Shown: piece after piece, positions 1-20,216 of the stretch
Layout of the letters: every line of letters starts with the position of its first letter
Numbering within the stretch: the first letter of the stretch is position 1
Origin: an uncultured virus (IMG/VR IMGVR_UViG_3300025286_000007)
Taxonomy: Duplodnaviria > Heunggongvirae > Uroviricota > Caudoviricetes
Virus record (IMG/VR): IMGVR_UViG_3300025286_000007
DNA: 20,216 bases
Reading direction: 5' to 3' (one strand)
Made by a program: the position numbers and the translations under genes
Notes under the pieces: generated by a model
The model's database searches: none
Seen by the model: only the letters and a program-made list of their open reading frames with translations
What the model was told of the DNA's origin: nothing

Positions 1-318
1 AGCATATCCGTATATACACAATACATGGAGAACTATGGGGAAGCGGAAGGTGCTAACTACTGGAAGTTTAAGTTTGGAAGCAAGTATGTAGTAGAGGGAA
101 CAGATGAAAGACCTGCCAATGCAGTAGCAACAGTAATGCACTACTTGGCAAGGTACAACACTAACCCTAACTATTCTATAGAGTATGTTCAAAGATGGGT
201 TCATACTGCTGAGGAATATGGAGTAGACGATAATGATGATTTAGGACAGTACACTACACTACTGTACAATCGTTACTTTGATGATTCAAATGGTGCAAAA
301 GTATTAGTTCCTGTTTAG
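1..318 (+). CDS. Phage hypothetical protein, probably 5'-truncated by the window
   Basis: Frame is open from base 1 (SISVYTQYMENYG...YWKFKFG) to TAG at 316-318, and there is no RBS before ATG 25. The TQYxENYG...YWKFK motif resembles small phage proteins (recollection, not searched). Confidence 0.75.
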   Translation, partial: SISVYTQYMENYGEAEGANYWKFKFGSKYVVEGTDERPANAVATVMHYLARYNTNPNYSIEYVQRWVHTAEEYGVDDNDDLGQYTTLLYNRYFDDSNGAKVLVPV

Positions 319-328
319 TGCAGGGGAT

Positions 329-358
329 TTGACAATAGTTTCGTTTTCATGTTATACT
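329..358 (+). promoter_or_regulatory. Sigma70-type early promoter P1
   Basis: TTGACA 329-334, 18-bp spacer, extended -10 TGn-TATACT 353-358; RBS AAGGAG 379-384 and ATG 390 follow. Confidence 0.85.
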
Positions 359-389
359 TTTGAGGAAGTGAAAAAACGAAGGAGTTGTT

Positions 390-575
390 ATGCTGTATGT
401 GAATGGTAGTGATATTGATGAGGGGGAACTGCTAGAGTATTGGCATATGAGTAGAGCATTCAAAGTCAGTAGGTATGACAGAATGCTTTGGACAGCAGAG
501 CGATACTCTAGTCGGTATTTTACAGTACCTAGTGTAAGAGTGTTCAAAGCATTGGATAGAGTCCTACAAGTATAG
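390..575 (+). CDS. Small hypothetical protein (61 aa)
   Basis: ORF track; RBS AAGGAG; lies directly downstream of P1. Confidence 0.8.
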   Translation: MLYVNGSDIDEGELLEYWHMSRAFKVSRYDRMLWTAERYSSRYFTVPSVRVFKALDRVLQV

Positions 576-581
576 AGGGAT

Positions 582-611
582 TTGACACAAGTTTTGTTTT
601 CGTGTTATACT
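582..611 (+). promoter_or_regulatory. Sigma70-type early promoter P2, a near-duplicate of P1
   Basis: TTGACA 582-587, 18-bp spacer, TGn-TATACT 606-611; flanks GGGATTTGACA...GTTTTCRTGTTATACT match P1. Confidence 0.85.
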
Positions 612-652
612 ATTTGAAGTGAGGAAAAACGAATCACCAAGGAGATACTGAT

Positions 653-739
653 ATGTGTAACTCATGTGGGATGGCCTACTCCTTCTATTTCAGAATCCAA
701 TTCCATAAGCAAGACTGTCCTAGTCAGAAGGGGGGGTAA
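653..739 (+). CDS. 28-aa putative zinc-binding mini-protein (MCNSCGMAYSFYFRIQFHKQDCPSQKGG)
   Basis: Hand-translated; RBS AAGGAG 639-644; CxxC...HxxxC; stop overlaps the next start (TAATG). Confidence 0.65.
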   Translation: MCNSCGMAYSFYFRIQFHKQDCPSQKGG

Positions 740-891
740 TGGTAAACATATACAATGACTCTACAGGTGGAATTGCTACAGCCAAGTACAATGCAAAGTC
801 AGTACAGAAAGCGATTGATAGAGATAAGACTATAGGAAGCAAGGAAGCGAAACTTATTCATGCCCTACTGAAGGGGTGGAGAAAAGAATGA
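739..891 (+). CDS. 50-aa basic phage protein (YNAKSVQKAI...KEAKLIHALLKGWRKE)
   Basis: Hand-translated; translationally coupled on both sides (TAATG, ATGA). Confidence 0.75.
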   Translation: MVNIYNDSTGGIATAKYNAKSVQKAIDRDKTIGSKEAKLIHALLKGWRKE

Positions 892-1049
892 TATCTGAAC
901 TGAAAGCATTCATAATAGAGTATCAAAAGTTCTATGACTTAGAGACTATAAAGGAAGCAAGGAAGTACATTAGGAAAGACCTAAAGTATATAGATGAACA
1001 GGAAATCAGAAGGAAGAAGTTATATTATAATCAAGACAGGAAAGAGTAA
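888..1049 (+). CDS. 53-aa charged hypothetical protein (MISELKAFII...QDRKE)
   Basis: Hand-translated; ATGA overlap with the previous stop; TAA 1047-1049. Confidence 0.65.
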   Translation: MISELKAFIIEYQKFYDLETIKEARKYIRKDLKYIDEQEIRRKKLYYNQDRKE

Positions 1050-1173
1050 TAGCAGAACAGAACAGAGTATAACAGTACAGTAGAAATAGCTACTAGAGAT
1101 TTACAAAGATAAAAGAGTATAGTATATAACTATCACACACAGAGTAAGACAGTCTGTAAATGCTCTAGGAAAT

Positions 1174-1202
1174 TTGCTATTTGGTTTTAACGATGTTATA
1201 CT
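1174..1202 (+). promoter_or_regulatory. Sigma70-type promoter P3
   Basis: TTGCTA 1174-1179, 17-bp spacer, TGn-TATACT 1197-1202; RBS AAGGAG precedes ATG 1245. Confidence 0.75.
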
Positions 1203-1244
1203 TTTGGCAAGTCGAGAAAACGCCAAGCATAGAAGGAGTACAAC

Positions 1245-1718
1245 ATGAGTAGCTTTTGGGATAACATTCTCAAGTCTTACGAGACAGTAACAGATACTAT
1301 AGTGGTGAATGGTTGCGCTGTCGTAATTACATCGGACTTCTGGGCGAGTATAGGATTAGGTGTAGAGACTAAGCCTGTAAAGCAGAGCAAGCCTAAGGCA
1401 GTGAAGAAGACTGCTAAGAAGAGCAAAGCAGTAGCACAGGCTGAGAGAGTATACGAGACTATAGAGGGATTGGTAGTACCTGCAGAAGACTGTACGCACT
1501 ACTGGATAATACCTTCAGAGACTGCATGGGCTATAGGTGTATGCAAGAACTGTAGTGGAGAAAAGTGGTTCAGTAACAGATGGGATGAGCAGAGTATCTT
1601 CAATGCTACTCTAGTCCCACCCACAGTACAGACAGACTCTATTGCAGAGGACGCAGACATTCGAGATATTACGACAGTCTACAATGCAACACAGGACAGT
1701 ATAGAGGAGAGCGAATAA
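1245..1718 (+). CDS. Hypothetical protein with a Lys-rich linker and a putative Zn-binding CxHxW...CxxC domain
   Basis: ORF track; RBS; motif CTHYWII...GVCKNCSGEKWF. Confidence 0.85.
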   Translation: MSSFWDNILKSYETVTDTIVVNGCAVVITSDFWASIGLGVETKPVKQSKPKAVKKTAKKSKAVAQAERVYETIEGLVVPAEDCTHYWIIPSETAWAIGVCKNCSGEKWFSNRWDEQSIFNATLVPPTVQTDSIAEDADIRDITTVYNATQDSIEESE

Positions 1719-1925
1719 ATGAAACGCTATATAGTATCTGATAGACCTAGACTAGCACAGACAGGAGAGTATGTAAATATTGTGAGAAAGAGTAACAGAA
1801 AAGCAGTAAAGACTTGGAAGACAGTCTTGAAAGAGCATGTGAAGGGAAGAACCATAGCAGTACAGGAGAGAGCAATGCCTCTACCTGCAGAACTGATAAG
1901 GTGGGTACAGAGTATAACAGAGTAG
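1719..1925 (+). CDS. Small basic hypothetical protein (68 aa)
   Basis: Starts immediately after the previous stop; GAGGAG upstream. Confidence 0.7.
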   Translation: MKRYIVSDRPRLAQTGEYVNIVRKSNRKAVKTWKTVLKEHVKGRTIAVQERAMPLPAELIRWVQSITE

Positions 1926-2223
1926 GCCAATACCCTACAGAATAATGCAATACACTGCATAGCTCTACACTGTAGAGCATCACAGAGCAGGACAGACTCC
2001 CTGAGTTTGTTCCTGTTTTTTGTGACATGATAATTTTTTATCATGTCGAATAGGAACAAGGTCGGAAGCGGAAAGGATAGGAAAGGGAAAGGAAAAACAA
2101 TCCCTATACTATAGGGCAGGGCAGATACCTGCAGTACTCTACAGAGTGTAGGGCAGAGTAGAGTTATCATGTCCCCATTTTTTTTATAGATTCTCTATAG
2201 AGTAGCTAGTGTTAGGCACAAAT

Positions 2224-2252
2224 TTGACAACAGTTGCGAACGGTGATAGTCT
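2224..2252 (+). promoter_or_regulatory. Sigma70-type promoter P4
   Basis: TTGACA 2224-2229, 17-bp spacer, TGn-TAGTCT 2247-2252, upstream of ORF 2315. Confidence 0.7.
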
Positions 2253-2314
2253 GGTCATGTGCCAAGCGAGACGGCTCCGCTGAAACCGTACACTATAGTA
2301 CAGGATGGTGACTA

Positions 2315-2545
2315 ATGGCTAATCAGCCCAAAAACCCAGCCGATAAGTATACAGTTGAGAATGGCGAAATTGTAATGCGCTTTCCGATACTGCCTACGCT
2401 CAGTAAGAAAGGGATTTCAATGCTTCTAGCTACTACTAGGGGTGCCGAAACCTTCACCTATGAAGGCATGGAGATAAAGGCCAATGTCAATCTCTATGTT
2501 CCTATTGAGGAATGGGAAGCTAAGGCCAAGAAATCCAAGAAATAG
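2315..2545 (+). CDS. Small beta-rich protein with SKKG-S-LLATT-G motif; paralog of 3379-3579
   Basis: ORF track; aligns by eye with the 3379-3579 product. Confidence 0.85.
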   Translation: MANQPKNPADKYTVENGEIVMRFPILPTLSKKGISMLLATTRGAETFTYEGMEIKANVNLYVPIEEWEAKAKKSKK

Positions 2546-2559
2546 GCTAGCTAGGAATC

Positions 2560-2591
2560 GGGCAGGTTTGGCACACCTGCCCTATTTCTTT
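2560..2591 (+). terminator. Probable intrinsic terminator
   Basis: Stem GGGCAGGT/ACCTGCCC with a 7-nt loop, followed by TATTTCTTT, 15 nt after the stop at 2545. Confidence 0.65.
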
Positions 2592-2752
2592 GCCCAAAAT
2601 TAGACATGATAGCTTTTATATAGAGAGGGATATATTCTTATCATGTCTACCCTCCTCTCCCATAGAGGAAGGGAACAGGAAAGGAAGGAAGGGAATCAGG
2701 AATGGAAAGAGACTTGATAAGTTTATCAACTCACTTTTGTCAAGTGAGCGGT

Positions 2753-2779
2753 GGGCAGTTTTTCGACCTGCCCAGGTCG
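2753..2779 (-). ncRNA. Structured RNA element: H-type pseudoknot, copy 1
   Basis: Minus strand reads CGAC-CU-GGGCAG-GUCG-AAAAA-CUGCCC; lies 6 nt after the stop of 2786-3055. Confidence 0.75.
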
Positions 2780-2785
2780 CCAAAG

Positions 2786-3055
2786 CTACACCTCACTTTC
2801 TACAATTTCGACTGTAAGTAAGTCGCCATGATCGGATTCACAATACCAACCCAATTCCTCACGCATAGCGGTAATAGAGAAACACGACAAACCCGAAATA
2901 AATTCTACCGCTTTGCGTACCGCATCCCAGTGACTATAGCGAATCCTATCAGAAGGGTATACAACGCTAGGAGAAGAATCATTCCACGTAATTTCCCGTA
3001 CTTCGACTCGATACTTTCGATCACTAGGCACATAGGTAGGGGCGTAGGTAATCAT
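2786..3055 (-). CDS. Hypothetical protein (89 aa)
   Basis: ORF track; RBS GGGAGG (3061-3066, minus); own promoter at 3100-3127. Confidence 0.8.
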   Translation of the reverse strand: MITYAPTYVPSDRKYRVEVREITWNDSSPSVVYPSDRIRYSHWDAVRKAVEFISGLSCFSITAMREELGWYCESDHGDLLTVEIVESEV

Positions 3056-3099
3056 TCGAGCCTCCCGATAGAGTGTTCAAGGTTTCCCTTGACTTCTCT

Positions 3100-3127
3100 A
3101 TAGTACCACATTTAGAGGTATTGTCAA
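3100..3127 (-). promoter_or_regulatory. Sigma70-type promoter P5
   Basis: Minus strand: TTGACA (3127-3122), 16-bp spacer, TGn-TACTAT (3105-3100). Confidence 0.75.
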
Positions 3128-3259
3128 ATAAAACAGGACTTGATAATTACCATGTCTAAAAAAGAGGGGACACAAGGAAGGAACAGGGAATAGGGAATGG
3201 AAGGAACGGAAAGACTCTTATCAAATCTATTTATCAAATCGAAAAATGGCAAAACTAAA

Positions 3260-3286
3260 GAGCAGTTTAATGACTTGCTCAGGTCA
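3260..3286 (-). ncRNA. Structured RNA element: H-type pseudoknot, copy 2
   Basis: Minus strand reads UGAC-CU-GAGCAA-GUCA-UUAAA-CUGCUC; about 90 nt downstream of the stop of 3379-3579. Confidence 0.75.
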
Positions 3287-3378
3287 TAGAATCGGGGGCG
3301 GCATATGCTAACTCCTATGCTTTGAATTTGGTGGGGTAGCTTTCGTAGTGTACCAAGCTACTTGCTACCCCCTGTGCC

Positions 3379-3579
3379 TTAACCTTTCGCTACATGAGGA
3401 ACGTAGACGTTCAAATTGACTTGAACGTTCTTGTCTTCATGAATGAATGACTCGGTTCCCGAGGTTGTGGCAAGCAACACAGACTTGCCGGATTTCGCGG
3501 GCCGAGGCGCAATCTTCTTGACGATAACCACAAAGCCATCTTCAATGTACATCGCTTCTCTGAGTGCCTTGTTAACCAT
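3379..3579 (-). CDS. Small beta-rich protein with KSGKS-LLATT-G motif; paralog of 2315-2545
   Basis: ORF track; RBS AAGGAG (3590-3595, minus); own promoter. Confidence 0.85.
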   Translation of the reverse strand: MVNKALREAMYIEDGFVVIVKKIAPRPAKSGKSVLLATTSGTESFIHEDKNVQVNLNVYVPHVAKG

Positions 3580-3639
3580 AATTCACACGCTCCTTATTCT
3601 AAATATTTTGTCGGGAGTGGTACTTCTCCCAACATCAAT

Positions 3640-3668
3640 ATAGTAGCACAGTCGTACCCCCTTGTCAA
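3640..3668 (-). promoter_or_regulatory. Sigma70-type promoter P6
   Basis: Minus strand: TTGACA (3668-3663), 17-bp spacer, TGn-TACTAT (3645-3640). Confidence 0.8.
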
Positions 3669-3842
3669 ATTTATGACTATAGTGAAAACCAAAAAAACGG
3701 GAGTTGATAATTATTATGTCTAATATATAGAGAGAGCAGGAAAGGGAAAGGAAGGTGGAAGGAAAGGAACGTGGAAGGAAAGGAACGTGGAAGGAACGAG
3801 AGTTGATAATTCTATCAAGTCTAGTTTTTTGTCAATCCCTTT

Positions 3843-3869
3843 GAGCAGTTTATACACTTGCTCAGGTGT
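3843..3869 (-). ncRNA. Structured RNA element: H-type pseudoknot, copy 3
   Basis: Minus strand reads ACAC-CU-GAGCAA-GUGU-AUAAA-CUGCUC; lies 7 nt after the stop at 3877. Confidence 0.75.
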
Positions 3870-3876
3870 TTTATGA

Positions 3877-4221
3877 CTAGCCTAGGTTTAACCTCGCTTG
3901 GTAAATGGTTTCGTACTGGGTGGCATCAGGCCAAATTTTGCTGTTAGCGGATGAGAAGTTTACCACATAATCCCAACACTTGGCACAAATTCCATTTCCT
4001 AATCCCTCAGCATATGAGCCACAAGTTTCGCAATTTCCGTTTGAATCCGAGATTTTATCTTTGGGTAGATTCCTGACTGATGCTTCAAATTCCGCCCTAA
4101 TGATATCGTCCTGAGTCTTATCGACATTTCGATCTACTTGGTCAGCGCTATCGTTAGCTATTGCACTTTTTCCTTCGACGACGTTAGCTCGCAGGAGGGT
4201 GATGTTATCCCAAAATCCCAT
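3877..4221 (-). CDS. Zinc-finger-containing hypothetical protein (114 aa from MGFWDNI)
   Basis: CETC...CAKC motif. Start moved from 4272 to 4221 because 4272 lies almost at the predicted TSS and MGFWDNI matches the MSSFWDNI start of ORF 1245. Confidence 0.75.
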   Translation of the reverse strand: MGFWDNITLLRANVVEGKSAIANDSADQVDRNVDKTQDDIIRAEFEASVRNLPKDKISDSNGNCETCGSYAEGLGNGICAKCWDYVVNFSSANSKIWPDATQYETIYQARLNLG

Positions 4222-4285
4222 TTTGTTCACTCTCAGCCTTTCGGCTGTCCTTTGTAATGTTAGAGGTGTCATCCCCTACACAAGG

Positions 4286-4313
4286 AGTATAGCAGAATGA
4301 CATGTAGTGTCAA
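4286..4313 (-). promoter_or_regulatory. Sigma70-type promoter P7
   Basis: Minus strand: TTGACA (4313-4308), 16-bp spacer, TGn-TATACT (4291-4286). Confidence 0.75.
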
Positions 4314-4414
4314 TAGCCTCTATGAAGATTTTGGGAGTTGATAATTATTATGTCTAAATATATATAAATAAGTATATAAAATATTCTAACCGTTTCTGAC
4401 TAGGTTATTTCATT

Positions 4415-4489
4415 TCAGTCTGTTAGTATACTCCAAACTATTAATCCTATTGATCCAATAAAGATTCCTGTTAATAATATTTCTACCAT
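4415..4489 (-). CDS. 24-aa single-pass membrane peptide (MVEILLTGIFIGSIGLIVWSILTD)
   Basis: Hand-translated; GGAG 9 nt upstream; almost entirely hydrophobic; lies at the end of the minus-strand operon. Confidence 0.5.
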   Translation of the reverse strand: MVEILLTGIFIGSIGLIVWSILTD

Positions 4490-4560
4490 TTTATTTCACT
4501 CCAGCCCAGCTTTTAATACTATTTTTGTTATTTCTTTTACTAAATTTTCAGCTTTCATTA

Positions 4561-4749
4561 CTATTTCAAATCTCCACCGTAACGTATCAAAAAATATAGT
4601 TGTTTTAACCAATTTGGTTTTGCTGTATTTTTCGGGTTGCATATTGAATGATAAGCTATAAAATCTTCTGTTCCATTTGAATTAAAAACTCGTTTTAAAG
4701 TTATCGCCCAATTGTTTAATATTTCTTCATTACATTTATTACATTTCAT
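4561..4749 (-). CDS. Small putative Zn-binding protein (62 aa, CxxC...HxxC)
   Basis: Start reassigned to MKCNKC at 4749 with GGAG at 4758-4761; YHSIC downstream. Confidence 0.7.
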   Translation of the reverse strand: MKCNKCNEEILNNWAITLKRVFNSNGTEDFIAYHSICNPKNTAKPNWLKQLYFLIRYGGDLK

Positions 4750-5029
4750 TTTCAATGCTCCACATACTATCAAGTTTTTCTGTATCAATTAGAATTAGCC
4801 TCTGTTTTAAATATCCTAAATGTTTACAATTACATTGCGCTACTTGTCCACATACACATGTATAACAATCTTCTGTTTCTTGTACCTCTATAATTTTGTT
4901 ATATTTTGTTTGTAAGATATTTAGTTGTTTTAATAGTTTAGTGTTTTCATTTTGTAAACTTTCTATTTCATTAATTAAATAATATTTATATTGTTTTTTA
5001 TCTGCCACATGGGTTTTCTGTTTCTTCAT
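4739..5029 (-). CDS. Hypothetical protein with a short coiled coil and a Cys cluster
   Basis: ORF track; overlaps its neighbours in operon fashion; CxxCxC...CxCxH. Confidence 0.65.
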   Translation of the reverse strand: MKKQKTHVADKKQYKYYLINEIESLQNENTKLLKQLNILQTKYNKIIEVQETEDCYTCVCGQVAQCNCKHLGYLKQRLILIDTEKLDSMWSIENEM

Positions 5030-5330
5030 TGTCGTTTTCCTTTCCTTCTAGTTTTAATATAGATTGTTTAAATATAGATATCAAGCATTTTGTTGGTATT
5101 ATCTGTACCATTACTTCTAGCCAGTTTACATCATCCAGATTCTTTTTTTCTGGCGTAGTTTTTCCCCAAAATATTTTAAGTAAGCCACTAAGTTTTTCAG
5201 TATATTCTTCTACTGTTTTACATGAATGTAGCATGTCATGTACTAAACGATCTATATTTTTGTTAGTTTCTATACAGTATACAGCGCTGGCTGTAGCGTC
5301 TCTATCCTGTTTAGATATATCAGTTGTCAT
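4998..5330 (-). CDS. Hypothetical protein (110 aa)
   Basis: ORF track; RBS AAGGA (5338-5342, minus). Confidence 0.75.
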   Translation of the reverse strand: MTTDISKQDRDATASAVYCIETNKNIDRLVHDMLHSCKTVEEYTEKLSGLLKIFWGKTTPEKKNLDDVNWLEVMVQIIPTKCLISIFKQSILKLEGKENDNEETENPCGR

Positions 5331-5352
5331 CAGGGTATCCTTTCTTTATACC

Positions 5353-6768
5353 GTTTCAAATCAACCTCTCTAACTGAGCCTGTCTGATCACACAGATTAG
5401 TATATTTCTAGATGTAGTTTACTTATTTAGCTGCTGCATCCTACATCTTTGTGTTGCTCTTACTTAAACCTTCTAATAGATTTTACTAACCTGTTTAACT
5501 CTTCTGATTCCTGCAACTTCTGTAGCCTGTACTAAGCTTTTACGAATCTTTATAACTAGTTCTATAGTCTAGATTTTACGTAGTTTACTTATTACTTTAA
5601 CTTATATATATAGATAGTTAATCTCATTTCGTTTCAAGTCCAGCCCTCTCAGCACCACCACCATGCTTACTGGACATGGTGTGTCTAGTCTCTTAGCTAC
5701 TTGTCTAGCTGCTTAGTCTACACTCTCCACACCTCTTACTTATATACTCTAGTAAAATTCTGTCTATGTACATACTTATTCTCTGATCCCTGTGGTCTCT
5801 ACATCTTATCCTAGTCTGTCTCTAGTCTCTATAACTAGTTATCTAGCCTAGACTTTACTTAACTTATCTATTACCTTACCTTATATACATAGCTAGTTAA
5901 TCCTATTTCATTTCAAGTCAGTCACTCTAGCTGACATCTCTTGTACACTCTGGTCACCATGCTCCTAGACTCTCTAGCTATCTAGCTTGCTAGGCTCTAG
6001 ACTCTCTACCTCCTGTGCCTAGACTCTCTAGTGACCTCTGGCTATCTGTCTAGCTCCCACCGATCTCTGTAGTCTCTGTAGCTCGTCCTAGCCACTCTCT
6101 AGGCTATCTGTAGATAGCTCTCAGGCTCCTGTACCCTCCTGTAGCTAGTCCTACGCTGGGCTGTTCTTATCTTTACTAACTCTATTTCGGTTTCAAGTTG
6201 ACGCTCTAGACGACCATGCCTGACCACCTGACAGCTAGCCTCTGTGTCCACCTAGCTAGACAGTCAGCCTCAGTCTCTACACACTGAGACCCTGATGTCT
6301 GTGACCGTGACCCTGCTGTAGATGTACACGCCTACACCCACATCTCCTGTGTCCACTAGTCACTAGCCTACTTACTTGTAGCTGACATAGCTTAATCTCT
6401 ACAGTGTACACCAAGCTCCTAGCTCTTGTCAACTTGGCCTAGACTCGTCTTATCTTAGCTATTTCGGTTTCACTGCCCTGCCTCTCAGCAGCCTCACAGA
6501 CACCTCTACACACCACACTCTGCACTCAAGGCTCTACACTCTGTCTACATGCTCTACACACTGCCTACACACCCTACACAGCACACCCACAGCAGCCTAG
6601 CTACCTGCCTGACACCTCTACCTGACAGGCTAGTCAGCCCTCACTCTGCCAGCAGCACCTCTAGGCTAGGCTCTCTAGCTGGCCCTGACCCTCCACAGGC
6701 TCCCTGTCCACAACACCCTCTTGAAGGGGGTGGGGGTGAACTGGTTTCAAGTCAACCTCTAAAACTGA
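5353..6768. repeat. Degenerate ~278-bp-period array with a GTTTCAAGTC core
   Basis: Cores begin at 5353, 5631, 5910, 6190, 6467 and 6744 (spacings 278, 279, 280, 277, 277). Confidence 0.85.
6403..6432 (-). promoter_or_regulatory. Candidate sigma70 promoter inside the array
   Basis: Minus strand: TTGACA (6432-6427), 18-bp spacer, TACACT (6408-6403). Confidence 0.5.
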
Positions 6769-6805
6769 CTCAAGCCTGTAAATATACCCCCGTGGGTCTA
6801 GACGA

Positions 6806-6942
6806 TTAAATAACTTTAACTAGTTATAGTTTCAACTAATAATTATTTCTTTCTAACTAATAACTAACTAATTAATAATAAGTAAGTAACTAATTAAATA
6901 ACTAAAAAACTTATTCGTTTAATAATATATTATAATCTATTA
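6806..6942. other. Very AT-rich tract with TAACTAA repeats (candidate DNA-unwinding element)
   Basis: Few G/C bases; TAACTAA recurs around 6833-6905; adjacent to the array. Confidence 0.5.
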
Positions 6943-7115
6943 CGATGAAGGGGGGTGTCTTAAAAAGTTAGCTTGTTCCTTTATATAGACCCCCCGGTTA
7001 TACTATTATGTTTCCTTGTAGGTAACCATTAATCTAGGGTACTATTTACCAAGACTATTTTTTCAAAACGTCCTAGCTAAATTTTTGTAATTATAAAATA
7101 AAACCCTATTTGAAG

Positions 7116-7123
7116 AGTATAAT
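7116..7123 (+). promoter_or_regulatory. AGTATAAT -10-like promoter element
   Basis: The same octamer occurs at 7735-7742 and 15028-15035, each 30-52 nt before a gene start. Confidence 0.55.
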
Positions 7124-7152
7124 GTAGTAAGAATCTTGCGAAAGGATAGATT

Positions 7153-7431
7153 ATGATGAGTAAAGGTAGTAGGATCAGAGAAGTTTTGACAGACGAGGAA
7201 AATGGTGGTATTCTGTATGAGGATATGGATGATGCTTTAATCGGCATTTATAGAACTCAATATGGGGCATCATTAGGAATATACTCGTATGTTAAGTATA
7301 CAGAACTTCTTATTAATAATAAGGGGCTGTCAGAAGAGGACGCAGTAGAATACGCTGATTCTCATGTATATAAAGGTATAGTTTCTTATGATTCCTATCA
7401 TCCATTAATTATTGATGACACTGGCGTTTAA
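7153..7431 (+). CDS. Conserved-looking acidic phage hypothetical protein (DDALIG...SEEDAVEY)
   Basis: ORF track; RBS AAGGA; motif resembles a common phage hypothetical family (recollection, not searched). Confidence 0.85.
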   Translation: MMSKGSRIREVLTDEENGGILYEDMDDALIGIYRTQYGASLGIYSYVKYTELLINNKGLSEEDAVEYADSHVYKGIVSYDSYHPLIIDDTGV

Positions 7432-7443
7432 AGGAGGTTATAT

Positions 7444-7731
7444 ATGAGTACATGGGAATGGTTTCTAATCTTTTTTGCGGGATCAATGGTTGCAAATATT
7501 TTACTTCGTTTATTATTGGGTAAAGCTTACTTTTTACATAGGGTTTTAATTGAGCAGGGTTATGAAAAGGGGTATGATATTGGTTATTGGGATGGTTGTA
7601 CAAACATCAAGATGTACCACGCCTTAATGAACAAGAAGGTTCCTCCCGCTGATTGGTTAAAAAATACCATGGGTTCACGCCTCGATACACGGGATAAGGC
7701 GATAAAAGTTCTTAATAAAATACCTAATTAA
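7444..7731 (+). CDS. Small membrane-anchored protein
   Basis: RBS AGGAGG; hydrophobic N-terminus; GYEKGYDIGYWDG GxxxG repeat. Confidence 0.85.
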   Translation: MSTWEWFLIFFAGSMVANILLRLLLGKAYFLHRVLIEQGYEKGYDIGYWDGCTNIKMYHALMNKKVPPADWLKNTMGSRLDTRDKAIKVLNKIPN

Positions 7732-7734
7732 AGT

Positions 7735-7742
7735 AGTATAAT
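7735..7742 (+). promoter_or_regulatory. AGTATAAT -10-like promoter element
   Basis: Intergenic, upstream of RBS AGGAG 7784-7788. Confidence 0.55.
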
Positions 7743-7793
7743 ATAGTAGTGCTGTTGATTCAGCATATAGCTGATCTATGTTTAGGAGATACT

Positions 7794-10700
7794 ATGTCGC
7801 GACTTACAGACATTTATAATAGTCTTATGGATGATCCAGATATCGTTCCACCAGCTAAAATATCCAAAGATGAATATGTTTTGAATATGGCTCGACAACG
7901 TATTCAACAGAGTGAAAATAATGCTGAAGCGTTGGAGATGGGTTTTGTTAAGACTAATGGTCATTTTTCTAATGGATATTCCAACAATGGTGGCTCTCAG
8001 TCTGCTGTAAATAAGCTTGCCGCTTTTGTGAACCTGCCGGAGGCTTCGCCTGATACAGATATATTATTGGAAAAGGCGAAAGAACCACAACATTTCCACG
8101 AGGATGCTTTACAATATCTTCTAGACAGGAACTATTCAAACGCAGTTATAGAGCAACTTCGTAAAGATCATCCACCTATGGCGACTTCTTCGGGTAAACC
8201 TATTCTGGAAATAAGTCTTAAGGATATAGCAAGTATTATCCCAGATAGGATGGCAGTAAGTGACGATGCACGAATAGCTGGAGAGGAGCGACCTACGGCT
8301 AAATCGCATCCAGCCATGTTTAAACCTGCGGCTAAGCCTAAGACCGCCACATCTGATGTTCCAGAGAAAGTTACATCTAAGAAAAAAGATGGGGTAAAAA
8401 GTATATTCCCAATAAAATGGGAAAGTGGTAATAAGTATAATACTGATTTGAAGCTTGGAAGCCTTGTACGAAATGAACAAGGTGACTTATTTAAAGTAAA
8501 TCGTCTCAATGGTTATAATGTAGAACTTGATGGCATTAATGAGAAGGGCCAATCCAGAGGATCAACGAGTAATATTACTATTAATGTAGACCCTTCTGTC
8601 CGTAAACAAGGAGACCCTTTCTATTATCCTCATAAAATAGGAAATATAGATAATCATAATGATTTATTAGATGTAGGAACTCAAGCTAGGGTGGATACGG
8701 ACACATCCCCTACAGAGCAGGAGTCTACTCAACCTGAAGTTACGCCTGATAAAGGGGAAGACACCGATGAAGGAATTGAGCCTCTAGATGCAGATAGTAC
8801 ACTTCCTCAAATCCAGACTTTGGAGGAGATTGCGGAACTTAATACCACTCAATTAGAGGCTGCACTGGTAGCTAAAGGGTTTGATAGAAATCAAATCGGT
8901 AAAATAGCAAAGATGAAAGGGCTTCAAACGGATGGCTTGCTTGACCAAGAGAAATATAGGCAATATTTACAGGAAACACTTGCAAAAACTGTTAAAACAG
9001 CACAAGAAGAAGCAGAAGAAGCAGTGGTAACTGAGGCTAAACCTGAATCTGCTCTTGATGCTAGATTAAAAGAGATTGACCCTGCCTATAATAAAGCAAC
9101 GGTTATAACCAGATTGAGCAGCTTGTATGGAGGTGGGTATAGACTTTCCGAGTTAGAGGGTATGTCTGATGATGAGTTAGTAGCTAGGGTTAAGATAAGT
9201 TCGGAAGATATTTCTCATAGCAGAAATGACATTGAACAGGTGGTCAGCCGACAAAAAAGTGGAGACAGGCGGCTTAGGGCTGCTGGATATACTCAAGAAA
9301 ATATAACTGAAATGTCAGATAATATGAAAAATACGCTGCTTAATCACCTTGATGAAAACCCAACTTGGAAAAGAGGCGACATTGATGCTGCCATTAAGAG
9401 AGAGGGGGTCGCTGCGGCTGCAGAGGGGGCCGCTGCGGATGCAGAGAGGGCCGCTGCGGCTGAATCATCTGCAGGGGAAAAGACACCAGCTACTATTGAA
9501 GGCCCACTTGAGCCAGAAGACCCAAAGAAACAACTGTCAGACAAGGCTAAAGAAGAGCTTTCTAGAACGATTTCTGATACTGGTTTAGAAGCTCTTTTAG
9601 GTAAACTTGGAAAAGGTAGGGAGCAACTTTTTGACCCTATGGGAACGCCCATGCTTGAAAGTAAGAAGAATGACAAAGGTAAGGTCATAAAAGGTACGTG
9701 GGTAGATAGGGATGGAAATGAATATAGTAAGATAAAAGGCAAATACATTGACTCGCAAGGAAACGAACCGAAAGATGGTGAATATGTAGGCACTGTGGCG
9801 CAAGCTCAGGACTATATAACGCATCTTAAAGAGTCAGGTCATCCACATCATGAACATTTTAGTGAAATAAGAAATATGGATATCCTTGATAAGGATGGTA
9901 AACCTACTGGAGAAAAAGTCGGGCAACATATAGACATAATGGAACCAGAGCTTGGTACTGTAATAAATAAACCACTTGTTGTAGAAACTCCTGTTGTAGA
10001 AACTCCTGTGGTTGAAACTCCTGAAGCAGATGCTGATGCAAAAAAGGCAGAAGAGTCAGGCGACACACCAGAACCAGAAGTGTTAGAAGCAGCAGAAAAT
10101 ATCTCTCCAGAGGTAGAGGCCATAGCTAAAACGCTGTTGAAAAGTGGTTTTGCAAAAAGAGTGGCTTGTGAGCGTGGGCTGACAGATAAAGATGGTAATC
10201 CTACAGAAATGGGTAAAGCCTTCTTTGAACAAATTGGGCCAATGGTTAACGAAGCAGTTGATCATTTTGAAAAACATAAAGACACGATTGCTACAAAGTT
10301 TAATAGGCGTCGTGGAATGAACTTCAGAGATAAAGAGGGTAATATTGTAGGTATAGGTAACAGTGGTACGTTCCTTAATCATCTAATAGATGACATGAAT
10401 AAGGTTGCTGTAGCGAAAGGTCTTCCTACATTAGAAAAAACGCATAATGATCGTACTGGAGAAGCTCTGACAGATAATGGAGTTCCTGTAGAGCCTAATC
10501 AAGCACCCGATCTTTCTGTAGTAAATGGAGAGATGGTTAGGAATAGACTTCTTACTAGTCGAATTGGTAATGATTTTTCGAGCGACCACGGAGAGTTTAT
10601 TGCAGGACTTGGTGGTATACAACAAATTGAACAAAGCATACTTGAAAATAAAGGAATGAATCCTGATACAGCAAAGAAAATTACCGAAGAAAAACTTAAG

Positions 10701-13700
10701 GAGGTTAAGAGTGGTATAGAATCTGATGAGATTAAGGTTGCTGACGCTGGCGAAAAAATTCATAACTCAATAAATGAAACTGTAGCAACTGATTATCCAG
10801 ACATTGCTGAAACTCCTCCAGATTATGGGAAACAGCTACCTCTGTTTGAAGATATGGGTTTTGAGCCTATGTCTACACCTGAACCTACTTCTGCGGCTGA
10901 CGCTGTGGCAAAGAAAGGAGTAAAAGCTAGGCAACGAAGAGCCAATTTGGATGAGGAAATCCATATTCCTAGTAAAGTTAGTGATCAAATAAAACCGCTT
11001 TTAGCTCATCTAGGACATGACGTAGATGCAATGACATCAAGTGATGTTATGAACACATTTAGAGAAGTCTTGACAGACCCAGATAAATTTGGTGAACTGG
11101 AGATAGCTCTTAAGGAGAATGAGGAGGTTAGGAATCAGTTCGTTCAGGCACATGTTGCAATGGAGCAAGCGGAAGAAGAAGACCCTAGACTAGCTCATGC
11201 AGGACTACCGGGTTTTGGTGCCGAGGTCGAAGATTGGGGAAAGATACCAGATAGAGCAGCAGAAGCTACACAGAAAATACACGAGAGATATAGAAGGAAA
11301 AATCTTTCACCACGAAAACGTCAGGTAGAAGACTTAAAGAACGTTATGCATGGAGACTTCCATGAACATCTAGATAATCCTGATGATATGTCAGATAAAG
11401 AAATAAAGGAGATGTGGAATAAAGAGGTACGTGATCCGAAAGCTCGGACTGCTTCCTCAGCATCTGCAGGAGCAAAGCCTACAGAAAAAGATAAACCGAA
11501 TCGTACTGCGGCTTTGGAACGATTAGCTCGATTACAGAATCCTGATTTGATTGGTGATGATGACGAGGTTCTTGATCAGGATGCAATGACCAGAGCCACT
11601 ACAAAACTTGAGAGGCATTATGATCCGTCCGTTGGCTTTACTCTTAAAGATATTACAGATGCTGTAAAAGCTCAAACTAATTTAGTAGCTAACCAAGAAG
11701 CTCAACAAAAGCAAGAAAAACAGAATAGGGCTAGAGGAGTCGATCAAATAAGGGCTGTCGCTGAGTTCGAGGACAACTTTCCAGACCCAGATAAGTGGGC
11801 TAAGGAACATGATGGTGAAAAAATGAGTCCTGAAATGGCTAAAGAACATTTTAGAGAGTTAATAGACTTTCAACATCGAAAAGAAAATTTCCAGCATTTC
11901 GACCCGAAATCCGGAGACCCAGAAAATTTTAAAGCTTTAAGAGAGCGAGTACATGAGTATGCTAATCTGAATCCTTCGGCTGCTAGAGAGATTGCCGAGG
12001 AAATTAAGTCAGCACAACGTAATGGTATTGACTTAGGGTCAGATGAATTTCTAGCTCATGCTAAAGAATTAAAGGAGACTGTGGAACGTGACGAAAGAAC
12101 CGCTTTTGCTAAGGCTAATCATAAAAATGAAAAACTTGCCCATGCCTTAGAGAATGGTAATTTCTCTAGAGGTTATGATAAAGATGGTAATGATGGGCAT
12201 CGTGGGCTAGATCATAATGGTGATCCTGAACATGATACCTCAGAGATAAAGCATGAAGATGCTAAAGCTCCATTAGTTCATGCTGTGGATGAAAATGGGT
12301 ATCCTGATGATAAATTACAACAACTAGTTAATGAAATACATGACGCTGAATTAGCTATACCTAAAGGTGATAGAGAACATCATGAAGCGGAAAGTAGTTT
12401 ACGTGCGGCCCATGAGGCAGCTAAAGTGGATGAACATAAAAAAACTACAGATGCTCATACTGCAAATACTGCTGGACGAGATCGGAACTATGATGAGAAT
12501 GACGCTAAATTTGATGCTGATATAGAGAATTCACATCAACGTCAGCGTGATGCGAATTATGCACGAGTAAGTGGTGAAGGGGACAGACAGAAAGTATTAC
12601 TAGATAATCATAAGAAGCTTATAAATGAAGCTGTTGATGCTCATGAGCGTCAGTTGGCGCAACACGATGGCAAGATAAAAAAGAAACAAGATGAATATAA
12701 TGCTTATCATCAAGATATTGATAAAGCAAATAAACAGCATAAAAAAAATGTTGGTGACGCTTCTGCAGATAGGATGAATGCTATTTATGAGGCAGAACAA
12801 AAAGCTAAAAAAGCGAGGTCTACAGCTAACGATCAACTTAATTCGATACTAGCCGAGCAGATAAAACAACATAATGAAGAAGTTGAACAGCATAACCAGC
12901 AAGGTATGGACATAGTTGTTAATGCAGACGCTAGTTTCGCTGATTTGGCAAAACAGCAGACAGGTCAACTTGCAAACTTAAGGAATAAGCTATCAAAAAC
13001 TTCGGAACAATTCTATCAGAAGCAGCAAGATGATTCGAATGTTGCTGCAGCTAGGGGGGCTAGTCCGGAGTATTTAGGTAATTTGACGCAGCAACATAAA
13101 CAAGAAGCTGCTGAATTTGATCGGGGTTCGCAGCAACAGGTAGCAGATTTACATCAGAGTCATCAAACTGAAATAGAAAAACATGCTAACAATCTTGGTC
13201 AAGAAGGTAAGGAGTGGACTCAAGCAGGAACTGATCTTCTTCTTAACCAGGCTGAAGAGAGACAGAAGTTAACAGATGATGGTCATGCTAGGATGGAACG
13301 TATAGATGCTGCCGTAGCACATACGGACGCTACAGCACGAAAAACTGAGAACGATGCTATTAATCAGTCTAGAGACATTCGTAACAAATCATTGCAAGAA
13401 GTTGCGGATGCGGCTGGACTTGAAGCTTTTATAGAAGACGATGGTGACGCTACAAGATTCGCAGATCAAATGAGACAAGAGCAAAGTTCTCATGAGACAG
13501 ACTCAGCGATTATTCGTGAGCAAATTCAAACCGACCATGGAGATTATGTTGAAAGTAAACGGCGTGGTTTTAAGAGTGAACAAGGAAAAATGTTTGCCCA
13601 AGCGACTAGGGCTGGAGATGCATCCAATGAAGAGTTTGAAAAGGAACGTGAAGGTCATATAGTACGTAGACAACGAGAAAATCTGTATGTTACTAATGAC

Positions 13701-15005
13701 TTTGAAATACTCAGAGATAAGATAGATAATTTACATGGTAAGCTTAAACGAGACGCTAAAAAGAATTTTAATGTTCAGAAGAAACGACTTGGTACAGATA
13801 AAAAAGTCTCAGATCAAGCCGCTTTAGAGAGAAAAGAGAGGGCACATGCCACATTAGACGAATATTTAAAGGATGATCCAGAGAAATTAGCGGCTATTAA
13901 AAAGAATCCTCAGCTAGGAGAGCATCAGGATAAAGTTCAGCAAGCCCATGAAGAGGCTGGCTCAGGGCCAACTGGCGAAAAAGATGCTAAGGGTGAAGAT
14001 AAGAAGCCAGAAAAAACTCGTATGGTTAAAGACCCCAAAACAGAGGAGATGAAAAAGCAGTATTGGATTCCAGGTAGAGGTAAAGGTTGGGTAGACGAAG
14101 ATACCTATAGGGCCTCTCATGGTCAGAATGCTGCTGCAGCTAAAAATAATAAACTGGTTATTTATCCTCAAGGCCACTTTGATGCAGGTCATGGACAAGA
14201 AGGTGATGAGGATTATAGGCCAATGTCACCACCAATGGCTGGACATGGTGCAAACATGTTCTCCATCCACACTCCTGATCATCCTGACGCAGGATTACAT
14301 GATGATGAATTAGATCATGAAGGTGTTATGGGCAGCCATTTAGGTAATCAGCCCGGTATAACTGATCACGAAAACTTTACAGCAAATGGCGCACCATTTG
14401 AGGTAGACCTTGATTCTGTGGGTCTACGGGGTATGGCTGAAGCTGCTGGTAAAGGTAAGGGACAGGCCCGTGATCCTGAAAGTAAAAGAGAAAAAATTGG
14501 AAGACAGTTTGGTGGAGTAGAAGCCCAACGAAGGGCAGGAACTGGAGAATTTGCTGCATATGGACAAGCAGCCAAAGCAGTTGGAAGAAAATTTACGGGT
14601 GCTTTGGATTATGTAAATAGTTTACGTGGAGAACAAGGACAACGACAATCTGCTGTTCAACAGTTTGCATCCCGAATGGGAAGTGGTGATGGAGGTGACA
14701 TAGGACAACATGTCGCAAATGCACTAAGAGGAGCTAGACAAAGAGGTAGAAAGGCACTGGGTGGAGTTTATTCCGGGGGATTCGCGCCTAAAAATGAACG
14801 CCAGGCAAAAGCAAAAGTAGAGCTATGGCGTAGACTACCAGGCTTTCTTAGAGAGATATATAGCCTAAGAAATCAAGAACATGCAAGACAACTTGATCAT
14901 ATAAGGGATATAGAAGATAGAAACGAACGAAAAAGTTCTATGGATCAATGGAGGGAATGGAGCAAAGGAATACATAGCGAGATAGAATCTAGACCAAAAA
15001 TGTAG
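7794..15005 (+). CDS. Giant (2403 aa) charged, largely helical or low-complexity protein; putative internal virion protein
   Basis: 7.2-kb ORF. Start moved to ATG 7794 (RBS AGGAG 7784-7788). E/K/D/A/Q/H-rich, one Cys seen, long coiled-coil-like stretch in the C-terminal half; no enzyme motif recognised. Confidence 0.9.
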   Translation: MSRLTDIYNSLMDDPDIVPPAKISKDEYVLNMARQRIQQSENNAEALEMGFVKTNGHFSNGYSNNGGSQSAVNKLAAFVNLPEASPDTDILLEKAKEPQHFHEDALQYLLDRNYSNAVIEQLRKDHPPMATSSGKPILEISLKDIASIIPDRMAVSDDARIAGEERPTAKSHPAMFKPAAKPKTATSDVPEKVTSKKKDGVKSIFPIKWESGNKYNTDLKLGSLVRNEQGDLFKVNRLNGYNVELDGINEKGQSRGSTSNITINVDPSVRKQGDPFYYPHKIGNIDNHNDLLDVGTQARVDTDTSPTEQESTQPEVTPDKGEDTDEGIEPLDADSTLPQIQTLEEIAELNTTQLEAALVAKGFDRNQIGKIAKMKGLQTDGLLDQEKYRQYLQETLAKTVKTAQEEAEEAVVTEAKPESALDARLKEIDPAYNKATVITRLSSLYGGGYRLSELEGMSDDELVARVKISSEDISHSRNDIEQVVSRQKSGDRRLRAAGYTQENITEMSDNMKNTLLNHLDENPTWKRGDIDAAIKREGVAAAAEGAAADAERAAAAESSAGEKTPATIEGPLEPEDPKKQLSDKAKEELSRTISDTGLEALLGKLGKGREQLFDPMGTPMLESKKNDKGKVIKGTWVDRDGNEYSKIKGKYIDSQGNEPKDGEYVGTVAQAQDYITHLKESGHPHHEHFSEIRNMDILDKDGKPTGEKVGQHIDIMEPELGTVINKPLVVETPVVETPVVETPEADADAKKAEESGDTPEPEVLEAAENISPEVEAIAKTLLKSGFAKRVACERGLTDKDGNPTEMGKAFFEQIGPMVNEAVDHFEKHKDTIATKFNRRRGMNFRDKEGNIVGIGNSGTFLNHLIDDMNKVAVAKGLPTLEKTHNDRTGEALTDNGVPVEPNQAPDLSVVNGEMVRNRLLTSRIGNDFSSDHGEFIAGLGGIQQIEQSILENKGMNPDTAKKITEEKLKEVKSGIESDEIKVADAGEKIHNSINETVATDYPDIAETPPDYGKQLPLFEDMGFEPMSTPEPTSAADAVAKKGVKARQRRANLDEEIHIPSKVSDQIKPLLAHLGHDVDAMTSSDVMNTFREVLTDPDKFGELEIALKENEEVRNQFVQAHVAMEQAEEEDPRLAHAGLPGFGAEVEDWGKIPDRAAEATQKIHERYRRKNLSPRKRQVEDLKNVMHGDFHEHLDNPDDMSDKEIKEMWNKEVRDPKARTASSASAGAKPTEKDKPNRTAALERLARLQNPDLIGDDDEVLDQDAMTRATTKLERHYDPSVGFTLKDITDAVKAQTNLVANQEAQQKQEKQNRARGVDQIRAVAEFEDNFPDPDKWAKEHDGEKMSPEMAKEHFRELIDFQHRKENFQHFDPKSGDPENFKALRERVHEYANLNPSAAREIAEEIKSAQRNGIDLGSDEFLAHAKELKETVERDERTAFAKANHKNEKLAHALENGNFSRGYDKDGNDGHRGLDHNGDPEHDTSEIKHEDAKAPLVHAVDENGYPDDKLQQLVNEIHDAELAIPKGDREHHEAESSLRAAHEAAKVDEHKKTTDAHTANTAGRDRNYDENDAKFDADIENSHQRQRDANYARVSGEGDRQKVLLDNHKKLINEAVDAHERQLAQHDGKIKKKQDEYNAYHQDIDKANKQHKKNVGDASADRMNAIYEAEQKAKKARSTANDQLNSILAEQIKQHNEEVEQHNQQGMDIVVNADASFADLAKQQTGQLANLRNKLSKTSEQFYQKQQDDSNVAAARGASPEYLGNLTQQHKQEAAEFDRGSQQQVADLHQSHQTEIEKHANNLGQEGKEWTQAGTDLLLNQAEERQKLTDDGHARMERIDAAVAHTDATARKTENDAINQSRDIRNKSLQEVADAAGLEAFIEDDGDATRFADQMRQEQSSHETDSAIIREQIQTDHGDYVESKRRGFKSEQGKMFAQATRAGDASNEEFEKEREGHIVRRQRENLYVTNDFEILRDKIDNLHGKLKRDAKKNFNVQKKRLGTDKKVSDQAALERKERAHATLDEYLKDDPEKLAAIKKNPQLGEHQDKVQQAHEEAGSGPTGEKDAKGEDKKPEKTRMVKDPKTEEMKKQYWIPGRGKGWVDEDTYRASHGQNAAAAKNNKLVIYPQGHFDAGHGQEGDEDYRPMSPPMAGHGANMFSIHTPDHPDAGLHDDELDHEGVMGSHLGNQPGITDHENFTANGAPFEVDLDSVGLRGMAEAAGKGKGQARDPESKREKIGRQFGGVEAQRRAGTGEFAAYGQAAKAVGRKFTGALDYVNSLRGEQGQRQSAVQQFASRMGSGDGGDIGQHVANALRGARQRGRKALGGVYSGGFAPKNERQAKAKVELWRRLPGFLREIYSLRNQEHARQLDHIRDIEDRNERKSSMDQWREWSKGIHSEIESRPKM
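9401..9463 (+). repeat. 21-bp in-frame tandem repeat x3 (EGxAAxA)
   Basis: AGAGGGGGYCGCTGCGGMTGC-like units at 9401, 9422 and 9443. Confidence 0.9.
9978..10022 (+). repeat. 15-bp in-frame tandem repeat x3 (VVETP)
   Basis: GTTGTAGAAACTCCT twice, then GTGGTTGAAACTCCT. Confidence 0.9.
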
Positions 15006-15006
15006 T

Positions 15007-15035
15007 TTGATTTTAATTTTTCTAAATAGTATAAT
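15007..15035 (+). promoter_or_regulatory. Promoter upstream of ORF 15068
   Basis: TTGATT 15007-15012, 17-bp spacer, TATAAT 15030-15035 (within AGTATAAT). Confidence 0.6.
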
Positions 15036-15067
15036 AATATATAAGGATTCATTTCTGGAGAATCAAT

Positions 15068-16120
15068 ATGGGTTTAGTTGACATACAACAATATTATAAG
15101 CAACGACTTTTAAAAGAAGTTTCTATTGAAGAGAAGGCTGAACGAGAAGCTCGTGAAGAGGGCTTTGATGATTTCTCTGATGATAAAGCTTCAGGAATGC
15201 GTCGTGCCAGAAAGATTATGGAAGCTATTCAACGCAAAGAATCTTATACTGAGGCTTTAGATGAGAAATTTGAAGAGTCTATTGAAAAAGGAACTTATGC
15301 ACGAAGAGATACAGCGGCTGTAGCTACCGCTATTGCTCAACGACAGGGAGAGACTGATTTTAGCACTGGGAATAAGAAAACTGGTAAAGCGATAGGACGA
15401 GGAGCTAGAGTACGTGATACTATTGCTGCTGCTATAGATGCTAAACATGGGCCGGGAAGTTACCCCGGTACAGCTAATTGGAAATATGATGAAGGAAAAG
15501 ACTCTGGTAAAGGTAAAAAAGAAAAAGCTATACAAAGTATGTTGAAGGCTTTTCCTCCAGAATTAGCTTCTTTAATGTCTGCTGCTGCAGGATGGGCATT
15601 AAGTAGTGATGTTGGTAGAGTAGGTCAAATGACTCCCGAACAAACTAGTGAATGGGAAAGAACCTTATCTGCTGCGGAAAGGAGAAATTTAGAACGAACC
15701 TTAAGAAGTAAAATGCGGAGGAAATCTGCAGATACATCTTTAAATAAAGATGCATTTGAGTCCTTACAGTCTCGTTATGAGGATTCTACAGATACTTATA
15801 TTAAAAGAACTCCTCTAATTAATATGTTAGAGAAAGACCATTCTACTATTCCTCCACGACAGGGTTTACAGTGGGATGCTGTAAAACACAGATGGACACG
15901 ACCTGAAAATATAGGCCATACAGTTATTGAAGTTCAGGGTAAGAAACGTATACGAGGGACAGGTACAGGGGCACACGAGAGAACTGTGGGTGGTCATGGA
16001 TCAGGAAAAGTACGGCGAGTGGAATTTGGACGACGGTTTAAGGGAGCCTCAGATGCCGGTGTCATTAGACCACATGAGAGTAAAGGAACATCTAAGTATA
16101 TAAAGCCGAGAAAGAGGTAA
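15068..16120 (+). CDS. Basic/charged hypothetical protein (350 aa), possibly head-associated
   Basis: ORF track; RBS GGAG; Gly/Arg/His-rich C-terminus. Confidence 0.9.
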   Translation: MGLVDIQQYYKQRLLKEVSIEEKAEREAREEGFDDFSDDKASGMRRARKIMEAIQRKESYTEALDEKFEESIEKGTYARRDTAAVATAIAQRQGETDFSTGNKKTGKAIGRGARVRDTIAAAIDAKHGPGSYPGTANWKYDEGKDSGKGKKEKAIQSMLKAFPPELASLMSAAAGWALSSDVGRVGQMTPEQTSEWERTLSAAERRNLERTLRSKMRRKSADTSLNKDAFESLQSRYEDSTDTYIKRTPLINMLEKDHSTIPPRQGLQWDAVKHRWTRPENIGHTVIEVQGKKRIRGTGTGAHERTVGGHGSGKVRRVEFGRRFKGASDAGVIRPHESKGTSKYIKPRKR

Positions 16121-16130
16121 GGAGGATGTA

Positions 16131-16535
16131 ATGGTTAGAAAAGCCGTAACAACTACAAAGACAGTAAAAAAGAAGATGGCGCAACAGCCTGTAGAAGTTT
16201 TTAATGAAAAACCTATTGAAAAGAATAGCGATATACCTAAACGATATTATATACAGGTTTGGAAAAAGATACAGCCTAGCGATGTTCGTTTCGATGAGGT
16301 TGTTGGTACCCTTTATTGGTCTGATGTTAAACAAGATATCATAATAGAGAGTCTACATAATAATTATTCTTCAGAAATTGAAGATTTGTTGAAAGGAGAT
16401 TTAGCTTTATCTAATGGAGTGTTCGTTTCTCGTAATGAAGCTCCAAAAGAATGGGTTAAGAATGTTCCAAAAGCAGCCTTGGGTTATGGTTTTTATGCTA
16501 CTTCGTATATGGAGATAGTTGATGAAACTGAATAA
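16131..16535 (+). CDS. Hypothetical protein (134 aa)
   Basis: RBS AAGGAGG; start as given in the ORF track, with a possible offset of one base relative to the ATG. Confidence 0.85.
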   Translation: MVRKAVTTTKTVKKKMAQQPVEVFNEKPIEKNSDIPKRYYIQVWKKIQPSDVRFDEVVGTLYWSDVKQDIIIESLHNNYSSEIEDLLKGDLALSNGVFVSRNEAPKEWVKNVPKAALGYGFYATSYMEIVDETE

Positions 16536-17535
16536 TTTTTTTAATAAGTCTAATAAACAAAATAAGTCTAATTCTAAAGTAATTTCGTTTGTTAATGAAA
16601 CTCAAAACAATGCTTGGAGGGCTGAAGTACAAAGATTACAAGATGAATTAGATAGATTAAAGACTGTGGATGAAGAACGATCTCTTTTTAACCAGAGAAT
16701 GCAAGCCGCAGAGATTCAACTTCATGAGACACTGGAACGAGAGATCGTTGGACAAGCGCATAAAACTTTATTAGAGGAGGAAGTTAAACAAGGGGGAGTT
16801 TTAAAAACTAGAAACTACGAGTTGGAAAATGAGTTAAGAGATATTAAAGGACAACTTGGTATCAAAGAAAGTTATTTAGAACAAGCTGCACATAATAATC
16901 TAGAATTAAATAATCGAGTTGGTGTATTAACAGAGCAAGTTGAGGAAAGTTCACAGATAGAAAGAGGTTTAATACGAGGATTGGAAGAAACTATTCAGGG
17001 ATCAGCAGCGAATAAACACGAACTTCAAGAAACTCAGAGCAGGTTTTCGGCAAGTGAAGTAAAATTAAGTGAGGTTACAGAAAATTATGTTAACCTAAAG
17101 ACTGATTACAGTAAACTTAATACGGTTGCGGAATATTGGAGAAGGGTTTCAGAAACCGTGCAAGCTGAAAATGATGATTTAGAACAGACAAGTGCGATAT
17201 TACAACAATTGCAAAAAGATGTTAAAGTGGAAAGAACTCAACAAAAAGGTATAACTAAGATACAAAAAGGTGCAGTAGAAAAACTACAGGGACAATTAAC
17301 TGTTGTGACTGAAGCATTAGAACATTTAACTTTTAAAAATAGGTATTTATTGAGTTTGGTTTCTTCTTTGCGTAAAGAAGCAGCAAAACCTCGATATTTA
17401 TCTATGAGTTCTATAGCTCAGAAGGAAGGATTTAAGATGCCTTTTGGAAAGGACAATATAAGAAAACAATTTTTGGGTACTTCTTCCCCTACATTATTGA
17501 AGTTTAAAGTAAAGGAGGACGGAAATGACAACTAG
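16522..17535 (+). CDS. Long coiled-coil protein (337 aa)
   Basis: ATG 16522 with GGAG 16511-16514; heptad-rich E/Q/L/K sequence over most of its length. Confidence 0.88.
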   Translation: MKLNNFFNKSNKQNKSNSKVISFVNETQNNAWRAEVQRLQDELDRLKTVDEERSLFNQRMQAAEIQLHETLEREIVGQAHKTLLEEEVKQGGVLKTRNYELENELRDIKGQLGIKESYLEQAAHNNLELNNRVGVLTEQVEESSQIERGLIRGLEETIQGSAANKHELQETQSRFSASEVKLSEVTENYVNLKTDYSKLNTVAEYWRRVSETVQAENDDLEQTSAILQQLQKDVKVERTQQKGITKIQKGAVEKLQGQLTVVTEALEHLTFKNRYLLSLVSSLRKEAAKPRYLSMSSIAQKEGFKMPFGKDNIRKQFLGTSSPTLLKFKVKEDGNDN

Positions 17536-17848
17536 ACCGTGGAGACAAGAGATAGAATTGTTACAGAATTATCCAAGACATAAGACATTTACATATACAA
17601 CTAGTAGTTCAAGTGCTGAAACTGCTGTAGATGTTTCAGCGTCAATGGAAGAATGTAACAAAGTATCTTTTATTGTGGAAACAGCGGATGCTTACATCGA
17701 ATTTGATGGAGATGCTACAACATCATCTATGTTAATTCCTGCTAACGAAGGGTATTTTGATGATTCTGTTTATGTAGGATCAAAAATAAGTATTATTCGT
17801 TCTGGTAGTACGAATGCTCGAATTCGAGGAATTATTTGGGGGAGGTAA
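17525..17848 (+). CDS. Small beta-rich putative virion structural protein (107 aa)
   Basis: RBS AGGAGG; T/S-rich beta-strand pattern; immediately precedes the fibre gene. Confidence 0.85.
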   Translation: MTTRPWRQEIELLQNYPRHKTFTYTTSSSSAETAVDVSASMEECNKVSFIVETADAYIEFDGDATTSSMLIPANEGYFDDSVYVGSKISIIRSGSTNARIRGIIWGR

Positions 17849-17852
17849 CTAA

Positions 17853-20216
17853 ATGCCTATTACTGGGTTAGACCGAATGCCGGGTTCTGGCTTAGCTCGT
17901 GGAACCCTATTTGATAAAGAATTAAATACTCCTGCCATCGAAGTTATAACTGCAACCGTTACTGGTTCTATTGTTCTTGAGAAGGATGGCGAGAATAGCT
18001 ATACGATTGCTTGGACACAACCAAGTGGTGCGGATAGAATTTTGTCTATTCCAGCATTAGGTGCTGCTGATACATTTGTCTTTCTTACAGCTACTCAAAC
18101 GATAACTAATAAAGCATTTACAGGCGTAACCGACTTTGATATGACCTCTGGTGATAAAACTATTTTAGATACTATTGGTTCTAATAGTCTTACAATAGGT
18201 GCTGGCGGTACAACTGTTATTATTGCCGGCAATCTAACTGTTTCAGGAACAACTACGACTGTTAATACGACAACCTTAAATATAGCTGATTCGCTGTATG
18301 CACTAAATACGGACGAAACTGGAACTCCATCACAAGATGCTGGGTTTGTGGTTGAAAGAGGTACGTCAGCTAATGTCGGTTTTATGTGGGATGAATCAGC
18401 AGATGAATTTGTTATTATAAATACCGCTGAGACAGGATCAACTGCAGGTAACGTTACTATTTCCAGCTATGCAAATTTTCAAGCTGCTAATATAGCAGGA
18501 ACTTTAACTACGGCGGCACAAGGAAATGTGACTTCTCTGGGAACCTTGACAGCCCTTACCGTTGATGATGTTAGTGTGGATGGTAAAGTAGTAACTATGA
18601 CAGGTTCTTCTGGAGATACTGCGGTATTTACAGTTGGGACTAATGGAACTCTTTCTATAGTCACTACGGACACAGCCGCAGCCGCAGCTAATTTACAGAT
18701 AACTGCTGATGGAACAGTTGACATAGATTCTGTAGGAGTCTTAACTCTTGATTCTGGTGCCGCAATAAATCTAGAGCCGGCAGCAGGATCAGCTATCTTA
18801 TTGGACGGTACTATAAGTGTAGATGCTGGAGTAATTACTGGAGCAACTTCTATTACATCTACAGCATTTGTTGGAACGTTATCAACCGCAGCGCAGGGAA
18901 ATGTAACTTCTCTTGGAACGCTGACAACTCTTACTATCGATAATATTAATATTAATGGGAATACTATTATTAGCACAGACAGTAATGGTGATATTACATT
19001 AACTCCAGATGGAAGTGGTGAAGTAAATATAGCGGCCGGTAATTTAAATTATGCTGGAACCGCCATAACCGCTACTGGAGCAGAGCTTAACTTACTTGAT
19101 GGTGGTACAGTTAGAGGAACGACTGCTGTTGCTAGTGGCGATGGTATTGTGATTAACGATGGTGGCACAATGAATATGACCAACGTAGATACTGTTTCTA
19201 CGTATTTTGCAAGCCATAGCGTTGGCGGTACTAATATTGTCACAACTGGAGCATTAGATGCTGGCTCAATTACTTCAGGATTTGGGGCAATTAATACTGG
19301 GTCTAGCAATATCACCACAACTGGTACAATTACATACGGAAATTTGTCTGACGGGTCTATTTCAGTGACGGCGTGGGTAGATGAAGATGATATGAGTTCT
19401 AATTCAGCTACTCTTATACCTACACAACAGTCTGTAAAAGCCTATGTTGACGGTTCTGCTCAAACTATGGGAGACGGCTTTGTAATTGAAGACGATGATG
19501 GAACAGAAGTTACTATAACTGAAAATAAAGAGATGAAAATAATAGGGTCTGGTGTAACTATTAACTGGACAGATACCAGTACTGGTAGTGATGGTGACCC
19601 CTATGACCTCACAATTACAGTGGATGCAGCCCAAGGTAATATCACCTCGCTGGGTACGCTAACAGCCCTAACCGTTGATGATGTAGTTGTTGACGGCAAA
19701 GTCATTACGATGACAGGTGATACTAGTGATACCGTTGTGTTTACTGCTGGAACGAACGGCACTCTTTCGATAGTCACTACAGATGCAGGAGGAGCCGCTG
19801 GAAACATCCAGATCACTGCTGACGGTACGGCGGAACTAGCTGGGACAACGGTCACGCTGGACTCAGCGGCGGACATTGAACTAGAGGCCACCGATGACAT
19901 CAATGTTCCTTCGGCTGTTGGCCTAACCTTCGCGGACGACGGCCAGAAAATTGAGAGCGATGGCACCGATTTCACGATAGCGTCAGGGGCCAAGTTGAAC
20001 CTGACTGCCACGAGCGATGTGCATGTTGCCAACGGCACGGGCGTTGTGGTCGGTCACACGGCGCAGGTTTCTAGTGGTGGCGGTGGGGACGCTCCAGAGG
20101 TGCAGATTCTGGGCACGGCTGGGCCGGACTCCTCCTTGCAGATAGGCAGGTGGAGTGCCAACGCATCAGGCCCATCGTTGAGGTTCATCAAAAGCCGTGA
20201 CCCAGCAATCGCTGAC
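17853..20216 (+). CDS. Tail-fibre/adhesin-like virion protein, 3'-truncated (at least 788 aa)
   Basis: Missing from the ORF track because there is no stop in the window. ATG 17853, RBS GGAGG 17841-17845. Hand translation MPITGLDRMPG... gives a G/T/S/A-rich protein with TQTITNK, GNLTVSGTTTTVNTTTL and AAQGNVTSLGTLT motifs typical of phage fibres. Confidence 0.88.
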   Translation, partial: MPITGLDRMPGSGLARGTLFDKELNTPAIEVITATVTGSIVLEKDGENSYTIAWTQPSGADRILSIPALGAADTFVFLTATQTITNKAFTGVTDFDMTSGDKTILDTIGSNSLTIGAGGTTVIIAGNLTVSGTTTTVNTTTLNIADSLYALNTDETGTPSQDAGFVVERGTSANVGFMWDESADEFVIINTAETGSTAGNVTISSYANFQAANIAGTLTTAAQGNVTSLGTLTALTVDDVSVDGKVVTMTGSSGDTAVFTVGTNGTLSIVTTDTAAAAANLQITADGTVDIDSVGVLTLDSGAAINLEPAAGSAILLDGTISVDAGVITGATSITSTAFVGTLSTAAQGNVTSLGTLTTLTIDNININGNTIISTDSNGDITLTPDGSGEVNIAAGNLNYAGTAITATGAELNLLDGGTVRGTTAVASGDGIVINDGGTMNMTNVDTVSTYFASHSVGGTNIVTTGALDAGSITSGFGAINTGSSNITTTGTITYGNLSDGSISVTAWVDEDDMSSNSATLIPTQQSVKAYVDGSAQTMGDGFVIEDDDGTEVTITENKEMKIIGSGVTINWTDTSTGSDGDPYDLTITVDAAQGNITSLGTLTALTVDDVVVDGKVITMTGDTSDTVVFTAGTNGTLSIVTTDAGGAAGNIQITADGTAELAGTTVTLDSAADIELEATDDINVPSAVGLTFADDGQKIESDGTDFTIASGAKLNLTATSDVHVANGTGVVVGHTAQVSSGGGGDAPEVQILGTAGPDSSLQIGRWSANASGPSLRFIKSRDPAIAD

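Follow-up and report, generated by a model that had tools for sequence, protein, structure and literature searches.

A 27-nt RNA pseudoknot anchored to stop codons in phages and other mobile elements and its possible role as a cap at message ends

H-type pseudoknots of the luteovirus type, the -1 frameshift stimulators of BWYV and PEMV, are about 27–28 nt long and have a first loop of 1–2 nt and an A-rich loop 3. The T2/T4 gene 32 pseudoknot occurs only once, at the start of a single leader, where binding of its own protein is nucleated. REP elements and other intercistronic stabiliser hairpins of bacterial operons are located just after stop codons and are considered to stop 3' exonucleases and to set how stable upstream cistrons are relative to one another. 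The 3' end of MALAT1 and MEN-beta is formed by a triple helix followed by a tRNA-like structure that is cut by RNase P. The closest known relative of the element described here is coremin, an xrRNA of plant viruses, and the core of our element matches the essential coremin positions.

According to the accessible parts of the three coremin papers used here (PMC6546385, PMC10520033, PMC10321173), coremin brings Xrn1 to a stall about 1 nt before hairpin 1, is a block to scanning ribosomes and promotes -1 frameshifting, and a block from the 3' side is not described in these parts. The 5' hairpin has 3–5 bp in which pairing and not sequence matters, with a C-G (or U-A) closing pair, and G-C at this position abolishes function (PMC6546385). 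Loop 1 has a consensus of 4 nt (YGAD) or 6 nt (YGNNAD) but may be longer, and one octaloop works though it departs from the loop consensus (PMC10520033). The linker consists of tolerant first bases, an essential AAA and an essential CU, and takes insertions only at its 5' end (PMC6546385). In xrRNA-WCC the pseudoknot between loop 1 and linker has three Watson-Crick pairs, and compact pseudoknots of the luteovirus type are mentioned in the same paper (PMC10321173). A second hairpin of at least 4 bp directly after the linker is required for Xrn1 resistance (PMC6546385, PMC10520033, PMC10321173), and Watson-Crick coremin variants do not need it for their effect on the ribosome (PMC10321173).

The window analysed here, a stretch of 20,216 nt from a 40-kb marine phage record, carries three copies of the element on its minus strand, with the sequences and at the positions that an initial annotation had given: copy 1 at 3843..3869 (ACAC-CU-GAGCAA-GUGU-AUAAA-CUGCUC; 41.1 bits with model R1, L007 3771-3808), copy 2 at 3260..3286 (UGAC-CU-GAGCAA-GUCA-UUAAA-CUGCUC; 42.7 bits with model R1, L007 3188-3225) and copy 3 at 2753..2779 (CGAC-CU-GGGCAG-GUCG-AAAAA-CUGCCC; 38.8 bits with model R1, L007 2681-2718). 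The pattern CCTGRGCARGTNNNNAAACTGCYC is matched three times in the window, and 100 shuffles gave no match. Stem 1 is different each time (ACAC/GUGU, UGAC/GUCA, CGAC/GUCG) and stem 2 is GAGCA/UGCUC in two copies and GGGCA/UGCCC in copy 3, the pairing being kept in both stems. Copy 1 lies behind the end of a 131-aa ORF (3877..4272, minus) and copy 3 behind that of an 89-aa ORF (2786..3055, minus), with stem 1 beginning 7 and 6 nt past the respective TAG stops, and stem 1 of copy 2 begins 92 nt past the stop of the 66-aa ORF upstream of it (3379..3579, minus), so that the previously noted distances of 7, 6 and about 90 nt are correct. The first three bases of copy 2, where its stem 1 begins, are at the same time the TGA stop of a 6-codon mini-ORF read from the sequence (ATG CCG CCC CCG ATT CTA TGA, encoding MPPPIL; 3284..3304, minus) that has an AGGAG 7 nt upstream.

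None of the three flanking ORFs belongs to a Pfam or PHROG family, as is the case for most proteins of the record, and with megablast no part of the window matched a cultured phage. Four minus-strand sites resemble promoters by their match to the consensus: a sigma-70-like promoter ahead of ORF 3877-4272 (4286..4313, TTGACA-16-TATACT, 11/12), a site that begins 8 nt past copy 1 (3806..3835, TTGACA-18-AATTAT), one ahead of ORF 3379-3579 (3640..3668, TTGACA-17-TACTAT, with TG) and one ahead of ORF 2786-3055 (3100..3127, TTGACA-16-TACTAT, with TG). In the window the pseudoknot belongs to a module that recurs around small genes. In a terminator scan of the minus strand no hairpin-plus-U-tract terminator was found beside the three genes, in agreement with the initial annotation, yet a U-rich stretch is present 3' of copy 2. 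The record contains two further copies on the plus strand (G000 8943-8969 and 14771-14798) with AGAC/GUCU and CUGUC/GACAG as stem 1, respectively, and all five copies are co-oriented with their flanking genes. Both plus-strand copies have a conserved -10-like box about 20 nt upstream and a start codon about 30 nt downstream, and the element is not restricted to the 3' ends of genes.

The element is a 27-nt H-type RNA pseudoknot of the transcribed strand. Its consensus nnnC-CU-GRGCAW-Gnnn-nnAAA-CUGCYC comprises a stem 1 of 3–4 bp, CU as loop 1, a stem 2 of 5 bp (GRGCA/UGCYC) and nnAAA as loop 3. Among 147 family members 96.0% of the pair cells are paired compared to 79.7% in shuffles, with 0 of 500 shuffles reaching the observed value, and sliding the partners by 1–3 columns leaves only 29–39% paired, which bears out the interleaved covarying stems seen first in the window. 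All four pairs of stem 1 are formed in 119 of 144 instances and three of the four in the remaining 25. The stem occurs in 58 different sequences, and three stem-1 pairs show 57–66 double changes each in the 147 sequences. In the same set the stem-2 pair 13-31 is A-U in 102, G-C in 41, G-U in 2 and something else in 2 sequences. A search model in which only stem 1 is scored as pairs was used to scan 1.03 Mb, and 48 diverged copies are among the matches listed. These copies include the compensated stem-2 variants GGGUA/UACCC, GGACA/UGUCC, GGUCA/UGACC, AAGCA/UGCUU and AGGCA/UGCCU, that is compensated changes at three of the four stem-2 pairs besides 13-31 in the copies listed from this model. Both stems covary, and the covariation held up in hundreds of sequences. 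U-G and G-U pairs are found in diverged copies on this strand only, in line with the minus-strand reading made at the outset, and as they would be A-C mismatches on the other strand they argue against a DNA-level element.

Part of the conservation has to be read together with the search pattern, which imposes the C-G closing pair of stem 1 (147/147), the invariant AAA and CU and most of the 16 invariant columns; columns 22-23 are variable. Among the matches listed from the stem-1-only model the closing pair is G-C in 2 of the 48 copies (L336), loop 3 of the full-length copies has 5–8 nt and always ends in AAA, and AG replaces CU in a variant class of 8 copies. The loop between the two strands of stem 1 has 8 nt (CUGRGCAW) with a pyrimidine first, U second and, as the last two bases, A and mostly A/U. 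Folding of single sequences, a procedure that cannot show the knot, gave modest z-scores of -1.1 to -2.7.

The family of which the element is a member is very large and uncatalogued. It is spread over many unrelated phages, other mobile elements and some bacteria, with at least 133 stretches from viral contigs and at least 119 from prokaryote genomes. Its hosts span most bacterial phyla, and the cultured phages with family members infect E. coli, Salmonella, Staphylococcus, Lactobacillus, Rhizobium, Roseobacter and Synechococcus. Among them are E. coli phage flopper, Lactobacillus phage KC5a, Staphylococcus phage StB12 and Roseobacter phage SIO1. At the element Rfam 15 gave no match at E<=1 in the entire window and in 20 loci, or at E<=10 in 14 loci; this covers preQ1-I, gene-32-like and ribozyme families as well as DUF805, to which the initial annotation had pointed. 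The element of phage flopper had no BLAST match in complete E. coli genomes. The element is absent from Rfam 15, and literature searches found no paper describing it in phages. The 10,006 candidate viral RNAs of PMC10690425 may include the element without a function, and the accessible part of PMC12397905 mentions neither phages nor coremin. Should the function be confirmed, few small structured RNAs of phages and mobile elements would be as widespread as this one, and mRNA punctuation in bacteria would be connected with exonuclease-resistant RNAs known from eukaryotic viruses. The element would then also serve as a sequence-defined marker of phage message ends that aids annotation and operon maps, and as a 27-nt host-independent part to stabilise or insulate genes in synthetic constructs.

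In its majority form the phage consensus GUCC..GA....GAC...AAACU aligns with the coremin 20-mer given in the accessible part of PMC10520033. Both have a short 5' hairpin defined by pairing with a C-G closing pair and a pyrimidine as first loop base, both have a linker of two tolerant bases, AAA and CU that takes insertions only at its 5' end, both occur in tandem copies and both usually follow just behind an ORF. The loops differ, with 8 nt (CUGAGCAW) and U as second base in phages compared to YGAD or YGNNAD and G in coremin, and so does the length of the pseudoknot stem, which joins the loop with the sequence after AAA in both cases but has five covarying Watson-Crick pairs in the phage element and three in xrRNA-WCC. 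The second hairpin that is obligatory in coremin is absent: 33 of 256 copies have a hairpin of at least 4 bp that starts 0–3 nt past the knot, compared to 35, 39 and 32 of 256 in three controls. Furthermore, coremin is found in beny-, cucumo- and other eukaryotic RNA viruses and the phage element in DNA phages, mobile elements and bacteria. For any stalling activity of the phage element the natural enzyme would have to be one other than Xrn1.

Size and loops are the same as in the luteovirus-type knots, with loop 3 likely in the minor groove of stem 1, and both kinds of knot follow 5–8 nt past the codon in the ribosomal A site. Unlike them, the phage element has no slippery heptamer and no overlapping frame, is preceded by a stop codon and has a longer stem 2. 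With the gene 32 knot it shares being a small H-type pseudoknot in phage mRNA, but the family is multi-copy, lies behind many unrelated genes and has no sequence in common with it.

Counting the stops that close frames of at least 30 codons before stem 1 (N=258), we found ORF ends at distances of 0, 1, 2, 3 and 4 nt in only 1, 2, 5, 1 and 2 cases (11 in total), followed by 47 at 5 nt, 28 at 6 nt and 13, 15, 11, 9 and 6 at 7, 8, 9, 10 and 11 nt. Thus 75 of the 129 ORF ends within 5–11 nt fall at 5–6 nt, whereas chance stop triplets are spread evenly and occur freely at 0–4 nt. The distance from the knot to the next start codon, in contrast, is broad (19–40 nt, at most 8 cases at any single value). 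These distances anchor the element to the stop codon upstream of it. Of 158 copies, 56 have no ORF end within 30 nt, and crude neighbour counts (n=158) are only mildly asymmetric, with 45 copies having an upstream ORF only and 34 a downstream gene only. The helicase edge of the ribosome lies about 11 nt from the P site. Given this geometry, the knot sits at 5–6 nt as near to the stop codon as a terminating ribosome allows and can stay folded while the gene is translated, and the sharp 5-nt rule provides a natural measure of the closest approach of a folded RNA to a terminating ribosome.

About one fifth of the copies have a tRNA, a hammerhead or a U-tract directly 3' of the knot. A tRNA on the same strand begins 4–14 nt after the knot in 22 of 261 copies, compared to 0 on the opposite strand and 1 upstream, and Rfam adds one further tRNA behind a knot (22–23 in total). 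Five of the 261 copies are followed at 0–4 nt by a type III hammerhead with predicted cleavage 6–14 nt after the knot, and a U-tract comes directly after the knot in 23 of 256 copies compared to 3 and 0 of 256 at control positions. Moreover, the knot makes up essentially the entire gap of several convergent gene pairs (L165, L234, L243, L248, L252, L260, L298), for which Pfam supports the upstream gene in L165, L234, L248 and L260 and the opposing gene in L165 (Replic_Relax); in L183 a Pfam-supported opposing gene (HTH_3) lies at 50 nt.

From the anchoring to stop codons, the makers of 3' ends downstream of about 20% of the copies and the copies standing alone between convergent genes we tentatively favour, at somewhat less than even confidence, that the knot shields the upstream message at its 3' end. 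Just past the knot the RNA would either end at a U-tract or be cut, whether by RNase P where a tRNA follows or by a hammerhead or endonuclease. The compact knot, probably braced by CU and AAA loops packed into the grooves of the helices, would leave only a tail of 4–14 nt and halt 3'->5' exonucleases short of the stop codon. In the window each small minus-strand gene might then be a unit of its own consisting of promoter, gene and cap. The 3'-end protector proposed in the initial annotation is thus favoured by context as a prediction. REP elements and their kin are plain hairpins of few genera, and the phage element is a pseudoknot with one conserved core across phyla. MALAT1 and the 22–23 tRNA-linked copies share a protective tertiary fold, a few bases and an RNase P site, which belongs to real tRNAs in the phages; in MALAT1, however, a nuclear lncRNA of eukaryotes, the A-rich tail is enclosed by a U-rich triple helix, and there is no kinship in sequence or fold.

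Several observations do not fit such a shield. Coremin, the sole look-alike studied experimentally, blocks movers in the 5'->3' direction (Xrn1 and scanning ribosomes), and as any stable hairpin could stop 3' exonucleases, one exact fold across phyla is left unexplained. Copies behind -10-like or TATAAT boxes, namely the two plus-strand copies of this genome and L090 and L091, in which the knot begins 7 nt past a TATAAT box, look like 5' leaders. The single copies of Staphylococcus phage StB12 and Lactobacillus phage KC5a precede the scaffold and major head genes. In 30 bacterial loci the knot contains the end of a micro-ORF, on whose peptide a literature search found nothing, and an ordinary terminator often follows. 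The neighbour counts, finally, are only mildly asymmetric.

It is possible, with a lower probability, that the knot instead acts as a coremin-like barrier in one direction that blocks 5'->3' machines such as RNase J-type exonucleases, RNase E acting from the 5' end and sliding or read-through ribosomes, and so keeps decay or traffic begun in the upstream gene away from the next cistron, tRNA or ribozyme. Such a barrier would account for the strict conservation of a special fold, for ORFs staying at least 5 nt off the knot as expected for a fold that ribosomes melt with difficulty, and for the copies just behind promoters or ahead of scaffold and major head genes. It is also suggested by the position-by-position match to the coremin requirements and by the activities reported for coremin in the accessible parts of PMC6546385, PMC10520033 and PMC10321173. 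The second hairpin needed against Xrn1 is nevertheless missing, cleavage by a hammerhead or RNase P would part the knot from the RNA to be protected, and in the convergent-gene and U-tract cases nothing downstream needs protection. In addition, the element is present in phages of E. coli and Salmonella, which are not known to have a 5'->3' exonuclease.

Both directions might also be combined. In this more speculative and slightly less probable model the coremin-type knot would be a universal protein-free 'full stop' of phages, plasmids, some bacteria and eukaryotic RNA viruses that works two ways at prokaryote cistron boundaries, its 5' side holding off the ribosome and 5'->3' nucleases and its 3' side exonucleases, so that the genes, tRNAs and ribozymes of a polycistronic RNA would each be stable independently of the others.

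An action on ribosomes only is unlikely. Here the knot would abut the mRNA entry channel of a ribosome that has the stop codon in its A site, and would hold back post-termination and read-through ribosomes, which would uncouple cistrons and keep ribosomes off the structured RNAs that follow. The sharp peak of 75 of 129 ORF ends at 5–6 nt against the loose spacing to the next start agrees with this, as do the apparent need for an upstream ORF rather than a downstream gene, the conserved micro-ORF running into the knot in the 30 bacterial loci and, in the accessible part of PMC10321173, the ribosome effect of Watson-Crick coremin variants without hairpin 2. But genome compaction alone would give minimal spacing to any element that must stay folded, 56 of 158 copies have no ORF end within 30 nt, and convergent gaps offer no obvious benefit.

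Rather improbable is a binding tag or sensor, in which the loops and the stem-2 sequence would be read as a regulatory site by a widely conserved protein or small ligand; the protein-binding tag named in the initial annotation gains neither support nor a refutation from these data. Sequence conservation is indeed very high for a purely structural element, even if most of the 16 invariant columns are imposed by the pattern, the topology is like that of small ligand-binding pseudoknots such as preQ1-I, and bacterial copies adjoin Rrf2, Fur, rubrerythrin and cysteine desulfurase genes. However, no expression platform is present and the ribosome-binding site lies outside the knot, no Rfam riboswitch family matches, the followers are as varied as tRNA, ribozyme, promoter and convergent gene, and hosts in most bacterial phyla would require a nearly universal partner.

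We consider it very improbable that the knot is in general a non-canonical transcription terminator or pause signal, as was suggested initially. In the 23 of 256 copies with a U-tract, stem 2 plus U-tract does resemble an intrinsic terminator, and the three copies in the window have no other terminator nearby and are followed by promoter-like sites. Only this subset of 23 fits the criterion of a stable hairpin with an immediate U-tract, none of the three window copies being called, and the other 233 have no U-tract; co-oriented tRNAs at 4–14 nt, hammerheads at 0–4 nt and ribosome-binding sites and starts at 19–40 nt leave no room for a new promoter. The least probable and already largely refuted reading is that of a DNA-level element (a site of recombination or the boundary of a cassette, with the fold in single-stranded DNA) or a signal that stimulates stop read-through or frameshifting, since the repeated module around small genes, covarying stems compatible with a DNA hairpin and the classical recoding distance of 5–8 nt after the stop are outweighed by XXXYYYZ heptamers ending 4–10 nt before stem 1 being no more frequent than at a control position (7 and 6 of 256), by tRNAs or ribozymes often following in place of an extended frame, by the gap of at least 5 nt to real ORF ends, which a DNA site does not need and chance stops do not keep, and by the U-G and G-U pairs.

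Three further candidates were discarded. A preQ1-type riboswitch has neither an Rfam match nor an expression platform, and the likeness to boxA of UGCUCUUUA after copy 2 is in a flank that is not conserved in the family. A mimic of the tRNA acceptor arm or RNase P substrate is not the main reading. In the family ACC follows the knot in 32 and ACCA in 15 of 261 copies, which is an enrichment, but most of the ACCA cases come from one related group with tRNA-Asp downstream, and the motif is mostly missing from the five copies of this genome.

The three repeats in the window represent an uncatalogued 'gene-end' pseudoknot that is widespread among phages and other mobile elements and resembles coremin, the xrRNA-C motif of plant viruses. 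All three minus-strand copies described in the initial annotation were found again when their sequences were re-read, and a degenerate pattern matched exactly these three sites in the window and none in 100 shuffles. Stem 1 of copy 1 (ACAC-CU-GAGCAA-GUGU-AUAAA-CUGCUC, 3869-3843), copy 2 (UGAC-CU-GAGCAA-GUCA-UUAAA-CUGCUC, 3286-3260) and copy 3 (CGAC-CU-GGGCAG-GUCG-AAAAA-CUGCCC, 2779-2753) lies 7, 92 and 6 nt past the stops of the minus-strand ORFs 3877-4272, 3379-3579 and 2786-3055, respectively, confirming the placement behind genes. A strong sigma-70-like promoter of its own precedes each of these small genes on the minus strand (4313-4286, 3668-3640 and 3127-3100), and a terminator scan found no hairpin-plus-U terminator behind any of them but the knot instead, as had also been claimed. 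Between the small genes lies a repeated minus-strand module (2650-2750, 3130-3260, 3690-3835 and 4330-4357), which behind each knot comprises a TTGACA or TTGATA box accompanied by TTGATA/TATCAA repeats, a CU-rich tract of 40-90 nt (on the plus strand, GGAA repeats that are partly 16-nt tandem), a TAGACAT..TAATTATCAA box (three copies in the window module, two of them identical) and the next promoter; this arrangement suggests shuffled regulatory cassettes.

Nested folding of individual copies shows either stem but not both together, at modest z-scores, and the structural case therefore rests on covariation. Over 144 instances stem 1 forms all four pairs in 119 and three of four in 25, with 58 different sequences, and the single stem-2 position left free by the pattern is A-U in 129, G-C in 14, G-U in one and A-C in none. 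Aligning 147 sequences, we found 96.0% of the pair cells paired versus 79.7% after shuffling (0/500 shuffles reach the observed value), and only 29-39% when the partners are slid. Using a covariance model with stem 1 alone scored as pairs on 73 loci (1.03 Mb), we obtained 172 matches at E<=10, of which we examined 48, all non-exact copies. Among these 48, stem 2, although not rewarded as pairs, shows the compensated variants GGGUA/UACCC, GGACA/UGUCC, GGUCA/UGACC, AAGCA/UGCUU and AGGCA/UGCCU as well as the wobble variants GAGUA/UGCUC (U-G) and GAGCA/UGCUU (G-U), which would become A-C mismatches on the opposite strand. In the same set loop 3 has 5-8 nt and ends with AAA without exception, the closing pair of stem 1 is swapped to G-C in two, two have an extra hairpin in loop 2 and eight belong to a class with AGGCUC as 3' strand. 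Judged by this pairing, both stems covary as first proposed, and the pseudoknot is real and read on the gene strand. The suggested lead to Rfam came to nothing, as scans of the window and of sampled loci returned no matching Rfam 15 family, and searches of the main texts of openly accessible papers brought up no account of this element in prokaryotes.

The pattern CCTGRGCANGNNNNNAAACTGCYC matches at least 133 IMG/VR contig stretches and, in the genomes of prokaryotes belonging to very many phyla, at least 119 stretches. According to our own arithmetic, tens of matches could arise by chance in 596 Gb. Among the genome-set matches listed, all three free stem-1 pairs form in 74/121 and two of three in 39 more, and only 8/121 look like chance. 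A BLAST search with one copy also located the element in cultured phages, among them the crAss-like cr7_1 and cr124_1, Rhizobium RHph_TM30, Lactobacillus phig1e, KC5a and Lj771, Lentibacter ICBM1-3, Roseobacter SIO1, Celeribacter P12053L, the cyanophages S-RIM4 and S-H35, the E. coli phages flopper and PO103-1, and Staphylococcus StB12. Five cultured phages and as many bacteria, whose genomes were scanned whole, have one or two copies each, and uncultured phages can carry at least eight knots within 20 kb (L317) or at least six (L265). The single knot of flopper lies in a 1.2-kb stretch without annotated gene (L341 1645-2866); the same stretch contains, about 220 nt downstream, a tRNA-like sequence with a long arm. 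Several bacterial copies (L165, L192, L234, L248) follow genes of the plasmid or integrative-element type (DUF7249, DUF2958 and DUF3768, with Replic_Relax as neighbour), so that the family is not confined to phages.

In its placement, the element is most regular in how far stem 1 lies from the stop codon upstream. Counting only stops that close frames of 30 or more codons (N = 258), we found 1, 2, 5, 1 and 2 ORF ends at 0, 1, 2, 3 and 4 nt, then 47 at 5 nt and 28 at 6 nt, followed by 13, 15, 11, 9 and 6 at 7, 8, 9, 10 and 11 nt. Stop triplets in the other frames are spread evenly across 0-11 nt, so the gap at 0-4 nt reflects real translation ends and not the sequence; the spacers themselves are unconserved. 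With the helicase edge of the ribosome about 11 nt away from the first base in the P site, 5 nt past a stop in the A site would be exactly where a structure needs no melting. The next start codon is loosely spaced (19-40 nt, at most eight cases per value). By crude ORF calls a co-oriented ORF ends within 30 nt upstream in 102/158 instances and a co-oriented start follows within 100 nt in 91/158, and many cases with a downstream gene only are bacterial loci that do carry a tiny upstream ORF. Only copy 2 of the window departs from this spacing: its stem 1 opens with the three bases of the stop codon of a 6-codon mini-ORF (ATG CCG CCC CCG ATT CTA TGA, MPPPIL; 3284-3304, minus strand) with AGGAG, a good Shine-Dalgarno sequence, 7 nt upstream. 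Triple proline is a ribosome-stalling motif. A U-rich run follows this copy.

Downstream neighbours vary in kind. A same-strand tRNA starts 4-14 nt past the knot in 22/261 instances (none on the opposite strand, only one upstream), and Rfam added another behind the knot of L025. Type III hammerheads start 0-4 nt past it, stem III first, in 5/261, with predicted cleavage 6-14 nt past the knot. Loci with a structured RNA directly behind the knot include L009 (330-388, a hammerhead with 32 bits in Rfam), L030 (285-445, a DUF2800 RNA, RF02960, 160 bits, beginning 1 nt past the knot), L023, L148, L178 and L182. U-tracts follow in 23/256 versus 3/256 and 0/256 at control positions, a ribosome-binding site plus start codon lies within 50 nt in 58/261, and at seven loci the knot nearly fills the whole gap between convergent genes, several of them confirmed by Pfam.

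Two readings fit most of these data. Tentatively, we assign the knot to the upstream gene, whose message it would shield at the 3' end: it would stay folded beside the terminating ribosome, the RNA would be cut or ended just downstream, and the knot would then protect the new end. This would account for the need of an upstream ORF, for the tRNA, hammerhead and U-tract neighbours (51/256 including the Rfam tRNA of L025) and for the knots in convergent gaps.

The second reading comes from the likeness to coremin, whose 20-nt core is printed in PMC10520033. According to PMC6546385, PMC10520033 and PMC10321173, its hairpin has 3-5 bp in which pairing and not sequence matters, the closing pair is C-G and function is abolished by G-C, the loop begins with a pyrimidine, the first linker bases are tolerant whereas AAA and then CU are essential, and linker insertions are allowed at the 5' end only; a second hairpin is obligatory for Xrn1 resistance, and in a Watson-Crick variant loop and linker pair in a 3-bp stem. 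The activities given there are Xrn1 stalling, a block of scanning ribosomes and stimulation of -1 frameshifting. Set against this description, the phage consensus has GUCC, GA, GAC and nnnAAACU in the same order and a similar pattern of free and fixed positions, but its loop has 8 nt, its stem 2 has five covarying pairs and a downstream hairpin is not enriched (33/256 versus 32-39/256 in controls), and it is therefore a relative in design and not a member by every test. By this analogy the knot might block enzymes and ribosomes from the 5' side and insulate the downstream RNA, which we regard as possible but doubtful: it would account for the conservation of such a particular fold and for the copies that lie behind promoters or in front of highly expressed head genes, but it fails where nothing lies downstream of the knot. 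Less probable than either reading are a 'full stop' centred on the ribosome and, after it, a binding tag; a general terminator, a recoding signal or a DNA-level site is unlikely.

The window sits in the 40,478-nt viral record G000 (CheckV completeness about 52%), whose DNA is present in marine metagenome runs. This phage is novel and encodes a major head protein, a protease, an HNH endonuclease, a Mom-like protein and a DUF932 protein; the three small window ORFs ahead of the knots and a 2418-aa ORF (window 7749-15005, plus strand) match no Pfam or PHROG family, the latter being followed by five more family-less ORFs. About 1.8 kb of the window (5373-7150) are almost without long ORFs and rich in direct repeats, with 147-nt units 279 nt apart, six CTAGACTCTCTAGCT-like and three GCCTAGACTTTACTTAACTTATCTATT-like boxes, and may be an origin or promoter bank. 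G000 carries two further knots, both on the plus strand and with new stem-1 sequences, AGAC/GUCU at 8943-8969 and CUGUC/GACAG at 14771-14798; 5/5 copies are co-oriented with the surrounding genes. About 20 nt ahead of each lies the 15-nt box GTTAGTATAATAGAA (G000 8911-8925 and 14739-14753, outside the window), in its exact form confined to these two sites in the whole record, with TTACAA or TAGACA 17-19 nt upstream of the TATAAT within the box. Start codons follow these knots at 27-32 nt and the previous stops lie 22-28 nt upstream. The boxes are likely promoters putting the knot at the transcript 5' end, and in any transcript starting from them it would be a 5' leader.

At 30 bacterial loci, mostly MAG and from many phyla (L146, L147, L153, L154, L156, L157, L163, L164, L169, L170, L173, L190, L193, L194, L196, L200, L205, L208, L212-L214, L221, L227, L235, L237, L240-L242, L253, L255), a conserved micro-ORF with strong Shine-Dalgarno sequence ends inside the pseudoknot. 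Its peptide of about 20-29 aa, M(K/T)RFM(V/I)PR(V/T)AHC(K/S)(E/D)GC..., matches no Pfam family and no paper on it appeared in the literature search; a single frame is used throughout, and the stop is the TGA of CC-TGA-GCA, CA-TGA or a TAA in loop 3. Several of the 14 such loci with flanks examined have a hairpin with U-run resembling an intrinsic terminator behind the knot, and neighbours include Rrf2 regulators (three), Fur plus rubrerythrin, and cysteine desulfurase. The micro-ORF may serve iron-sulfur or iron loci as a ribosome-sensed leader. In one phage lineage (L022, L095, L110-L112, L125, L135) a conserved GGGGAGUCGCAG...GGGUCGCUACCCGAAGGAU segment lies about 45 nt upstream of the knot and about 20 nt past it comes the start of a gene common to these loci (MFEY.VK...); segment and knot are possibly a larger composite leader.

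Follow-up and report, generated by a model that had tools for sequence, protein, structure and literature searches.

The DNA analysed here (20,216 nucleotides from an uncultured virus of the Caudoviricetes, hereafter the window) is contained in a 40,478-bp phage contig that bears an array of short, regularly spaced sites. On this contig and two overlapping assemblies of 51 kb there are genes for an SU10-type capsid, an HK97-type protease, a sigma factor, and a tail tube and tail chaperone, as well as helicase-, primase- and polymerase-like genes that were named by eye. A complete relative has a genome of 85,063 bp. No close cultured phage was found, the best capsid match being 31%. The public runs with matching words are marine metagenomes; 13 public runs contain 97-100% of the sampled words and are possible sources of this DNA, and no RNA run is among those listed for the window. 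Look-alikes of the phage ferredoxin provide a lead only, towards Chloroflexota as the probable host of this deep-branching marine family. In L001 (positions 2885-4507) a HiPIP-like iron-sulfur domain is fused to the prohead protease, and the same phage also has genes for a ferredoxin, a trypsin-like protease and a Mom-family protein.

The array is placed between leftward small genes and a rightward structural block (Table 1). Fold searches gave no usable match for the 110-aa protein on its left and no clear match for the predicted model of the 92-aa protein on its right (best Z 3.2), and no member of the 92-aa family was found in GTDB genomes. Further right lies a giant 2,418-aa protein without a family match (7749-15005), whose homologues vary in length between about 1,080 and well over 2,200 aa, with in-frame-sized insertions distinguishing near-identical genomes. 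On the far left, early promoter modules (TTGACA ... TATACT) are repeated before small rightward genes at 324-380, 577-633 and 1193-1222. Two early gene blocks converge within 2000-4400, where repeated modules with an irregular spacing of 507-634 bp include a 25-bp element (3135, 3699, 4333), purine-rich runs and a hairpin GAGCAG...CTTGCTCAGGT (2753, 3260, 3843); similar hairpins occur in relatives, some of them around TTATCCAC. The likely reading of these modules is that they are PeSL-like cassette joints. Two small paralogous genes in the same region (2315-2545, + strand; 3379-3579, - strand) are 44% identical over 50 aa, and the pair, which faces across inverted repeats, is possibly an invertible segment.

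Table 1. Features in and around the array (window coordinates).
Feature	Position	Strand	Remarks
110-aa gene, function unassigned	4998..5330	-	left neighbour of array; flanking orthologues in L068, L075, L078, L105
Site S6, core GTTTCAAATC	5353..5362	+	adjoins ribosome-binding site of the leftward 110-aa gene
Five non-coding filler units	5363..6725	.	278, 279, 280, 277, 277 bp; bear compensating indels
Site S5, core GTTTCAAGTC	5631..5640	+	
Site S4, core ATTTCAAGTC	5910..5919	+	orthologue is the leftmost site of L068, L075, L078
Site S3, core GTTTCAAGTT	6190..6199	+	
Leftward sigma70-type promoter, TTGACA-18-TACACT	6403..6432	-	35 bp left of S2; consensus match only
Site S2, core GTTTCACTGC	6467..6476	+	identical variant at equal rank in L075; one change in L078
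G-run GGGGGTGGGGG	6726..6736	+	marks S1
Site S1, core GTTTCAAGTC	6744..6753	+	G-run always immediately left
AT-rich tract setting the S1-to-S0 distance	6805..6945	.	length covaries with period across relatives
Conserved block GGGGTGTCTTAAAA ... CCCCCCGGTT ... GGTAACC ... T-run	6950..7069	+	putative genome terminus or packaging site
Site S0, GGTAACCAT	7021..7029	+	within conserved block; loosely resembles array core
92-aa gene, phrog_13182	7153..7431	+	right neighbour of array; anchor for collecting relatives

Sites and filler in the window

A sequence-only reading of this DNA had described six cores at a nearly constant spacing, and all six were recovered at the positions it gave, with intervals of 278, 279, 280, 277 and 277 bp. 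Measured as the longest chain of an exact 5-mer at a constant period, the array reaches six (TTTCA, 278); in 1000 dinucleotide shuffles none reached six and a chain of five, the maximum, was seen in eight, while contig windows of 1.7 kb clear of the array (21 of 23) gave chains of three at most. Elsewhere in the 40,478-bp contig we found one further site with no more than one mismatch to GTTTCAAGTC. The conserved part of the site is a core of about 7-10 bp. The core at 6467 has three mismatches to GTTTCAAGTC, yet it scores 19.8 bits on a matrix partly trained on itself, and the first and last copies share 22 of 25 nt, as had been reported. GGTAACC at 7021, which we call S0, lies 277 bp right of S1, that is one period on, so that the window contains seven register points.

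The array is indeed non-coding, with a high density of stops on both strands. On the + strand the filler is C-rich and G-poor, with AA, TT, AT and CG depleted and CTAG observed 37 times against 7 expected; positions 6800-6950 are 83% A+T. The earlier description of the intervening DNA as highly diverged needs to be qualified: the spacing of the cores is better kept than the sequence between them, but 5503-5649 and 5782-5928 show 73% likeness over 147 nt, and each of the two leftmost units finds its best match in the other (69% alike). Assembly artefact is ruled against by the 100% identity of positions 5000-7400 in two other IMG/VR assemblies. Scans of IMG/VR for the exact motif and for triple cores returned these two near-identical assemblies only, the other matches (10 of 12 loci in one scan, 44 of 46 in another) being set aside as unrelated repeats or products of chance. 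As a separate observation, the unrelated 30-56-kb phage contigs L028, L036, L045, L055, L059 and L063 contain many palindromic ACACCCACTG-N-TTTCAAGTGAGTG sites, irregularly spaced at 140-480 bp and resembling gene-cassette joints.

Between 5353 and 7030 no long inverted repeat was found beyond one 22-nt arm pair, the sites showed no phasing at 10.5 bp (R 0.08-0.41), and ARAGORN found nothing in the window. In 10 of the 12 loci scanned, one site has a promoter like that near S2 at 17-38 bp to its left, again as a consensus match. A reading of the sites as alternative-sigma promoters was rejected on the lack of a conserved second box across the 34-position site matrix, and a CRISPR-like array on the degeneracy of the cores and the homology of the fillers across genomes and partly within a genome.

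The period among relatives

Alignment of the 92-aa right-hand neighbour gathered 49 metagenome loci, of which 33 were scanned (4 duplicates and 12 loci with less than 450 bp upstream were left out) and 23 were also read by eye. The scanned loci include eight arrays with at least two intervals, two with one interval, five with the last site only, and L097 with an array of a different motif. The remaining 17 show no array, and thus not every member of the family needs one. The last sites of L080, L088, L089, L092 and L107 are variants picked by homology, not matrix matches.

The sequence-only reading had proposed a search for the same period in relatives. What is conserved is uniformity inside each genome; the value of 278 bp is not kept, and periods from 218 to 300 bp are used, with means of 278 bp (window), 265, 258, 218.5, 300, 262.5, 297, 272 and 286 bp. 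The pooled standard deviation is 2.9 bp within genomes versus 24.4 bp between them (9 genomes, 28 intervals), a contrast whose p-value is inflated because the genomes are related, and inside a genome the period is held to about 1%. Filler units cluster by rank or position, not by genome. Orthologous units of L075 and L078, for example, are 81-92% identical, with each unit made 36-45 bp shorter by a separate deletion, so that lengths of 263, 253 and 258 bp became 218, 217 and 220 bp. Since orthologous units have shifted in length together by separate indels, the spacing is selected against a ruler that is specific to each genome. Even the leftmost unit of L080 and L088, which carries a promoter, a ribosome-binding site and a short ORF, is still one period (300 bp) long, and strain contigs depart from the length of the window by whole units, namely -278, -558 and +281 bp (80% likeness; one contig each).

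The same length extends to the right of the last site, up to the conserved block, which is taken as the start of the ruler. The conserved block consists of a C-run, GGTT, GGTWACC and a T-run, of which the C-run/GGTT part is present in many array-less relatives as well; we infer that it is a packaging site or genome terminus. Measured from the last motif, GGTWACC stands one period away to within about 5 bp (277 bp in the window), and across genomes the last-motif-to-block distance follows the period with r=0.995 and a slope of 1.01, as against r=0.39 (p=0.29) for the control distance from block to ATG. Because the distance from S1 to the block tracks the period, the AT-rich tract, too, is a spacer of adjusted length. 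In L097 (277-930) a like architecture is built from a ATTACATA-like motif in seven copies 97-118 bp apart; alternate copies are 215-216 bp apart, in agreement with the block distance of L097, and the last copy lies 192 bp from the block anchor, an offset as in other loci. L092 is an exception, with a single unit of 179 bp against a block distance of 252 bp. In an array-less clade (L122, which belongs to G003, at 5330-5720 on the minus strand, and also L108-L112), the place of the array is taken by a rightward promoter and a gene of about 105 codons, which sit just left of two tandem G-run sites.

Taken together, it is well supported that the array is selected, length-locked and re-tuned in its period from genome to genome. 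The earlier suggestion of a length-constrained cis scaffold thus gains strong support from spacing that is equal in each genome despite the indels in the filler.

The tail as candidate ruler

Any ruler for this array has to combine rigidity with a length of 74-102 nm that can vary among close relatives. Several candidates were rejected. The giant protein is about 830 aa longer in L096 at a shared motif for a period only 3% longer, and 30 aa longer in L069 despite a shorter period. A 338-aa coiled-coil protein is an unlikely ruler, measuring 325-343 aa in five genomes, and genome length was rejected because G001 and G002 have giant-gene insertions alongside an identical array. The best candidate is the tail. 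A 507-aa gene outside the window follows a tail tube gene (PF18906, over cut-off) and a tail assembly chaperone gene (PHROGs) that has a slippery A-run with an open downstream frame, and the order tube, chaperone and this gene recurs in G003-G006. By its position we take the 507-aa gene to encode the tape-measure protein (TMP) of the tail. The candidate has no Pfam or PHROG match; its W/F spacing peaks at 31, 20, 11 and 4 and its indels favour 7, both as raw counts. Homologues at 40% identity or more are 384-562 aa long, one more match being a fragment without the N-terminus. Structure prediction of the tail tube reached a pLDDT of 29 only.

Pairing the last-site distance (bp) with the TMP length (aa) gave six pairs in total, which are related by descent and uncorrected for it. 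In the window the pair is 252/507, with array and TMP on the single record G001. G003 gives 194/384 from a single record that has no array, where a second candidate site at 160 bp misfits, and L068 (240/490) and L070 (265/562) had their array and TMP linked across records through an identical 92-aa protein whose longest contig equals that of the TMP in length. Two soft pairs, 231/466 and 196/384, are clade-level guesses. The first four pairs give a slope of 0.411+-0.039 bp/aa, or 0.14 nm/aa at 0.34 nm/bp (r=0.991, p=0.009), and with the soft ones included r is 0.994 for all six; leaving out G003, the other three of the four have a non-significant slope of 0.32+-0.09 (p=0.17). There may also be a miss of 12.5 bp for a 491-aa TMP that is sister to that of this phage, if it is of the L067 type. 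G004 has a TMP of 743 aa and the block, with coding DNA at the expected S1 position; G005 ends before the array region, and the layout of G006 differs. For the TP901-1 tail, a growth of 0.145 nm per TMP residue has been measured (PMC5099701), and we give this agreement weight because our slope was not fitted to that value. These data are suggestive of a period calibrated to tail length, a proposition that we hold at about an even balance.

A finer grain in the lengths was also sought. Thirteen homology-chosen sites show a peak at a step of 11.45 bp, or 3.9 nm, with R 0.76 (p 0.02-0.03), and the rise of a tail ring is given as 38-43 A (PMC9022992). However, p becomes 0.18-0.43 once L094 and L097 are added or close relatives collapsed, and an automatic site rule gave no quantisation signal. 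Quantisation by ring steps near 11.5 bp is therefore a hint only.

Proposed function and competing readings

The explanation that we prefer, at slightly less than an even chance, is that the array is a cis-acting DNA ruler beside a putative genome end of a long-tailed marine phage, with its unit length set by the tail of the virion. With the same reserve, the array may be described as a row of putative protein sites one neck-tail channel apart, which are re-tuned together with the tape measure gene and which either stage the entry of the genome or define tail-length redundancies. For every 0.34 nm of tail the period would contain about one base pair of B-DNA, and a further constant of about 60 bp (about 20 nm) could represent the parts of the channel beyond the tube. 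As DNA would lie straight in the neck-tail channel, sites one channel apart could be engaged at both ends together, and a putative protein would hold site n+1 at the portal or neck while site n arrives at the far end. The avoidance of AA/TT steps in the filler would suit such unbent DNA. In the version that we favour, the leading end would enter in stages, with the block first and then the units as a non-coding leader in channel-length steps, until entry has brought in the leftward promoter beside S2 and a host RNA polymerase moving capsid-ward could pull further; the pulling promoters of T7 likewise face the capsid. Alternatively, the trailing end would be concerned, with the last tail length of DNA remaining in the tube, and since this tail length is kept, each unit could serve as a tail-length terminal redundancy in a processive series. 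The available contigs show no pile-up of ends, their depth is uninformative, and the starts of 37 loci form no clear cluster by eye.

The proposed ruler has partial counterparts among known entry systems. T7 has a non-coding leading end whose tandem host promoters pull the genome in. The array resembles it in having a non-coding stretch before early genes and a host-type promoter that points away from the putative end; however, T7 is short-tailed and its repeated elements are promoters, whereas the array combines one promoter and up to seven sites at a genome-specific period. The iss region of T5 is a cis-acting, repeat-rich, non-coding DNA near a genome end that is tied to staged entry, with one stop about 9.5 kb from the end and with inverted repeats, palindromes and DnaA boxes, according to the sections of the T5 report drawn on here (10.1101/866236). 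Both are non-coding cis DNA by a genome end (here putative) with staged entry (here proposed), but the array consists of direct sites at one period in unstructured filler, and neither equal spacing nor tail length appears in those sections on iss. How DNA passage is controlled after tail opening in long-tailed phages is called an open question (PMC9022992).

The sequence-only reading had offered packaging or terminus, origin and RNA processing as functions. A packaging or terminus role for the array is plausible, and it could take a form with no link to the tail, although we regard this form, the chief competitor of the tail-set ruler, as unlikely: terminase would cut at S0 and S1 and thereby leave a direct terminal repeat of 220-300 bp, and successive genomes would use S1/S2, S2/S3 and so on. 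Because the site pairs shift along a processive series, no re-synthesis of the repeat would be needed. The S1-to-S0 distance equals the period and is about as long as short terminal repeats typically are, the sequence of S0 is similar to the array core, the block is present in array-less relatives, and five to six steps resemble a processive packaging series. Nevertheless, headful sensing on an 85-kb genome would not require a precision of +-3 bp, the period is unaffected by gain or loss of whole units, and the TMP slope is not predicted. The probable terminase genes of G003, named by eye, are also some 40 kb away from the block; a search of G001-G003 with PF03237 gave no terminase match. The phages phiEco32 and SU10 have direct terminal repeats of 193 bp, as stated in the text seen of PMC4281155. 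They are like our phage in the SU10-type capsid, the phage sigma factor, a similar genome size and a repeat length within the period range, and unlike it in having a single repeat unit and a short tail, with no sites at multiples of the repeat length described in that text.

Less probable still is a replication origin or DNA-wrapping scaffold, in which an initiator or internal virion protein would bind the sites and each unit would form one loop or one turn around a core. The direct repeats do adjoin an AT-rich tract and a GC-skew switch, and the giant, probably virion, protein comes next after the array. Yet beyond the tract and the switch nothing positive speaks for an origin, and the switch tracks gene orientation as well. 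Loops of more than 200 bp require no exact length, 10.5-bp phasing is lacking, and the size of the giant protein does not scale with the period. The iteron and centromere arrays of lambda ori, P1 incA and F sopC have helically phased periods of tens of bases, and an iteron origin has near-identical repeats of 15-25 bp. The array is like these in that a short, probable protein site is directly repeated next to an AT-rich tract, but its period of 218-300 bp is unphased and differs between close relatives, and its core is only about 7-10 bp.

We consider it improbable, too, that the units are remnants of tandem early promoter-gene cassettes of the PeSL type, the motif being an operator or upstream element and the units decayed small genes. 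This would account for the leftward sigma70 promoter 17-38 bp from one site in those 10 of 12 loci, for the promoter, ribosome-binding site and short ORF in the leftmost units of L080 and L088, and for the gain of units by duplication. PeSL cassettes of RB49 and phi1 each carry a promoter and terminator stem-loops, with no fixed spacing given in the part of the paper that we cite (PMC2839356). As in those cassettes, repeated elements lie among small early genes and the modules between them are gained and lost; unlike them, most array sites have no promoter or terminator, the window having one strong promoter per six sites and two weak terminator-like matches on the strand opposite to it. In addition, the motif is upstream of the -35 box in places and beside the ribosome-binding site in others, decay cannot move all units and the AT-rich interval by an equal 40 bp, and the true cassette repeats of the window (2750-4360) are irregular at 507-634 bp. 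A cassette origin may explain where the units came from, but not their length.

It is very unlikely that the sites serve for processing of, or protein binding to, a long non-coding RNA that is cleaved into pieces of 278 nt. The leftward promoter has four units downstream of it, which would make up a long leader, but the folding z-scores (-2.0 to +1.7; six units, both strands) give no structure signal, the best Rfam match has an E of 0.1 and is located outside the array, and the register spans divergently facing promoters, with two intervals upstream of the leftward promoter and, in L080, a rightward promoter in the last interval. Neutral, decaying tandem duplication is hardly tenable: the two leftmost units of the window (69% alike) are indeed a recent duplication, but cross-genome orthologues are closer than same-genome neighbours and lengths nevertheless agree within genomes, a combination that neutral decay cannot yield.

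In the full-text literature, which included few subscription papers and no supplements, we found no site array with a genome-specific or tail-linked period. If the tail-set ruler is true, a non-coding ruler would co-evolve with a protein ruler, and the length of a tail could be read from DNA alone. A period equal to the channel length predicts that pauses or cuts would fall at multiples of the period, and that the tail genes of one relative would be incompatible with the array of another. Even without the link to the tail, the fact that as many as six unrelated spacers were re-tuned in concert to a new length specific to the genome is a clear signal of some physical ruler acting on phage DNA.
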